NCBI GenBank assembly: GCA_041736305.1
Contig: JBGSTX010000334.1
Span: 1-64,000 of the forward strand
From: Oligoflexus sp.
GTDB taxonomy: Bacteria; Bdellovibrionota_B; Oligoflexia; Oligoflexales; Oligoflexaceae
Direction of reading: 5' to 3'
DNA length: 64,000 nucleotides
In this document: positions 1 to 64,000 of the stretch, in pieces
How positions within the stretch are numbered: the stretch's first letter is position 1
Layout: each line of letters opens with the position of its first letter
Made by a program: the position numbers and the translations under genes
The notes under the pieces: model-generated
The model's database searches: none
What the model was told of the DNA's origin: nothing
What the model saw: only the letters and a program-made list of their open reading frames with translations

Positions 1-1119
1 CTTAGCCTTTGCAAATTCCAAATCGACCAAAAGCAGCCTGACAAACTCAGTCTTGTCAACGCCGCTTCCTTGCTCTATCCAGAGCTCCCCCTTCTTCTCA
101 AAACTCTTTCCGTCGATCAGAGCAGAAAGCGCTTCCGTAGAATTAAAACTAAACATCGCACGGGACTGAAAATCCTGGGGTGATTTCTTGAGTTCATTGA
201 GAATCTTTTTATCGAGAGTCGCAAACCCTTCCTTTTGCTGTGGTAGTTTGACGTACACAACCCCATTGTTCTCGATAAAACGATAGCTGCGCTCGGCTCC
301 CTCAAGCGGTGTTAGAGTCAGCAATGCCAAGGTCCGCGTTTCCTTGTTGCTGGCGCTCAGAGCCTTACTGAGTTCAGGGGAGGGCTGATCCAAAAAGCGC
401 TCGACCTTGAGCTGATCTAGTTGGCCAAGAAAGCGATTCACCTCCTCGTTATCAGCCTTCAAACCGTTAAGGCCATCAAACTTCCAGTCTTGACCCTCTT
501 TCTGGAGACTAAAGGGAGCTTGATTCCCGTATTGATAGCTTAAGCTTCTCAAGTTCTGGGGATTGGGTAGATCGAAGGTTTTGTCACGGAGATCATAAAG
601 TTCTTTATTGCTAGCTGTATAAGCGTACTGACTCACGAGGTAGATCGGCGCCTTGCCTTCAACTCGCAGGTAGTTACTATACCCTACAGGACTTTTATCC
701 CCGATCTTCAACTCGGTTTTCTGGCCATCCGCTCCAGTTAAACCCACTATGATCCTAGGTTCAGCAAGTCCATAGTCCTTGAGTTTATCCGTACTCGCTT
801 CGAAGCTTTTTTCGAAACTCAAATCACTCAAGGTCTTCAGCCAGCTATCGATAGCTTCAACATCGGCTCCGTAGTCCACCGGTGATTTGATCCTCCACTC
901 TCCATCCTGCTTCGACAAGCTTACCTTTAAGCTAGGAGCCCCTTCGATGCGCTTCTCGAAATCTATCGCTTGGACATCGGTGGCTTTGAGATCAAGTAGC
1001 TTGCTCTGCGCAGTTTTCTCTTTCTCGTCTTTCTTAGTTTGCCACTCATCCCAATAAGCAAGTCCGGCCAAGACAAAGAGCACAAGAAGAAATAGGAGAG
1101 GCTTCTTGAAATTTCTCAT
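1..1119 (-). CDS. DUF4340-like periplasmic protein of the Gld-type ABC operon (3' end truncated by the window edge)
   Basis: Not in the ORF track. ATG at 1119 overlaps the TGA of the gldG-like gene (ATGA). Translates MRNFKKPLLFLLVLFVLAGLAYWDEW...W.IKSPVDYGAD...YGLAEP...LKIGDKSPVG..YLRVEG and reads open to position 1. This is the usual position after gldG homologues. Confidence 0.8.
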   Translation of the reverse strand, partial: MRNFKKPLLFLLVLFVLAGLAYWDEWQTKKDEKEKTAQSKLLDLKATDVQAIDFEKRIEGAPSLKVSLSKQDGEWRIKSPVDYGADVEAIDSWLKTLSDLSFEKSFEASTDKLKDYGLAEPRIIVGLTGADGQKTELKIGDKSPVGYSNYLRVEGKAPIYLVSQYAYTASNKELYDLRDKTFDLPNPQNLRSLSYQYGNQAPFSLQKEGQDWKFDGLNGLKADNEEVNRFLGQLDQLKVERFLDQPSPELSKALSASNKETRTLALLTLTPLEGAERSYRFIENNGVVYVKLPQQKEGFATLDKKILNELKKSPQDFQSRAMFSFNSTEALSALIDGKSFEKKGELWIEQGSGVDKTEFVRLLLVDLEFAKAK

Positions 1120-2750
1120 GCCACTCTCCTACGCATCCAATAGAATATGCCACCCCCGAGAAAGACTAAAGGATAGACCCATGTCATTCCAAACATGAGG
1201 AACTGACTTGTGGCTGAGGTCAAATCCAGCGTGTTTTTGCCGCTATCTTTGGCACGAATAGAAATGAAGTCCTCATCTTGCAAAAGATAGTTAACAGCAT
1301 TCATAAAGAGATCGAGGTTTTCTCCCCTTTGCACACCCAGATTGCTCGCCAGTTTTGACGAACCGCTGACAAAAACTCTCAGTTCCTTAGAACTTCGACC
1401 AGTGGCATCGCCTTTAACGTCCGCATCCTTCACTTTTTGATCGCCCTCCGAGCTAGCAAGCTTGTCGCCACCAACTTGCCCCGTAGAGCTTGCAAACACA
1501 TCAAAGCGGCCGGTAGCGATTCGATTTTCGTCGATTCCTCCTTTGAGATCAGCCTCCGTCTTCACGTTGACTATCTTGAAGATGATTTCTGATGTTTTGC
1601 CCAGACCCACAGGCTTCATATTAAAAGTGTTTTCGGTCAGCAGTTCGAGCGAGCGCGAGTTTGGCGTCATAAGAGCTACCCCTCCGCGCTTGACAAATTC
1701 AGCCGTAACAGGCGATTGCGTATCGAACTCAGTAACTATTGCATTATTCTGGCCCAAGACTTTCGCCCTCGGGTCATCAGGACGAATGACCAGAAGGTCG
1801 TCGTTCAATTTAATTCCTACTGAGCTCAGCAGGCTGTTGAGCTCGGGGACCTGAACCATCGAGTCGACCAGAGCCATAAATGGCTGGCCTTTCTTCAGAT
1901 ATGCTTCAAGCATGGCTTTTTCTTCGGGACGCAAGTCATACTGAGGTCCTGCCATAATCAAGAGATCAGCGTCATCAGGGACCTTGCCCGTCTCCAGGAG
2001 GCTGATTTGCTTCACGTTGAAGCGCTCGGACTCGAGCTCGGCTTTGGTTGTCGCGTACCCGAGAGCCTCTTGACTATTTAGATCAGCTTCCCCATGCCCG
2101 CTAAGAAAATAGATCGTTTTGTCTTTTTCTTTCATGATGCGAACGAGAGCGTTCGTGAACTTTTCTTCGGTAAATGCCGTTAGGCGGGAATCCTGGTTCT
2201 GATACTTGAAAAGCACGGTATCCGAGGTCGTGATATTTTCGGCAAGGGCCCGAGTGGGGTCGGTTTGGGGGTCGATATACTCCACTTCAAAGCTAGCCCC
2301 TTTCATCTCATACATCGACAGAGTTTTTCGGAATTCAGATTTCTTCTGATCATTCTGAAAAAATGCGAGGACTTTAACTGGATCTTTCTTTTCTTTAAGT
2401 TGGTTTACCAAGTTGATAGATTCGGGAGACAGAGTATTTGCACCCTCACGCGTAACGTCGATACTCTTATTGAAACGCTCACGCTTGCTGAGGAACCCGG
2501 CTCCAACTGCGAGCAAGATTGCTAACAGCACGCTAAGTCCCTGACTCATGCCATGGCGTGAACCTTTGCGCCGAAACATTCTACCCAAGCGAGCGCTGTC
2601 TTTGAAAACCCAGTAGAGAAAACTCAGGCCTGCAATTGAATAGAAAACAAGTCCTACGGCTGGAACAGTTCCGTAGGCATGGGCCGTGGCAAAGCCGATA
2701 ATTAAGGAAAAGACGCTGATGAAGGGCAGAATCAATAAACCGCTTCGCAT
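1116..2750 (-). CDS. GldG-family ABC transporter auxiliary component
   Basis: N-terminal TMs, D.T....NTLS, YIDP, IYFLSGHGE, VPDDADLLIMAGP, NLDLFMNAVNYL, C-terminal TM followed by RRR. Confidence 0.85.
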   Translation of the reverse strand: MRSGLLILPFISVFSLIIGFATAHAYGTVPAVGLVFYSIAGLSFLYWVFKDSARLGRMFRRKGSRHGMSQGLSVLLAILLAVGAGFLSKRERFNKSIDVTREGANTLSPESINLVNQLKEKKDPVKVLAFFQNDQKKSEFRKTLSMYEMKGASFEVEYIDPQTDPTRALAENITTSDTVLFKYQNQDSRLTAFTEEKFTNALVRIMKEKDKTIYFLSGHGEADLNSQEALGYATTKAELESERFNVKQISLLETGKVPDDADLLIMAGPQYDLRPEEKAMLEAYLKKGQPFMALVDSMVQVPELNSLLSSVGIKLNDDLLVIRPDDPRAKVLGQNNAIVTEFDTQSPVTAEFVKRGGVALMTPNSRSLELLTENTFNMKPVGLGKTSEIIFKIVNVKTEADLKGGIDENRIATGRFDVFASSTGQVGGDKLASSEGDQKVKDADVKGDATGRSSKELRVFVSGSSKLASNLGVQRGENLDLFMNAVNYLLQDEDFISIRAKDSGKNTLDLTSATSQFLMFGMTWVYPLVFLGGGIFYWMRRRVA

Positions 2751-2755
2751 CGCTA

Positions 2756-3529
2756 TTACCTCCAGCGCTGAGAGTCAAGGGACACGTTAGTAAAGAAGAG
2801 GAAGAGGCTGATGAAGACCACGAAATAGGTAAGATCGGTGACAGATATCAGGCCATTGAAGAAATTATCGAGATGGGTGGTAGCAGCCATGTACTTGATA
2901 AACTCCTCGACACCCCCTGAACTAGAAATGTTCGGCGCTATCCAAGCCAAGATAAGCAGGAGAAAAAGACCAAAAGCCGTAAAGAGAAAAGCGATAAACT
3001 GATGACTGACCATCGATGAGATCCAGAGCCCAAGAGCTACTTGCGAGCACATTAAAAGAAAAATTCCCAGGTATGAACTCAGGATCGGCCCTGGATCGGG
3101 GTTACCGTATTTAAAAAGATAGAAGGGAAAAACCCAAGACGCCAAGAGCACTAAACCCAGGATACCCGCAGCTGAGAAAAACTTACCTAAAACGACCTGC
3201 ATCGTACTTACGGGCGCTGTCATCAGCAGTCGATCGACCTGGGTTTTTCTTTCTTCTGCGAAAGACGACATGGTCACGGCGGGCACGACAAAGAGCAGGA
3301 TAAAATGCATATTCTGAAAAATTGCGGTGAGGAGCTGGCTCAGCTTCGGCGCTTCGCCCCCATACTGAGAGGCCTGCTCCTGCATCTGCAGATAAGACTC
3401 GCAGAAAGACTGAAAGAACAGGCCCATAAACATCAATAAAAAGAAGAAGGTAACGGCACCTTTTAGCGATGCGAAGTAAGCTTTTAAATCTCTCATAGCT
3501 ATGGTCAGTACGGCGCTCATTAGCGGCAC
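2756..3529 (-). CDS. GldF-like ABC-2 permease
   Basis: Multi-TM protein with P.VTMSSFAEER...LLMTAPVS...VVLGKF and a C-terminal RWR. Confidence 0.88.
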   Translation of the reverse strand: MPLMSAVLTIAMRDLKAYFASLKGAVTFFFLLMFMGLFFQSFCESYLQMQEQASQYGGEAPKLSQLLTAIFQNMHFILLFVVPAVTMSSFAEERKTQVDRLLMTAPVSTMQVVLGKFFSAAGILGLVLLASWVFPFYLFKYGNPDPGPILSSYLGIFLLMCSQVALGLWISSMVSHQFIAFLFTAFGLFLLLILAWIAPNISSSGGVEEFIKYMAATTHLDNFFNGLISVTDLTYFVVFISLFLFFTNVSLDSQRWR

Positions 3530-3547
3530 TCCTTATTGAGATTCAGA

Positions 3548-4477
3548 TTAACGCGTTAGCTGGAAGAAGACGTCTTCGAGTTTCTTCGACTTAAGAGCAA
3601 GCTCCTGCAGTCCATATCCTCCATCTAAAACCTCTCGGGCAACCCGGTCCAGATCCTGATCCTGGTCACGAGTCCGGAAGGAAATGAATTCTTCTCTGCC
3701 ACCTTCGCTTGCTATAAGCGAAACATCGACCAGACTGGTATAAGTTCGCAGCTTTTCAACGAGAGAGCTGGCTCCCTGCCGGACTTTGAGCTGAAACTGA
3801 CGCCCTGACTCGAGGCGACCGACTAGTTCCTGATGGGTACCCTGTTCGACGATACGCCCCTTGTCAACGATCACCAACTGATCGCAGATCGATTCGACTT
3901 CAGAGAGGATATGTGACGAAAAGAGGATCGTATGCTGACCCTTTAGGGAGCGAATCAGCTGACGGATCTGTAGAATCTGATTGGGGTCAAGGCCTTCAGT
4001 CGGCTCGTCGAGGATGAGCACATCGGGATCATGAATCAAAGCCTGGGCCAGGCCTACACGCTGCTTATAACCCTTTGATAGTTGCCCGATCAGACGCCCC
4101 CGCATCTCGCCTAACTCAAGCTGCTCGAAGGTACGATTCATGCGCTTCTTGAGATCAGCCCCTTTGAGGCCATGCAGGCTTCCTACGTAACGGAGATATT
4201 CTTCGACTTTCATTTCTTTGTGGAGGGGAGGTTCGTCAGGGAGGTAACCGATTCGCTTTTTCACCTCGATAGGCTGTTCAGAGATTTCGTAGCCTCCGAT
4301 TTTTGCGGTCCCTGCATCGGCGCCGATGCACCCGCAAAGAATGTCCATCGTCGTGGTTTTCCCAGCTCCGTTAGCTCCCAAAAAGCCAACTACTTGGCCT
4401 TTTTCCACGCGGAAAGAGATGTCATTCAAAGCGCAGACGTTTCCATAGGTTTTTCGTAAACCAACGACTTCAATCAT
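3548..4477 (-). CDS. GldA-like ABC transporter ATP-binding protein
   Basis: Walker A GANGAGKTT, signature LSKGYKQRVGLAQA, Walker B LILDEPT. Confidence 0.92.
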   Translation of the reverse strand: MIEVVGLRKTYGNVCALNDISFRVEKGQVVGFLGANGAGKTTTMDILCGCIGADAGTAKIGGYEISEQPIEVKKRIGYLPDEPPLHKEMKVEEYLRYVGSLHGLKGADLKKRMNRTFEQLELGEMRGRLIGQLSKGYKQRVGLAQALIHDPDVLILDEPTEGLDPNQILQIRQLIRSLKGQHTILFSSHILSEVESICDQLVIVDKGRIVEQGTHQELVGRLESGRQFQLKVRQGASSLVEKLRTYTSLVDVSLIASEGGREEFISFRTRDQDQDLDRVAREVLDGGYGLQELALKSKKLEDVFFQLTR

Positions 4478-4527
4478 TCGGTCTCTCCCGAGATGTTCTC
4501 AAGCCCAAAACATTCCACAGAAAATGT

Positions 4528-4555
4528 ATTTTAATCTGCAAAGTCAGTAAGTCAA
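4528..4555 (-). promoter_or_regulatory. Putative sigma70 promoter of the ABC operon
   Basis: TTGACT-N16-TAAAAT on the minus strand, about 50 nt upstream of the ATG at 4477. Confidence 0.5.
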
Positions 4556-4776
4556 GAATAGGAACTCAACACAAAATTAGCAGCTACCGCCAAAGCCATG
4601 AGGGACAAGCCTAAGCTGTTAAAGGTGGCCACTGACCCTAAAAGTAGCAAGTACCTCACTTGCCAAAAAAATTTTTCGTATTCGATACTTCCCGAGGAAA
4701 ACAGAAATTGCTACTATAGTTTTTTGGATGGACTCATCTTAGCTGCGACCTTGCTATGGCAACTGGAGGTGTCGAA

Positions 4777-5106
4777 ATGGCGACTTTGACCAAGGACGTC
4801 TTGGTAGAACTTATCCGCGACAAAATCGGCTTTCCTGTCAAAGAGGCCAAAGAGATTCTCGAGATTATTTTGGAAGAAGTGAAACTTCGGCTGGAAGACG
4901 GCAAAGACGTAAAGATTTCAGGTTTTGGCAAATGGACAGTGAAAGAGAAGCGCTCTCGTCCTGGCCGCAACCCCCATACCGGCGAAAAAATCGAAATATC
5001 GGCCCGCCGCGTTGTGACATTTCACCCTTCCGACAAAATGCGGGACCAAGTCAATCGCGAGTATGCTGCTGCTGAAATGGCCCGCGAAGCTCGCGGCGAG
5101 TCCTGA
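4777..5106 (+). CDS. ihfA: Integration host factor alpha subunit
   Basis: LTK..L...VKISGFG...K..RPGRNPHTGE..EISARRVVTF.PS; GGAGGT RBS at 4765-4770. Confidence 0.88.
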   Translation: MATLTKDVLVELIRDKIGFPVKEAKEILEIILEEVKLRLEDGKDVKISGFGKWTVKEKRSRPGRNPHTGEKIEISARRVVTFHPSDKMRDQVNREYAAAEMAREARGES

Positions 5107-5221
5107 TTTTTTCCTAAAATTCTCACTGCGGGTTTCTTCGCCCGCAGGCTTCCCCCTTCTGCCTAGAAGCCTTTTCAAAAATGGGATATCAAAGGTCTCT
5201 AAGCAAAGGAGCGTGAAACCT

Positions 5222-5824
5222 ATGCGTCTAACTCGCATTTATACCAAAATCGGCGATCAAGGCACTACGATGCTGGCATCGGGCGAAAAAGTCTCAAAAT
5301 CTGCTCAGCGGATTGAGGCCTATGGGACTGTGGACGAACTGAATTCCTGGGTTGGCTTCCTGCGCGACCAGGTCCGCATTGAGGAAGCATTTGCCAACCA
5401 TTGGTTGGATGGGAGCCTGGCTCGCATTCAGAATCAACTTTTTGATCTTGGCAGCGAACTGGCGACACCGACTGAGCATCTGAAGCCTGAGAGACAAGCG
5501 CTGATCGCTACTCATGACATTGAGACTCTTGAACGTGAAATGGATCTTTGCCAAGAGACCCTTCCCCCGCTGGCCAATTTCGTGCTTCCTGGCGGGCACA
5601 GCAGCAATTCACTGGCACATCTCGCTCGCACCGTTTGTCGAAGGGCAGAACGCGAAGTCGTTAGATTGAGGCAGGAAGAGCCAGCAGTGCGCCTAGAGAC
5701 GCAAATTTTCCTCAATCGCTTGAGCGACTGGTTTTTTGTGATCAGCCGCCTCCTTAGCCAGAAGCTGAAATGCCCCGAGGTTCTCTGGCAGCAGAGAAAG
5801 CCAATCGCACCCCCCCAGGCTTAA
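5222..5824 (+). CDS. PduO-type ATP:cob(I)alamin adenosyltransferase
   Basis: RIYTKIGDQGTT, YGTVDELNS, IQNQLFDLGSELATP, FVLPGG, ARTVCRRAER, LNRLSD; start placed at MRLTRIYTK. Confidence 0.92.
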   Translation: MRLTRIYTKIGDQGTTMLASGEKVSKSAQRIEAYGTVDELNSWVGFLRDQVRIEEAFANHWLDGSLARIQNQLFDLGSELATPTEHLKPERQALIATHDIETLEREMDLCQETLPPLANFVLPGGHSSNSLAHLARTVCRRAEREVVRLRQEEPAVRLETQIFLNRLSDWFFVISRLLSQKLKCPEVLWQQRKPIAPPQA

Positions 5825-5909
5825 GCGACCAGACAGCAGAAGAGCCCTTTGCGTGACTTACGAGATCCGATACAATCGTAGGTCTGCTCTCGCCTTATGA
5901 AAGGGCCCT

Positions 5910-6344
5910 ATGCTCACCGACCAAATCAATAATCTCGCATCGAGGTTCTCGGCATTTAGCAAAAAGGTTCGGGTACAGAATCTCGGCCCCTATGCGGCCA
6001 TCTTGGTCTGGGCGACAGCCTTTTATTTCAGCACCCACGATGCTGCTCGCTCGATAATCGCGACTGGAGATCTCTGGCTTAGCCAGAAATGGGCTGGAAT
6101 TTTAACAGGCGAAATGCAGCCAATCGACCAGCAGCGAGCGATTCAGCGTCACTATTTATCTTATGGAGTTTATATTCCTATCGATGATATCGTAGTGGAT
6201 GCAAGTCAACCGACGCTCGAGTCTGATCAGACTTTATTTCAGACTGTCTGTGGTAAGGGACGCGCTTATATTTGGGTGCCCCTACACTTTCAACTTCCGG
6301 TCTTTGGAGAAAAGGTCGTCGAATGGTGTTTAGTGAAAGCATAG
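5910..6344 (+). CDS. Hypothetical membrane-anchored protein
   Basis: 144-aa ORF with one hydrophobic segment, co-oriented with its neighbours. Confidence 0.6.
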   Translation: MLTDQINNLASRFSAFSKKVRVQNLGPYAAILVWATAFYFSTHDAARSIIATGDLWLSQKWAGILTGEMQPIDQQRAIQRHYLSYGVYIPIDDIVVDASQPTLESDQTLFQTVCGKGRAYIWVPLHFQLPVFGEKVVEWCLVKA

Positions 6345-7054
6345 AAACAGCGGATTCAGAGGGAATTTTACATTCCTCTCCCAGCATGGCTCTAGCAGTT
6401 GATCTCCACGTTGGGGGGGCCTATCACTCGCCGGTCGATGTATTTTTAGAAGATCTGATAGCTTGGGCTGTTCGACGCTGCGGTATCGAAGAGTTCGTGA
6501 AAGCCAAAGAAGAATTCTTTCAGCTTACGGGCAAGGTGTTTTACGACGACGAAACCTATCATAGCCGTATGCACTATTTCCTGGAATATTTTCTCTTTGA
6601 GCGCACCTTCAATAGCAGCGGACGCCTCCGAGTTGGCGCTACTCCTTTTGAAGCCTTCTTGGAATCGTCGGCCGAGACGGTCATCAGCGGCTTCACCCAT
6701 TCACTTTTTGCAGTGATCCGCATACAAAATCAGGCCCTTACTCTCAAAGATATCTTTTCAGCTCATAAGTACAGGATCCAAAAGCAGAGTGAAGAGCTTT
6801 TTAAGGGAATTTCCAAAGGCGACATTTTCCAGGGCTTCGTCTTTCACCTGGAAGAGCATTCAGTCCTGAGCCGAGGTCTGATTTTCCATCCGGCGCGAGC
6901 TCATCGTCTTCTCAAGAAGTCTATCAAAGAAGAAAAAAATCGCGGATTTTGGAATCCCAACCAAATGCTCGCCAAACTAGCCAGGCAGCAACTTAAGCTC
7001 GCAAGGCTAAAGCACGTCGACCCAAAACTCGTCTATATGGATTCAAGTGGATAA
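6323..7054 (+). CDS. Hypothetical protein
   Basis: Long ORF (AKEEFFQLTG, YFLFER); start uncertain (6323 or 6386). Confidence 0.65.
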   Translation: MVFSESIETADSEGILHSSPSMALAVDLHVGGAYHSPVDVFLEDLIAWAVRRCGIEEFVKAKEEFFQLTGKVFYDDETYHSRMHYFLEYFLFERTFNSSGRLRVGATPFEAFLESSAETVISGFTHSLFAVIRIQNQALTLKDIFSAHKYRIQKQSEELFKGISKGDIFQGFVFHLEEHSVLSRGLIFHPARAHRLLKKSIKEEKNRGFWNPNQMLAKLARQQLKLARLKHVDPKLVYMDSSG

Positions 7055-7086
7055 CGCTCGCATTTAGCCTGCCTCCATTCTTTCCT

Positions 7087-7113
7087 TAAAGTCACAATTG
7101 GAACTGCCGATAA
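7087..7113 (+). promoter_or_regulatory. Sigma28 (FliA)-type promoter of pilB-pilT-pilC
   Basis: Exact consensus TAAA-N15-GCCGATAA, 37 nt before the pilB ATG. Confidence 0.7.
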
Positions 7114-7150
7114 GGTTCCAGTTGCCAATTGACTTTAGCACGGAAAGCCT

Positions 7151-8881
7151 ATGATTCAGCAGTTCAACGAAACGGTGCTTAAGAATCTCAATGTTGACCC
7201 TAAGGTCATGCTTGATGCTGAAACTTTGGCACGGCAGAAATCTATTCTCCTAGTCCATGCATTAATTCGACTCAAAGCCAGCGATTCGACGAAGCTGCTT
7301 ACTGCTTGGGCCCAGGCCTTTCACCTGAAGATCGCTGATCTCGATTCGATGGATATTCCGAATGACATTATTAATCTCATACCTGATCAATTGGCGAAGC
7401 AGGCACGGGCAATTCCCATCGATCGTGTCGGTAACAACATCATCGTTGCCGTTGAGAATCCACAGGACCTCCACACCGTCAACCTTTTGCAGCTGAAGAC
7501 GGGTTATCTTCTTAAAACGGTACTAGCTAGCGAAGAAAAGATTAGCAATGCTTTATCCCGGTATTACGGTCATAAAAACTTGGATATGGACCGTTTTAAT
7601 CGCCCGGGCACAACCCAGACCAAGGCTAAGTTGCCCGAACAACGGCTGGTCATTACTTCCGATAACGCCTCTACTTCTGAAGATGCTCCGATCAATTCGC
7701 TCGTCGATAGCGTAATTCGTGCCTGTGTTGAGCGCGGCGCTTCAGATATTCACGTCGAGCCATACGAGTCTTATATGCGGATAAGACTTAGAATTGACGG
7801 AACTCTGCAAGAAATTGCCCGTCCACCAGGAACTATGCGAGCAGCGATTGCTTCGCGTTTCAAAGTTATGGCAGGCATGAAAATAGAAGAGAAACGGCTG
7901 CCTCAGGATGGCAATATTAATGTCGTCATCGATTCCCGGCCGATAGATTTTCGTATCAACACGCTACCTACAGTTCACGGCGAGAAGGTCGTACTTCGTA
8001 TTCTTGACAAGTCGAGTCTTCAAGTTGACATGACCAAGCTCGGTTTCGAAGCCGATGATCTTAAACGCTTCAAAGGAGCTATACATAATCCTTATGGAAT
8101 GGTTCTTGTCACTGGTCCCACAGGTTCCGGCAAAACCACCACACTCTATTCGGCGCTCGCTGAATTGAATCAGGTTAGTGACAATATCATCACCGCTGAG
8201 GACCCCGTTGAATTCACCCTCGAAGGTATCAACCAAGTCCACGTTCGCCCAGATTTCGGACTCACGTTCGCAGATGCTCTCAAGGCCTTTCTTCGGCAAG
8301 ATCCTGACGTCATCATGGTGGGTGAGATTCGCGATAAAGAAACAGGAGAAATTGCTATTAAGGCAGCTCTCACTGGTCACATGGTTCTCTCGACCTTGCA
8401 CACAAATAGCGCTGCCGACACTATTATACGACTTCAGAACATGGGCCTCGAATCGTTCAACTTGGTATCTGCTCTTCAAGCGGTTGTAGCTCAGCGACTG
8501 GCTCGCCGTGTCTGCGCCAGCTGTCGCGTCCACGACACTACAATCAGGCCAGAGGATCTCATTAGCCTAGGAGTAGATCCTACGACGGCGGCACAGGCCA
8601 AAGTCTACAAGGGGGCTGGGTGCCATGTCTGTATGCAGAGCGGTTATAAAGGTCGTACCGCAGTCCATGAGGTCATGGTGATTAACGACGAAATTCGTAA
8701 AGCTATCATGGACGGCGCACCTTCGATGGAGCTCAAACGCATCGGAATGAAAACTGGAATGCGCACTCTACGGCAGAATGCCCTAATCAAAATGCTTCGA
8801 GGCGAAACCGATCCTTTGGAAGTTGTCAGCGTAACGTCGTCGGATGAAACAAGCCATCTCGCAGGCCAATCAGCAGCTTAA
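7151..8881 (+). CDS. pilB: Type IV pilus assembly ATPase PilB
   Basis: ASDIHVEP, RLPQDG, GPTGSGKTTTLY, TAEDPVE, LRQDPDVIMVGEIRD, GHMVLSTLHTN, tetra-Cys Zn motif. Confidence 0.93.
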   Translation: MIQQFNETVLKNLNVDPKVMLDAETLARQKSILLVHALIRLKASDSTKLLTAWAQAFHLKIADLDSMDIPNDIINLIPDQLAKQARAIPIDRVGNNIIVAVENPQDLHTVNLLQLKTGYLLKTVLASEEKISNALSRYYGHKNLDMDRFNRPGTTQTKAKLPEQRLVITSDNASTSEDAPINSLVDSVIRACVERGASDIHVEPYESYMRIRLRIDGTLQEIARPPGTMRAAIASRFKVMAGMKIEEKRLPQDGNINVVIDSRPIDFRINTLPTVHGEKVVLRILDKSSLQVDMTKLGFEADDLKRFKGAIHNPYGMVLVTGPTGSGKTTTLYSALAELNQVSDNIITAEDPVEFTLEGINQVHVRPDFGLTFADALKAFLRQDPDVIMVGEIRDKETGEIAIKAALTGHMVLSTLHTNSAADTIIRLQNMGLESFNLVSALQAVVAQRLARRVCASCRVHDTTIRPEDLISLGVDPTTAAQAKVYKGAGCHVCMQSGYKGRTAVHEVMVINDEIRKAIMDGAPSMELKRIGMKTGMRTLRQNALIKMLRGETDPLEVVSVTSSDETSHLAGQSAA

Positions 8882-8899
8882 CGGTTTTGAGGAGCTTCC

Positions 8900-9991
8900 A
8901 TGGATTATTCAATGCCCCAGCTTTTTCGGGCGCTGGTTCAGCAGAAAGCCAGTGACCTTCACATTACTGTCGGTTCGCCGCCTCGTCTGCGGATCGACGG
9001 ACAGATTGTACCGCTCAATTTACCTCCCCTCAACTCTCAGCAATCAATGGAGCTGTGTTACAGCGTGCTGACCGAAGCTCAGAAGAAACACTTCGAGATT
9101 AGGAAGGAGGTCGATCTCTCGTTTTCGATCCCTAACATCGCCCGCTTCCGCGCAAATATTTACTATCAACAGGGCGCTATCTCAGGCTCCTTCCGGGTCA
9201 TTGCTCATCAAATTGTTGGATTGGATAACCTTGGAACTCCCCCCATCGTCAAAAAACTATGTGAGCTGTCTCGAGGATTGGTCCTCGTTACAGGACCCAC
9301 TGGTTCAGGCAAATCGAGTACGCTGGCGGCCATGCTCGACCATATCAATGAAAATCGTCATGATCACATCGTAACTATCGAAGACCCGATTGAATACGTT
9401 CATAGCCATAAAAACTGCATCATTAACCAGCGTGAACTAGGAGAGGATACGCAGTCTTTCTCTGCCGCCTTGAAATCGGTTCTGCGCCAGGATCCTGATG
9501 TGATTCTAATTGGTGAGATGCGGGATCCCGAAACAATTGCAGCAGCTCTCACAATCGCTGAAACAGGCCATCTCGTATTCGGCACTCTGCACACTAACGG
9601 TGCTATCTCGAGTATCAACCGCATGATCGATTCCTTTCCTCCTCATCAGCAGTCCCAGGTTCGAACCCAGCTAACGATGTCTCTAGAAGCCGTACTGTCA
9701 CAGATCCTCATACCCCGCACCAACGGTGGGCGGGTTATGGCTATGGAAATTATGATGATGACTCCTGCAATCCGCGCTCTGGTGTCTGAAGGAAAGATCC
9801 AACAGATCTATTCGAGCATGCAGACCGGACAAGCAGGCAGTGGTATGCAGACATTGAATCAAAGCCTCCTCCATCTTTACCAGCGCAATATAATCGCCAA
9901 GGAAGTCGCGTTTCAGAAAAGCTCTAACCCTGATGAACTTACAGAAATGATGCAGAGTCCAGCGTTGAATCGCTCGGCTCGAGCTCGCTAA
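8900..9991 (+). CDS. pilT: Type IV pilus retraction ATPase PilT
   Basis: ASDLHITVG, GPTGSGKSST, TIEDPIE, AIRALV (AIRNLIRE-like), GMQTL. Confidence 0.93.
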   Translation: MDYSMPQLFRALVQQKASDLHITVGSPPRLRIDGQIVPLNLPPLNSQQSMELCYSVLTEAQKKHFEIRKEVDLSFSIPNIARFRANIYYQQGAISGSFRVIAHQIVGLDNLGTPPIVKKLCELSRGLVLVTGPTGSGKSSTLAAMLDHINENRHDHIVTIEDPIEYVHSHKNCIINQRELGEDTQSFSAALKSVLRQDPDVILIGEMRDPETIAAALTIAETGHLVFGTLHTNGAISSINRMIDSFPPHQQSQVRTQLTMSLEAVLSQILIPRTNGGRVMAMEIMMMTPAIRALVSEGKIQQIYSSMQTGQAGSGMQTLNQSLLHLYQRNIIAKEVAFQKSSNPDELTEMMQSPALNRSARAR

Positions 9992-10003
9992 GGGTGTTAA
10001 CCG

Positions 10004-11263
10004 ATGCCTAAATACGCGTATCGCGCAAAAAACCGCCGCGGCGAAGTCAAAGCCGGAGAACTCAATGCTGCGACTAAACTCGCGGCTCAGACAATCCTTT
10101 CCAATAAGGGACTCAGACCCCTAAAAATCACCGCCATGGCGGGCGATGATTCCTCTCAGGCTCGCGGCCTCACCCGTTACATATACCGCGATAAAAATGG
10201 TGCCATTCAAATACGGCTAGGCCAGCAGCTGCCAACGACCCGCGAACTGGGCCTCTTCAGCAAGCAATTTTCTTTGATGATTGAAAATGGCATTCCGATG
10301 CTTCAGGCCCTCAATATGCTGCGTGAGCAGCAACGCAAGGTCGACTTTGCGGAGATAATCGGCAAGGTTGTGAGCGCTATCGAACAAGGCTCAAGCCTAA
10401 CGGATGCTCTCGAGCCCTACCCTAACGTTTTCGACTCCCTTTATGTCGCCATGGCTAGAGCCGGCGAAGCCTCTGGACGCCTCGATGTTATTCTTCGGCA
10501 ACTCGTAAGCTATATTGAAAAATCGGCCAAGCTAAAATCTCAGGTAAAGTCGGCGATGGCCTACCCTATGATTATTGTATTCGTGGCGATAGCCGTGGTC
10601 ACTCTCCTGCTCTCTTTTGTAGTGCCGAGCTTTGCCAAGCAATTTGCCGAGAGTGGGCAAGAGATACCCATGCTGACTCAAATAGTCATTTCAGCATCAA
10701 ACGCTTTAGTAAACAACTGGATGGAGATAGTCGGGGCAACAGTGGCTGGCTTTTTTGGCATTAAATATTGGCTTGGAACGGCGAATGGAAAAGCCATATT
10801 TGATAAGTATATTCTTCGCGCGCCCATCATTGGTGACGTAATGACTAAAATAGCCGTTAGTCGCTTTTGCTCTACAATGTCGACGATGCTGAGCTCTGGC
10901 GTTGCTATTATGGAGGCTCTCGCGATCTGCGCAAAGTCTTCCGGGAATGCCTCCATAGAAGCTTTTGTGCTCAACGTTAAGGATTCGATATCCAAGGGCT
11001 CAACTTTTTCTGAGCCTCTCTCCCAGGGCAACTTTTTCCCGAAAATGGTGGTTTCAATGGTTGCGGTTGGGGAGACCACTGGTACTCTCGATGACACTCT
11101 CAAAAAGGTCACCGAAATCTACGATGAAGAAGTTGACACCTCTATTGCTACGATGATGTCGATGATCGAACCCCTCATGATCGTTGTTATTGGGGGTATC
11201 GTCGGATTCATCGTTATCGCAATGTACCTACCTATCTTTGAAATGGCTGGAACGGCAGGCTAG
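10004..11263 (+). CDS. pilC: Type IV pilus inner-membrane platform PilC
   Basis: Two T2SSF repeats, AGEASGRLD, AMAYP, VGETTGTLD, IEP...AMYLPIF. Confidence 0.93.
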   Translation: MPKYAYRAKNRRGEVKAGELNAATKLAAQTILSNKGLRPLKITAMAGDDSSQARGLTRYIYRDKNGAIQIRLGQQLPTTRELGLFSKQFSLMIENGIPMLQALNMLREQQRKVDFAEIIGKVVSAIEQGSSLTDALEPYPNVFDSLYVAMARAGEASGRLDVILRQLVSYIEKSAKLKSQVKSAMAYPMIIVFVAIAVVTLLLSFVVPSFAKQFAESGQEIPMLTQIVISASNALVNNWMEIVGATVAGFFGIKYWLGTANGKAIFDKYILRAPIIGDVMTKIAVSRFCSTMSTMLSSGVAIMEALAICAKSSGNASIEAFVLNVKDSISKGSTFSEPLSQGNFFPKMVVSMVAVGETTGTLDDTLKKVTEIYDEEVDTSIATMMSMIEPLMIVVIGGIVGFIVIAMYLPIFEMAGTAG

Positions 11264-11266
11264 CCG

Positions 11267-11506
11267 CTAGGAGCGAGCGACAAAAGCCACTGGCTGCTTC
11301 CAAGTATATTGGCATTCGCGGCAAACGTAGTAATAAATATCCTCTTCAAAGCGGGAAACTTCGGCTCCTACCTGCTTACACCGTGGACATGCTTGGGTCC
11401 GGTGGTTGTACGAACAGATTGAGTTGCGACAGCGGACTTCCCCACCTTCACCAGCGCGGGTAGGTCCCTGGCAAACAGGGCAGCGATCGCGTCCACGACG
11501 TTCCAT
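11267..11506 (-). CDS. Small double zinc-ribbon protein
   Basis: 79 aa with CPVC, CRNSIC, CPRC and CREC; GGAGAGG RBS directly downstream of kdsA. Confidence 0.7.
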   Translation of the reverse strand: MERRGRDRCPVCQGPTRAGEGGEVRCRNSICSYNHRTQACPRCKQVGAEVSRFEEDIYYYVCRECQYTWKQPVAFVARS

Positions 11507-11524
11507 TTCGTTTCCTCTCCTGCT

Positions 11525-12391
11525 TCAGCCGTAAATTTGGTCTTCTTTCGCGAGACGACGAACGCTCTTCCATAAAGGAATAATCTGCCGCAGCAGATGG
11601 CTCGCTTGCTGAACTGAAAGTTGAGTAGCCGCGTCACTTTTCGCTTGATCTGGATTAGGATGAACTTCAAGGAAAAAACCGTCGAGGTAACCGCTAGCAG
11701 TTGCCGCCCTTGCCAGGACTGGAGCGAAGTTTCGCAAACCTCCTGATATTTCCCCTGTCGTACCTCCTGCCGCAGGCAACTGGAGGCTGTGAGTTATATC
11801 GAAGATTACCGGCGCGCCCTCGTCAGACATGATTTTTAGGCCGCGCATATCGACGACGAGGTTTCCATAACCGAAACTAGTACCCCGCTCGGTCAGAGCA
11901 TAGTTAAGGGCAAGACCTTTTTCCTCAGCGGCCTGCCGAACCTTGGAAATGATGTGCCGACAGTTTTCTGGAGCCAGAAACTGGCCTTTTTTAATGTTTA
12001 CCGCTCGCCCTGTTTGTACAGCAGCAACCAGAAGATCAGTTTGGCGGCAGAGAAAGGCTGGAATTTGGAGGACATCGATGACCGAGGCTACTTCCACGAC
12101 TTGGCTCGTTTCATGAACATCTGTTAGCACAGCCAATCCAGCAAAACTTTTCTTGAGCTTTTCGAACCATTGGAGAGCCTGTGGCAAGCCTGGACCGCGA
12201 TAACTATGAATCGAGGTCCGATTAGCTTTGTCGAAGCTAGCTTTAAAAACGAGCTCAAAATTCAGCTCCTGCGCCAAAGCATGCAGGGGCGCGATCACAG
12301 ACTGCATGAGCTCCAACGATTCGGCCATGCATGGACCAGCTATAACAATGGGCCGCTCAGGATCTTGCTTAAAATAAAGGCTCATAGGCAT
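11525..12391 (-). CDS. kdsA: KDO8P synthase
   Basis: IAGPC, FKASFDKANRTS, QIPAFLCRQTDL, NIKKGQF, ERG.SFGY.NLVVD, E.HP.P..A.SD. Confidence 0.95.
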   Translation of the reverse strand: MPMSLYFKQDPERPIVIAGPCMAESLELMQSVIAPLHALAQELNFELVFKASFDKANRTSIHSYRGPGLPQALQWFEKLKKSFAGLAVLTDVHETSQVVEVASVIDVLQIPAFLCRQTDLLVAAVQTGRAVNIKKGQFLAPENCRHIISKVRQAAEEKGLALNYALTERGTSFGYGNLVVDMRGLKIMSDEGAPVIFDITHSLQLPAAGGTTGEISGGLRNFAPVLARAATASGYLDGFFLEVHPNPDQAKSDAATQLSVQQASHLLRQIIPLWKSVRRLAKEDQIYG

Positions 12392-12548
12392 CGCTCTCGA
12401 ATGGAAGTCTTGGGCTTTTTTCTCGCTCGTGTTAGCCTAGACAATGGCGCGAACCAAGTCTAGAGGTCGCTCGCTTTTTGGCTTTAGAGGAAGAAAGTAT
12501 TGACTAAACCCATGGACTGATTTATCTACGAATTTCCCTTTGGGAAGT

Positions 12549-12624
12549 GGCTCTTTAGCTCAGTCGGTAGAGCAGTGGACTGAAAATCCACGTGTCCCCA
12601 GTTCGATTCTGGGAGGAGCCACCA
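12549..12624 (+). tRNA. tRNA-Phe (GAA)
   Basis: GGCTCTT acceptor stem, TAGCTCAGTCGGTAGAGC D arm, GTGGA-CTGAAAA-TCCAC anticodon arm, GTTCGATTC T loop, encoded CCA; 76 nt. Confidence 0.97.
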
Positions 12625-12646
12625 GTCTGTTTCCTACGGTGGTGAT

Positions 12647-13015
12647 ATGGAAACGTTCCTTACAGTTGTGCACATCCTGACGGCTATCTTTATGATCGTC
12701 GTAATTATCGTCCAGGGCGGAAATTCTGGCGGTGTTGGTGCTGCATTTGGTGGAGGGAATTCAGCTGGCCTCTTCGGTGCTACGGGCGCAACTTCTCTCC
12801 TTGGAAAGTTGACCTATGGTATGGCCGCAGTTTTCATGGTAACCAGCATCTGGCTTTCGGTTGAAAAAGGAAATTCAGGTCGTACGGGATTGTCAGATCG
12901 CCTCAAGCAGGCCGGCAGTTCAGAATCGCAGCCTGCAAAACCCGAAACACCGGCCACGACGGATCCTCAAAAGGCTCCTGAAGGAACTTCGGCTCCCCAG
13001 CAACCACAGCCGTAA
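12647..13015 (+). CDS. secG: Preprotein translocase subunit SecG
   Basis: Two TMs joined by the Gly-rich loop QGG.SGG.GAAFGGG....FG; followed by tRNA-Leu. Confidence 0.92.
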   Translation: METFLTVVHILTAIFMIVVIIVQGGNSGGVGAAFGGGNSAGLFGATGATSLLGKLTYGMAAVFMVTSIWLSVEKGNSGRTGLSDRLKQAGSSESQPAKPETPATTDPQKAPEGTSAPQQPQP

Positions 13016-13021
13016 TTGCAC

Positions 13022-13103
13022 GCTCAGGTGGTGGAATTGGTAGACACGCATGTTTGAGGGGCATGTGTCGCAAGACGTGCGGGTTCAAGTCCCGCCCTGA
13101 GCA
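13022..13103 (+). tRNA. tRNA-Leu (GAG), CCA not encoded
   Basis: GCTCAGG/CCTGAGC acceptor stem, GGTGGAATTGGTAGACAC D arm, CATGT-TTGAGGG-GCATG anticodon arm, long variable arm, GGTTCAAGTCC T arm. Confidence 0.95.
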
Positions 13104-13256
13104 CTCTTTCTCTTTTCTTCCCTCTCTTTCCTTGACCCTTCTTTTGCTGCGCCCCACAAAAAATTTCTTCTTCTTACTTCCTCACCTATGGCAAGTTGCT
13201 TACTTACTCAATACGCCTGTATATTATAAGCAAATTTCACTGATGGAGAAATTCCA

Positions 13257-13751
13257 ATGGTAAAGCGCGGTATCGCCTTCGGATGGAGCGTCCTTTGCTT
13301 GGTTGCCTTGCAGCCAAGCGCTTTTGCGAAAGCTGGATATGGAATGGCAGGCTGCGGACTGGGTTCAGTGTTAGTAGGAAGTCAAGGAGGGCAGATTTTT
13401 GCGGGCACCACAAATTCCACTAGTGCCAACCAAGGTTTTGGGATTACTTCAGGAACTTCAAACTGTCAAAACAGCTCACAAATGGAGGCTATGGCCAAGC
13501 AGCATGAATTCCTATCTGCCAATCTAGTGAATTTTCAAAAAGAGGTGGCTCAGGGTCAAGGAGCGACCATCACGGCTCTAGTGGAGCTATTTGGCTGCAC
13601 TACAAGCGTCCAAGGGCACGCAAATGAGGTTCTCGTTCAAAACTATGACGCAATATTTCGCTCACCAGGCGTCGCGGGCATCCTTAGCAGTGTTAGAGAA
13701 AAGTTGGAGCAGGATGAAGCTTTGGCCACACAGTGCCAAAACCTAGGTTAA
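13257..13751 (+). CDS. DUF3015-family secreted protein (copy 1)
   Basis: Signal peptide, GYGMAGCGLGS, TTN....NQGFGITSGTSNC, EVAQGQG...AL.ELFGC. Confidence 0.8.
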   Translation: MVKRGIAFGWSVLCLVALQPSAFAKAGYGMAGCGLGSVLVGSQGGQIFAGTTNSTSANQGFGITSGTSNCQNSSQMEAMAKQHEFLSANLVNFQKEVAQGQGATITALVELFGCTTSVQGHANEVLVQNYDAIFRSPGVAGILSSVREKLEQDEALATQCQNLG

Positions 13752-13784
13752 TCCACTCATTCCCAACTTAATAAGAGGTTAGAG

Positions 13785-14453
13785 ATGCTTTTGAGATATG
13801 TTTGTTTAAGTGTCGTGCTACTTGCTAGTCAGGGTTTTGCAGCAGCTCCTCCCGCTAAGAAAGCCCCTGCCGCTGCGAAGGGAGCTAAAGCTCCCGCTGC
13901 CAAATCCGGGGCTAAGGCCGGAAACAAAACTCCAGCTACAGCTCCCAAAACCCCAGCTGCTGCGCCCGCTACACCGATGGAAGCAGCCGCAGCAGGACCA
14001 ACTCTAGCGGCCGGAGAACCCCATCTAGGATCCTACGGGATGGCAGGCTGTGGACTCGGCTCGATTGTGATCAAGAATCCGAGCAAGGGTCCACAAATCG
14101 GCGCATTCTTCCTGAATGCCATTGGATTTCAAACTTCTGCGCTCACTAGTGGGACTAGTAACTGTGTAGAATCTCGGACTGAGACCGCTGCACAAGAACA
14201 GTCTGTTTATGTAATCGCTAACCTTTCTTCACTTAGTCGTGAAGCAGCGCAGGGTGGCGGAGAACATCTTGATGGTCTGGCTGAAGTTTTTGGTTGCCAT
14301 GGTGCCAGTGACCGCCAACGTTTAGCTCAACTCAGTCAAGAAAAATTCGACTTAATCTTTTCTGCCCCTGAAGCCGACGGTGTCTTGGATAATTACTTAA
14401 GTGCCATTCAGATGGATCCCCTTCTTGCCAGCGAATGCACTAAAGTCATCTGA
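13785..14453 (+). CDS. DUF3015-family secreted protein (copy 2) with an Ala/Lys/Pro-rich N-terminal linker
   Basis: Signal peptide, low-complexity linker, SYGMAGCGLGS, TSGTSNC, EAAQGGGEHL..LAEVFGC. Confidence 0.8.
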   Translation: MLLRYVCLSVVLLASQGFAAAPPAKKAPAAAKGAKAPAAKSGAKAGNKTPATAPKTPAAAPATPMEAAAAGPTLAAGEPHLGSYGMAGCGLGSIVIKNPSKGPQIGAFFLNAIGFQTSALTSGTSNCVESRTETAAQEQSVYVIANLSSLSREAAQGGGEHLDGLAEVFGCHGASDRQRLAQLSQEKFDLIFSAPEADGVLDNYLSAIQMDPLLASECTKVI

Positions 14454-14474
14454 ATTTCAATCAGAACTTATTGA

Positions 14475-14494
14475 TTGCCGTCCTTGGACGGCAA
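14475..14494. terminator. Hairpin between convergent genes
   Basis: TTGCCGTC-CTTG-GACGGCAA, a perfect 8-bp stem. Confidence 0.6.
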
Positions 14495-14501
14495 CTTACC
14501 G

Positions 14502-16415
14502 CTACGGAACTAGAGCCGCCTCTAAAGCAGGAGGAGGGGGAGGAGGCGGCTTGCGTATAAGACAGCTATCCATTCTGAAAGGATCTGCAAACATGCAGCT
14601 CGGAGTGATGAGCATGTCGCCAAGCAGCGGGTTGATGACCAGTATCTGCGCCTTGCTGACTCTAAAAGCTTCGCCTAGAAGTAAGTTGAACTCCTCCCTC
14701 TTCATGAAGCCTCCTGGCTGCTGGAGACTCGGCCACCGACTGCGAAAAGGCTCCAAAGTCAAAAGAGTATTCACCTGCGGGTCGGTTAAACCAAGTTCTT
14801 CACGGACATCGTTTCGCGTCAACGCGCGATTATAATATCTATAGGCCTGATTCACCGGATCGGCTTTGGTCGTATCGAGACCCAGTTCCTTAGCTGCTTT
14901 GAGATACATGGCATTATCCTTAGCCATTGCATCCTTAAAGGTATTTTCTTCAGGGTATAGGTTGAAGATCTTACTGATCTCTGGATTAGACAAACCAACC
15001 GCATTGGCTTTGAAGAAAGACCTGATCTCATCTTTCTTCGGTATTAAACCCTGATTGTGACAGCTCATACAGGAAAGTCCGTTAACGATTGCTGTCAGAA
15101 ACTGAGCCGGAGCATCGTTTTGTTTAACGATGCTGGTGGGCCCCTTATCCAAAGCCACTCCCGCCGCATTCGACAGGTAGAATCCGAACATGCCATTCGG
15201 TAGTTGAAAAATGATTTCGCCACCATCTTGCTCAAAAGCCAAGGAATCGAACCCCACGCCAACGGGTCCTAACGGCAAGCCAAATATATTACTCACACCC
15301 TCATTTGAAACAAAGTCATAGCTTGTCCAATAGCTCAGTCCATTGTTCTGGGCATGCCTTTCTATGATCCGATTCTGGGTGGACACATTAGAATTCTTGA
15401 ATCCAGATCGGATAGCTTTGTTCTCGACGAGGTCGCGTAAATTGTCGATACCAAGCTTAGAGTCTAGCTCGGCCTGATTCGCCCCTAACTCCATAAGCCG
15501 AGTATAGGCCTGAGGGAGCATTGCGGTCGCAATGAACCAATCGCCTCGTACAAAAAAATTCTCAGTTCCGAGTTCGGTTTGTAGAAAATTTTGGTTATCT
15601 GCGGCGCGGCGAGCACCTTGCTCTTCTCCAACGGTTACAAACTTTTGGCTGAAAGGATAGAAATCTGACAGCAGCGAATCGAAGAGTGCAGTAGGAAGAG
15701 CGAGCTCATCCAAACGCAGACGATAGACTAATTTTTGGCTATCGATCGCTTCCGGCTTCACAAGCAAGGGGGAGCGGGAGATACTATTAAGTACTTTCAG
15801 CATGGCATCGCGCTGGATTTTAAGACTCGCCAAATCTGCACCTAGATTGCTGGCAACATGGAAGCTGAGATAGCGAGTATTTTTTCGAAATCCCGCTGCG
15901 ACTTTTTGCTCAACATCATTACGGATGAGACCTAGGACTTCGCTTTCGGAAAGGGGCTTATTTTTGGCGATACTTAGCCCTGAAATCCACTTCCGCATGA
16001 CCTCGACTTCTTCATCTTTGATGGGACCTTTGGGTGGCATGTTGCCTCCTTGAGCCAGCCTTGTGAAAAGTAGAGAGTTCGCTGGGTCCCCAGGTACGAT
16101 ATAACGAGAACCTTTGATCATTTCCTCGATATTTTCGATCGTACCAAAATTTCCTTGAGCATTATTTGCGTTGTGGCAGGAGGAGCAATCTTTATCTAAG
16201 ATCGCAAGGGCCTGGGAGCGCAGATCGCTCTTAAGCTCGCCTTCATCACCTTTGATCACGCCTTGCTTCGCGTCGCTTTCTTCAATGGGCAAGCTCTTCG
16301 CATCGGCCTCTGAAGAAAGGCCTTTTTGCAGTTCGAAAGGCTTTGGATCTTTCGCCTCGCGGCAGCCAACAAGGGCACTGCCTGCGAGCAAAGCTAGCCA
16401 TAAAAATTTGAACAT
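14502..16415 (-). CDS. Di-heme c-type cytochrome lipoprotein (Planctomycete-type cytochrome c domain plus a large C-terminal domain)
   Basis: Lipobox LVGC; CSSCH followed by IVPGDPANSLL..MPP..W; second heme site CMSCH; poly-Pro tail. Confidence 0.8.
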   Translation of the reverse strand: MFKFLWLALLAGSALVGCREAKDPKPFELQKGLSSEADAKSLPIEESDAKQGVIKGDEGELKSDLRSQALAILDKDCSSCHNANNAQGNFGTIENIEEMIKGSRYIVPGDPANSLLFTRLAQGGNMPPKGPIKDEEVEVMRKWISGLSIAKNKPLSESEVLGLIRNDVEQKVAAGFRKNTRYLSFHVASNLGADLASLKIQRDAMLKVLNSISRSPLLVKPEAIDSQKLVYRLRLDELALPTALFDSLLSDFYPFSQKFVTVGEEQGARRAADNQNFLQTELGTENFFVRGDWFIATAMLPQAYTRLMELGANQAELDSKLGIDNLRDLVENKAIRSGFKNSNVSTQNRIIERHAQNNGLSYWTSYDFVSNEGVSNIFGLPLGPVGVGFDSLAFEQDGGEIIFQLPNGMFGFYLSNAAGVALDKGPTSIVKQNDAPAQFLTAIVNGLSCMSCHNQGLIPKKDEIRSFFKANAVGLSNPEISKIFNLYPEENTFKDAMAKDNAMYLKAAKELGLDTTKADPVNQAYRYYNRALTRNDVREELGLTDPQVNTLLTLEPFRSRWPSLQQPGGFMKREEFNLLLGEAFRVSKAQILVINPLLGDMLITPSCMFADPFRMDSCLIRKPPPPPPPALEAALVP

Positions 16416-16494
16416 TTTCGTCTCCCTCTATTCAGGATAAAGCGTCTAACATCTTTGCTCGCTGGTCAGGCGAGCCGCAAAATTGCTTAATCAG

Positions 16495-16521
16495 GGATCG
16501 GAGAATGCCAAAGGGAAATTA
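16495..16521 (-). promoter_or_regulatory. Sigma28-like promoter (cytochrome c gene)
   Basis: TAAT-N15-TCCGATCC. Confidence 0.4.
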
Positions 16522-16692
16522 GGGTAAGCTTGAATATTTTTTATTTCATTAATACTTACGAGATATTACATTTATTTTGCACATCGGTTTTGCACTTCGA
16601 AAAGAAACCCGTTAAAAACAGCGAAAGCCCGCGTTGAGATTCTATTTTCTAAGTATTCGCTTTCCTTGCAGAATCATAAGAAGAGGGTCGAT

Positions 16693-18633
16693 TTGATCAG
16701 TCGGTTTGTTTTTTTGCTACTTTTGCAGACTACTTTAGCCTATTCGAGTATTAACCCTCGAAATCTAATAGAAAAAGCTCGTCAGGAAAAATGGGGGGAG
16801 GAGCTCGAGTGGAAGCGAATACTCTTCTACACGCAACACACTTTTGGCGATCCTGAAGGCATTATTGATGACGCAGCATTCTATCTGGATCCCGAAGGGA
16901 AAACCAATCCCGAAGCGGAACTTTTCGCAACTTTGGAAGCCTTCTTTGATCAAGATTCAAATGCAGCCCCTGATGAGCATGCACTTTGCCGCTATCCGGC
17001 TCGAAAAGACTGGCTCGCAAGGAAAATCCAAGAAATAAATTTTGATTGGCCTCAGCCCTCATGTCCTCGCTTTGAGCGATGGTGGAAGGAGCGTCGCTAT
17101 GATGGAATCTCTTTGGTCTTCTCATCTTTTTTCCCTAATAGCCCGCCCTCGCTTTTTGGTCATACGTTCTTGCGTCTTCATCGACCTCTTGACGACTTGC
17201 ACCGCTCAGATCTTCTTGATGACATTGTGAGCTTTGCTGCGCACACCGGACCTGACCCAAATCCATTGGCCTATGTATGGAAAGGGGCTTTTGGAGGATA
17301 TCCTGGGCGATTCAGCCTGCTTCCTTACTATATTAAGATTCAAGAATACAATAATCTTGAAAGCCGTGATCTCTGGGAATATCAACTTCAAGTAAACTCC
17401 GAGCAAATCCGTCGACTCGTTCTCAGCCTCTGGGAATACGGACCTCATTATTCAGACTATTTTTACTTTGATGAGAACTGTTCCTATGTCCTACTCCTTC
17501 TCCTTGAAGCAGCCGACCCGCGTTGGGACTTCCGTTCTCACATGAAGATGTGGACAACTCCGTCGCAAAGCCTAAAAGCCGTGACTCTTCAGGATTCAAT
17601 GGTAAAAAGTGTCCGCTTTCGTCCGTCGGCACTTTCACGTTATGAAGAACGATTCGACCAACTCAATCCCCGAGAATCCAAGGCACTGAAGGCACTTTTA
17701 GATAAGCAGAAAGAAGGGCTTCAGGAACTGTCTCTAGATCTCGATTCTGATGGACAGAAAAAAGTCCTCGACGCAGCCCTCGAGTGGATCGATCTCAAAA
17801 ATAAAATCAATGACACACCAGCCCCTCGTGGATTGGCCAGCCTGCGAAACGACGTTCTACAAGTCAGAAAAAATCTGCCCCCGAGCTCTCCTTTAAGCAG
17901 TCTCGCTCCCCCTTTCCGCGATCCAAAACTTGCGCTGCCCGAGAGTTGGCTCATGCTCGGAGGCGGACAAGGCCAGGACGACCCCCTCGTCAAACTAAGC
18001 TGGCAGCCAGTACTTCAAGATAGACTGAGTGATGATGCAGGCTATGCTGAAGGCATGGAAATTCAAATTATGCCAATGGCTTTTACATATAGGCCTCAGC
18101 AAAAGTCACTTAATCTCGAAAGCCTCAGCGTCTTTCGTTTGAGTTCAATGCAGGCAAGCAATCGCCTTCTCGAGCCGCGGTCTTGGTCACTTCGGCTTAG
18201 TTACGAGCGCAACAGTATCTGCCGCTCGCCAAAGAAAAGCTGTACCGACGTCTTTTTAGGTGGCGGAGTTGGCCATGTTGTAGACCTGAGCCCGAGTCCA
18301 CGCTTTCATGCCTATCTTGGAGTCCTGTTCAGCGGACGCTTGGGTTCCCTTGCCACCCAAGGTCGCAGCGCCTACAGCCTACTCGGCCCCGAGCTCGTCC
18401 TTAGTGCTGAGTGGCGAAGAATAGTTCGATTCTACCTTAATACACAATTTGCTCGCCGCTGGTTGGATAAAGCAAACCAGGATCTTCTGCTTAGCGAAAG
18501 CGGGTTGGCCTTCGTCGTTTCTGATCATTTCAACATAAGGTTTCTCTATGCAGCTTCCCAGGAAATGAAGCCCCTATCTCAATCGGCCCTACGTCAAGCG
18601 GAATGGACGGTTGGAAGCCTCTATTTTTTCTGA
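16693..18633 (+). CDS. DUF4105 (Lnb-like) protein with a probable C-terminal beta-barrel
   Basis: FYL.P.GKTNPEAEL.ATL, CRYPAR..WL, SLFGHTFLR, Y...ESRDLWEY.L, YFYFDENCS, terminal Phe; TTG start after AGAGGG (alternative start 16666). Confidence 0.8.
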   Translation: MISRFVFLLLLQTTLAYSSINPRNLIEKARQEKWGEELEWKRILFYTQHTFGDPEGIIDDAAFYLDPEGKTNPEAELFATLEAFFDQDSNAAPDEHALCRYPARKDWLARKIQEINFDWPQPSCPRFERWWKERRYDGISLVFSSFFPNSPPSLFGHTFLRLHRPLDDLHRSDLLDDIVSFAAHTGPDPNPLAYVWKGAFGGYPGRFSLLPYYIKIQEYNNLESRDLWEYQLQVNSEQIRRLVLSLWEYGPHYSDYFYFDENCSYVLLLLLEAADPRWDFRSHMKMWTTPSQSLKAVTLQDSMVKSVRFRPSALSRYEERFDQLNPRESKALKALLDKQKEGLQELSLDLDSDGQKKVLDAALEWIDLKNKINDTPAPRGLASLRNDVLQVRKNLPPSSPLSSLAPPFRDPKLALPESWLMLGGGQGQDDPLVKLSWQPVLQDRLSDDAGYAEGMEIQIMPMAFTYRPQQKSLNLESLSVFRLSSMQASNRLLEPRSWSLRLSYERNSICRSPKKSCTDVFLGGGVGHVVDLSPSPRFHAYLGVLFSGRLGSLATQGRSAYSLLGPELVLSAEWRRIVRFYLNTQFARRWLDKANQDLLLSESGLAFVVSDHFNIRFLYAASQEMKPLSQSALRQAEWTVGSLYFF

Positions 18634-18703
18634 GTAAGCCGAAATAAAGGTCACGAATCATTCAGATTAAGTAATCATTATTACTGAATTATTATCTTTT
18701 GCT

Positions 18704-18730
18704 TTAAGATTTTCCAAATTATTCCGATAA
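18704..18730 (+). promoter_or_regulatory. Sigma28-like promoter (18781 lipoprotein)
   Basis: TTAA-N15-TCCGATAA in an AT-rich intergenic region. Confidence 0.55.
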
Positions 18731-18780
18731 GGAAAAAAATAACTCTAGAGTAAAGTTGGATCACTTCGAGGGGACAGCTA

Positions 18781-19719
18781 ATGTCGGGACTGAGAAAAAA
18801 ACTTGCTTTGACCCGAATCTTCGTAGCTTCGCTGGCTCTTTCGCAGACGGCTTGCAGCTTAGAGATCCTCGAAGGCATTTTCGGCGTTGAGGATAAAAAT
18901 TCGGCAGTTGCTATTGGTATCCCTGCCGTAGCCTTCGATTCGCCTGATGTGCCCGAACTCTCTGAGGTCGGCGATCTCACTCTTTTTCAATTGGCTCAAC
19001 GCACTTTGCAGATGACGAAGATGATGGTTCGGAACGACGAGTTCACTATTGATGAGTACAGATATTACAGCGTTCAGACTGCATTCGAAGACCTCGTGCA
19101 CGAGCTTCGAGAGGACATCAATCAATATTGGACCATAAATCAACATCTTGAAGACCTCGAAGTGAGTCCAATGGAATTTCTCCTGCCTTTGACCGCGGAT
19201 GAATCGGAAACCGCTTGGGCAGTATCCGAGGAGTTACTTGATCTTAGGATCAATCAGATCGGCAACATCGCCAAGAAAGAAAATGATCTTGAGGAATCAA
19301 AAGTATTTCCCCCTAAGGTCACTGTTGCAAATACGGACGATGAAGGAGCATCGTGTGAGACTCCTGGCAAAGACAAAGGACTCTGGAAGTTTAGAGTTCC
19401 GGCGGAAGATGAAGCTAGTAAGTGTGTCAGTCATGTACATCATCTTTGGGGATCAGTTAAGCGAAGCTCAGATTCTTTCATCCGCGACAACGCCTGTCTA
19501 GACTTTGCTTATGGGATCCGCATTTTTGAGCAGCAGCGAAGGCTTATCGCAAACGAGCTGGATAGCTTGAAAAATGATGCAGATAATAGGGCCAGTTCAG
19601 AAAGAGGTAAGCAACTGAGGGCTGAGCAGGCCGCTGCAACCTACGGTTTTATCCAAAATGCAAAGATGTACACAAGTCTCCTATGTGTAGGCAACGGCAG
19701 CAAGCCTGGGGAATACTAA
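18781..19719 (+). CDS. Hypothetical lipoprotein
   Basis: Basic and hydrophobic signal ending QTAC; GAGGGG RBS; helical composition. Confidence 0.7.
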   Translation: MSGLRKKLALTRIFVASLALSQTACSLEILEGIFGVEDKNSAVAIGIPAVAFDSPDVPELSEVGDLTLFQLAQRTLQMTKMMVRNDEFTIDEYRYYSVQTAFEDLVHELREDINQYWTINQHLEDLEVSPMEFLLPLTADESETAWAVSEELLDLRINQIGNIAKKENDLEESKVFPPKVTVANTDDEGASCETPGKDKGLWKFRVPAEDEASKCVSHVHHLWGSVKRSSDSFIRDNACLDFAYGIRIFEQQRRLIANELDSLKNDADNRASSERGKQLRAEQAAATYGFIQNAKMYTSLLCVGNGSKPGEY

Positions 19720-19726
19720 GCGTTGC

Positions 19727-20932
19727 TCAATAAGCTTCCATAACATAGAGATAGAAGGCTGGGCCATCCTTTGGATCACCAACGCCAACATCAAGCCTCA
19801 AATTAATCTTTTGCTTGGGAGTAATCTGAAAGCGTAATCCTGCGCCATAAGAAGGCTTCAATTCATCGCTGCGGAGCGAATCCCAATCAGAAGCTACGGA
19901 GCCTACTCCCGAAAATAGGGCGAATGCCCATCTGTCAACGATCTGCCGTCGCAATTCGCTTTGAAGGACAATCATTTTATTATCGCGAAACTGGCCCTTG
20001 AAATAGCCGCGAAGTAGATCATTGCCACCCAATTGAGCCATCTGATAGAAGGGAGTGCCGGCATTAGAGCCTAGGACTACGAGATTACTCGCAAGAATAG
20101 TACCGGGGGCGAGTAGACGGTAATCTCGCGCGTCAAGCTTCACCCCATCAAAGGGGTATTTGCTTCCAAGAAGCTTGGCATACTTGCGATATGCAAGCGT
20201 GATCTTATTGCCCCTAGACGGATAGAAATTATCGTTGGCTGTTTCCCAATAGAGAAAGGTCTCGATTCCATTTTGCTGACCTCCGTCCTGTCCTGGTATC
20301 TCATTATTGGCGAACTTTCCGCCGCCTTCAAACTTCACATTACGATCGGTTCGCGTGTGAGCTAAAAGTCCAAGGCTGAGATTTTCAATAATCTTGACTT
20401 CACCCCCAAAATCAAGCAGGTATCTTCGTTCTTCATAAAGCTCTTCATCGGTTTTGCTCACTTGATTGCCGATCCCATAAAACTTTTGAGGAAACTTCGT
20501 GATTTCGCCGTAACTTATAAGCGAAAAACGCCCGTCATCAAAAGTTTGCTTGGTGCCTAAAACCCAGAGAAGCTGCTTTTTTTCAGAATACATAAGTCCT
20601 GAAATGATCGGCGATGGCTTAGTTAAACTCGTATCTTGGGTATAAATAAAAACTGCTCCGAGTCCCAAGCCACTTTCCGGAGTCCGAAATATTGCCGGGA
20701 GGCCCGCGAACTCGGAAAGGTCGGCGGCGTTCCGCTTATTGGCATCTGACACCTCCTGAGCGATCAGAGGCATAAATGAAATCAGCAGGTTTAGCCCGAT
20801 AATCAAGCAGATATTTTTGAGATTATTTAGCGGATTCCCCAAAGCTGCTCCAAACGGTAACCTAGTTTTCATAAATCTTTTGTTCGTCAAAAAAACTGGG
20901 AACTTGAGATAGAAGCTATTTTTAGGCTTCAT
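19727..20932 (-). CDS. Omp85/BamA-TamA-family beta-barrel without POTRA domains (start uncertain)
   Basis: P..F.TPE.GLG.G, DNFYPSRG, LGGNDLLRGY..G.FRD, YGAGLRF, NLRLD.G.G, terminal EAY. Confidence 0.82.
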   Translation of the reverse strand: MKPKNSFYLKFPVFLTNKRFMKTRLPFGAALGNPLNNLKNICLIIGLNLLISFMPLIAQEVSDANKRNAADLSEFAGLPAIFRTPESGLGLGAVFIYTQDTSLTKPSPIISGLMYSEKKQLLWVLGTKQTFDDGRFSLISYGEITKFPQKFYGIGNQVSKTDEELYEERRYLLDFGGEVKIIENLSLGLLAHTRTDRNVKFEGGGKFANNEIPGQDGGQQNGIETFLYWETANDNFYPSRGNKITLAYRKYAKLLGSKYPFDGVKLDARDYRLLAPGTILASNLVVLGSNAGTPFYQMAQLGGNDLLRGYFKGQFRDNKMIVLQSELRRQIVDRWAFALFSGVGSVASDWDSLRSDELKPSYGAGLRFQITPKQKINLRLDVGVGDPKDGPAFYLYVMEAY

Positions 20933-20940
20933 GCTATAAT
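20932..20940 (+). promoter_or_regulatory. Extended -10 promoter element for the ATP-grasp gene
   Basis: TGCTATAAT (TGnTATAAT), about 60 nt upstream of 21003. Confidence 0.5.
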
Positions 20941-21002
20941 TCTGCTAAAGTTTACACTGAAAATGAAAATTGCATTGAAGCTTCCTGGTGGGGTGCTAGC
21001 GC

Positions 21003-22379
21003 GTGATGGCTACTCAAGAACCTGTTTATATTATTATCGATCCATACAGCATCTATGGATACGAGCTCATGCAATGGGCATTTCTTGATTTTGGACTAAG
21101 GGCGGTAGTCCTTATAGAAGATATTCATAGCACTATTCATAAGAAAATCTATAGCCCACCAGTTCCTGCTACGTGGATTGCTGAAAGCTTCGTTTGCAGC
21201 CGCGCAGAGGTCGCCGCTCTAGCCAATAAGCTAGCTCATCTCTATCAAATCAAAGGGATTATTCCCTGGTCGGAGACCACCCTCGAACTTGCCATCGATT
21301 TGATGCAGCATCTGAATTGTCAGTGGATCGATCCGCATGTGCTGAGCCGCTTTCGTAATAAATACTCTCTCAAAAACTATTTACGAAGCGAGCATCCTCA
21401 GATATCCATGAATCTGTCTTGGCCAGTCACGGAACTCAATGAGGTGCTCAAGCTTAAAAGCCTCTGGCCTAAACGCTTCGTTATCAAGCCTCTCGATGGA
21501 ATGAGCAATAAAAAAATCGGATTTTTTTACGAGCAAACTCAGCCCACCGACATCGAGGAATACTTTAAGCAAGCGGGCAAAGGTCGCTATGTCCTGGAAG
21601 AATTCATCAATGGGCAGGAATATGCGGTTAATGGCCAGACCGATGAGAAGGGTGTGCCCCAGGTCTATTCGATCCTTAAATATCATCATCGGGACGTAAA
21701 TGGTCGTCCCAACGTCTATTCTCGAAGTCAGCACCTGAGTAGCCATGATCCTGTTTTTGATCAACTTGCTCGTTACGCATGCGAAGTAGTGCAAGCATTA
21801 GGATTGAGTCGCTGCCCTTTTCATGCCGAAATTCGCTTTGACCCAGCCAGGGGTCCATGCTTGGTCGAAATCGCTGCTCGTCCGGTTGGTAATGAGCTAG
21901 TCCAGCTCATGCGAGACGCACACGGCCGGGCCTTCGACCCTTTACGCATTGCCGCCCATTACTATCTGAGCACTAAGTCTCGAGTTCCGCCACCATTGAA
22001 CTGGGACCTTTACGACAGAACCCAAGCCATCAACGTCGATGGAATTACGAGTAAAACTGGCCGTATAGCTGATCTTAAGGGTCTTGAAAGCGTAGAGAGA
22101 TCGCCATTTTTCAAACGCTGGGTAGTCAAGCCTGAATTTGGCCAGATGTTGGAAGCCACTCAGGATCTATTATCTCAACCTTTTTCCTTTCAGATACTTG
22201 GTTCAGATTCAGGCCTTAAGCTTATGGATGAAGCCGACCTTCTCGAGGCGCGAGTTCAATTTCTAAGCTCTGAGGCTAGCCTCCCTAGACGGCTTTGGGC
22301 TTCTTTACTTGCATTCTATAAGCGTTTTACGATGCGGTGGCGGTTGAGGCGATTCCAGAAAACTCTTCGTAAAGTTTAA
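21003..22379 (+). CDS. ATP-grasp domain protein
   Basis: RNKY, VIKP..G, LEEFING.EY.VN, FHAEIR, LVEIAAR..G. Confidence 0.82.
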   Translation: MMATQEPVYIIIDPYSIYGYELMQWAFLDFGLRAVVLIEDIHSTIHKKIYSPPVPATWIAESFVCSRAEVAALANKLAHLYQIKGIIPWSETTLELAIDLMQHLNCQWIDPHVLSRFRNKYSLKNYLRSEHPQISMNLSWPVTELNEVLKLKSLWPKRFVIKPLDGMSNKKIGFFYEQTQPTDIEEYFKQAGKGRYVLEEFINGQEYAVNGQTDEKGVPQVYSILKYHHRDVNGRPNVYSRSQHLSSHDPVFDQLARYACEVVQALGLSRCPFHAEIRFDPARGPCLVEIAARPVGNELVQLMRDAHGRAFDPLRIAAHYYLSTKSRVPPPLNWDLYDRTQAINVDGITSKTGRIADLKGLESVERSPFFKRWVVKPEFGQMLEATQDLLSQPFSFQILGSDSGLKLMDEADLLEARVQFLSSEASLPRRLWASLLAFYKRFTMRWRLRRFQKTLRKV

Positions 22380-22380
22380 G

Positions 22381-23421
22381 CTATGACTTTACCCACTGTC
22401 CTATCTGAGTGGATGTTTCATGGAGTACGGGTTCATCGTCTTCTGTGAGCATTTGAAGAGCTTCAGGAAGTCTAAGATCGGAGGTAACAGTCATGGCGAT
22501 AAGGGCATTCCGCCGAAGACCTGAGCGCTTTGCTCTGGTCAAAGGACTCCCGCCGAATAGCTGCTCGTACCTAGCTTGACTCATTGTTGCCACATCAAAG
22601 AAATCGATTTGATTGAGCTCCACCCGAACCGGCTCTTGACTGATAGCTATCGCTCTGTTGTAAGGACAGGCCAGTTGGCAAAGGTCACAACCGAAAAAAT
22701 AGGTTTTAAGCCATGGCCAGAATTCAAAAGGTATAGTTCCCCTATGCTCGATTGTCCAATAGGCTAAGCATTTTCTTGCGTCAAGTCTATAAGCTTCATC
22801 GAGGGCTCCGGTTGGACAATAGATCTGACAACGCCGACAGCTACCGCACCCTCCTTGATCTGAACGCACCTGTGGATCAACGGTAGATGGCTCATCCGTT
22901 TCAGTGAGATCGCGCGTGAGAAGTATTTCGCCGAGCAGAATAAAGCTACCCGCTTCGGGATGGATGTAGCAGGTGTTCTTACCGATAAATCCAGCGCTAG
23001 TTCTTGCGGCAAGGGCCCGTTCAAGCATGGGCGCACTATCGATCGTTACGCGCCCCTCGAGATCGTTGGATTTCGTTTTAAGAAGCGTGAGAACCACTTC
23101 GGCTTTTTTGCGCATAGATCGATGATAGTCCTGAAGCCGAGCATACTGAGCTATGGGGTAGGCTCCACGCCGAGCAGCCTGGAGTTGATCCCCTTGGAAG
23201 TAGGGAAGCGCAAAAATAATGGCTTGGCAAGCTCCTGGCAATAGGCCTCGGGGGTCAGCTCGAAGATGCTGGTGCTGTTCAAGAAAGCGCATGCTTGCAT
23301 GCTGGCCTTCTTCAACCCATTGAAGGAAGCGTTGAAAGCGCGGCTCTGGGCCTAATTTTACAAGTCCTAAAAATTTAAGGCCGGCAGTTTCGCAAATCTC
23401 TTGGACTTCTTGCCTTTGCAT
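22381..23421 (-). CDS. queG: Epoxyqueuosine reductase
   Basis: IAQYAR..DYH, DSAP..ER..A...AGFIGKN, CGSCRRCQIYCPTGAL, C..YWTIE, FGCDLCQLACPYN. Confidence 0.93.
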   Translation of the reverse strand: MQRQEVQEICETAGLKFLGLVKLGPEPRFQRFLQWVEEGQHASMRFLEQHQHLRADPRGLLPGACQAIIFALPYFQGDQLQAARRGAYPIAQYARLQDYHRSMRKKAEVVLTLLKTKSNDLEGRVTIDSAPMLERALAARTSAGFIGKNTCYIHPEAGSFILLGEILLTRDLTETDEPSTVDPQVRSDQGGCGSCRRCQIYCPTGALDEAYRLDARKCLAYWTIEHRGTIPFEFWPWLKTYFFGCDLCQLACPYNRAIAISQEPVRVELNQIDFFDVATMSQARYEQLFGGSPLTRAKRSGLRRNALIAMTVTSDLRLPEALQMLTEDDEPVLHETSTQIGQWVKS

Positions 23422-23499
23422 TTCCGATGACCCCGTCAAGCTAGGAGAGGAATTTGCCCTTTGCTCATACGCTTGAAATGGTCCCAAAGTCGACTAGAA

Positions 23500-24369
23500 T
23501 TAAAGGCTTCTTGAAGCTAAAAGAAGCCGTAATTGCTGCTCGATACTAGAGAAAGAAGGAGCAGACTGTCCCCACCACAGTTCCTGCGCAAGTAAAGCCT
23601 GCCCAATCAGCATTGGAATGCCATCTTGACTAGGTATGCCGGTGCTTTTAGCAGCATGCCAAAGGGCAGAGGGTTTGCCGTAAACTAGATCAATGAATGC
23701 GCCTCGCAAAGCTTTCAACGCTGGGGCAAAAATTCTTAGATCATCACCTTGAAGAGGCGCGCTCGTCGATTGGATGAGAAGCGAAGAGGGAAAGGTTCTA
23801 AGGGAAGCCTCCAGAGCCCCAGGCTCGAAAGGCAGGTATTCGATGTCTGATCCCATGTCAGCAGAGGTGGTCGATCTTTTCAAGACGATGAGAGGTATCT
23901 TTGGCACTAAGATCCGAAACTTTTGAAGAAGAGCCTTAGCTGCACCACCATGTCCCAAGATAATGATAGCTTCGAAATCATTCAGCCCATGGCCAAGTTC
24001 TTTAAGACCTCTAATAAATCCCTGAGCGTCTGTCGAGCTGGCGAGAAACCCTTCGGGACCTCGATAGATTGTATTCACCGAAACTTCATCCGTAGGGAAG
24101 CGGCGGGCTGCATCTTCTTTGAAGGGAACAGTTACATTGAAGCCAAGCGCACCAGCTTTCCACATTGTTTGAAAGAAATCTGCTGAAGGAAATTCCCCTT
24201 GAATATCGAAGGGTACATAGAGGCAGTTGAGTCCTAAGGCGGCGATGGTTGAATTATGAATTGTTGGGGAGAGCGTGTGTGCAATACCTCGCCCGAGGAG
24301 GCCGACCAGTTTGGTTTGGCCGTCAACTTGTGTGCGGCTTAACCCTTGATCGACGGCAGTACTCTTCAT
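23500..24369 (-). CDS. aroE: Shikimate dehydrogenase
   Basis: G..IAHTLSP.IHN, GFNVTVPFKE, VNTI, TD..GF, G.GGAA.A, D.VY, DG..ML..QA. Confidence 0.88.
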   Translation of the reverse strand: MKSTAVDQGLSRTQVDGQTKLVGLLGRGIAHTLSPTIHNSTIAALGLNCLYVPFDIQGEFPSADFFQTMWKAGALGFNVTVPFKEDAARRFPTDEVSVNTIYRGPEGFLASSTDAQGFIRGLKELGHGLNDFEAIIILGHGGAAKALLQKFRILVPKIPLIVLKRSTTSADMGSDIEYLPFEPGALEASLRTFPSSLLIQSTSAPLQGDDLRIFAPALKALRGAFIDLVYGKPSALWHAAKSTGIPSQDGIPMLIGQALLAQELWWGQSAPSFSSIEQQLRLLLASRSL

Positions 24370-24390
24370 GGGGAGTCCTCTGCTCAATTC

Positions 24391-24852
24391 CTAATGCTGC
24401 CGCCCTAGCTCATGGACAGCTACATTGTGATCCAGAAACTGCACGTTCACGAGAAGATTTTCAGGAGAGCCTCCCAAACTCTTCGTTTGCGTCACGCGCC
24501 CTAGAACCAAGTCGGTACGTTGGTCTGGATAAGGATGGAGCGAGCCAAGATTGAGGCGTACCTGGCTACCTTTACGCAGTCCACGGTCTGCAACGACGAG
24601 CGTCGCGCGATCTGAAGTCAGCGACCTCAAGTAGCCCTGGCGCACCCCTTCGGAATCGCGTTCGTGTAAATAAGAAATTTTGACAAGAAGTTGCTCGTCG
24701 CTGCTACTGAGGTCTTTGACCTGCCAATTCTTCCAGCGCCGCATGGCCCAGAGTCCTAGCGGCCATAAAAGGAGAAGGATAAGCAGCGCGAGGAGCCAAA
24801 CAACCCCACTTAGCTCACCAGCGGGAACCGCATTCGGAACATTTTCAAACAT
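24391..24852 (-). CDS. Membrane-anchored protein with a PilZ-like beta domain
   Basis: N-terminal TM, then G.LRSLTS..A...KGSQVRL.L...GRV...VQF (degenerate PilZ pattern). Confidence 0.55.
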   Translation of the reverse strand: MFENVPNAVPAGELSGVVWLLALLILLLLWPLGLWAMRRWKNWQVKDLSSSDEQLLVKISYLHERDSEGVRQGYLRSLTSDRATLVVADRGLRKGSQVRLNLGSLHPYPDQRTDLVLGRVTQTKSLGGSPENLLVNVQFLDHNVAVHELGRQH

Positions 24853-25036
24853 CTTCAGTCCACAAATTCCTTAAAAAGCAACCCGCGTTCGACGACATGC
24901 TATACTTATCATAGGCCATTGCACCTGATTCCAGGTGATGTTACATATCTGGGCAGTTTTCTAGACCTTAATTTTGAATTATAGCCCACATAGCCAGTTT
25001 CAGCAAAGCTTCTAAAAGAGAGCAAAGGATATTTTT

Positions 25037-26038
25037 TTGAAAGTTTTAAAAACTTCCTGCCATTCTCTGGGGCTGGGTGCAGAGTTTGAATCGAGCGTCG
25101 TTACAATTGGCAATTTTGATGGTTGCCACCAGGGGCATCAAGAACTGATCCGACTCACTTGCAAAGAGGCAGCCAAGCGGCAGGTTCCATCTATAGTCCT
25201 CACTTTCGATCCCAATCCCAAAGAATACTTTCAAGCAGGCAAATCGCTAGGTCGACTTTTTCAAACAGAGCAGAAAATTCGTGCTTTGAATGAATTAGGT
25301 ATTTCTGCTGTGGTGATTCAAAAATTCGATGCAGCTTTCAGCGAAATGTCAGCAGAAGTATTTTACAGAAAGCTCTTAGTGGACTTTTTGCAAGCCAGGG
25401 TTCTTATCGTCGGACACGATTTTCGCTTTGGTTCACAGCGCCTGGGTAACGTCGATCTGCTCCGTCAGCTGGCAATTAAAGATGAGGATAAAGTCGTAGT
25501 TCATGAAGTGGGTCAGCAGATAGATGAAAGAGGTGAAATTATCAGTAGCAGCCTCATTCGCCGCCTTCTCGATGAGCGGGCCATCGATCGAGCGAACGCT
25601 ATGTTAGGTCGCCCCTATATGCTTGAAGGCCAGATCGTTGTCGGCCGCAAGTTGGGTCGCACGCTAGGCTTTCCGACTGCCAATCTCGACTTGGGCCAAC
25701 AGCTCCTTCCAGGAATGGGAGTCTACGCTGGGTTTGCGAAAATTGGTGGTACAGCCAGTATATTTAAAAGTGATCCAGACTCTATTCCCTGCGTGCTTAA
25801 CATTGGGCTCAGACCAACCGTAGAGGCTGGAACTTTAAAGCCCAGCGTTGAAGTCCATCTGCTCGAAGGCAGTTATGCACCTGAATCGCTTTATCGGCAG
25901 ATTTTGAGTGTATCGATCACCGATTTTTTACGTTCAGAGCAAAAGCTCCCTTCACTTGATGCCCTGCGGGCCCAGATCGCGCTGGATTGCGCGACCGCGC
26001 GCCGACTATTGCCGGCGTCGCGAGCAAAATGGTCTTAG
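25037..26038 (+). CDS. ribF: Bifunctional riboflavin kinase/FAD synthetase
   Basis: IGNFDG.H.GH, VG.DFRFG, ISSS.IR, GRTLGFPTAN, NIG.RPT, E.HL, FLR.E.K. Confidence 0.95.
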   Translation: MKVLKTSCHSLGLGAEFESSVVTIGNFDGCHQGHQELIRLTCKEAAKRQVPSIVLTFDPNPKEYFQAGKSLGRLFQTEQKIRALNELGISAVVIQKFDAAFSEMSAEVFYRKLLVDFLQARVLIVGHDFRFGSQRLGNVDLLRQLAIKDEDKVVVHEVGQQIDERGEIISSSLIRRLLDERAIDRANAMLGRPYMLEGQIVVGRKLGRTLGFPTANLDLGQQLLPGMGVYAGFAKIGGTASIFKSDPDSIPCVLNIGLRPTVEAGTLKPSVEVHLLEGSYAPESLYRQILSVSITDFLRSEQKLPSLDALRAQIALDCATARRLLPASRAKWS

Positions 26039-27384
26039 GGGATGTTATTAGCAGAAAGATTTGTTATCGCTACTTCACTGAGCTTTTTCTGAGGCCAGTC
26101 ATCAACTTTAAAGTTCGCTCGAAAGACTTCCTTTTCTCCCCCACGTTGTGATTCGTACACCACACGAAACGTCGTCCCATCTCCGTAGGCTAAGGCTGCA
26201 GTGGAGATGGCCCCATCTACTTCCAGCTCCGGTGTTTCAGCATCGTAAATAGCGCAGAGATCTGTGCTGAGCTGAGTCCAGGGGGCATTAACTTCGCCAG
26301 GGGTACGAGCCACGAAAAGAGGAATGACCGCCATATCACTCATACGCAAGAGCTGAAAGAAGTTAACAGGCAGTTGTCTCGTTTTACAAAAATAATTGTC
26401 GTTACCTGTAACAAGAGCATATGCACCATCAGGAGTCATTGAAACGTTGGCAGTTGTTAAAGGCTGGTTAGCTGCAAAACTCGCTGCTTCAAAATTCGGA
26501 GCAGTCGCTGCTGCGAAAGGATCTAAATACCGATAGCTATCTAAAACACCTACATCCGGGACATAACCTTCTGGTCTCTCAGAATAGCTGCCTAGCTTGG
26601 GCTTTAATTTTGGCTTATTGAGCGTTTCTATATAAACAAGGCCAAGTTGGGAAGCCGCGGCAGGAGCAGTGCTATCCCCTTGCTGGCTTAGATTTGGGGA
26701 AGATTCCGCATCGGTCCAGGTGCTAGTTGATGGATCCAGCTTTCGAGTTCGCCAGAAATTTTGATTGCCTATTTCTGCCAAGGTGAAGAGCACAAAATCT
26801 CCCTGGCTGGTCGAGCTCAAAAGCGGTCGGGACTCTTTATCAAACTGACCGATGACTGTAGTTGCCGCAGTCAGTATGTCAAACTTGAAGACCTTACTTG
26901 ACCTTGTGTTCCCGCGTCTTTCCGTAAATCCAAGGTAGGGCTGAGCTTCGTCGCCGAGCATGAGCCCAATTATTTGCGACTGAGGGGCCAGCTCAATTTC
27001 ACTAAAAAGCTGCCCGCTCCAGTTTAGAAGAATGAGTTTGTGGCTGCTTGGACTTTGTCGCTCGACCAGAATCCATTTTCCATCACGACTTAAAGCAAGG
27101 CTCGATTCTTCCTCAGCCTCGCCTAAAGGGCGCATTGAAGATAGAAGGCGAAGTTTTGTGGGGCTGCCATCCTCGTACAAAAAGGCGCGATAGGCGCCCG
27201 CCTCTCGGCGTGACAGGAAGGCCGCATGCTGACCATCGGCACTGAGCATGGCATCAAAATCTTGGAAATTACTGAGGTCCTCGCGGGTTTTCACCTTCTC
27301 ACGGGGGTCTTGGACCGGATCACGATCACTATTTCCACCACAGCTGCTCAGTAGCACCAGTGCAATTCCTAAGTATAATCTCAT
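26035..27384 (-). CDS. Lipoprotein with TolB/beta-propeller-like repeats
   Basis: Lipobox LSSC; SADGQ, SRDGKW and TPDGAY repeats. Confidence 0.7.
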   Translation of the reverse strand: MRLYLGIALVLLSSCGGNSDRDPVQDPREKVKTREDLSNFQDFDAMLSADGQHAAFLSRREAGAYRAFLYEDGSPTKLRLLSSMRPLGEAEEESSLALSRDGKWILVERQSPSSHKLILLNWSGQLFSEIELAPQSQIIGLMLGDEAQPYLGFTERRGNTRSSKVFKFDILTAATTVIGQFDKESRPLLSSTSQGDFVLFTLAEIGNQNFWRTRKLDPSTSTWTDAESSPNLSQQGDSTAPAAASQLGLVYIETLNKPKLKPKLGSYSERPEGYVPDVGVLDSYRYLDPFAAATAPNFEAASFAANQPLTTANVSMTPDGAYALVTGNDNYFCKTRQLPVNFFQLLRMSDMAVIPLFVARTPGEVNAPWTQLSTDLCAIYDAETPELEVDGAISTAALAYGDGTTFRVVYESQRGGEKEVFRANFKVDDWPQKKLSEVAITNLSANNIP

Positions 27385-27543
27385 ATACCTACAGTTCCTT
27401 TTTCGAACTAGAGCCGCCGGAAGTTCGCAATTCCTATGGGCAAGCCCAGTTAAAAGGTCTATTCTCATTGAATAGACAGATTTTTTTCGAGCTCCAGGCT
27501 TTCTCCGAGCTCGAGCCTTTTTATAGCGGCACCGATTATAAAC

Positions 27544-29754
27544 ATGAACGCAGAGAAATTGCGAAAACTAAACCATGTTGGACAGGATGACCGCTATTTC
27601 AATCGCGAGTTGAGTCTATTGGCCTTTAGTGAGCGGGTTCTAGAAGAAAGTTTGCGCGATCGTACCCCTCTGCTCGAGCGTCTGAGATTCCTCGCAATTT
27701 GCTACTCAAATTTAGATGAATTCTTCATGGTGCGAATGGCGGAAAAAAAGCGCGCTTCCCGCGATGGAGTGAAAAGCAGCGAAGATAGTGCAGACAGGCT
27801 CTCGACACAAGAAGCGCTGGCAGCCATTCATAGCAAGTCTCGTTCACTGCTCGAGGCGATATACGCGGCCTACCATACGCAAATTCTCCCTCGGCTGCGG
27901 GAGCACAGCATTCAAATAGAGAACTTCTCCCAGTTAAATGAATCGCAGCGGGCTGGACTTTCGCAGTACTACCGGCAATCAGTTTTGCCAGTTCTTACTC
28001 CCTTAGCAGTTGATCCGGCTCATCCTTTTCCCTTTCTAGCCAATCGACGCCTCTACCTACTGGTTATTTTTCGCAGCGATAAACGCGACCTCGAAAATCC
28101 ACCGATAGCCTTCGTTGAGGTTCCGAGCGTGCTGGCGAGAGTCATACCGGTTGCAGGTGCTGGTCACAGCTTTGTTTTACTCGAAGATCTGATCAAAGAG
28201 AACCTAGCCTCACTTTTCTTCGGTTTACCGATTTTGGCGGCATTTCCAATCAGGATCAGTCGAAATCTTGACATAAACTTGATGGAAAGTGAAGTCGTAG
28301 ACCTTATGAGCTCAGTACAGACTGAGGTTAATGCCCGGGAACAGGCCGAGGTCGTCCGCCTAGAAATTGGGTCCACCTTACCTCCTCAGCTCGCAAGTTA
28401 CCTGGAGCGTCGTTTTTTGCTAGGGGCCCCCGATATATATATTGCAAATGGGCCTCTGGCCATCGGCGACCTTTCTCAACAGCTCTACGATCTCCCGGGC
28501 GAGGGATGGCGTTTTGAGGCTTTTAATCCGCGTCTACCTTCTTGCATGAAAAGCGCCCGTTCGATTTTCAGTCTCATTCGTGAAGACGATCTTCTCTTGC
28601 ATCATCCCTACGAAAGTTTTTATGCGGTAATTGAACTGCTCCATGCCGCTGCTTGGGATCCTCAAGTTCTAGCGATTAAGCAGACTCTCTATCGAACGTC
28701 AGGCGACTCGCCGATTATAGATGCGCTCATCCAAGCTGCTGAGCAGGGCAAGCAGGTCACAGCTGTGGTCGAGCTCAAAGCTCGCTTCGATGAAACGAAT
28801 AATATTCTCTGGGCGCGACGCATGGAGAGGGCGGGCGTCCATGTAGTTTATGGGTTTATCGGCTTGAAAACTCACTGTAAGATGACCCTCATAGTGCGTC
28901 GGGAAGAGAAGCATCTGCAACGCTATGTCCACTTGTCCACAGGTAACTACAACTCAGCTACCGCAAGAAGCTACGTAGATCTTGGCTACATCACAGCCAG
29001 GAGCGAAATCGCCGATGATACGAGTCTACTTTTCAATCTTCTCACTGGTTTTAATATGAACAGTGGTGAAGAGAGCAGTCTTAAACCGCAGCTCTCGCCA
29101 ATGCGAAAATTTTTGGTTGCTCCCCTGTTTTTACGCGAATCTTTGGTACAACTCATCGATCGTGAAATCGAAGCACATCAGCGAGGTGGCCAAGGACAGA
29201 TCGTAGCGAAAATGAATTCCTTAGTTGATCCGGTTCTGATTGAAAAGCTCTACGAAGCTTCCCAAGCAGGTGTCTCGATTCAGCTTATCATCCGAGGAAT
29301 CTGCTGTTTAAGGCCTCAAATAGCCGGTATGAGTGAAAACATTGAGGTGATCTCCATAGTTGGACGTTTTCTCGAGCATTCTCGTATTTTTTACTTTCAC
29401 AACGGCGGTATGGAGGATATTTACCTCGGTTCGGCAGACTGGATGCAGAGGAATATGGACAAGCGCATTGAGGTAGTCTTTCCAGTCGAAGGTCAGCGCG
29501 CCAAAGAGCGCATACTTAACGAAATTCTTGTCAGTTACTGGCGTGATACTGAAAATTCTTGGCAACTTCAGGGTGATGGCACTTATCTTAAAAGAGAGGG
29601 GTCCGAGCCAGCCTGGGACTGCCAACAAAAGTTTATTGAAATTGCCCGTGAACAGGGTATCAAATCCCTTCCATACGACAAGGCCATCCGGCATAATCTC
29701 AAGCGACACGGTCGGCCTATTGTGAAGAAAAGCAACAAGACCAAGCGTCCTTAA
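27544..29754 (+). CDS. ppk1: Polyphosphate kinase 1
   Basis: YFNRELS.L.F..RVL, NLDEFFMVR, HHPYESF, IKQTLYR, ELKARFDE, K.H.K, GRFLEHSR, GSADWM.RN. Confidence 0.96.
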   Translation: MNAEKLRKLNHVGQDDRYFNRELSLLAFSERVLEESLRDRTPLLERLRFLAICYSNLDEFFMVRMAEKKRASRDGVKSSEDSADRLSTQEALAAIHSKSRSLLEAIYAAYHTQILPRLREHSIQIENFSQLNESQRAGLSQYYRQSVLPVLTPLAVDPAHPFPFLANRRLYLLVIFRSDKRDLENPPIAFVEVPSVLARVIPVAGAGHSFVLLEDLIKENLASLFFGLPILAAFPIRISRNLDINLMESEVVDLMSSVQTEVNAREQAEVVRLEIGSTLPPQLASYLERRFLLGAPDIYIANGPLAIGDLSQQLYDLPGEGWRFEAFNPRLPSCMKSARSIFSLIREDDLLLHHPYESFYAVIELLHAAAWDPQVLAIKQTLYRTSGDSPIIDALIQAAEQGKQVTAVVELKARFDETNNILWARRMERAGVHVVYGFIGLKTHCKMTLIVRREEKHLQRYVHLSTGNYNSATARSYVDLGYITARSEIADDTSLLFNLLTGFNMNSGEESSLKPQLSPMRKFLVAPLFLRESLVQLIDREIEAHQRGGQGQIVAKMNSLVDPVLIEKLYEASQAGVSIQLIIRGICCLRPQIAGMSENIEVISIVGRFLEHSRIFYFHNGGMEDIYLGSADWMQRNMDKRIEVVFPVEGQRAKERILNEILVSYWRDTENSWQLQGDGTYLKREGSEPAWDCQQKFIEIAREQGIKSLPYDKAIRHNLKRHGRPIVKKSNKTKRP

Positions 29755-29811
29755 CCGACAGGACATAAGTCCATTAATCGCACCAGCTTCCAACCTAAGT
29801 CCCCCCTCGCT

Positions 29812-31359
29812 GTGATCGATCTCGGGTCGAACACTTTTCATCTCGCCATTACCTCGCTCGATGACGCAGGACAGATTCATGTCATCGATAGCCAAAAGGA
29901 AAGCCTAAGGTTGGCTGAGGTTTTGGAAGACGGTGAGATCCCCGAAAAGTTTTTCAAAAAAGCCGCTGATGCATTGGTTGCTATGAAAAGTATCGGTCAG
30001 AGTTACAACGCCGAATTTCGACTTATTGCCACTCAGGCCATCCGAGTAGCTCGCAATAGAATCTCTTTTATTGATCACGTTCAGAAGTCGACAGGCTTGA
30101 AACTCGAAATTATAGATGGCGTCGAAGAAGCCAGGCTTTCTTTCCTCGGAGTCTGCCAAGGCCTAAGCTTTGGGCCCGACACCCTTCTTTCTCTTGATAT
30201 AGGTGGGGCTTCTACTGAAATCGCCGTAGGCCGCATGGGCGAATGCATCTATCTCTCGTCTTTAAAAATGGGCGCTCTTATCTTATCCAAACGCCATCTT
30301 TTTGATGGCATTGTTGGCCAGGAAAACTTAGATGAACTGCAGCAGTCCGTAGAGTCACGTCTGGCTCCTGTGCAGGAAGACCTTGCCTCGATTACGATTC
30401 AGCATGCGGCTGTGACTTCCGGTAGTGCTAAAGCCATAGCGCGCATGGTTCACTGGGATCGACATAAGACCGAATTGGACGATGCTCATGGTTTCCGCTT
30501 TACGGCTCTTGAGCTCTTTGCCATTGAGAGTGAGCTCTATCAGCAGATCGATCCCCAAAAGATCGCGGCCCGCTGGAAGCTCGAAGCCCGCCGGGCCGAT
30601 ATCATCCTTGCTGGCTGTTCTATACTCGCGACTGTGACCCGCTTGCTAAATATCGAGCAGTGGACAGTTTCGACTTCAGGTCTCCGCGAAGGCGTAGCCA
30701 TAGACACCTATGCACGGCGTCGCCTCTTGCCAATAAGTCGTTGGCTCGACTTGAGGTGGCACAGCGTCCAAAGCTTTGCTCATAAGCTGAGGCTCGATCC
30801 TCAATTTGCCCTCCACACTAGCGAACTAGCTCTGCGAATTTACGACGAACTACTGCTTTACAAAGAGTTTGCAGAATTGAGCTTGGATCCGGCCTACGAT
30901 CGGGAACTGCTCAAGGCCTCAGCTTATCTCCTTGAGTCTGGCAAATTTATCAGCTTTAGCGCTTATCATCGACACTCTTACTATTTGATTACAGAATCTA
31001 ATCTGCTTGGTTTTACGCAAGAGGAAAAGCATCTGATAGCGCTAGTCAATCGTTTTGCAAGAAAAAGCCCTGCCAGATCGAGCAAGTCGGAAGGCTTACC
31101 TTACTTAGAAAACAACATCGGACGAGTCAATTTACTCTCGTCTTGCCTCCGCATCGCCCGCTGCCTACTAAGAACTCGTCAACTCAAAGTGAAGGGTTTT
31201 CAGATCTCTGCACAAGCGAACGAAACTTATCTTCTTGAAGTTACAGCAGCCCCAAAAGTCCGCATGGATGCTGAGCGCCTGGCCTTAAAGAAAGAAATGA
31301 AAAACCTCGAAAAGGCCTTCGATAGGTCTTTTCAATACTCGATTCAGAGTTCCAACTGA
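29812..31359 (+). CDS. ppx: Ppx/GppA exopolyphosphatase (true start may be upstream; see findings)
   Basis: IDLGSNT, AT.A.R.A.N, G.EEARL, DIGGASTE, RADII.AG, GLREG, HD-like C-terminus (Y.RHSYYLI). Confidence 0.9.
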   Translation: MIDLGSNTFHLAITSLDDAGQIHVIDSQKESLRLAEVLEDGEIPEKFFKKAADALVAMKSIGQSYNAEFRLIATQAIRVARNRISFIDHVQKSTGLKLEIIDGVEEARLSFLGVCQGLSFGPDTLLSLDIGGASTEIAVGRMGECIYLSSLKMGALILSKRHLFDGIVGQENLDELQQSVESRLAPVQEDLASITIQHAAVTSGSAKAIARMVHWDRHKTELDDAHGFRFTALELFAIESELYQQIDPQKIAARWKLEARRADIILAGCSILATVTRLLNIEQWTVSTSGLREGVAIDTYARRRLLPISRWLDLRWHSVQSFAHKLRLDPQFALHTSELALRIYDELLLYKEFAELSLDPAYDRELLKASAYLLESGKFISFSAYHRHSYYLITESNLLGFTQEEKHLIALVNRFARKSPARSSKSEGLPYLENNIGRVNLLSSCLRIARCLLRTRQLKVKGFQISAQANETYLLEVTAAPKVRMDAERLALKKEMKNLEKAFDRSFQYSIQSSN

Positions 31360-32390
31360 TGAACGATCGAAGCTCCCCTTATCAAAGCTATCGCCATTCA
31401 ATGAGCACCGCGATCGACCCAGGCGCTATTACGCGCTGGCGTCTCTTCCTCATCAAAGGTGACAGCGATTATCTGCTTGGAGCGACGCGGCGCATTCTTA
31501 AGGAAGTATATGAAAAGGCTGGCTGGAAATTAGAGCGGTCTGAAGGCTCAAGCTTCACTGCAGAGCGCTTCTACCAGGCCATTTCCGCTAGGTCTTTATT
31601 CGATCCAAAGACTATCACCCTTCTTAATGACGCTCAGAGCACGCAAGATCTTTTATCGTGCCTGCAGGCCATCAAAGATCCAAAAGACATCCAAAACCCC
31701 ATGTTTATCCTGTGGCGTGGTAAAGATCCAAGTCCAAAGCTGCTAAAAGAAATTGAACGCCTTGGAACTCTGCGCATTCCTTGCGACGAGCCAGCCCCTT
31801 GGGAATTTAAGGATTTTCTTGGTGACCTCAATCGTCGCTATAAACTTAGCTTGAGCACCGATGCTATCGACTTGGTTTTAGAGGCTGTCGGAAATGACCT
31901 ATTCAAGCTCGACAATGAAATGAGACGTCTGGCGCTAAGCCTGGGCGAGAGCTCAGGACCTCGCAACGCTGCAGCTCTAAGACCACACCTTGGATTCCTT
32001 CGGGAAGATCATGTTTTTAAAATCGATCAGTGGCTCTGCGTGGGAGCGACGAGCAAGGCCCTCCTCCTTATGAAGGACTTAACAGACCGAGGAGAGAAAC
32101 CTTTGGCACTGCTCGCAATCTTAGCCATGCACTGTCGCAAGGCCTTGCAGGTGCAGTCAGGTTTAAAGGCGGGCGCAAATGCTCAAGACCTAGCTCGTCA
32201 GATGCGTCTAGCTCCCCGGCTAGTGCAGACCTATATCCCTTATGTCCAGAAACGTAGCATGGAACAATTTCAACGGGCTCTGCAACTCTGCCATGAAGCA
32301 GATCGTCGTCTGAAGAGTCGACGGGAGGGCGAAGAACTTTGGCTGAGTCAGATTTTGTTCGAACTCAGGGCCCCATTAGCCGGTATTTGA
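31359..32390 (+). CDS. holA: DNA polymerase III delta subunit
   Basis: L..G...YL, SLF, A...L.E..GNDL..L.NE..RL, F.I, L.D.GE.PL.LL, L..AD..LKS. Confidence 0.8.
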   Translation: MNDRSSPYQSYRHSMSTAIDPGAITRWRLFLIKGDSDYLLGATRRILKEVYEKAGWKLERSEGSSFTAERFYQAISARSLFDPKTITLLNDAQSTQDLLSCLQAIKDPKDIQNPMFILWRGKDPSPKLLKEIERLGTLRIPCDEPAPWEFKDFLGDLNRRYKLSLSTDAIDLVLEAVGNDLFKLDNEMRRLALSLGESSGPRNAAALRPHLGFLREDHVFKIDQWLCVGATSKALLLMKDLTDRGEKPLALLAILAMHCRKALQVQSGLKAGANAQDLARQMRLAPRLVQTYIPYVQKRSMEQFQRALQLCHEADRRLKSRREGEELWLSQILFELRAPLAGI

Positions 32391-32402
32391 GGAGCTGCAC
32401 AC

Positions 32403-33218
32403 TCAGCTCTGCTCCAGTGGCGATGATTCTAGCGATTGCGTTGGAGCTAAATAGGCCGCCTTCGCAGGCGAAGCTGTTAGAATCTCAACACGCCCATCGC
32501 TTCTGATAGCAATCGTGTGCTCAAATTGGGCCGAGAGTGTGCCATCGATAGTTACCGCCGTCCAACCGTCTTTTTTTACCTTCGTTCGCCAATCACCCTC
32601 GTTGATCATAGGCTCGATGGTAAAGACCATTCCCGGCTCTAAGCGCAGACCACGACTGCGTTCACCGTAGTGGAATATCTGCGGATCTTCATGAAACTGC
32701 TTGCCGATACCGTGCCCAACAAAATCGCGGACCACAGAAAAACCATTGGCTTCTGCATGCTCCTGGATTGCGGCTCCGATATCCCCCACGCGGGCTCCGG
32801 GCTTGACCATAGCGATTCCTCGATCGAGGCACTCTTGGGTGACCTTGATGAGCCGCTTGGCTTTGTCGCTAATTTTTCCGACTGGAAAAGTACGCGACGC
32901 ATCTCCATGGTAGCCAGCTATGATCGGGGTAACATCGATATTTATGATATCGCCTTCTTTGAGGCGGGTCTTTACAGATGGAATACCGTGGCACACCACA
33001 TCGTTCACTGAGGTGCAGATCGCTTTGGGAAAACCCTTGTAGTTTAAAGGTGCTGAAATTCCACCTTCTTCCAGCGTCCAGCGATGAACTATATCATTGA
33101 GATCCTGAGTTGAAACCCCTGGCTTGATGTATTCACCAATACGATCGAGGAGGCTAGCGGCGAGGGTACCAGCTCTTTTCATAATGTCGATTTCAGCATC
33201 GCTCTTTAAGTAAATCAT
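32403..33218 (-). CDS. map: Methionine aminopeptidase type I
   Basis: FPK..CTSVN.VVCHGIP, DIINID, GD.SRT, GHGIG..FHE.P, FTIEPMIN, SAQFEHT. Confidence 0.96.
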   Translation of the reverse strand: MIYLKSDAEIDIMKRAGTLAASLLDRIGEYIKPGVSTQDLNDIVHRWTLEEGGISAPLNYKGFPKAICTSVNDVVCHGIPSVKTRLKEGDIINIDVTPIIAGYHGDASRTFPVGKISDKAKRLIKVTQECLDRGIAMVKPGARVGDIGAAIQEHAEANGFSVVRDFVGHGIGKQFHEDPQIFHYGERSRGLRLEPGMVFTIEPMINEGDWRTKVKKDGWTAVTIDGTLSAQFEHTIAIRSDGRVEILTASPAKAAYLAPTQSLESSPLEQS

Positions 33219-33267
33219 TCGAGTCCCTTTTTTGCCTACAGCAGCGGCCCCCAACCGCGGCGAGGCT

Positions 33268-34767
33268 TCAACGCTGCCGGGGAAGACCTGTAAGATCCGA
33301 AAACCAATCTGGATTCCGAAGACTAATCTCTTGCCGGGATGTTTTGCCTTTTCCGAGCTGGGCTTCCAAGCAGGTTCGGTGCTGCATCAAAATGGAGAAA
33401 GGCTCTAGCTTATACACCACATCATGGATCTTTTCCAAGAGCGTGAAATCTGGCTTTTGATGCGTCAAAGTAACTGAGTAGTGCTCCAGCGCCTTGTCGA
33501 GTTGCGGATCCTGATAGCGCCAAGGCCAGGGTGCATTTTTACTTGCCGAATGCAGGAAAAGGCTCGGATTGGAATCTGGCCAAGAGGAGACTATCGAAGT
33601 TAAGACCGCATCGACTGGATCTCGACTATTCTGTGTAAAAATTGTTTTTAAGCCTAAAGCTCGCAAACTATCATCTAAGACTTTGCGAAGCAAAGTTGAG
33701 CCTTCATAGTCATAAACAAGAATTTTCATTTCCATGAGCAGGCCGTCAGCTGTACGACGATAACCATCGTCTTCGGACCTTTTGAAGCCGATGCTATTGA
33801 GAAGCTTGTCGGCCAGCAGGGGGTCGTATGCGGGCACCTTCAATCTAGAGTTGTAACCGGGATGGATCCGAAGGATAGGACCTGAGATAAGATTACCTAA
33901 GGAACCGGCTCCCGAGCGTAACAGAGCGCCCCGCGGTAAGAGATGGGTCATCGACCTCCGAAAAACAGGATCCTTAGTCCAATGACCATTTGGATTCCAA
34001 GCCAAGAGGGTAATGAGCGGGGTGTCGAGGGGCTGCGCACAGACCAAAGCCTCGTCCAGCTGTCGCTTGTAGCTGCTCGGGTGAAGTTCTTCGCCAAATC
34101 GAAATGAAACGTATGGTGCTTCCGGTTTTTTTTGCCCGGGAGTAGCTGGTCCGTTCTGCCAAGCCAAACGTGGGGCTGCCTGCACGCTATCAATGAACAC
34201 TGACTTAATCTCAGGATCTGGGTGCAGCGTTCCAGCACACTGAAACGGCAGCTGCCCAGTAGCGAGCTTTTTCTTTAATGGCATCTCATTGAGGATATAG
34301 GGACCAAAGCTAGGGGTGCTTGTCCATTGGACGATAAGTTGCCCTTTTACCTGGATAAAATCCATCGAAGGCAGCTCCCAACGACCCATTCCGATTTTTT
34401 GCACAGCTTCGGGAAGCTCGTCTTTTAGAAAGGTTTCCAATTCGGTCAATGTAACTCTGCGCTCATCCCACCACTTAAGGTTCTCATTAGGTGTCAAGAT
34501 CCACCTATCACCCTTAACTTCAAGTTTTTGAAGTAAGTATGGTTCAGACTTAAGCTGGAGAAGATTGAGACGGGTCAGGGCTGGACAAAGCAGATTTCCC
34601 AAGAGAGGATCACCGCTGAGCAAGGCCTCAGGTAAACGCGAAGTATCTAAAGGCCAGCCGGCTACAGTGATTGGCTGAGCTTTGCTTGGCAGAGCCTTGC
34701 CTGGGGTGGCTTGGAGGGCCAGTCCCACGAAAAGGACTTTGGTCTTTCCCATCGCGTTGGTTAACAT
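33268..34767 (-). CDS. Divergent family-5 ABC substrate-binding-like protein
   Basis: Signal peptide; L..L...N....L, FRR...., YDP..A.KLL...G.....DG.R...G, Y.DPQLDK; no adjacent permease. Confidence 0.6.
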   Translation of the reverse strand: MLTNAMGKTKVLFVGLALQATPGKALPSKAQPITVAGWPLDTSRLPEALLSGDPLLGNLLCPALTRLNLLQLKSEPYLLQKLEVKGDRWILTPNENLKWWDERRVTLTELETFLKDELPEAVQKIGMGRWELPSMDFIQVKGQLIVQWTSTPSFGPYILNEMPLKKKLATGQLPFQCAGTLHPDPEIKSVFIDSVQAAPRLAWQNGPATPGQKKPEAPYVSFRFGEELHPSSYKRQLDEALVCAQPLDTPLITLLAWNPNGHWTKDPVFRRSMTHLLPRGALLRSGAGSLGNLISGPILRIHPGYNSRLKVPAYDPLLADKLLNSIGFKRSEDDGYRRTADGLLMEMKILVYDYEGSTLLRKVLDDSLRALGLKTIFTQNSRDPVDAVLTSIVSSWPDSNPSLFLHSASKNAPWPWRYQDPQLDKALEHYSVTLTHQKPDFTLLEKIHDVVYKLEPFSILMQHRTCLEAQLGKGKTSRQEISLRNPDWFSDLTGLPRQR

Positions 34768-34839
34768 GATCTGGCGCCTACACTCTTGTATGTCTTATTG
34801 GCATTACTAAAGAGAAATGGCTGCGATCCGGGAGTCCGC

Positions 34840-36018
34840 ATGCGCACTGAACAACATTACGATATTGCCATAATTGGTGATGGGATCACAGGGCTTTCTG
34901 CCGCCTTTCACCTACAAAGGCTTGGTGCATCAGGTATTTGCGTCTTGAGCTCAGCTCGAGTGCCTCCGGTCAGTTCCACGGCGGCCGGACTGATCAGCGG
35001 GGGTTTTATCGACAACATCACGCGCCTAGCTCATCGTCATGGAGTCGAAGCGGCTGCTTCCATTTGGGATTGGACGGAAACAGCATTCGATCGTCTGCTT
35101 AGTTTTGCGGAAGAGCAAAACATCGCTACCCACCAGGGTGCTAGACTTCGCTGGCTCGTTAGTGCCGACGAAGAGCATGAAGCCGAACAAGCGGTTGGTA
35201 TACGAGAGCAACTTGGCCTTGACGCCGAACTCATATCTGCCATTGAAGTCGCACCGAGAGGTCTAGGTTCGGCTCTTGTACCTCACTCTTTGCAGTTGGA
35301 TGGCACCCGAGCAGCATTTATCGATCCTAGCGAACTGCTCGCCTGCCTGCGTAAAAAGGCCGAAAATCTCATTCACTACCCAGAAGCTCTGCGGCTCGAA
35401 GCGAATGGTGATGGAGTTAGAATTGAAACGGAAGGGGGCAGCATTTTCGCGGAAGCTGCCATACTAGCGAATCACCTCAGTATTTCGAGGCTAGTGCCTG
35501 CTCTTAGTGAGGCCTTGGTGCCCTATGCTGATCAGTGGCACGAATGGTCTTTGAGCCGGCAAAATTCCGCTCATCTACCCTTGCCTCTTGGCTCAGTATT
35601 CAGTTGGCGTCATGGACACTATTGGGGTGGAGTTTTGCCTGAGCAGACGATTCGCCTCGGAGGGGCTCGTTTTCTCCGCCCGCTAGCTGGATTTGAAGCT
35701 ACTGAGGCGCCGATTCGCAAAGATATCCAGCAGCATCTTAAAAAGGCATGGGAAGAGCTCTATCCCGAGTTCAAACTGGGTGAACTGAAACGATCAGCCG
35801 CCGGCCTTGATTGCTGGCCTTCCGATGAATTGCCTCTGGTTGGCCCCATGTTTGGAGAACCTCGACTCCTCTTGGCTACGGGCTTTATGGGCCAAGGCCT
35901 ATCTATGGGATTTTATGCGGGATGCTGCCTTGCAGAACTCGTCCAAGGGCTAAGGCCCCCATTGCCGCGACTATTGTGGCCCGAAAGACTTCGAAATCTT
36001 CCTCTGGAAAGTTTATAA
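34840..36018 (+). CDS. FAD-dependent oxidoreductase (DAO family)
   Basis: DIAIIGDGITGLSAA, S..AAG, D.LPLVG, ATGF.G.G; GGAG RBS at 34831. Confidence 0.88.
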   Translation: MRTEQHYDIAIIGDGITGLSAAFHLQRLGASGICVLSSARVPPVSSTAAGLISGGFIDNITRLAHRHGVEAAASIWDWTETAFDRLLSFAEEQNIATHQGARLRWLVSADEEHEAEQAVGIREQLGLDAELISAIEVAPRGLGSALVPHSLQLDGTRAAFIDPSELLACLRKKAENLIHYPEALRLEANGDGVRIETEGGSIFAEAAILANHLSISRLVPALSEALVPYADQWHEWSLSRQNSAHLPLPLGSVFSWRHGHYWGGVLPEQTIRLGGARFLRPLAGFEATEAPIRKDIQQHLKKAWEELYPEFKLGELKRSAAGLDCWPSDELPLVGPMFGEPRLLLATGFMGQGLSMGFYAGCCLAELVQGLRPPLPRLLWPERLRNLPLESL

Positions 36019-36023
36019 AAGCT

Positions 36024-36245
36024 ATGAGCACGACCCGAATCGTCCGCTGTCCTCAGTGTGGGAAATCGTCGCGTTACGATATCAATAATCCAGACAGACC
36101 ATTCTGCAGTGCTCGCTGCAAGACGAGCGACATTGCAAGGTGGGCAGAGGAATCCTACCGAATCCCGGTGCAGGAAGAGGATCCTAATGAAGATGATACG
36201 CTAGAGGCATTGCGGCGAGCTGAAGAAGACAAAGAAAGTTTCTGA
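36024..36245 (+). CDS. yacG: DNA gyrase inhibitor YacG
   Basis: V.CPQCGK.......RPFCSARCK..D...WA.E.YRIP. Confidence 0.92.
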   Translation: MSTTRIVRCPQCGKSSRYDINNPDRPFCSARCKTSDIARWAEESYRIPVQEEDPNEDDTLEALRRAEEDKESF

Positions 36246-36539
36246 TCAGGGCTGACCGAGAACGTCTATATAAAGCTCGATTTCATCTGAATAGACTACC
36301 TTCGGGGCTCGCAGACGAATTTCGATTTCCGCGCACTTATCACGCAAGTCCTCGAGGATCATTTTTTTATATTCATTTCTTTCTTCATGGGGAAAGACTC
36401 CCTTGGAGAGCAACGTAGCCACTACAGCGTCAATTTCTTTAATCTGACGCTTCAGAACATCACGTCTGATAAGGCGGAGATCATTGATACTCGTTAGAGT
36501 TAGTTCATCAAGAGGACACTCGAAAACAACTTCAGCCAT
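36246..36539 (-). CDS. Hypothetical protein
   Basis: 97-aa ORF with a GGAG RBS. Confidence 0.65.
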   Translation of the reverse strand: MAEVVFECPLDELTLTSINDLRLIRRDVLKRQIKEIDAVVATLLSKGVFPHEERNEYKKMILEDLRDKCAEIEIRLRAPKVVYSDEIELYIDVLGQP

Positions 36540-36623
36540 TTTAAAACTCCGGAGGAAAACCCTCTTGATGAGGGGTTCTTTCCAGAATGCAATGATTACG
36601 CCAAAATTACCGAATTGTCTGAA

Positions 36624-36845
36624 CTAGCCAAGTACGACATCGCGAATTTCAGGAATGCGTTCTTTTAAGATCGGAACTATGCCATTAAATAGAGTAATTT
36701 GTGACGAAGGGCAACCCGAGCAACCTCCGAAGAGTCGAAGCGTAACTATGCCATCATCGACATCCAAAAGTTCGCAGCCACCAGCGTGAAGCTCAAGCTG
36801 AGGATTGATATCTTTTTCAATGATTTCTTTGATTTGATCTATCAT
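36624..36845 (-). CDS. NifU/Nfu C-terminal domain Fe-S carrier
   Basis: INP.L..H.GG.EL.DV...V.L...GGCSGCPSS..TL..GI...L....PEI. Confidence 0.9.
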   Translation of the reverse strand: MIDQIKEIIEKDINPQLELHAGGCELLDVDDGIVTLRLFGGCSGCPSSQITLFNGIVPILKERIPEIRDVVLG

Positions 36846-36909
36846 GAGTCTTCTCCTGGACAGGCCAACGGTGGTTGTCTGTCCCTTCTAAATCGGATTT
36901 TTTTCACGT

Positions 36910-37833
36910 TTAGCCAAGTACTTTTTGCAGACCAAGGATAGCTGCCTGACCCATAGCCATTATAGCCTCTTGGCTATTGCCAGCGGTATGGGGCGTAAGA
37001 ACCACATTCTCAAGTGAGAACAAAGCCTTATCCCGCAAAGGTTCGTTTTCAAAAACATCGAGACCCGCACCTGCAACATGCCCATTTCGCAGGTAAGATT
37101 TGAGTGCTTCTTGATCTATTACAGATCCTCGACTGGTGTTAAAAATATAGACACCTGGGCGAGTTTTTTCGAAATTACTGAAATTTAACATATGATACGT
37201 TAGAGGGGTAAGAGGCACATGAAAGCTGAGAACCTCTGCCCAAGAAAGCAAAGCAGTAAAATCTAATCTTGTGATACCTCGCCCTAGAGCCCAAGTTTCC
37301 TGCGGAACTATATCACAGTAGGCAAGCGAGCAGTTGAAAGCCTTTAAAAGTTCGGCCAGATGCTTTCCAATATGGCCGAGACCAATAATGCCGACCTTAC
37401 GCCCGCTGAGACTGCATCCGCCGTTTTTTCGCCATTCACCTTGAGCAAGATAGCGCGAACTAATTCCAATTCTTCGACAAACAGCAAGCATGAGGCCGAG
37501 CGTATGCTCGGCTACAGCCTCACGGTTTACACCTGCTTCCCAGGCAAGCTTAATATTGCGCTTAGCACAGGCCTGGAGATCGACGTTATCAAGTCCAACC
37601 CCATATTTTGCGATAACCTTAGGCACAGAACTCAGGCGTGAAAGGACAGCTTCAGAGACTTCTTCCCGACCCACCAGCCAACCAGTAGCTCCTTCCAAAG
37701 CTGCTGCTAGCAATTCGGGAGTTTGAAGCGTTTCACCAGGAACGTAGCGTATTTGATCAGGCTTAAAACAAACTTCCAAGGCGCGGCATAAGGGCGAATG
37801 CTTGATGAAGCTGCTCGCCGTAACGATAATCAG
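36910..37833 (-). CDS. D-2-hydroxyacid dehydrogenase (PGDH-like); start probably upstream of the annotated TTG at 37779
   Basis: KYGVGLDNVD, N..AVAE, GIIGLGHIG, HVPLT, NTSRG, GLDVF..EP, TPHTAG; the frame is open upstream through LIIVTASSF. Confidence 0.85.
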   Translation of the reverse strand: MIIVTASSFIKHSPLCRALEVCFKPDQIRYVPGETLQTPELLAAALEGATGWLVGREEVSEAVLSRLSSVPKVIAKYGVGLDNVDLQACAKRNIKLAWEAGVNREAVAEHTLGLMLAVCRRIGISSRYLAQGEWRKNGGCSLSGRKVGIIGLGHIGKHLAELLKAFNCSLAYCDIVPQETWALGRGITRLDFTALLSWAEVLSFHVPLTPLTYHMLNFSNFEKTRPGVYIFNTSRGSVIDQEALKSYLRNGHVAGAGLDVFENEPLRDKALFSLENVVLTPHTAGNSQEAIMAMGQAAILGLQKVLG

Positions 37834-38750
37834 AGGAGTACCATGAGGCGATCTATGGTTAGAGCTCCGAAGATCCCAAAAAGATAAAAACAGGAGTAAT
37901 AAAAGAGCGGCATCGCTCTTTCGTTCTCTTCACTCCACATCAATCGAAAAGCTAACCAGACGAAATAAAGCGTCAAGACCAATGCCGTGATACCAAAGAG
38001 CCAACTCGCAGCTCCGTAGAGTGAGAGAGAGATTACAGTTGGAACCAGAGTCAAAGTGTAGACAAACATTTGACGCCTGGTTGTCGGCAGCCCTCTTACA
38101 GATGGCATCATCGGAATGTTGGCCAGCGCGTAGTCGTCTTTATATTTAATCGCAAGCGCCCAAAAGTGAGGCGGGGTCCAAAGAAAGATGATTCCAAATA
38201 GCACCCAGGCTGGCCACGCGAGTTCACCGCTTACAGCAGCCCAACCGATCAGTGGGCCTACCGCACCGGCTGCTCCCCCAATAACGATATTTTGCACAGT
38301 ACGGCGCTTAAGTAAGATCGTATAAATAACTACATAGAAGATATTTGCTGCCACTGAAAGCCAAGCTGCGAGGGGTGTGGTCCAGCGATAGAGCACGAAA
38401 AAAGAAAGCACAGCCATCACTGTAGCGAATGCTGCCGCCTTGTTTGGATGCACCTTGCCAGTCGGGATGGGGCGGTTCCGTGTTCTTTTCATAGTCTGAT
38501 CGACGTCGGAGTCGACGAGGTGATTAAAGATCGCAGAAGAACCAGACGCCAAGTAGGTCCCGACAAGGGAAGCCATCGCGACACTAAATGAGGGCAACTG
38601 GCCACTGGCCATAAACAGAGTAGGTACGACAGTAACCACGACCAGTAAGGAGATGGTCGGTTTCATCATTTGATAATAAGCTTGCCAGTCGATCTGAACG
38701 GGACTGCCGAAGGAAAGGGCGACAGAACCGGCTTTTAACTTAGGATCCAT
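37830..38750 (-). CDS. cyoE: Heme O synthase (protoheme IX farnesyltransferase)
   Basis: MKP.I..L, N...D.D.D..MKRT.NRP, YT..LKRRT.QNIVIGG, WTPPHFWALA....DY. Confidence 0.95.
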   Translation of the reverse strand: MDPKLKAGSVALSFGSPVQIDWQAYYQMMKPTISLLVVVTVVPTLFMASGQLPSFSVAMASLVGTYLASGSSAIFNHLVDSDVDQTMKRTRNRPIPTGKVHPNKAAAFATVMAVLSFFVLYRWTTPLAAWLSVAANIFYVVIYTILLKRRTVQNIVIGGAAGAVGPLIGWAAVSGELAWPAWVLFGIIFLWTPPHFWALAIKYKDDYALANIPMMPSVRGLPTTRRQMFVYTLTLVPTVISLSLYGAASWLFGITALVLTLYFVWLAFRLMWSEENERAMPLFYYSCFYLFGIFGALTIDRLMVLL

Positions 38751-38947
38751 TGCGCTGCAACCTCGATACGAAGCATCCGGAGGCGTCGACTTAAGTGGAA
38801 GAACCAATAAGGAGTAGCCACGTCAATCCAGATGGGAAAAAAGACGCAAAGAAAAAATAATATAGGGAAGAGAAACATCACAACCAAAAGCGTGAACCAG
38901 CCCCTGGCTTCGAGTGAACGATGCGATTCATGATCTGGACTTGTCAT
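38735..38947 (-). CDS. Small membrane protein
   Basis: 70 aa with one strongly hydrophobic segment; GAGG RBS; overlaps the cyoE start. Confidence 0.5.
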   Translation of the reverse strand: MTSPDHESHRSLEARGWFTLLVVMFLFPILFFLCVFFPIWIDVATPYWFFHLSRRLRMLRIEVAAQWILS

Positions 38948-39082
38948 GCCTTACCTCATACCAACACTGAAAGAAATCGACCATGCGCCGATAGCCACCA
39001 CTATCTATCACGGAGCGCTTGCGTACAAAAGAGCTTTTCGACGCTTACAAGTCCAGCTCTCTCAAAGGTCTGCACTTCGAAT

Positions 39083-41383
39083 TTAGAGAGACGCCTTTAG
39101 GATGCGGTAAACTTCCCAGTTGCGCCAGACATTTTTTGCATAAGAGCTGGTTTCTCCGAAGCTAAGACCCTCTATCCAAAGTATTGTTTCGGAAGCCGCT
39201 CGCCGCTGGATCCATGCATCGACGACATACTCACCGGCATTATAAGCGGCAAAAGCTTTTGGCCATTCTCCGCTGTACCGCCGTCCAAGCTCGGCTAAAT
39301 AGGCCGTTCCTAGGCTAATATTCAGCTCCGGCCTTTTGAGATCTTCAATTGGCGCGTCGAGCTTGAGGCCGAGACGCAAGGCTTGCCGATTGGCAGTAGG
39401 AACGATGAGCTGCATGAGGCCCACGGCTTCTGCGGGTGAATACGCTTCGGCCTGAAAGCTACTTTCTTGTCGAGTTATGGCAAAAGGCAAGTCCGAGTCG
39501 ATATAATTTAGACCAGCGATACGCACATAGCTGTTTCGATAAGGACGAGGGTAGTAGATAAGAAGCTGCTCTGGATAATCCTCCCAAAATCCCTTCCGCA
39601 CATCAGCGATCTGAGTGGTCAGTCCAATGACCTGCTGATGTTGACCAGCCATGTGAAGGAGCCGACTCACATAAAGACTCCCATTTACGTCCCGTATCAG
39701 TTCATCTCGGGGATAGACGTACCTATAAAGCTCACTCGCAAGAGGTTTAATCCAAGTTTGAACGCGAGCGGCCTGCACCAGTTCTGCTCTCAGCAAGCGG
39801 CGACCTGCCTCCCGATCTTTCATAAACGCAAGGGCTTCAAACTCCTCGCGGCTCTTCAAGCGCTCTCTAGCCGAGCTCAGGTCAATATCATCTTGCCACT
39901 TGTACTGTGGACGCAGACGCGGAACACCAACCACGTGATAAAAATTGAGTTTGAAGTTTTTCCTAAGCACCTCAAAATATTCTTCAGCTTTTCGCGTGTC
40001 GCCAAGTTCCTGAAAAGATCGACCTATCCAGTAATTAAGCTTGGCTGAAAGCCCGCTTTCGGGGCCTGCCGAATCTAAGAGCTCGCTCCAAACCGAGATA
40101 GCCTGAGGACGGTCACCTAAAAGATATTTAAACCAGCCCTCCCCCCATTTTAGACGATCTTTCCATTCGCCACCAATCTCGGGCAAGGCTTGTGCAACCT
40201 GTATCATAGCTAGGGCACTGGTATAGTTTTTTTGCTCAAAAGCGATGCGAGTGGCGAGAATGTGATAAGCGTCTGCCTTCTGTTCGTCTAGAGCTACCCG
40301 CTGGGCTTTGCTTAGATCGGGAATCGCACCATAAGCCCGATTAAGTGCATCTATACTGTTTTGAACACCTATACGAGCATTTTCATAGTCGCCCAGAAGA
40401 GCTTGATTGCGACCAACCCAAAGACCCGACTCAGCCTGCCGCTTCACTAATTCAAAGCGACTCCAGCCGACACTTGCGGGGTTAAGATTAGTTTCCATCA
40501 AAATTTTGTGCTGCAATCTATAGGCTGCAGCTGCTTCCTCGCGACGACCGAGAGCTTTCTGAGCTTGTATCAATCGCTCCGCAGCATTGATTGCCAGTGC
40601 CTGGGATTTCTTCTCTTCTTCAAGTTGGGGTAAAGCTGACTGCAATGCATTTACCGCGGCTTCATAATTTTTGAGACAGGAAGCCAAGAGACCATCCCAA
40701 TAGGCACGGCGTGAGCTTGTTAACTGACGAACCCACTTTTGCCAAGAAGGTGGTAATTCTCGATTGCACGCGGTTTGCACAGCCTTTTCCCAAAATGGAT
40801 CGTCTCGAATACTTGTAGGATCGGGAGGCCAGGCAATGTCTTGGGTCCTAGACTTCTCTCTGGAACGGAGATCGTCTATACGATCGCTTAGTTTCTCTAG
40901 CTTGAGCAGCTTTTGCTTTTGCAGCCATGGACTTAGGTTCCCATCTTTAGTCTGCGCGAGAAGCAGCCGTGCAAGAACCTCAGAATTGGTTTGGCTCCCT
41001 AGCACTTTATCGCTGTTCTGAACCCAGTGACGAAAAGCTTCAGAGGCAAGGGCACCAGCGTCCATTTGCATCACCGTTAGCCACTTTTGTGCGGCCGTCT
41101 CCCAGCGTTCCTGATTCTCCAGTTCCTGCGCCTGCAGAGCCAAGATAATATCTGCGCTAACGTCTTTCCAATCCTCGCGCTCAGCCACGAGGCGGCTGAG
41201 CCTTGCTTGCTGCTCGCCGGGCCCATCGGCTGGTTCCAGCTCAGTTGGCGCCTCTTCGATTGAAATAAGAGGTTGATAGCCAGCCTCCTGTGTAACACAG
41301 GCACTGGTAGCCATCAGTAAGGGAACAAGGAGTGAAATGACGGTCGAAAGCGTCGGCCGGAAGGGAGGCCTCTTTTGAGTCAT
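39083..41383 (-). CDS. Soluble lytic transglycosylase lipoprotein with an alpha-helical/TPR-like scaffold
   Basis: Lipobox TSAC; SLT motifs [31 protein letters not shown]. Confidence 0.88.
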
Positions 41384-41757
41384 CCGCGATTTCCTATCAC
41401 TTGATTCTGAGCAAACTCTAGCTCAGCAACGGGTTTGCCCTCTATCAGGTGTTCTTGAATGATTCGCTCTAGTCCAATCTTGTCGATACTTCGATACCAA
41501 GTCCCTTCGGGATAAACCACAGCAATAGGACCGTCGCAGCAGACCCGAAGGCATTTGGCTTTGGTCCGGAAGACTTTGCCCGACCCTCCGGGACTTACGA
41601 CTCCGAGCTCTTTGAGCCGATGCTTGAGATGATCCCAGAGTTCTTCGCCTCGACTTTCTTTACAGCACTCCGGTCCACCGCAGAAGATGATATGCCGCTC
41701 ATAAGTAGCGAGGCGCAAGGCCTGCCCTTTCTTGTCACTTTCGAAGGTCTTTGTCAT
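41380..41757 (-). CDS. Thioredoxin-like [2Fe-2S] ferredoxin
   Basis: RHI..C....CC, CL..C..GP..VVYPEG.WY, I..EHL..GKPV. Confidence 0.88.
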
Positions 41758-42773
41758 AAGTGTCCTTCAACAACGGTTCCTGACCAGGAAAGCCCTCCCT
41801 CGAGGACTCTTCCTCCGACTTCTTCCATGGCACGGCGTACTCGAGACTGCACTGAAGGCTCAGCAAAAACGGCCATGACCCCACCACCGCCAGCTCCGCA
41901 AATTCGCGTGAACATAGCCCCCGCTCCGACGGCTGCTGCTGCAATACTCTTCGTTTCTGGCGTTTCAATGTCGGACCAAAGTTTAGTCCTCAACTTCCAT
42001 TCTGCCGAAGAGAGGCGGAATACTTCTGACCATTCGTGGCGCTTAACGGCACCTGCAACAGACTCACTAAGCGCGCCGATTTCATTGAGAGTATTGATCG
42101 TGAAGGCGTCACCTTCAAAGGCTTTTTTGAAAATTGCCCAGTTGTTTGTCCCCGAAGCCCTTGAAACCCCGCTGTAGCAGAGCATAAGAAGCTCCTCGAG
42201 CTGCTTGCCTTCGGTAGCTCGCAAAGTCTCAATCGCTGTTTCACCGGGTGGATAGCTTATAATATTGATGCCGCCGCGAAGGCCTCCCCAATAATCCTGG
42301 CAGCCGGTCGGAACTTTGATGACGGACGTTTCTAAATCCTGAACTCGTTGGACCAGCTCAGCTTCCTTGAGTTGCAGTGGGATTCCCAGGTCGGCGCGAG
42401 CGCGAAGGAGAGCGCTTGCCATGGCAATACCTAGACAGGACGAACCACCAAGACCGGCCCCTGCGGGCGACTTAGCAGCCACCTTGATACTGAGGGGGGG
42501 AAGCTCTTCATTCCAGAAATGATCGAGGAGCTTTTCAAGTAGGGGAAGCCGGTTTTGATGAAGCACCTCTGCCCAGGTACCGCTGAGAGATACTCCTTGA
42601 TCGAGACTATGGAGCTCAAATTTTCGCTCACTCCGATCGACGGTCACTCGCGCATGGAGGGTGACACCAAAATTTACTGTCTTTTTATGGGTGAGGATCT
42701 GAGTCATAGGGGCAATGTCAAGCGTTCCCCCAGCAAGATCGACGCGAGTAGGGCTAAGGGCCGTGACAGACAT
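41754..42773 (-). CDS. GHMP-family sugar kinase (HddA-like)
   Basis: [38 protein letters not shown]. Confidence 0.85.
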
Positions 42774-42925
42774 GACTCTCTCCTTTCCTGACAAGTTGAG
42801 CAACAGACGCAAGTTTGGCAGCGATCCTTGGACCTTGAAAAGTTCCATGCTAAACTAAAATGAATCGTTTTTCACGCGCCCACGATCGAAGTGCTTGAAC
42901 ACCATCCAAGAGGAACCCCCCTCTT

Positions 42926-43453
42926 ATGTCACGTCAATCTGACTTTTTGTCTCAACGTCGGCGCATCTGCTCTTGGGATCTGCAGCCGCAGCAATTAGAT
43001 AGTTTCAAAGCATCGCTCGAGCAACAGCTACGGTTTTTACCACAAATGACATGGTACCGTCTAAAAGCCTTGGATGATCCCGAACTCTTTCCTTGCGACC
43101 TACTTGTAGTCTATAGTTGGCATCTCAGTGAAAACGAGATGCTGATGTGGCTTGATGGCTTCGAGAAGCGCCTTAAAAAGCAACGCGCTATCTGGATTCC
43201 CTCTTTAATCGTAACGCCACTGGCCCTCAGCAGTATTCCAGAAATCTTGGAGAGGACACTCCAATCGAACTGGTATTTTGACCTCATTCATCCGGAGCAT
43301 CTTAGCAGCTTGCCGATTAGGGTGGCTAATCTCCTGAGGATTCACGACCATCTCCACGAACTTGAGCGGTATGAGTCAGAGATTACCCAACTGCAAACAG
43401 TCGTGGGTTCGATAGAAAAAGAACTCGAACGCTTAAAGAACGGAGCGACGTAA
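42926..43453 (+). CDS. Hypothetical protein, probable degenerate receiver domain plus coiled coil
   Basis: CDLLVV...DGFE.RLK....IPSLIVT...LPIRVANLLRI pattern parallels REC domains. Confidence 0.6.
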   Translation: MSRQSDFLSQRRRICSWDLQPQQLDSFKASLEQQLRFLPQMTWYRLKALDDPELFPCDLLVVYSWHLSENEMLMWLDGFEKRLKKQRAIWIPSLIVTPLALSSIPEILERTLQSNWYFDLIHPEHLSSLPIRVANLLRIHDHLHELERYESEITQLQTVVGSIEKELERLKNGAT

Positions 43454-43458
43454 AAAAG

Positions 43459-43755
43459 GTGAGCTACATACCTGAGGCACAGCTGGAAGGCCCGAATCTG
43501 ATCATGCACTACATTCTCGAGTGCCGAGGGAGAGGTCATTTCCTACCTTATGATGAGCACCGGGTCATCAGCCGCTGGTTGGCTGCAGCGCAAGACGACG
43601 CCGACATACTCCTTCTAGTGCTTTCGGATGTGCTGCCAGATTTTTACCTGAAAGCCAGTGGGCGGTCTCAGCCGCCTTCTCTTCTTCGCGTCGATAAAAA
43701 GGTCAAGAAGATCCTAGAAGCTCGGTTCCAACGCGAGGCGAGTTCCTCCAATTGA
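43459..43755 (+). CDS. Hypothetical protein
   Basis: 98-aa ORF lying in an apparent operon between the 42926 gene and the thioredoxin. Confidence 0.6.
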   Translation: MSYIPEAQLEGPNLIMHYILECRGRGHFLPYDEHRVISRWLAAAQDDADILLLVLSDVLPDFYLKASGRSQPPSLLRVDKKVKKILEARFQREASSSN

Positions 43756-43781
43756 CTAATCAAAAGTAATGGGAGATCACG

Positions 43782-44114
43782 GTGAGCCCTCAGCTTTTCA
43801 ACGTTAACGACGATACTCTTCGGACTTATATAAAAGAAAAAAAGCAACCGGTCCTCGTGGCTTTCTGGGCGCCCTGGTGTGGACCTTCAACTGTCATGGA
43901 ACCTATCCTTCGCGAGCTAGCTATTGACTACGGTAAACGGCTCGTCGTAGCTCGTCTGAATGTCGATGAAAATGCGCATGCACCGGTAGAGTTTGGTATC
44001 AAGTCGATTCCGCAGATTCTTCTGCTCAATGAAGGCGAAGTTGTAGGCTCATTGACTGGGCCCCAGCCCAAGGCCAAACTCATGGAGCTACTGGACAAGA
44101 GCTTGCCTCTTTAA
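43782..44114 (+). CDS. Thioredoxin-fold protein with a CXXS (WCGPS) site
   Basis: PVLV.FWAPWCGPS, LNVDEN, FGI.SIP. Confidence 0.88.
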   Translation: MSPQLFNVNDDTLRTYIKEKKQPVLVAFWAPWCGPSTVMEPILRELAIDYGKRLVVARLNVDENAHAPVEFGIKSIPQILLLNEGEVVGSLTGPQPKAKLMELLDKSLPL

Positions 44115-44186
44115 TCGATCTCCGCGTGCTTTTTCTCCACTACCTGCCTATACTCCGAAACTTCGCTCACTGCCGAAAAAGGAAGA

Positions 44187-44849
44187 GTGGCTATGGCGGA
44201 TAAAGTATCGAAGGGGCGCCTCGAGGCTCAGTATAGGAGACAAAACCTTCGGATCTTAGGAGTCGATGAGGTAGGCCGCGGTTGCCTGGCAGGTCCAGTT
44301 TATGCAGCTTGTGCGGCAATTGACTACCAAAAACTTGCCAAACTCGACAGCCGCACTAAAGGGCTAATTCGAGACTCTAAAACTTTGAGTCGACGTCAGC
44401 GCCAGAGTATTTTGCCTACGCTACACTCAATCTGCTCGGAACAGACGATAGGTATCGCCAGCGTCGAAGAAATAGAGACCGATGGTATAGTCTCCGCAAC
44501 TTTTCGCGCAATGCATAGAGCTTTCTCGGATCTGCAAGATAGCTACGATCTTCTTCTTATAGACGGCAAGCATACCAATCCTTTGATTGATATTCCGCAA
44601 GAGACGGTAATAGGCGGCGATGGACTCTGTTTTGCGATTGCTGCAGCTTCGATTATAGCTAAAGAAGCTCGGGATAGCTTCATGCATGCCGCGGCGAAGA
44701 CTTACCCAGACTATGGTTTTATCGACAACGTTGGCTATGGAACTAAAACCCATTTAGAAGCCTTGCTAGTCCATGGGATCACGCCTCTTCATCGGCGCAA
44801 CTTTGCGCCTATATCTGAAATAGCGCGCAACTCACCCGCTTTTTCATAA
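44187..44849 (+). CDS. rnhB: Ribonuclease HII
   Basis: GVDEVGRGCLAGPV, DSK.L, LIDG, IAAASIIAK..RD, GYGT..H, HRR.F.P. Confidence 0.95.
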   Translation: MAMADKVSKGRLEAQYRRQNLRILGVDEVGRGCLAGPVYAACAAIDYQKLAKLDSRTKGLIRDSKTLSRRQRQSILPTLHSICSEQTIGIASVEEIETDGIVSATFRAMHRAFSDLQDSYDLLLIDGKHTNPLIDIPQETVIGGDGLCFAIAAASIIAKEARDSFMHAAAKTYPDYGFIDNVGYGTKTHLEALLVHGITPLHRRNFAPISEIARNSPAFS

Positions 44850-44909
44850 GATGTCTCTCGATTTCTCTGAGCTATTGGCCCAGCCTCTCCTTTTTTGGAG
44901 GATCGACCG

Positions 44910-45287
44910 GTGGCTAGAGAGCATTATTCGCTGGGACGAAGGGGCGAGAATTGGGTCGCCAACTTAGTCGAATCTCGAGGTTGGACAGTCCTAGCCCGCA
45001 ATTGGCGCCGCCGCGGCGTAGAATTAGATATTGTGGCTTTACGTACCGGGGACTTAATTATTCTAGAAGTGAAGACTCGCCGCGACTCGAGGGCGCTCGA
45101 AGATCCTCACCGAGTCCTCTCTTGGGGAAAACGTAAGGCGTTCATTCGAGGCGCTCATTTATACTTGAGTCATGAACAAGACCTTGCGGCTTTAAGCATT
45201 CGCCTCTATTTAGCGGTGCTACTGTTCGAAGGTGGGCGCTTTAAAGCTCGCTGGCATCCAATAGAGATCACCGACGATCTCGTGTAA
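44910..45287 (+). CDS. YraN-family endonuclease
   Basis: LG..GE...A..L...G...LARNWR....ELDIVA......EVKTR; GGAGG RBS before the GTG at 44910. Confidence 0.88.
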   Translation: MAREHYSLGRRGENWVANLVESRGWTVLARNWRRRGVELDIVALRTGDLIILEVKTRRDSRALEDPHRVLSWGKRKAFIRGAHLYLSHEQDLAALSIRLYLAVLLFEGGRFKARWHPIEITDDLV

Positions 45288-45867
45288 AAATTCGCCGGAA
45301 TGTTAGATTGATCCGTGGCTCCACAGCTTTTTTTGTTTTTGCAATCGCATGCACAAAATGTTCTTGAAGCTTTCCTCGCATAATCAGCAAACTTCCATCT
45401 TCCAATGCAATTTCAAAGCGTCGTTGGCTCACACTCTCCTTTTCTTTGATGAGAAAACGACGGGTTCCACCAAAACTAGCCGACGCGATGACTGGCTCAC
45501 TTCCGAGCTCTTCTTCGTTATCTGCGTGATAGCCCTGGTAATGTCCGCCATCAGCATATCGATTAGCCAGAACTGCGTTAAAACGGCTTTGGGAATAGGC
45601 CTCGGCTTGCTTCCTTATGGAGATGAGATCTACCGTCCAAGGCAAAGGGGAGTTCTGTATTCCCGAGTACGAATAGGAAGCTTCGGGGTCCCCGTACCAG
45701 GCAGTAAGACGTGGAAGCTTGATGTCCCGCCCGTATATTTTTATTTTATCCTGTTTCCAGACCAGCGATCGGTCCAGCTCTTCAAACAGGGAAATTGGCC
45801 AGACCTTAGGCCAATATAGTATTTCACCGGTTGAATCAGAAAGAATAATTTCCGGCGCTCGATTCAA
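45268..45867 (-). CDS. AlkB-family 2OG-Fe(II) dioxygenase
   Basis: PRLTAWYG, FN.VL.N.Y..G, H.D.E, IAS.S.G..R.F, GSLLIM.G..Q....H, RINLTFR; TTG start after AAGGA. Confidence 0.9.
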   Translation of the reverse strand: MNRAPEIILSDSTGEILYWPKVWPISLFEELDRSLVWKQDKIKIYGRDIKLPRLTAWYGDPEASYSYSGIQNSPLPWTVDLISIRKQAEAYSQSRFNAVLANRYADGGHYQGYHADNEEELGSEPVIASASFGGTRRFLIKEKESVSQRRFEIALEDGSLLIMRGKLQEHFVHAIAKTKKAVEPRINLTFRRIFTRDRR

Positions 45868-45898
45868 GTGCAGTCCTTTCAAAAAAGCCGCTGTCTCT

Positions 45899-46915
45899 TC
45901 AAAGGTTATATACGTACTTAGCTTGGAGGACCATTCCAGCTTTAAAACCGCTTGAGGGGAGCAGATAGACACGATTTTCCATCGCGTTAAAGTTCCAGGC
46001 ATCAGGGCCTAGAGTCCTACCATCTATAGTGACAAGTATACGATCTGCACTCAGCGGCTTTTTCGATAAAAGGAGAGACGCACTGCGCTTCTTGATATCG
46101 TTAGAAAATCGTTGAAGTAAATCTGACCAATTATCCGAACAGATATCCAGCACGGTGCCTCCTGTTCGCTTCGCCAAAGAAATATATTCTTCACCGACAC
46201 GAGCGATTTCACAGCTGCCAGTGGACTCTGATGAATCGGGCACACCTATGATACCGCTAACAGTGGCATTCCAAATGTTTTCAGGGTCAAAGTCTTCGGC
46301 AAGGTTACCAAAGTCATCATCGCGAGCAGAGTCATTTGAACCGTCATCGTCGCTAACTATTAACACTTCTAACTGGGCGTCGTCTCTAAATGAGAGTGGC
46401 TCGTCCATGGGCTCCCCGTAAACATCGAGGTAGCGGTCATCTAGCTCGCCTGAAAGAAGGGCAGACACGCGGCCGAGGGCATCGTGGCTGCCGACCGATT
46501 TCGCTACTAAAGCAGCCCGATCCACCTCGATCCCCGCGGGAAATTCAAAGACTATCTTGGGGTCACTATTTTCATCTCTTTTACGTTTATCACGTCCTCC
46601 AGCTATTACATGTATCCTAGGATCTAGATCACTTTTTTGAAGACCTAGTAATAGAGTCTGAATATTGTTCTCTACTGCTTCTTTTTCTTCGTTCATACTC
46701 CCACTGGTATCAATAGCGACAACAAGGTCCAGCCCATTCAAGAGTTGGCTGCTATCGGTATTGAGCGCGGATTGTCGGCTATCGAAATTTCCAATGGGGT
46801 TATAGTCGCTTAAGGAGCCTTTACTCCCTTGGCCACTAAGGTTTTTGAAGGTATCGTTACAACCGTTCCCGAGGAGTGCCGCTGCCACGAACAGGCACAG
46901 TGAAGCCTTCTTCAT
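45899..46915 (-). CDS. vWA-domain lipoprotein
   Basis: Signal peptide ending GNGC; MIDAS DTSGSM; LIVSDD; Y..LA..TGG...DIC..NW; C-terminal beta domain. Confidence 0.82.
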   Translation of the reverse strand: MKKASLCLFVAAALLGNGCNDTFKNLSGQGSKGSLSDYNPIGNFDSRQSALNTDSSQLLNGLDLVVAIDTSGSMNEEKEAVENNIQTLLLGLQKSDLDPRIHVIAGGRDKRKRDENSDPKIVFEFPAGIEVDRAALVAKSVGSHDALGRVSALLSGELDDRYLDVYGEPMDEPLSFRDDAQLEVLIVSDDDGSNDSARDDDFGNLAEDFDPENIWNATVSGIIGVPDSSESTGSCEIARVGEEYISLAKRTGGTVLDICSDNWSDLLQRFSNDIKKRSASLLLSKKPLSADRILVTIDGRTLGPDAWNFNAMENRVYLLPSSGFKAGMVLQAKYVYNL

Positions 46916-46952
46916 AGAAATCCCTCTATATTTCGGTCTTTTTCTTTGCTCC

Positions 46953-46979
46953 TTATCGGAAATATTTGGCAAAAGTTTA
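46953..46979 (-). promoter_or_regulatory. Sigma28-type promoter (vWA lipoprotein)
   Basis: TAAA-N15-TCCGATAA, 37 nt before the ATG at 46915. Confidence 0.62.
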
Positions 46980-47246
46980 TCAAAACTAATAATTATTCCT
47001 AATTACCTCTACTTACAGAGTGGATAAAAATCTAGGATAGCAATTTAAGCTCTAGCTAAATCCTCCGTAGTCCGAGCTTTCACTGATACCTACCTATCCA
47101 TAAGTCCTCATTACCAAAAAGTTCCATTTGCCAAATTATCCATTACTTATAGTTCTTTACATATAATTCCCTGCCAGGTGCTCCTCGTTTTTCTGCAGAC
47201 TTATCCGATATAATTTTGTCGCTTTTACACGCTTTAAGGATGTTCC

Positions 47247-48746
47247 ATGAGCCACAATTCTTCAGCCTTGAATCTCAACTTGAACTCGATCATCCGCTAC
47301 CGCGAGCAGCGTATATTTATTGGCGACCATCAGCAGGCCTTAGCCTTATTCAGCTCGGAACATATTGATATTACCGAGGGTAAGATTATAAATGTCTCTC
47401 GCTTCGGTGCACGAATATCAATAGCTGAAGAAGCTGTATTTGTTAATCGCGGCGATCAGCTGAAAATAATCAGGCTCTATCTAGGCGACATAAGAATTTA
47501 TGATGGCCCCGCGACGATTGTAAGCGAGATGCGGGCTTCCGATGGCTTTGTTGACATCGGTCTCGCTCTCTTTGGCAACGGAGTCGATCTCGATCAAGTT
47601 AATGCCGTGCTTCAGATTGAGTCCACAATTGAGCCTCATCAGAACTTCCAAAGCATATCCGAGTTGAGCAAGCACATTGATCCCCGCTTCAAAATCCTGG
47701 TCGCTGACCTCAGCACACTATTTGCCGATCTGCGCGTAAAATTCAGGGAAGAAGAAAGACGTATTAGCGAGTCAGCGCTCTCTTCCTCCCATAAGCAGCG
47801 CCTCGAAGAACATGCAATCAGCGTTGCTGCTTCTTTATTCGGCAGCGACATACAGTCGATATTCGATGATTTCACTAAGTTTGTCTATCAGATGGATTCT
47901 GACTCGATAGCACTTCATAAGAAGTACTTTCGTTCAAACTTTCACGCCTACATACTCGATGCGCCCTTTATCAATCGAGCTTTTAACAAGCCTCTCGGAT
48001 ATGCTGGTGATTTTGGTTTAATGGTCATGCTTTATGAGTACCAGGACATCGGCACGACTCTTTTCGATAAATTTTTCCATCGTCTCGGCTGTACCGCTCC
48101 TTCTGCAGTTGCGAATAAAAACCGCGTCGTTTTCCTTTCAGACTTGATCTACCAGGAGTATGCGAAGCGTAGCGAAAAGGGTGATTTTTCGGTCGCTAGC
48201 ATAGCTTGCGGACCAGCACGCGAAGTGCAGCTTTTCCTAAATCATCTTGCAGAAAATGGAGTCACACGACCGGTCAAGACTGTATGCCTTGACCGCGAAC
48301 CTTACGCTCTCGACTATGCCCAGAGCCAGATTCGCAAGTCCATCAAGCCTGGTACACCAGTTGAAACGGTCTTTCTAAAAGAAGATGCCGTACTCGGCAT
48401 CATTAAAAAGAATCGATTCATCAGCGAGATCGCCGGCAGCACCATTATCAGCTGCGCTGGACTCTACGACTATCTTAGTGATCGGCTGGCGAGCAAAATG
48501 ATTGAGGGCATGTATGCACTACTTGCGCCTGGAGGAACACTGCTCATCGGTAACGTTTCAAATCAGATCCCAGATCGTTTTTCAATGGATTTTCTAATGG
48601 AGTGGAACCTCGTACTCCGTAGCTCAGAAGACATGATGCGCTTGGTGCCTGACGCTATCTGTCAGGAGCGTGGTGCCTCCGTCGAAGTAGTTGCAGAGCC
48701 TCTTGGTCTCAACCTGTTCCTAAGGATAAAAAAGCCAAGTGAATAA
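47247..48746 (+). CDS. PhcB-like class I SAM methyltransferase with an N-terminal PilZ-like domain
   Basis: R.REQR and NVSRFG (PilZ-like); RAFNKPLGYAGDF.LM.MLY; A.ANKNR; SIACGPAREV; LDRE..AL; AGLYDYL; LAPGG.L.IGN; MEW.L..RS. Confidence 0.75.
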   Translation: MSHNSSALNLNLNSIIRYREQRIFIGDHQQALALFSSEHIDITEGKIINVSRFGARISIAEEAVFVNRGDQLKIIRLYLGDIRIYDGPATIVSEMRASDGFVDIGLALFGNGVDLDQVNAVLQIESTIEPHQNFQSISELSKHIDPRFKILVADLSTLFADLRVKFREEERRISESALSSSHKQRLEEHAISVAASLFGSDIQSIFDDFTKFVYQMDSDSIALHKKYFRSNFHAYILDAPFINRAFNKPLGYAGDFGLMVMLYEYQDIGTTLFDKFFHRLGCTAPSAVANKNRVVFLSDLIYQEYAKRSEKGDFSVASIACGPAREVQLFLNHLAENGVTRPVKTVCLDREPYALDYAQSQIRKSIKPGTPVETVFLKEDAVLGIIKKNRFISEIAGSTIISCAGLYDYLSDRLASKMIEGMYALLAPGGTLLIGNVSNQIPDRFSMDFLMEWNLVLRSSEDMMRLVPDAICQERGASVEVVAEPLGLNLFLRIKKPSE

Positions 48747-50187
48747 GGATATAAGTCAGCAATTTATCCAGTGCGAACAAGAACTGTTTATCAAACGCGG
48801 AAAGATTTCCGTTAGTGTAGCAGTAGTTCTTGTTCTTCTATTTTGGCTGGTAGATTGGATTTATGCCCCGCACTTGGCTTGGTCTTTCCTAGCTTATCGC
48901 CTCGCCGTAATCCCAACAGTAATGATCTGTTTGTTTCTCTGGCGCCACAAAGCCTTCCGCGAACATCTCTATTTTATTCCAGGCTACATCGTTTGCGGCT
49001 ATCTGGGTTTATACACGGCAGTTTTGATCTCCCTCAATGAGCAGGAAAATTCTCCTTACTACGCAGGGCTAAATCTTGTTACTTATGGTTCGCTTTTCTT
49101 TTTGCCTTGGCGGCGCTTTCATGCTGGGGTTTCAGTACTTCTCACCTATCTCCCTTATGTCGTTTCGATCACTTTAGTTTCGAAAGAAACTTTAGACTGG
49201 GCTCATTTAGCTCCCCATCTGGCTTTCTGCAGCAGTACGATTGGAATGGGCGCGATCGTGATGGAGTTGAGCCGTAAACTGCGTTTCCGGGAATTTGAAA
49301 GCCAGTATCTTCTCAATGTGGAGATCCTCACTAAAGATGCCGTGATTGCACAAAAATCTAAGGAAGCTGTACATCTTGAAAAGCTATCGCGGCAATTTTC
49401 ACAGAGCGTGATCGATTCAGTTCGGATAGGATCCGTCTCAATTGACCATCCTCGCCGTGTGCTAGTCACCTGTCTATTTATCGACATCGAGAGTTCCACC
49501 GGCCGCTCAGTGCGCATTGACTATCAAGACTATGTCTCTGTTTTGAGCGATTTCTTTTCGGCTACCGCTAAAATCCTTTTAGATTTCAATTTGACCGTCA
49601 GCAGCTATCTTGGGGATGGGATGATGGCTTTTGCGAATGCCCCGGTCTACCAGCCGGATCATCAAGAAAGAACCTTGAAGGCCGCCTTGGAAATTCTCCG
49701 CATGCACGCTGCACGGCGTGATGCCTACATCAGAGAGTGGCGAAGTGATTTCAATATCCGCATAGGCATCAATACTGGATTTGCATCAGTCGGATTTTTT
49801 CCTGCAGCTACAAAGAATTCCTACACCGCTGTTAGTCCACAGGTCACACTTGCCAGTCGACTCTGCTCTTATGCTGAACGAAACTCGGTGGCTATCACAA
49901 AGCCATTCCTCGTTCAAATAGGAGCATCTTTGAAAGATGCTCATGTAAAAAATTTGCGCGTGGAACAAAATATAAAGGGATTCGAAGGCGAATCAATCGA
50001 AGTTTTGACTGTTCTGCCCATTTATAAAGATGTCGATCAGGAAGCCTGTCCTCGATGCCAAGGTCGCTATTCCATCGTCAATGAGCCCGGTGAAATCCAG
50101 GTTGTACGCTGTATGAGCTGCGGATTTACTGACGTCCGAGACGGCGCCATATCAATTAAACAGATTACCCTTCCTGAGGCTTCTTAA
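48739..50187 (+). CDS. 6-TM receptor fused to a class III adenylate/guanylate cyclase, with a C-terminal Zn ribbon
   Basis: Six hydrophobic segments including SPYYAGLNL; LFIDIESST; YLGDGMMAF; IRIGINTG...VG; YTAV...V.LASRL; CPRC...CMSC; 8-nt overlap with the upstream gene. Confidence 0.85.
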   Translation: MNKDISQQFIQCEQELFIKRGKISVSVAVVLVLLFWLVDWIYAPHLAWSFLAYRLAVIPTVMICLFLWRHKAFREHLYFIPGYIVCGYLGLYTAVLISLNEQENSPYYAGLNLVTYGSLFFLPWRRFHAGVSVLLTYLPYVVSITLVSKETLDWAHLAPHLAFCSSTIGMGAIVMELSRKLRFREFESQYLLNVEILTKDAVIAQKSKEAVHLEKLSRQFSQSVIDSVRIGSVSIDHPRRVLVTCLFIDIESSTGRSVRIDYQDYVSVLSDFFSATAKILLDFNLTVSSYLGDGMMAFANAPVYQPDHQERTLKAALEILRMHAARRDAYIREWRSDFNIRIGINTGFASVGFFPAATKNSYTAVSPQVTLASRLCSYAERNSVAITKPFLVQIGASLKDAHVKNLRVEQNIKGFEGESIEVLTVLPIYKDVDQEACPRCQGRYSIVNEPGEIQVVRCMSCGFTDVRDGAISIKQITLPEAS

Positions 50188-50203
50188 ATTCTACCCGAGC
50201 AAT

Positions 50204-50231
50204 AAAAAAAGCCTCATCGAATAATGAGGCT
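50204..50231 (-). terminator. Rho-independent terminator of rplS
   Basis: AGCCTCAT-CGAATA-ATGAGGCT stem preceded by an A7 run (U tract on the minus strand). Confidence 0.75.
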
Positions 50232-50254
50232 AAGTCTAAATATCTAGCTCTTGA

Positions 50255-50635
50255 TTACTTAACAGTGGCCACGTGACGACTACGGATACGAGCAGCCTTA
50301 CCAGCTAGGGAGCGTAGGTAATAAAGACGCGAGCGACGGACGATACCGGCTGCAATCAATTCCACCTTAGCTATATGTGGCGAGAGAAGAGGAAACACAC
50401 GTTCAACACCAATGCTGTTGGCGCCGATCTTACGGACAGTAAACGATCCTTCGACATGGCCTTTCTTGCGAGCAAGAACCACGCCTTCAAATTGCTGGAT
50501 ACGAAATTTACCGGCTTCTGCACCTTCTTGAAGCTTATAGTGCACTCTAACAGTGTCGCCAGGGCGAAACTTAGGGAAGGTGTTTTCTAGCGGGAATTTT
50601 TTCTTTTCAAAGTTACTGATGATTGCATTTTTCAT
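50255..50635 (-). CDS. rplS: 50S ribosomal protein L19
   Basis: P.FRPGDTVRVH, RIQ.FEG.V, FTVRKI, GVERVFP..SP, VRR..LYYLR...GKAARI. Confidence 0.97.
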   Translation of the reverse strand: MKNAIISNFEKKKFPLENTFPKFRPGDTVRVHYKLQEGAEAGKFRIQQFEGVVLARKKGHVEGSFTVRKIGANSIGVERVFPLLSPHIAKVELIAAGIVRRSRLYYLRSLAGKAARIRSRHVATVK

Positions 50636-50759
50636 CGGCTATTTACCTATGCAGATTGGCGGCCTTGAGCGCTACCATGACTCGTCTTTCCAGGACAGTG
50701 TTAACTACCTTAGAACGAACCCATGGTCAAGCGGCTCTTCACGACGCGTTCTTTCTCAA

Positions 50760-51206
50760 CTAAATTGCCAGTTCGAGGGCAGCGGCCTTCATGAGATCCT
50801 GCTTGGCATCTTCAAGCACATGAAAAAGCTCTTCGCGTTCGGCAGTTGTAATCCTCTGCCGCATCAGTGGCAGGATTCGATCCTCGATACTCTGCATGTG
50901 CGCCATAAATGATGATCGGAGAGCTTGGACGCGTGCATTATCAAGGCTATTGTTCGCATCGAGCAATGCCACCTGCTCGAGCATTTCCTGCAGTTCGTTC
51001 GAGATTCTGGCGAATAGGGCTTCGTTTTTAGGCGAAAGTTCGATCAGTTCGGGAAGGAGATAGCTCACCTCGAGGTTCAGGTAAGCTTTGAGGCGTCCGA
51101 GAATTCCAATCCTGAGCCCTTGGGTCTCCGAGCCCTCTGCCAAGAGCGTAAGCTCGGCTAGCCGTTCTTTAAGCTCGGTTTTCAGCAGCTGCAATACGTC
51201 CATCAT
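50760..51206 (-). CDS. Hemerythrin-like helical protein (degenerate)
   Basis: L..YL.LE..YL.P and H....ED.ILP repeats; GGAGG RBS. Confidence 0.55.
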   Translation of the reverse strand: MMDVLQLLKTELKERLAELTLLAEGSETQGLRIGILGRLKAYLNLEVSYLLPELIELSPKNEALFARISNELQEMLEQVALLDANNSLDNARVQALRSSFMAHMQSIEDRILPLMRQRITTAEREELFHVLEDAKQDLMKAAALELAI

Positions 51207-51377
51207 AAAACCTCCAAAGAACAGCCCAGAACATTAAAACGATAGGCTTAGGGTCGCCGTACCGAAGATGTGTATAGAGCACAACATGATGAGATGATGA
51301 GGGGTGATATAGACGATGCGCATCGAGCATGCAAGCCCGAGAATTGACAGGATTTCATTTTCCTGCAGAAGGTGCAT

Positions 51378-52271
51378 TTACAAAGGGCTTCGACTTCTTG
51401 GTGTATCACTCAGATAAGCGAGACCACGCCGCAACGCTATAATTAGCTTCGCTTGCCGTTCGGAAGATTCCCCTGGGAGATGGGCAGCAAGCTCTGCGCT
51501 CAAATCACTGTCACTCTTTTGGGCCAGTTCAGTCAAAGACCCACCTATCTTTCGTAGATCGCTTTGTTCAGCTGGACTTAAGGACGACCATATTTTTTGC
51601 GGATCCCAAAGTTCTCCTTTCCCTTCGAATGCATCGGCCATAAGGAAGAAGGCTAAGCTCCAACGCTCGTGATCGCTTAGGCTGACGCCGAAGGTAGGCA
51701 TAATAGAATTAGGTATGCCAGTGATCAAAAGGTTGTAGTAGCTGAATGCAGTCCTCGTTTCGCTCCTGGCTAGCTCGAGAAGATTCGTAGGAGGAGGAAC
51801 CATAGGAAAACGCTTATTTTGAGCTAGTTTGCCATCACCTAGCCCTTGGCTACCATGACAAGACTCACAGTTTTCTCGGTAGACCTCCAACCCAAGCTGA
51901 ACATTGGGTACTTCGGTCGGGACTGTGATGACTTTAAATGCCTCAACTATTAGGGATCTATATCGACGCGTCAGGCGTTCCAGCGGCACCCGATTCCCCT
52001 GGGCTATGTCAATTTCTTTGAATAAGCTTTGAAAGTCATTCTGCTTAGTTTTAGAGAGCTTTTCTGCAAGCGTTTCATAACCTTTTTGTATATCCAAGCG
52101 CTTTTCAGGCGAGATTCTGCCCTTTTGGCTTTCAGAAATCGCCCTGTCAACCAAGACCAGATGGTCACGCAAAGCTTTCGTATAATGGCGACGCATTTCT
52201 CGACTATCACGGGCCACAGCTGGTCTAATCATGCACAGAACGAGGAGTAAAAAGCTTAAAATCTTAAACAT
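51378..52271 (-). CDS. Periplasmic mono-heme cytochrome c (resembles the FTR1-associated cytochrome domain)
   Basis: Signal peptide; G..VY.ENCESCHG..G.GDG, P.PTNL, GI.NS.MP.F..LSD.ERW.LAF. Confidence 0.78.
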   Translation of the reverse strand: MFKILSFLLLVLCMIRPAVARDSREMRRHYTKALRDHLVLVDRAISESQKGRISPEKRLDIQKGYETLAEKLSKTKQNDFQSLFKEIDIAQGNRVPLERLTRRYRSLIVEAFKVITVPTEVPNVQLGLEVYRENCESCHGSQGLGDGKLAQNKRFPMVPPPTNLLELARSETRTAFSYYNLLITGIPNSIMPTFGVSLSDHERWSLAFFLMADAFEGKGELWDPQKIWSSLSPAEQSDLRKIGGSLTELAQKSDSDLSAELAAHLPGESSERQAKLIIALRRGLAYLSDTPRSRSPL

Positions 52272-53013
52272 GTCGAACCCTTTCGGCCGCAGTTAGCGGC
52301 CGATGGTTGGTAAGGATTTCATCGAAGCCCGCCCGAAGAGCTGCGATAGTGTCGTCGTCAGTCTCAGGTAGATAAGCTAGGAGCCGCGCTCCTCGGCGAT
52401 GATAACTTTCAACAATTGCGGGCGTAAAGAGATCATGGCCGAGGAATAATCTAGGCAGAGTATAGGTTCGGCCGGCCTGAATGGCCCCGAGCTTGGGAAC
52501 CTTCAAAAGCACTGAAAGCCCTGCTCTCCAACAAGCATGTTTATCTGCTAGAGTTGGCATCCTTGGAAATAGCTGCTTCGCTAAGCGCCGAGCCCGCGAG
52601 GTCCAAAGCAGCAGACGCGCTTGTGAGTTAAGCCAGGAGTCTGCATTCTTGCGGTGGGCCCAGCGCTTGAGGATATGGAGCGTCTGCAAATCAGTCTCAG
52701 GCTTTATGTCAAAAATCCAGCTGTATCCAGCATAACGCTGCATGAATTCATCGAAAGTCAGTATCTGCTGCTGATCCCGCGTTTTAATTCGTCGTATATC
52801 TACCAAACGCATTTCATGAACAGCACGGTCGACACCACAACTTCGCTCCAGACTTACATCATGCATGAGGACGATATGACCGTCCGCAGTTGCTCTTAAG
52901 TCGAGCTCTAGATGAATAAACCCTGCCTCTATAGCCAAATCAAAGGAGCGTAGAGTATTTTCAACACACTCTTGATGGGAGCCTCGATGACTGACCCAGA
53001 TAACATCGTGCAT
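52264..53013 (-). CDS. Glycerophosphodiester phosphodiesterase family protein
   Basis: SHRG, ENT..SF..A, ELD...T.DG..V..HD..L.R, I.TN.P. Confidence 0.88.
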   Translation of the reverse strand: MHDVIWVSHRGSHQECVENTLRSFDLAIEAGFIHLELDLRATADGHIVLMHDVSLERSCGVDRAVHEMRLVDIRRIKTRDQQQILTFDEFMQRYAGYSWIFDIKPETDLQTLHILKRWAHRKNADSWLNSQARLLLWTSRARRLAKQLFPRMPTLADKHACWRAGLSVLLKVPKLGAIQAGRTYTLPRLFLGHDLFTPAIVESYHRRGARLLAYLPETDDDTIAALRAGFDEILTNHRPLTAAERVRHV

Positions 53014-53171
53014 ACCTACCCTCTTTCAAAGTCTCTTCCATATACCTGAGCAATGGACCTTAGCTCAACGGAAACTCCTGGTCAGATTGAGGTCGTTCTT
53101 CTACAATCCGCTCGTGTTTCAAACAGCAAAGTGCTGAACTTACTGCTTATTAAGTCAGACGGGGCAGAGCT

Positions 53172-55325
53172 ATGAGCAAGCAATATAAAACCGGACTAAG
53201 CGACCGTGGAACCTGGGAGAAACTAGCCCAAAAAGATTGCGGTGCTGTTCCCCTTAGCTCCCTAGACCGAAAAACCCCTGAAGGAGTTCTGCTCAAAGCT
53301 CTCTATACGACGCGCGATCTCGAAGGACTTGATTTTCTCGATTCGCTGCCAGGATTTCCACCTTATACCCGTGGACCAAGGGCAAGCATGTATACGGTGA
53401 AACCCTGGACCATTAGACAATACGCAGGCTTCTCAACCGCCGAGGAGTCGAATCGCTTTTATCGCGAAAACCTCGCCGCAGGCCAGAAAGGTTTGAGCGT
53501 AGCTTTTGATTTGGCGACCCACCGTGGTTATGATTCAGATCACCCTAGAGTCGTAGGCGATGTCGGCAAAGCCGGAGTTGCCATCGACTCGGTCGAGGAT
53601 ATGAAAATACTCTTCGATCAAATTCCACTCGACACTATGAGTGTGTCGATGACAATGAATGGAGCCGTGATTCCGATTCTTGCGGCATTCATCGTCGCTG
53701 GCGAAGAACAAGGGGTTCGCCTTGAGCAGCTGTCCGGAACTATTCAGAATGATATTCTCAAAGAATACATGGTTCGTAATACTTATATTTATCCCCCTAT
53801 ACCCTCGATGCGGATAGTCGGTGACATCATTGCTTATACCGCAGAAAAGATGCCACGCTTCAATAGTATCTCTATCAGTGGTTACCATATCCAAGAGGCT
53901 GGGGGCAACTCAGCTATCGAGTTAGCTTTCACCTTAGCCGATGGTATCGAGTATGTGAGGGCAGCATTAAAACGGGGCCTCGCTGTCGATAGCTTTGCTC
54001 CTCGGCTTTCATTCTTTTTTGCGATAGGCATGAACTTCTACATGGAGATTGCCAAACTTCGTGCGGCAAGGACTCTCTGGTATAAACTCATGCAGGAATT
54101 TCAGCCCCAAGACCCTCGTTCATCTATACTGCGTACTCATTGCCAAACCTCGGGTTATACTTTGACCGAGCAGGACCCTTACAATAACATCATACGAACC
54201 ACAATCGAAGCCATGGCCTCCGTCTTTGGCGGCACCCAGTCGCTCCATACCAACTCTTTCGACGAGGCTGTCAGCCTACCGACCAATTTTTCAGCTCGCC
54301 TCGCTCGTAATACCCAACTCATTATTCAAGAAGAGACCGATATCTGCCATGTTGTTGATCCCTTCGGTGGCAGCTACTTTATGGAGTCCCTTACCAAAGA
54401 CCTCATCGATCGAGCGGCGCAGATTATTAAAGATCTCGATGCCGCAGGCGGAATGATCAGCGCCATCCAACAGGGTCTGCCGAAGCTTATGATCGAAGAA
54501 GCAGCAGCGACGAAACAGGCTAGGATCGATTCGAAGCAAGACGTTATCGTCGGAGTGAACAAGTACCGAACTGACGAAGTCAGTAGCTTTGATGTCCTTG
54601 ATATCGATAATACAGCGGTTCGTGAATCTCAAATCGCCCGCCTCCTTCGAGTCAAGGCAGAGCGCAAAGCAGAAGCTGTAGCAAGAGACCTAAAGGCCTT
54701 GGAAGAAGGTGCCCGTGGTGGCAGCAATCTGCTTGAGCTCGCGGTGGCCTGTATGCGTAGCCGGGCCACTGTTGGTGAAGTATCGGATGCACTGCGTCGC
54801 GTTTTTGGGGAGCACAAGGCGCCGATCCAATCGATAAGCAACATTTATGCAGCTGCAAGCCAAGACTCAAAAGACTTTAATGAAGCAAAGGCCGCTGTTG
54901 CAGCATTTTCCGAGCGCGAAGGTCGGCAGCCTCGCATTCTAGTAGCCAAACTAGGGCAGGATGGCCACGATCGCGGCGCCAAAGTTATAGCCACCGGTTT
55001 CGCCGATTTAGGCTACGACGTCGACATCGGAGCTCTTTTCCAAACTCCAGAAGAAGCAGTTAAGCAGGCTGTTGAGAACGACGTCCACGTTATTGGCATT
55101 TCGTCGCAAGCTGCCGCACACAAAACTCTTGTTCCCCAACTCCTGCAACTCCTCGAAAAAGAAGGGGCCAGCGACATAGCTGTCGTAGTAGGTGGGATAA
55201 TACCTCAGAAGGACTACGACTTCCTCCTTAGAGCCGGAGCTTCAGCAATCTTCGGCCCGGGAACGCCCGTACCCAAAGCTGCCTTAGAAACTCTTCAATC
55301 TATCGAGAGGAAGCGGCGTCCATGA
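53172..55325 (+). CDS. scpA: Methylmalonyl-CoA mutase (B12-dependent)
   Basis: [39 protein letters not shown]-like RLARNTQ, B12 motif GQDGHDRG. Confidence 0.96.
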
Positions 55326-56317
55326 GCTCTGACTCTCGCGTTTCGTCGCTGGCTGAAGGTATCCTGAAAGGATCGCGTCGCAGTCTCGGGAAGGCACTGA
55401 CCCTTATTGAAAGCCGTTTGCCAAATGATCGGGTTGCAGCTCTAGCTCTCCTAGAAACTATTTATCCTCGTCGCAAGACATCTCAGCGCATAGGAATCAG
55501 CGGCCCTCCCGGAGTCGGGAAAAGTACCTTTATCGAGGCACTGGGCCTGCATTTCCTCGAACAAGGCCGGCGCTTGGCCGTCCTCGCCATTGATCCTAGT
55601 TCGCCTCTTTCGTCTGGTAGCATTCTCGGCGACAAAACCCGCATGGAACTTCTGGCCAATCATGACTCTTGTTTTATTCGCCCATCCCCGGCAGGATTGT
55701 CGCTTGGAGGTGTCGCGCGCAGGACTCACGAAGCCATATTGGTATGCGAAGCGGCAGGCTATGATGCTATCATCGTGGAAACCGTAGGTGTCGGCCAGTC
55801 GGAGCATCTTATCGCGAAGATGGTAGATATCTTTATGCTTCTTGCCCTCCCGCATGCGGGAGACCAGCTGCAGGGATTGAAAAGGGGTATCCTCGAGCTG
55901 GTAGATCTGGTCGTTATCAATAAAGCAGATGGTTTATTTTTGACGGCTGCGCGGCAAGCTGTGGTCGATCATAAAGCTGCTCTGCACTGGCAACGCCACA
56001 ACTCAGAGCGCCTCGCCGCTGAAGTCCATCTCTGCAGCGCACTTGAGAAAACGGGGATTGAATCTATCTATCGTGCGCTTAATGAGCGCTCCCAAGCGAC
56101 TTATGAGCAAGGTCTGTGGGAGGCGAGGCGAAAATCTCAGGATCAGCTCTGGTACAAGAGTGAAATACACGAGCAGTTGATGGAACGGCTCGCGAGCAAT
56201 CCAGGATTTAGGAAGCTCTTGCAGGAGATGCAGGCCCAGATTGATGCCAGCGAACTACCTCCGCCCGTGGCTGCAGATCGAATCATGAATCAACTGATTA
56301 GAAAGATCACAATATGA
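55322..56317 (+). CDS. meaB: Methylmalonyl-CoA mutase-associated GTPase MeaB/ArgK
   Basis: [41 protein letters not shown]-coupled to scpA. Confidence 0.95.
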
Positions 56318-56679
56318 ACGAGCAAATTTACTCTTTGAGTCCCGAGGCCCACAGGAAGGCACTCGAACTTCAAAACGACTTTCCTCGTTATCGCAACCTG
56401 CCCCTAAGGCTTTACGTCGAGGGAAAGGGTTGTGATGGCTTTACCTATGGCGTAAGCTTTGATGATTCTGCCCCTGACGACTTGCACTTCGTTCAAGACG
56501 GGCTCTCTTGCATCATCGACCCCCAAAGCCTGGAATTTTGCAAAGGTTCGCAAATAGAATGGGTCGATGATGAGCGAGGCACGGGATTTCTGGTTGAAAA
56601 CCCGAATCAAAGAAAATTCCGTGGGAAGTTCTACAAGCGCAAAGCCTGGCTTGAAAGGTTCGAAGGCGCTAAAGCTTAG
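56314..56679 (+). CDS. HesB/IscA (A-type carrier)-fold protein lacking the C-terminal CGC
   Basis: LRLYVEG.GC.GF.Y...FD, ID..SL...G..I..V.....GF...NPN; ATGA-coupled to meaB. Confidence 0.8.
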   Translation: MNEQIYSLSPEAHRKALELQNDFPRYRNLPLRLYVEGKGCDGFTYGVSFDDSAPDDLHFVQDGLSCIIDPQSLEFCKGSQIEWVDDERGTGFLVENPNQRKFRGKFYKRKAWLERFEGAKA

Positions 56680-57335
56680 ACCGGCCCCTGACTCAGCTGG
56701 TAGCCACCACCATAAACGCTTTTTATTTGGTATTGAGACGTTTCAAGGTAGCGCCTGAGCCTGGAAATATGACTGGCTATGCTGCGGCTGGAGACTTTTA
56801 CATGCCGCCAGACTTCGGCAGTAAGATCTTCATGACTTAAACAACGATCGGGATGCTTTAGAAAAACCCTGAGGATTTGCAGCTCTTTGGGAGCTAGACG
56901 AACCCAGACGCCGTCGGGTAGAATCCGCAGTCGCTGCCCTTCAACATCGAGACAAATTTCACCTAATTGCAGATAAGTACTGGATCGAAGATCTGGATTT
57001 GAAAGAATCTGCTGGAGGAGGAATGGCAGCTCTCGCCAATCTTCTGGACGCACGATCCAGACTCCTTCTATCGTCAGAAGTTCGTGGCCATCCCCAATAT
57101 AAATCCGATTAACATCTTGCCACTGTAAGCTGAGTATCTGGTCGAGGTTGGATATTTCCTCGGGGAAATCTGCACAACGAACGACGATAGCATCGGGCCG
57201 CTTTCTGCTCATGGGACTTAGCCGGAAAAAATTGCGAAGCGAGGCAAAAGCTCTTACAGCAAAGTCGCCCTGCAGTAGATCGGGCAAATTTTCTTGAGCT
57301 GGCCTAGGGGTTTCCAAAACCCAGACTACTGCCAT
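56676..57335 (-). CDS. OmpR-type winged-helix regulator with a degenerate receiver domain
   Basis: L.PKE.QIL, S.E.L...VW, RSI.SHISRLR, I.SVYGGGY. Confidence 0.8.
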   Translation of the reverse strand: MAVVWVLETPRPAQENLPDLLQGDFAVRAFASLRNFFRLSPMSRKRPDAIVVRCADFPEEISNLDQILSLQWQDVNRIYIGDGHELLTIEGVWIVRPEDWRELPFLLQQILSNPDLRSSTYLQLGEICLDVEGQRLRILPDGVWVRLAPKELQILRVFLKHPDRCLSHEDLTAEVWRHVKVSSRSIASHISRLRRYLETSQYQIKSVYGGGYQLSQGPV

Positions 57336-57345
57336 CGGCGCGTCC

Positions 57346-58548
57346 TCACAAATCTATGCTGCAGAGGTTATAGCGACCTGACGAAGACCCAGGGCCTTTG
57401 GAAAGAAGATAAAACTCCTCGGAAGGCTCATGATAGAAAGCCTGGTAAAAAGATGAGCCTTCTTTGAAGGTTCCAGCATATCCTTTAGGCTTAGCTTCCT
57501 TATCGACAACGGAATAAAGGGCTACGGTTAACTCATGATCGAGCCATTGTGGAAGGAGCAGATACTCACCCTTGGGACCTTGTGTGAGCAAAGGCTGAGC
57601 GACGTGCACCTTTGAAAGCGGCAAACTTATCTGGACCTCCCTGGTGAAGGGCTTAACCTTGCTCAAGCGTGCAATATCTATAGAAGCGTTTTCCCATAGA
57701 AGAGAATCACCCTTGATCATGGCTATTAAGGCATGATCGTAGGCTTCGCTATATGACCAGCTTTCCACCCGACCTTTATCATCGAGTTCGAAGGGCCGCT
57801 CTTTTGAATTCGCTCGCCAACTAATTACGTGATGCCGGGGCTCACTTTTCACTTTGTCAGACGTACCCCGATCGAGCCAAAGAATTTGGCTAACACCCTG
57901 GCTATCGTTGAACATTCCAGCTTGCCCGATCACGTTGGGAGCCAACTCCGGCTTGATGCGAAGGCCTCCCTTTCCCCCTGTGTCTATTTCAATCTGCTGG
58001 TAGGGCTGATCATCCATGGCCTCGTCATTTTTTTCTTCACGGATGAGTGCTCGCAGCACCCCTTTTTCCAGGGTCCAAGGACCCAATTCCCAGCTACCTT
58101 TACTGTCGATCACATTTTGGAGGAGGACAGCGTTATTAGTCAGATCGCGGACCTGCAGGACTGCCTGATCCTTATCTTTAGTCTTGAGAACGAAGATGGG
58201 ATTTTGTCCGGAGATACCAGCCCCTAAAAAAGTCGCGTCCTGACTGACGGGTAACGGGACCAAGCGCTCTTCTTCGAGTTGGCCGAGGGAAGCGAAAGGC
58301 AGATGATAGAGACTTTTGACTCCGCGACGACTCGTGACCTCAAGTATAAGCGACGGTCCAAGGCTCGGTATTACGTGAACGCGATCAATTCTTAGATCAT
58401 CGGGTTTCAGAGGTAAGTCCTTGCAACTTAGGCTATCCGCCTCCTGGAGAGCAGACCACTCCGACTTGAGCTGTCCCCTACCCCAGTGCGAGCAGGCTGT
58501 TGTGGATGCAAGTACGACGAACACTGGCACAGCAAATCTCAGCTTCAT
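57346..58548 (-). CDS. Hypothetical lipoprotein (beta-rich)
   Basis: MKLRFAVPVFVVLASTTAC lipoprotein signal; long ORF. Confidence 0.7.
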   Translation of the reverse strand: MKLRFAVPVFVVLASTTACSHWGRGQLKSEWSALQEADSLSCKDLPLKPDDLRIDRVHVIPSLGPSLILEVTSRRGVKSLYHLPFASLGQLEEERLVPLPVSQDATFLGAGISGQNPIFVLKTKDKDQAVLQVRDLTNNAVLLQNVIDSKGSWELGPWTLEKGVLRALIREEKNDEAMDDQPYQQIEIDTGGKGGLRIKPELAPNVIGQAGMFNDSQGVSQILWLDRGTSDKVKSEPRHHVISWRANSKERPFELDDKGRVESWSYSEAYDHALIAMIKGDSLLWENASIDIARLSKVKPFTREVQISLPLSKVHVAQPLLTQGPKGEYLLLPQWLDHELTVALYSVVDKEAKPKGYAGTFKEGSSFYQAFYHEPSEEFYLLSKGPGSSSGRYNLCSIDL

Positions 58549-58619
58549 AAGAGCCCTTACTCTCGACTCAAGAATGTCGCAAAAGTGACGATAGCTTATT
58601 ACATGTGTGAGGTTATTGT

Positions 58620-58949
58620 ATGCGATCATGGAAGATCCTCCAAAGCCTTTTCTTTTCCAGTTGGGCTCTGGCTTTTACGGGCTGTCAGACGATTCTGCTC
58701 CCTGAGGCGGTGGTGCCAGTGGCACTGCCTTATATTAAAAATTCTGCCAACGAATGTTATTATCTTGATGAATTCATGCCGGTTCCCGATGCGATGGTAA
58801 CTGGCGAGGCGGGGGCGATGCGCCTGCGTTACTACACTTACAAGCTCGCCAATTACAAGGATTGGGACAAGCGGGAGATTGTTCTCTCTTTTTATTCACG
58901 CAATGAAAAATGCTGGTCTCTTTTTGAAGAGTATTACATCGTTCGCTAA
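58620..58949 (+). CDS. Hypothetical small lipoprotein
   Basis: Signal peptide ending FTGC; 109 aa. Confidence 0.6.
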   Translation: MRSWKILQSLFFSSWALAFTGCQTILLPEAVVPVALPYIKNSANECYYLDEFMPVPDAMVTGEAGAMRLRYYTYKLANYKDWDKREIVLSFYSRNEKCWSLFEEYYIVR

Positions 58950-59037
58950 AGCCGCTGCTCATGTTCTTCGTGGTTTAAATCCTTCGTTATCTCGCCCATT
59001 TGAGATACAATAGAAAAGAACTAAAAAGGAGCGTCCG

Positions 59038-60171
59038 GTGAGATCTGCGAACGTCGTGCGCCTCGCGCTTGCACTTGGGTCTAGCTGCGTCCTACAAGCC
59101 TGTATCACTCTCGAGGCTCCGAAAGCAGTTATCGTTCCACCGCCTCCTGCCTCCCTAGCTCCGCAAAGCCAAGGTAATCATCAGCGGCAGGTCCCCGACC
59201 CTCAGGCAGCGGCAAAAGCAGCAGCTTCGGCCGCTGCTTTGGTTGAACAAGCTAATCAGTATGCTCGAGACGGTCTCTATCGTGAGGCTATTTCGGCTTT
59301 CAAAAAATATTTGGTAGATAATCCTAAAGATGCGGGTGCTCACCGAACTCTAGGCATTATTTATGTAAAAACTGGGGCTTACAAGCTATCTCTAACTCAC
59401 TTTCTGGAAGCTCTGCCCAACTTCCCAGATAACTTCGAACTCAATTATTATGTAGCGGAAGCTTACCGTACGCAAAATCGCTATGCAGACGCCATCTACC
59501 ATTACAAAAGGGCTCTGCAAACCGATCCCAAAAGTATGCCTGCCCTCAAGGCCCTGACTTGGAGCTACTACAGCATCCGCTATTACGCAGAGGCGCTTAA
59601 ATCATCACGGCAGCTCAAAAAGCTTGAGCCAAATGATTTTCAAGTTTCTATTATTCAAGCCCGCATTATGAATAAAATTGGCATGAATGATAAAGCTCTG
59701 ACTATTCTCAATAAGGCCGAGGCCCTCTCTACTCCTGACGAAGTCGCCTACCTGTTTAGTGTCAAAGGCGATATCTACTTGGATCAAGGTGAAAGCGAAA
59801 AGGCCGAGCAAGCTTACCGTCGAGCACTTCAGGATCAGCCTTTGCTTCCTGGTGCTCTCACCGGCCTAGCTAAAAAAATGTTAAATGAGGATAGAGGTCG
59901 CGAACTGGCCATTACTTATCTCGAGCGGGCCGTTCGAGTTAGACCGAGTCATTACGAAGCTTTTTATCTTTTAGGCCGCGCCTATGAGAAGACGGACTCT
60001 AAGAAGGCTAATGAGTACTATCGGCAATTCTACAAGGAAGCTTCCTATGACCCACTTTTCCAGCGCGAAGTAGCTCAGCTTCGCAGTAGGTTTTCAGATG
60101 ATGAAAAGAAAAAGGGTTTGGAAGCTGCTGCCCCCCCAACACGCGCTGAGGATCTCGAAGATCAACTCTGA
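59038..60171 (+). CDS. TPR-repeat lipoprotein
   Basis: LQAC lipobox; repeated A...LG..Y...G....A...F/Y.RAL...P motifs; AGGAG RBS. Confidence 0.85.
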   Translation: MRSANVVRLALALGSSCVLQACITLEAPKAVIVPPPPASLAPQSQGNHQRQVPDPQAAAKAAASAAALVEQANQYARDGLYREAISAFKKYLVDNPKDAGAHRTLGIIYVKTGAYKLSLTHFLEALPNFPDNFELNYYVAEAYRTQNRYADAIYHYKRALQTDPKSMPALKALTWSYYSIRYYAEALKSSRQLKKLEPNDFQVSIIQARIMNKIGMNDKALTILNKAEALSTPDEVAYLFSVKGDIYLDQGESEKAEQAYRRALQDQPLLPGALTGLAKKMLNEDRGRELAITYLERAVRVRPSHYEAFYLLGRAYEKTDSKKANEYYRQFYKEASYDPLFQREVAQLRSRFSDDEKKKGLEAAAPPTRAEDLEDQL

Positions 60172-60181
60172 GTAATCCCGC

Positions 60182-60649
60182 TTAGAGCAGCTTCATCTCC
60201 TCTTTTTGAAAGCTGAGAAGACTGCGCCGAGCATCAAAGAGATTCTTGTAGGAATCGTAGCGGACCTTTAACCGATCGCATTCGCGCCTAGCCTCAAGAA
60301 GCTTTTCTAGAAATTCCAAGTATTCGACGTCGGTTTCGGTCAGGCGTTTGAGTTTAGCTTCACTCAAATTACCGTCATCAAGACGTAGCGATATGCGGGC
60401 ACGGATCGTTGGCTTTAATAGGTCAAAATATTCAGCTTTTTTCTTAGCCTCGACGTACGCTAGACCGACCTTATTGGCAATGTGAACAATCTCCTCGAGA
60501 CCTAATTTATCCCAGGACTTACCTTCGGGGCTGTGTCCTGTTTTGTCACTGGCAGTCACACTTCTACTCTTTTCTAGGCCTCGCCCAGCGAAGCTTTTTT
60601 GATTAAAAACCCGCGTGTCGCTCCAGATTCGCCTACTTTGTCCGGACAC
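60182..60649 (-). CDS. Hypothetical coiled-coil protein
   Basis: Helical ORF ending RRSLLSFQKEEMKLL; start uncertain. Confidence 0.65.
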   Translation of the reverse strand: MSGQSRRIWSDTRVFNQKSFAGRGLEKSRSVTASDKTGHSPEGKSWDKLGLEEIVHIANKVGLAYVEAKKKAEYFDLLKPTIRARISLRLDDGNLSEAKLKRLTETDVEYLEFLEKLLEARRECDRLKVRYDSYKNLFDARRSLLSFQKEEMKLL

Positions 60650-60766
60650 TTCAAGTCGAGACCTTAAGAACTTTCAAATTTTTTCCCTTGCTAGGAACCA
60701 ACGAGCTGAAACTTCATCAAATTTAAGGAAATAATTCCCTTATTTTACTTTATAAAATTTTCTGCT

Positions 60767-60793
60767 TCAGTTTTTTCTCATCCTTACCGATAG
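60767..60793 (+). promoter_or_regulatory. Sigma28-like promoter of the 60848-62109 gene pair
   Basis: TCAG-N15-ACCGATAG. Confidence 0.45.
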
Positions 60794-60847
60794 GGAAACA
60801 GGTCCTTCGAACCTGCCAATATGGCAATTTCGGCAGAGGTTATTGTT

Positions 60848-61456
60848 ATGGGCGATGTCTCTCTCTTAAGTCCTCGAGACTTTTTTCGCGAACAGATCTG
60901 CACAGCAGCATCCGACCTTCGGATGGAGCTGGACGAGCACCTCGAATTTTACCTTGTTAACCTGCTCTGTGAATTTATAAATCCAGCACAGCTTCAGATC
61001 GATGAAAGTATGGATGTGCTCGATACACCCCTTGCGCTCATCCTTAAAAAAGCTCTTGAATCCACTCCGAGCACTCAAATTAAGGTCTATAAACGCCTAG
61101 GAGATACAAGCCTATACGTTGCGGGATATTTTCAAGATTTCTTTAATCGTCGCACCTACGACGCAGACTATTATATCGCGATGGGAGTTGCCGCCTATGA
61201 GAGAACTTCCGTTCTGATGCGGAACCATCGAAACGATGTTCATTTCGCGAGTATTTACGCGGAACTCTCCCAGGAATTCAGAAAGTTGGTAGCCATCATT
61301 GGCAACGTCTCTGAATCTATTAGCCCGGCTCGTCCTCGCGACCTGATTTCGACCTTTACCCGTTGGCAGCAAACGCCTTCGGAGAAACTTCGCAAGGAAC
61401 TTGAAGAGTTAGGCCTGAGTTTACCGCGCACTCTGGCGAAAGACACTCCTTCATGA
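60848..61456 (+). CDS. Conserved hypothetical protein
   Basis: E.YLVNLL, PLAL, LGD.SLY.AG.F, D.DYYI.MG..AY; AGAGG RBS (alternative start 60821). Confidence 0.75.
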   Translation: MGDVSLLSPRDFFREQICTAASDLRMELDEHLEFYLVNLLCEFINPAQLQIDESMDVLDTPLALILKKALESTPSTQIKVYKRLGDTSLYVAGYFQDFFNRRTYDADYYIAMGVAAYERTSVLMRNHRNDVHFASIYAELSQEFRKLVAIIGNVSESISPARPRDLISTFTRWQQTPSEKLRKELEELGLSLPRTLAKDTPS

Positions 61457-62109
61457 GTGCTCTGAAGAGCATGATTATTCAGGTTGAAGAGGATCTCGCC
61501 CGCTCCTATGGGTTCCGTATCAATACTTCCGCCAGCGACTGCCTCCTACCACCAGAAGCAGCTAGCAGGCTCAAAGCAGGTGAGCGGGCAGCCGTGCTGG
61601 TCTACGAAGAAGCTGGTAGCGATGAGCTAGAACTCGGTGTCTATCTGCATCCACAAATTATGGAAGAACTGCAGTCATCTGACTTGTTGCGCAACCTGAA
61701 ACTTGAAAATCTCGATGTTTTCTGTGTTCTTATTGAGGAGATAAGTCATTTTCATTTAGTTGCCAATCGAGCAATCAAAGGCCAAGGAGTAAGCCGCCTC
61801 GAACTCGAGTGGCAAGGAGAGGTGGATAAGGTCCTGCTCGCGGGAAGCTATCTCTTGGCTCAAACGGGTCAATCCTATTTACTTCAGCTAGCTCACCTTA
61901 TCTTCGATCGATCTCAGTGTTACTCGGCTCAGGTAGCGCTTTACGATGAAGCTCTTTTTTATGCAGCTAGACATTGGTATCAGCTCATCGCCGATCTAAA
62001 GTCACATGACGCTAGAGAGCAATTGTGCTTGGCTCGAGATGCTTTTCGCGGCACCTACCACCTCCATTGGTCAGACAAGCTTAGTGCTCTTCAAAGAAGG
62101 CGCAAATAA
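61453..62109 (+). CDS. Conserved hypothetical protein with an EExSH motif
   Basis: LIEEISHF, SRLELE.Q.EVDK; ATGA-coupled to the upstream gene. Confidence 0.75.
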   Translation: MSALKSMIIQVEEDLARSYGFRINTSASDCLLPPEAASRLKAGERAAVLVYEEAGSDELELGVYLHPQIMEELQSSDLLRNLKLENLDVFCVLIEEISHFHLVANRAIKGQGVSRLELEWQGEVDKVLLAGSYLLAQTGQSYLLQLAHLIFDRSQCYSAQVALYDEALFYAARHWYQLIADLKSHDAREQLCLARDAFRGTYHLHWSDKLSALQRRRK

Positions 62110-62112
62110 TGT

Positions 62113-62146
62113 AAAACCCTCCGATTTTTGCAAATCAGAGGGCTTA
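62113..62146. terminator. Hairpin between the convergent 61453 gene and gltA
   Basis: CCCTC-C-GATTT-TTGC-AAATC-A-GAGGG, preceded by an A run. Confidence 0.55.
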
Positions 62147-62168
62147 AACAGGAAAAAACTAAGCTACT

Positions 62169-63476
62169 TTAGGTACGGCTATTGACCGGCTTATAAGTGC
62201 GAGCCACAGGACCAGTATAGATCTGCCTTGGGCGACCAATCTTGGTGTCCTTAGATTCCGCCATCTCTTTCCACTGAGCCAACCAACCTGGAAGACGCCC
62301 TAGAGCGAACATCACGGTAAACATATTAGTCGGTATATTGAGGGCCTTATATATGATCCCCGAATAGAAATCGACATTAGGGTAGAGCTTGCGTTCGACG
62401 AAATAGGGATCCTTAAGAGCTTCTTCCTCAAGACCTTTAGCTATGTCTAAGAGAGGGTCTTGAATTTTCAGCTTCTTCAGTACTGCGTCACACGACTGCT
62501 TAATAATCCTCGCCCGGGGATCGAAGTTCTTATAAACGCGGTGCCCAAAACCCATCAGACGGAAATTGTCATTTTTATCTTTGGCCTTTTGGATAAACTT
62601 TTTATAACCCCCGCCATCGGCCTGAATCTCTTGTAACATTTCAATTACAGCTTGATTCGCACCACCGTGCAAAGGTCCCCAGAGAGCACTCACACCAGCG
62701 GCTATAGAGGCATAAAGATTCGCTTTTGACGAGCCAACCAATCGGACCGTCGACGTCGAACAGTTTTGCTCATGGTCGGCATGCAAAATCAAAAGTACGT
62801 TGAGTGCTTGGGCGACTTCTGGATCCGGAACTTTTCCATGCATCATCTGCAAGAAATCAGAGCAGTAGTCATATTTTTGGGGCTGAGAGTCGACCAGCGC
62901 TTCCTTGCGACCTGCACGATAGGTATACGCCGCAAAGTTTTTAACCTGAGCCATAAGCTGGGCCATGACCGTAGTTGCTTTGGCCTCACTGAGATCTTGG
63001 TCGAGATATTCAGGATAGTAAGCTGACATAGCTGCAAGGACGCTGGCCAGTACACCCATGGGATGGGCATCACGAGGAAAAGCCTGAATCATAGACTTCA
63101 ATTCAGGTTTGCTGGTCGCATGCTCATTGATCTGTCGGTTGAAGTTTTTAATTTGCTCCGCAGTGGGCAGTTCACCGTAGATCAGCAGATAGGCAACTTC
63201 CATAAAGTTTGATTTTTCTGCAAGCTCTTCAATGGGGTACCCACGGTAGCGAAGAATGCCTCGTTCACCATCGAGAAAGGTGATGGATGAGGTGCACGCT
63301 GCCGTATTCATAAAGCCGTGGTCAAGCGTCACGAGGCCCGTGTCCTGGCGAAGCTTGTTGATATCGAGCGCCAGTTCGCCTTCGCTACCTTCCAAAACCG
63401 AAAGTTCGAGGGTCCGATTGTTGTAGATAAGGTCCGCAGAGTTCTTGGTCATGGGCACATGTCTCGCTACTGTCAT
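62169..63476 (-). CDS. gltA: Citrate synthase
   Basis: LRYRGY.IE, HADHEQNCST, GPLHGGAN, MGFGHRVYKNFDPRA, YPNVDFYSG, IGRPRQ.Y.G. Confidence 0.97.
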   Translation of the reverse strand: MTVARHVPMTKNSADLIYNNRTLELSVLEGSEGELALDINKLRQDTGLVTLDHGFMNTAACTSSITFLDGERGILRYRGYPIEELAEKSNFMEVAYLLIYGELPTAEQIKNFNRQINEHATSKPELKSMIQAFPRDAHPMGVLASVLAAMSAYYPEYLDQDLSEAKATTVMAQLMAQVKNFAAYTYRAGRKEALVDSQPQKYDYCSDFLQMMHGKVPDPEVAQALNVLLILHADHEQNCSTSTVRLVGSSKANLYASIAAGVSALWGPLHGGANQAVIEMLQEIQADGGGYKKFIQKAKDKNDNFRLMGFGHRVYKNFDPRARIIKQSCDAVLKKLKIQDPLLDIAKGLEEEALKDPYFVERKLYPNVDFYSGIIYKALNIPTNMFTVMFALGRLPGWLAQWKEMAESKDTKIGRPRQIYTGPVARTYKPVNSRT

Positions 63477-63523
63477 TGTATTCTCCCGTCACAAATCACA
63501 AAGGGCACACGGCCACATCAGAG

Positions 63524-63550
63524 ATATCGGAACGGGATGAATAAAATTAA
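63524..63550 (-). promoter_or_regulatory. Sigma28-like promoter (gltA)
   Basis: TTAA-N15-TCCGATAT, 47 nt before the gltA ATG. Confidence 0.45.
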
Positions 63551-63597
63551 ATGAAATCGAATCCTAGTGAAAAGCCATCTTCAAAACAGGGTGTAAT

Positions 63598-64000
63598 TTA
63601 TGGCAGCGATCCCTGTCTAAATTTCTCTAACCAGAGCGCACCATCCTTGAGGCCTCTGGACTGTAAATCGATTTGGAGTTTTACCAAACGCTGAGCGCCA
63701 TCACTTCGTTCCAACAAGTCGCGGGCATCTTCTTCCGCGCGCGGATAGTCACGGGCCTCGAGCGCAATAGCCAAGCGCTCGGTGCGAGCTTCCATATCAT
63801 CGGGCGCCAGTTCTAGAAGTCGGCTGAGATAGTAGTATTTTTCCTCAATCCTATCTGCAGCCTGAATGGCGCTTTGTAGCCGGTATAGCACGTAGCGAGG
63901 TGAACTGCCAACCGCACTACCACCAATCAGAACGAATCCCAGTAGCCCAGCTATCAACCAACCCTGTCGTGGCGCAGCGGGCATCAATCGATTTGCCTTC
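63598..64000 (-). CDS. Membrane protein with a TPR-like C-terminus (5' end possibly beyond the window)
   Basis: TM segment followed by L.RLLELAPDD.EA; the frame stays open from 63987 to the window end. Confidence 0.55.
   Translation of the reverse strand, partial: KANRLMPAAPRQGWLIAGLLGFVLIGGSAVGSSPRYVLYRLQSAIQAADRIEEKYYYLSRLLELAPDDMEARTERLAIALEARDYPRAEEDARDLLERSDGAQRLVKLQIDLQSRGLKDGALWLEKFRQGSLP

Follow-up and report, generated by a model that had tools for sequence, protein, structure and literature searches.

A PhcB-family methyltransferase gene overlapping a gene for a six-helix membrane sensor-cyclase in Oligoflexus sp.

Two overlapping genes of Oligoflexus sp. are, in the interpretation that we consider on balance to be the probable one, a translationally coupled Phc-type module, in which a PhcB-family enzyme is encoded together with its cognate receptor, a MASE8-type six-helix (6TM) sensor-cyclase. 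The genes lie in a 64,000-nt stretch of forward-strand DNA (assembly GCA_041736305.1, contig JBGSTX010000334.1), which is referred to here as the window (Table 1). According to this model, the product of gene 1 would be a small, hydrophobic, methylated molecule that may diffuse between cells, with a (3-hydroxy) fatty-acid methyl ester as the likeliest candidate, and the N-terminal PilZ-type barrel of the enzyme may gate synthesis by c-di-GMP. The lipophilic product would be bound inside the membrane by the six-helix MASE8-type domain of gene 2, which is of the kind found in PhcS-like kinases, and TM6 together with a long helix would relay the signal to a class III cyclase domain acting as a dimer, with the direction of regulation being a matter of prediction. 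In place of a phosphorelay, the module would deliver a cyclic nucleotide. A first-pass annotation of the DNA had proposed much the same, namely an autoinducer synthase and cognate receptor that convert a methyl-ester signal directly into a cyclic nucleotide, and as far as sequence comparison can take the matter, that interpretation is supported by all of the computable tests. In the literature searched, we found no description of a layout that combines a PhcB-like synthase with a 6TM cyclase.

The locus and its methyltransferase

Both ORFs and their 8-nt overlap are as first described, and judged by their hundreds of full-length homologues, they are real genes rather than chance ORFs. The AT-rich character claimed for the upstream region is likewise evident, with a GC content of 0.40 (windows 46750-47499) compared with 0.43-0.52 elsewhere in 44000-54000. 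A sigma-70-like site, TTGGCA-16-AATAAT, is located at 46966-46993 and matches at 10 of 12 positions; because such sites are fewer in the leader (2) than in shuffles of the leader (5.1 +/- 2.6), it is a candidate promoter only. The terminator hairpin that was predicted downstream is present, but not in the role suggested. Its T-run is 3′ of the stem on the minus strand only; the hairpin is thus an intrinsic terminator belonging to the L19 gene, which converges on the unit from the minus strand (50255-50635), and it can serve the plus-strand two-gene unit at best bidirectionally.

Table 1. Features of the two-gene locus (positions are those of the window; residues are those of the encoded protein)
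Feature	Position	Strand	Details
AT-rich intergenic leader, 274 nt	46973..47246	+	GC 0.40
Gene 1, PhcB-family SAM-dependent methyltransferase	47247..48746	+	499 aa, ATG start
Gene 1 PilZ-type beta-barrel, residues 19-108	47301..47570	+	RExR 19-22, NVSRFG 49-54
Gene 1 helical linker, residues 115-236	47589..47954	+	long helices in AlphaFold model; aligns across whole family
Gene 1 class I methyltransferase core, residues 240-499	47964..48743	+	KPLGYAGD, ACGPARE, GLYDYL, MEW
Gene 1/gene 2 overlap, 8 nt	48739..48746	+	GTGAATAA; gene 2 start inside gene 1 end
Gene 2, MASE8-type 6TM sensor, signalling helix, class III cyclase, Zn ribbon	48739..50187	+	482 aa, GTG start
Gene 2 six-helix membrane sensor, residues 20-180	48796..49278	+	D39, R54, S105, Y107, Y108, A109, G110, F163, T167 conserved
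Gene 2 signalling helix and pre-catalytic segment, residues 181-230	49279..49428	+	R182, E185, LSRQFS
Gene 2 class III (IIIb-like) nucleotide cyclase domain, residues 239-427	49453..50019	+	PF00211
Gene 2 C-terminal zinc ribbon, C437, C440, C458, C461	50047..50121	+	weak Zn-ribbon Pfam/NCBIfam matches only
Hairpin terminator, 9 pairs	50210..50231	-	T-run on minus strand; common end with convergent L19 gene

In all comparisons, proteins of Cupriavidus and Paraburkholderia stood in for PhcB and PhcS of Ralstonia; the Phc gene products of C. necator JMP134 and R. solanacearum GMI1000 are given as 56-75% identical (PMC2842291). By sequence, gene 1 belongs along its full length to the PhcB family and does not group with unrelated methyltransferases. 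It shares 23-26% identity over ~460 aa with the phc operon proteins of the two genera (E 1e-41 to 6e-38), including C. necator P0321 (25.7% identity, 460 aa, E 1e-41) and the methyltransferase of a phc-type operon on a Paraburkholderia plasmid (E 6e-38), and the label "3-hydroxypalmitate methyl ester biosynthesis protein" is attached to 26 of the 120 family matches listed. The four motifs on which the first-pass annotation had based its family assignment (KPLGYAGDF 248-256, ACGPARE 320-326, AGLYDYL 404-410 and MEW 451-453) all fall on invariant or nearly invariant columns among 84 family members, nine of them betaproteobacterial. That alignment has 14 invariant columns (P249, G254, D255, R293, G322, E326, D349, L406, D408, Y409, G430, W453, R458 and N489) and 25 nearly invariant ones, and gene 1 conforms to every one. 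The AlphaFold model of the protein (mean pLDDT 91.5) has 3ocj as its best structural match (Z 20.3), followed by small-molecule O- and C-methyltransferases.

Within the family, gene 1 is placed apart from the betaproteobacterial enzymes. A quick tree, for which no root was inferred, puts it in a clade of six rows (support 100) that is separate from a kinase-linked clade of 73 rows containing all eight betaproteobacterial rows, and orthology with canonical betaproteobacterial PhcB is accordingly not indicated by this tree. An implication is that the product of gene 1 may differ.

The PilZ-like domain assigned to gene 1 in the first-pass annotation holds for the family, in which 12 of 84 members match PilZ at E<=0.01 (best E for PF07238, 1.4e-5), but not by profile for this copy, whose protein has no PF07238 match at E<=1. 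In the AlphaFold model, six strands (31-108) precede a helix (115-128), and the structure-search matches are to the methyltransferase domain. The PilZ motif [D/N]hSxxG, as defined in 10.1101/814665, is present as N49-V-S-R-F-G54; the canonical RxxxR was not found on the N-terminal arm, where R19-E-Q-R22 reads RxxR and is one residue short. Across a close clade of 54 members, R19 and R22, N/D49 and G54 are kept in 54/54 and S51 in 53/54, and the PilZ-type motifs that gene 1 retains are missing from the nine betaproteobacterial sequences examined. Strict conservation of RExR and [D/N]xSxxG in the gene 1 clade lends support to the idea of c-di-GMP input, and the barrel may place synthesis under c-di-GMP control.

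One membrane sensor domain with kinase and cyclase outputs

The architecture first proposed for gene 2, six TMs with SPYYAGLNL, a coiled coil and a class III cyclase, is recovered as six hydrophobic helices (~22-178), the SPYYAGLNL motif at 105-113, and a long helix that runs unbroken in the model from 154 to 219 and is followed by another at 222-230. The position of the receptor kinase is indeed occupied by a cyclase, because C-terminal of the TM domain only PF00211 and Zn-ribbon matches are found, and a kinase profile (HisKA and HATPase) gives no match in gene 2.

The TM domain is homologous to sensors encoded beside PhcB homologues. Its comparison with 80 kinase-type domains gave an hhalign probability of 99.8% (E 1.2e-28, 192 columns), phmmer matches to kinases that JGI labels PhcS range from E 3.6e-8 to 1e-3, and a profile made solely of TM domains of the cyclase type finds a Paraburkholderia kinase encoded beside a PhcB-like gene (E 9e-16). 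Residues R54, Y107, Y108, A109, G110, F163 and R182 are invariant across the kinase and cyclase types and E185 is nearly so; D39, R54, Y107 and G110 occur in all 19 proteins of the cyclase type, in which the LSRQFSxxV segment is also conserved. The polar and aromatic residues that are invariant in both types sit within the membrane helices. A precomputed Pfam column assigns PF20968 (MASE8) to 86 of 87 matches, the gene 2 protein included; live PF20968 scans gave no report for the gene 2 protein, the PhcS-labelled kinase P0128 or the Paraburkholderia kinase, and a search with the model found 0 matches in the window's own genome and in 14 control genomes.

The gene pairing is conserved as well. 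At 70 of 80 loci in other genomes, a TM-domain gene lies directly 3′ of the methyltransferase gene, most often with an 8-nt overlap, and 10 of the 12 relatives of the window genome that have a PhcB-like gene carry a TM and cyclase gene downstream of it (of the others, one is an orphan and one is cut by a contig end). A survey of outputs, which the first-pass annotation had recommended, showed that the domain next to PhcB homologues is joined to kinases at 64 of the 80 loci and to cyclases at 3, a further 3 being truncated. On the methyltransferase tree, enzymes with the same type of partner group together, so that 3 changes of type suffice compared with 13.3 in shuffles. Among the best 150 representatives of the TM domain, the outputs are cyclases (75), kinases (46) and MCP signalling domains (2), as would be expected of a sensor module. 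In the literature searched, the published view is that only some Betaproteobacteria have the phc cluster (PMC10653808); the homologous loci described here suggest that the family is far broader and its outputs exchangeable.

The distribution is patchy, with 13 genomes out of 61 when the window's own is counted, and 3 out of 13 among the other members of the genus. The gene from another genome that is most similar to gene 1 (L002/G010, 54% identity) is without a partner gene, and there is a subclade of orphan methyltransferase genes that sit among housekeeping genes, from which it appears that the enzyme can work without a gene 2-type sensor.

The cyclase domain and competing explanations

The PF00211 match of gene 2 covers residues 242-389 (E 2e-13; 50.8 bits against a cut-off of 21.9). 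Best PDB sequence matches for the domain are CyaB 3r5g (E 5.5e-15) and CyaC 1wc0/1wc1, both class IIIb enzymes, and Foldseek comparison with CyaC and CyaB gives TM-scores of 0.84-0.88 normalised to the target. The catalytic residues D249, D293, T363, R374 and K413 are kept, with D249 and D293 presumably binding metal, R374 serving as the transition-state Arg, and K413 as the terminal Lys. The catalytic Asn and the base-specifying Lys were not found in gene 2, which has T370 and S289 at these sites. Thr at the Asn site is accompanied by Ser at a conserved Gly in 3 of 18 complete sequences, namely gene 2 and its two closest relatives, and the latter also share Ser at the Lys site. Across the cyclase family, both metal Asp are present in 19/19 sequences, and Arg and Asn in 17/18 and 14/18 complete sequences, respectively; at the Lys site, the 19 sequences have K (7), T (5), S (4) or N (3). 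The non-canonical Asn, Gly and Lys sites make both the activity and the nucleotide specificity of gene 2 uncertain.

Beyond the cyclase domain, gene 2 has a CxxC...CxxC ribbon that the first-pass annotation did not describe. Of 18 complete relatives of the cyclase type, all have C437 and C458, 16 have C461 and 13 have C440. The genome also holds three further PF00211 genes and six genes for cNMP-binding domains.

It could be that the module and its ligand logic are as proposed, and that the cyclase of this copy is nevertheless dead or very weak, the sensor acting instead through, for example, the conserved Zn ribbon or through a heterodimer with one of the three other class III cyclases of the genome. 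The three substitutions shared by gene 2 and its two close relatives, the retention of Asn in most of the family, the invariance of C437 and C458, and the additional PF00211 genes would all fit such a pseudo-cyclase. On the other hand, both metal-binding Asp, the Arg, the class IIIb Thr and the terminal Lys are retained, and the three Thr-bearing proteins are 73-74% identical overall and conserve the motif around the site, as would be expected under selection. Some mycobacterial cyclases remain active without Asn or Lys, and we consider loss of activity to be unlikely. A different question is who senses the product. If the enzyme modified an endogenous fatty acid or membrane lipid that was then sensed in the same cell, the pair would form a private feedback loop leading to cNMP signalling. 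The tight translational coupling suits a cis-acting pair, and the location of the conserved residues within the membrane, the orphan enzymes among housekeeping genes and the patchy distribution are compatible with such a loop; against it, characterised relatives secrete their product as a signal that is sensed by PhcS, as stated in passages of PMC11960443 and PMC10653808. We think a private loop improbable, while recognizing that sequence cannot tell self-sensing from the sensing of neighbours.

There is also a scenario resembling CheR adaptation, in which a c-di-GMP-gated methyltransferase would methylate the sensor protein and make no ligand. The scenario draws on weak matches of 43 of the 84 family members to the CheR SAM-binding domain, on the two MCP-linked proteins with a gene 2-type TM domain, and on a PilZ protein known to regulate a CheR methyltransferase (10.1101/814665). 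The CheR matches, however, are below the Pfam cut-off, span only the generic SAM-binding fold, and do not include the gene 1 protein (none at E<=1), whose best structural matches are small-molecule methyltransferases; moreover, gene 2 is without MCP-type methylation helices, and the enzyme of characterised relatives is described as making a diffusible ester (PMC11960443). We regard sensor methylation as highly improbable. Coupling of a 6TM receptor to a cyclase, as the preferred Phc-type reading entails, is physically plausible, because a ligand regulates an engineered protein in which a 6TM quorum receptor is fused with a class III cyclase (PMC4821796).

Significance and relation to known systems

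A broader proposition can be put forward tentatively, and with more doubt than confidence. Rather than being peculiar to Betaproteobacteria, Phc-type signalling may be widespread (Verrucomicrobiota, Myxococcota, Bdellovibrionota and others), with its sensor connected to outputs that include kinases, cyclases and chemoreceptors; it may have become, in Bdellovibrionota, a minimal two-gene circuit, in which synthesis is gated by PilZ and c-di-GMP and an autoinducer is converted into a cyclic nucleotide in one step by a natural ligand-gated 6TM cyclase. If so, gene 2 would provide the first case of a natural membrane class III cyclase whose membrane-domain ligand has been assigned genetically. Passages of PMC4821796 and PMC12414865 still leave open whether the six-helix anchors found in class III adenylyl cyclases act as ligand receptors; the evidence so far consists of lipid effects and of synthetic chimeras built with a quorum receptor from Vibrio. 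A natural cyclase with a quorum-receptor-type 6TM domain, encoded beside the likely synthase of its ligand, would make ligand, receptor and read-out testable in E. coli with two genes. If gene 1 is indeed a signal synthase, the pair may directly convert a lipid-like signal into a cyclic nucleotide, and a PilZ-gated autoinducer synthase would join c-di-GMP, a diffusible signal and a cNMP in one short chain.

The nearest known system is PhcB-PhcS(-PhcR-PhcQ) of Ralstonia and Cupriavidus, which has the same enzyme family over its full length (barrel, helical linker and methyltransferase), the same type of membrane sensor domain, and the same gene order, with the sensor directly downstream and usually overlapping. 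It differs in having a HisKA/HATPase output where gene 2 has a class III cyclase and Zn ribbon, in including PhcR and PhcQ, whereas no PhcR/PhcQ-like genes follow gene 2 at the window locus, and in the enzyme clade and PilZ-type motifs noted above. CqsA/CqsS and LqsA/LqsS follow the same logic, a lipophilic-autoinducer synthase being encoded with a minimal-loop 6TM receptor (PMC4821796, PMC10653808), and are compared on logic alone: their synthases are PLP-dependent and unrelated to the SAM methyltransferase of gene 1, and the output of CqsS and LqsS is a kinase. The coupling of a PilZ-type domain to a methyltransferase has a parallel in MapZ-CheR1 (10.1101/814665), which consists of two separate proteins and has a chemoreceptor substrate. 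Gene 1 is instead one fused chain with putative binding of c-di-GMP, and the known substrate in its family is a fatty acid derivative.

Finally, gene 2 shares the order of 6TM, helical and catalytic parts with the hexahelical class III cyclases (M. tuberculosis Rv1625c/Cya, mammalian AC5/AC9). Whole-length Foldseek ranks 8sl4 (446 columns) and 7yzk (414 columns) first and second, with low TM-scores (0.33-0.41) and rmsd of 12-17 A, values from which a common fold of the TM parts does not follow. In sequence, the catalytic domain of gene 2 has CyaB and CyaC as its nearest matches rather than Rv1625c, which belongs to class IIIa (PMC4821796), and gene 2 has the Zn ribbon in addition. The CqsS(6TM)-Rv1625c chimera (Beltz et al. 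2016, PMC4821796) resembles gene 2 in joining a 6TM domain of the lipophilic-autoinducer receptor type to a class III cyclase, and in the chimera ligand binding within the membrane is reported to control cAMP synthesis. The receptor part is CqsS in the one and of the MASE8/PhcS type in the other; the chimera is synthetic, whereas gene 2 is a natural protein, encoded beside a candidate synthase of its ligand and predicted to be regulated by it.

Organization of the two-gene unit

The first-pass annotation described a two-gene unit with an 8-nt overlap and an AT-rich region upstream, and both features are present. The two forward-strand ORFs share GTGAATAA, and the 274-nt region 5′ of gene 1 has a GC content of 0.40, versus 0.43–0.52 across the rest of positions 44000–54000. 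Promoter and terminator scans of the unit performed no better than shuffles; sigma-70-like sites upstream of gene 1, for example, are not enriched (2 found, against 5.1 ± 2.6 in shuffles). The terminator hairpin assigned to the unit in the earlier annotation is real, but its stem is followed by a T-run on the minus strand only, and it is therefore the terminator of the convergent gene for ribosomal protein L19, able to serve the unit at best as a bidirectional terminator.

The surrounding genes encode RNase HII, a UPF0102 protein, a 2OG-Fe(II) oxygenase, a 357-aa ORF, L19, a c-type cytochrome and a GDPD protein. Because these neighbors are housekeeping or unrelated genes, the pair forms a unit of its own. 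The 357-aa ORF has a lipoprotein-like N-terminus, and neither it nor a 148-aa ORF that also flanks the pair matches a Pfam family at E ≤ 0.001.

Coordinates of the two-gene unit and adjacent features in the window
Feature	Position	Strand	Remark
ORF, 357 aa	45899-46972	-	
Sigma-70-like site, candidate	46966-46993		upstream of gene 1; promoter scan
Gene 1 ORF	47247-48746	+	499 aa
Gene 2 ORF	48739-50187	+	482 aa
Hairpin terminator	50210-50231	-	convergent L19 gene
ORF, 148 aa	50760-51206	-	

Gene 1: a PhcB-related methyltransferase with a putative PilZ-type barrel

Standard family searches say little about gene 1. Its sole Pfam match is a sub-threshold one to Methyltransf_12 (E 0.005), a sequence search of PDB chains gave no match at E ≤ 1, and NCBIfam returned nothing meaningful for either protein of the unit. 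A word-indexed search (8000 scored) recovered 449 homologues at E ≤ 1e-3, which fall into a close clade of ~500-aa proteins (37–81% identity) and a distant set (26–33%). At least 26 of the homologues (26 of 120 among the matches listed) bear the JGI name ‘extracellular factor (EF) 3-hydroxypalmitic acid methyl ester biosynthesis protein’.

As stand-ins for Ralstonia PhcB and PhcS we used Cupriavidus proteins and an operon on a Paraburkholderia graminis plasmid, in which consecutive genes encode a methyltransferase (468 aa, 65–70% identical to the Cupriavidus proteins), a kinase (445 aa) and two response regulators (134 and 344 aa). The C. necator JMP134 genome paper describes a complete Phc system in that strain, with 56–75% identity to the R. 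solanacearum GMI1000 system (PMC2842291). Gene 1 aligns over nearly its full length with the C. necator PhcB-like protein P0321 (25.7% identity over 460 aa, E 1e-41) and matches the Paraburkholderia methyltransferase at E 6e-38, which upholds its earlier placement in the PhcB family. The motifs on which that placement had been based are likewise family features, because invariant columns of an alignment of 84 members, nine of them betaproteobacterial, fall inside them. Among the 14 invariant columns are P249, G254 and D255 (KPLGYAGD), G322 and E326 (ACGPARE), L406, D408 and Y409 (GLYDYL) and W453 (MEW).

An AlphaFold model of gene 1 (pLDDT 91.5) consists of a six-stranded barrel (residues 31–108), long helices (115–236) and a class I methyltransferase core (240–499). 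The closest solved structure is an uncharacterized Bordetella protein (3ocj, Z 20.3), followed by small-molecule O- and C-methyltransferases; the listings of both whole-model searches were filled by matches to the methyltransferase domain.

The N-terminal domain had been called PilZ-like, a description that holds in part. A conserved [D/N]xSxxG motif agrees with it, as do R19 and R22, which are invariant in the 54 members of the close clade. Also conserved there are E20 (49/54), N/D49 (54/54), S51 (53/54) and G54 (54/54). Against it, Pfam PilZ, which matches 12 of the 84 family members at E ≤ 0.01, does not match the window's protein, and the arginine motif reads RxxR. PilZ motifs are defined, in passages of 10.1101/814665, as RxxxR and [D/N]hSxxG; the latter is present in gene 1, where V fills the hydrophobic position. 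The betaproteobacterial sequences (n = 9) are without the N-terminal arm, and their second motif reads N-x-Q-x-x-S/A. By a simple pattern count among related sequences, so that the numbers are not independent, [D/N]xSxxG occurs in 12 of 14 cyclase-linked and 9 of 11 orphan enzymes, and in 3 of 64 kinase-linked and none of 7 betaproteobacterial enzymes. Given this conservation and distribution, c-di-GMP may reasonably be expected to provide an input to the window's clade, and is unlikely to do so in canonical (betaproteobacterial) PhcB.

Gene 2: a PhcS-type membrane domain joined to a cyclase

The six transmembrane (TM) helices and the class III cyclase annotated in gene 2 are borne out by a Pfam match to PF00211 (50.8 bits, residues 242–389) and by a structural model (pLDDT 85.2) with six membrane helices, the last continuous to residue 219, a cyclase domain (239–427) and a small beta ribbon (444–468). 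The nearest PDB sequences to the cyclase are CyaB of Pseudomonas aeruginosa and CyaC of Spirulina. Zn-ribbon Pfam matches at 435–463 are weak; in the 18 complete cyclase-type proteins the ribbon cysteines are kept at C437 and C458 (18/18), C461 (16/18) and C440 (13/18). Human AC5 (446 columns) and Mycobacterium tuberculosis Rv1625c (414 columns) rank at the top of a Foldseek search with the whole model; because TM-scores are low, a shared membrane fold is not claimed, and the likeness is one of architecture alone.

Searching with residues 1–225 of gene 2 recovered 87 proteins, namely six cyclases (the window's own included) and 81 histidine kinases, many of the latter carrying the JGI name ‘sensor histidine kinase PhcS’. 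PF20968 (MASE8) stands in the precomputed Pfam column for 86 of the 87. The live PF20968 model, however, had no match in the window's genome or 14 control genomes, and hmmscan returned no MASE8 for gene 2, the PhcS-labelled kinase P0128 or the Paraburkholderia kinase. The mismatch may reflect a filter effect on membrane sequences. Because the live model scored nowhere, we did not rely on the label and used our own profiles and hhalign.

Profiles of nine cyclase-type and 80 kinase-type TM domains align with a probability of 99.8% (E 1.2e-28, 192 columns), and the Paraburkholderia kinase encoded beside the PhcB-like gene scores E 9e-16 against a profile made exclusively of six cyclase-type TM domains. 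These comparisons argue firmly that the membrane domain of gene 2 is homologous to the PhcS-type sensor domain, as had been suspected from its position beside a PhcB homologue. A joint alignment of 28 sequences has invariant R54, Y107, Y108, A109, G110, F163 and R182, and nearly invariant D39, F50, S105, L111, L113, T167 and E185. Several conserved residues are polar and lie within predicted membrane helices, the pattern expected of a binding site, here putative, for a lipophilic ligand.

The TM domain is also found with other outputs. Among 1.84 billion representatives, searched exhaustively, 338 proteins reach E ≤ 1e-3; the best 150 of these comprise 75 with a cyclase, 46 with a kinase, 25 fragments and four others (two with an MCP signalling domain, P0435 and P0446, one unclassified 318-aa protein and one low-complexity false match). 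Occurring with kinase, cyclase and chemoreceptor outputs alike, the domain behaves as a sensor module would. Two further arrangements were seen within the cyclase and kinase classes: P0359 has an N-terminal Ser/Thr protein kinase, the TM domain and then a cyclase, and P0408, a kinase-REC protein, has an N-terminal alpha/beta hydrolase ahead of the TM domain. An ester ligand would make sense of such a hydrolase fusion, although this is a guess.

Conservation of the pairing, mechanism and known systems

Species-representative genomes, scanned once, yielded no fewer than 597 PhcB-like genes; the best 80 loci were kept and all their ORFs profile-scored. In 70 of these 80 loci the TM domain is encoded by the next same-strand gene, joined to a kinase in 64, to a cyclase in three (L003, L004 and L005, all Bdellovibrionota) and truncated or broken in three; in the other 10 no TM-domain gene lies directly downstream, three of them having insufficient contig. 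Junctions range from a 349-nt overlap to a 22-nt gap, with the caveat that ORF calls may overextend starts, and the commonest is the 8-nt overlap of the window. A PhcB-like gene (E ≤ 1e-10) is present in 12 of 60 relatives of the window's genome, with a TM-cyclase gene directly downstream in 10, an orphan in one (G010) and a contig end inside the gene in one. The pairing of enzyme and sensor is thus conserved, on more than one output. In a quick-search tree of 98 enzymes, for which no root was inferred and in which kin are not independent, the kinase-linked enzymes form one clade (73 rows, eight betaproteobacterial rows inside) and the window's enzyme lies in a separate clade of six; the cyclase label changes 3 times, versus 13.3 in shuffles.

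The 64 kinase-linked loci (within L006–L081), mostly from Verrucomicrobiota, are phcB-phcS-phcR-like operons. One, L045 (3081–7251), has the PhcR layout, a 458-aa TM-kinase followed by a 420-aa REC-HisKA-HATPase protein, and in L014 (3905–9302) and L064 (3878–9360) a ~900-aa TM-HisKA-HATPase-REC-HisKA-HATPase protein, resembling a PhcS-PhcR fusion, precedes another REC-kinase. The Paraburkholderia graminis operon (L082, NZ_CP024936.1 432595–436970), phcB/phcS-like with two response regulator genes, is on a conjugative 494-kb plasmid, with a cyclopropane-fatty-acyl-phospholipid synthase family gene ~1 kb upstream.

Orphan enzymes also occur. Among genomes, the nearest relative of gene 1 is the enzyme gene of G010, in the same genus (54% identity; L002:3953–5482, L091:2607–4136); it lies between OPT transporter/UPRTase genes and a 456-aa ORF without Pfam matches, and the window's TM query found no such domain in that genome at E ≤ 1e-5. 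An orphan subclade (L015, L027, L031, L048 and L078, ~3900–5400 of each) keeps the PilZ-type motifs and has no adjoining sensor gene. A chemotaxis-operon reading of this subclade was rejected because the neighbors in L048 are genes for EF-G, a MoCF-type protein and ScpB/ScpA (Pfam), with same-sized, same-placed ORFs in the other four loci.

We somewhat favor a reading in which a methyl-ester synthase is coupled to a ligand-gated cyclase. Gene 1 would use SAM to methylate a fatty-acid-like carboxylate, possibly only as c-di-GMP allows; the hydrophobic ester would partition into membranes and be bound by the six-helix domain of gene 2; and TM6 with the long helix would relay the change to a dimeric cyclase, altering cNMP synthesis. 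The homologies, the domain layout, the operon and the preserved pairing are established, whereas the biochemistry is inferred at each step. Such coupling can work: when the 6TM quorum receptor CqsS takes the place of the Rv1625c anchor in a synthetic protein, the cyclase responds to CAI-1 (PMC4821796). The window's genome encodes three further class III cyclases, along with six proteins that have cNMP-binding domains.

A rather unlikely alternative is that the module is the same and the cyclase of the window's copy is dead. This copy and two relatives 73–74% identical to it have Thr for the catalytic Asn, Ser for a conserved Gly and Ser at the base-specifying Lys site, the roles of these sites being those assigned in class III cyclases generally. 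In the family at large, both metal-binding Asp residues are kept in 19 of 19 cyclase-type proteins, and among the 18 complete for later sites Arg and the terminal Lys are each kept in 17, the class IIIb Thr in 16 and the catalytic Asn in 14; the Lys site itself is K in seven, T in five, S in four and N in three of the 19. With catalytic residues largely kept, the family looks like one of working cyclases. It is improbable that the unit serves a private feedback on lipid or membrane state in place of cell-to-cell signalling, and very improbable that gene 1 modifies the sensor in the manner of CheR.

The value of the unit lies in a natural 6TM cyclase whose candidate ligand is linked to it genetically, and that of the survey in how widely Phc-like modules occur beyond the Betaproteobacteria; sensor modules are well known to swap their output domains, so the surprise is limited. 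The main text of a 2023 study gives the phc cluster a restricted distribution in Betaproteobacteria (PMC10653808), and a 2025 review still regards the CqsS chimeras as synthetic demonstrations of principle (PMC12414865). In PMC open-access and bioRxiv texts, MASE8 appears in two papers, one of which is about the sensor domain and names it once in passing; none of the matches listed combines phcB or phcS with Verrucomicrobia, Bdellovibrio or Oligoflexia, and none of those listed on PilZ and methyltransferases contains phcB. A PilZ review mentions a methyltransferase once, in the MapZ-CheR pair, which consists of two separate proteins, unlike the fusion of PilZ-type and methyltransferase domains in gene 1.

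Finally, we liken the module to PhcB-PhcS, with qualifications for each protein. Gene 1 is a PhcB family member in the broad sense, outside the canonical clade, and gene 2 shares the PhcS-type membrane domain but is not a kinase.
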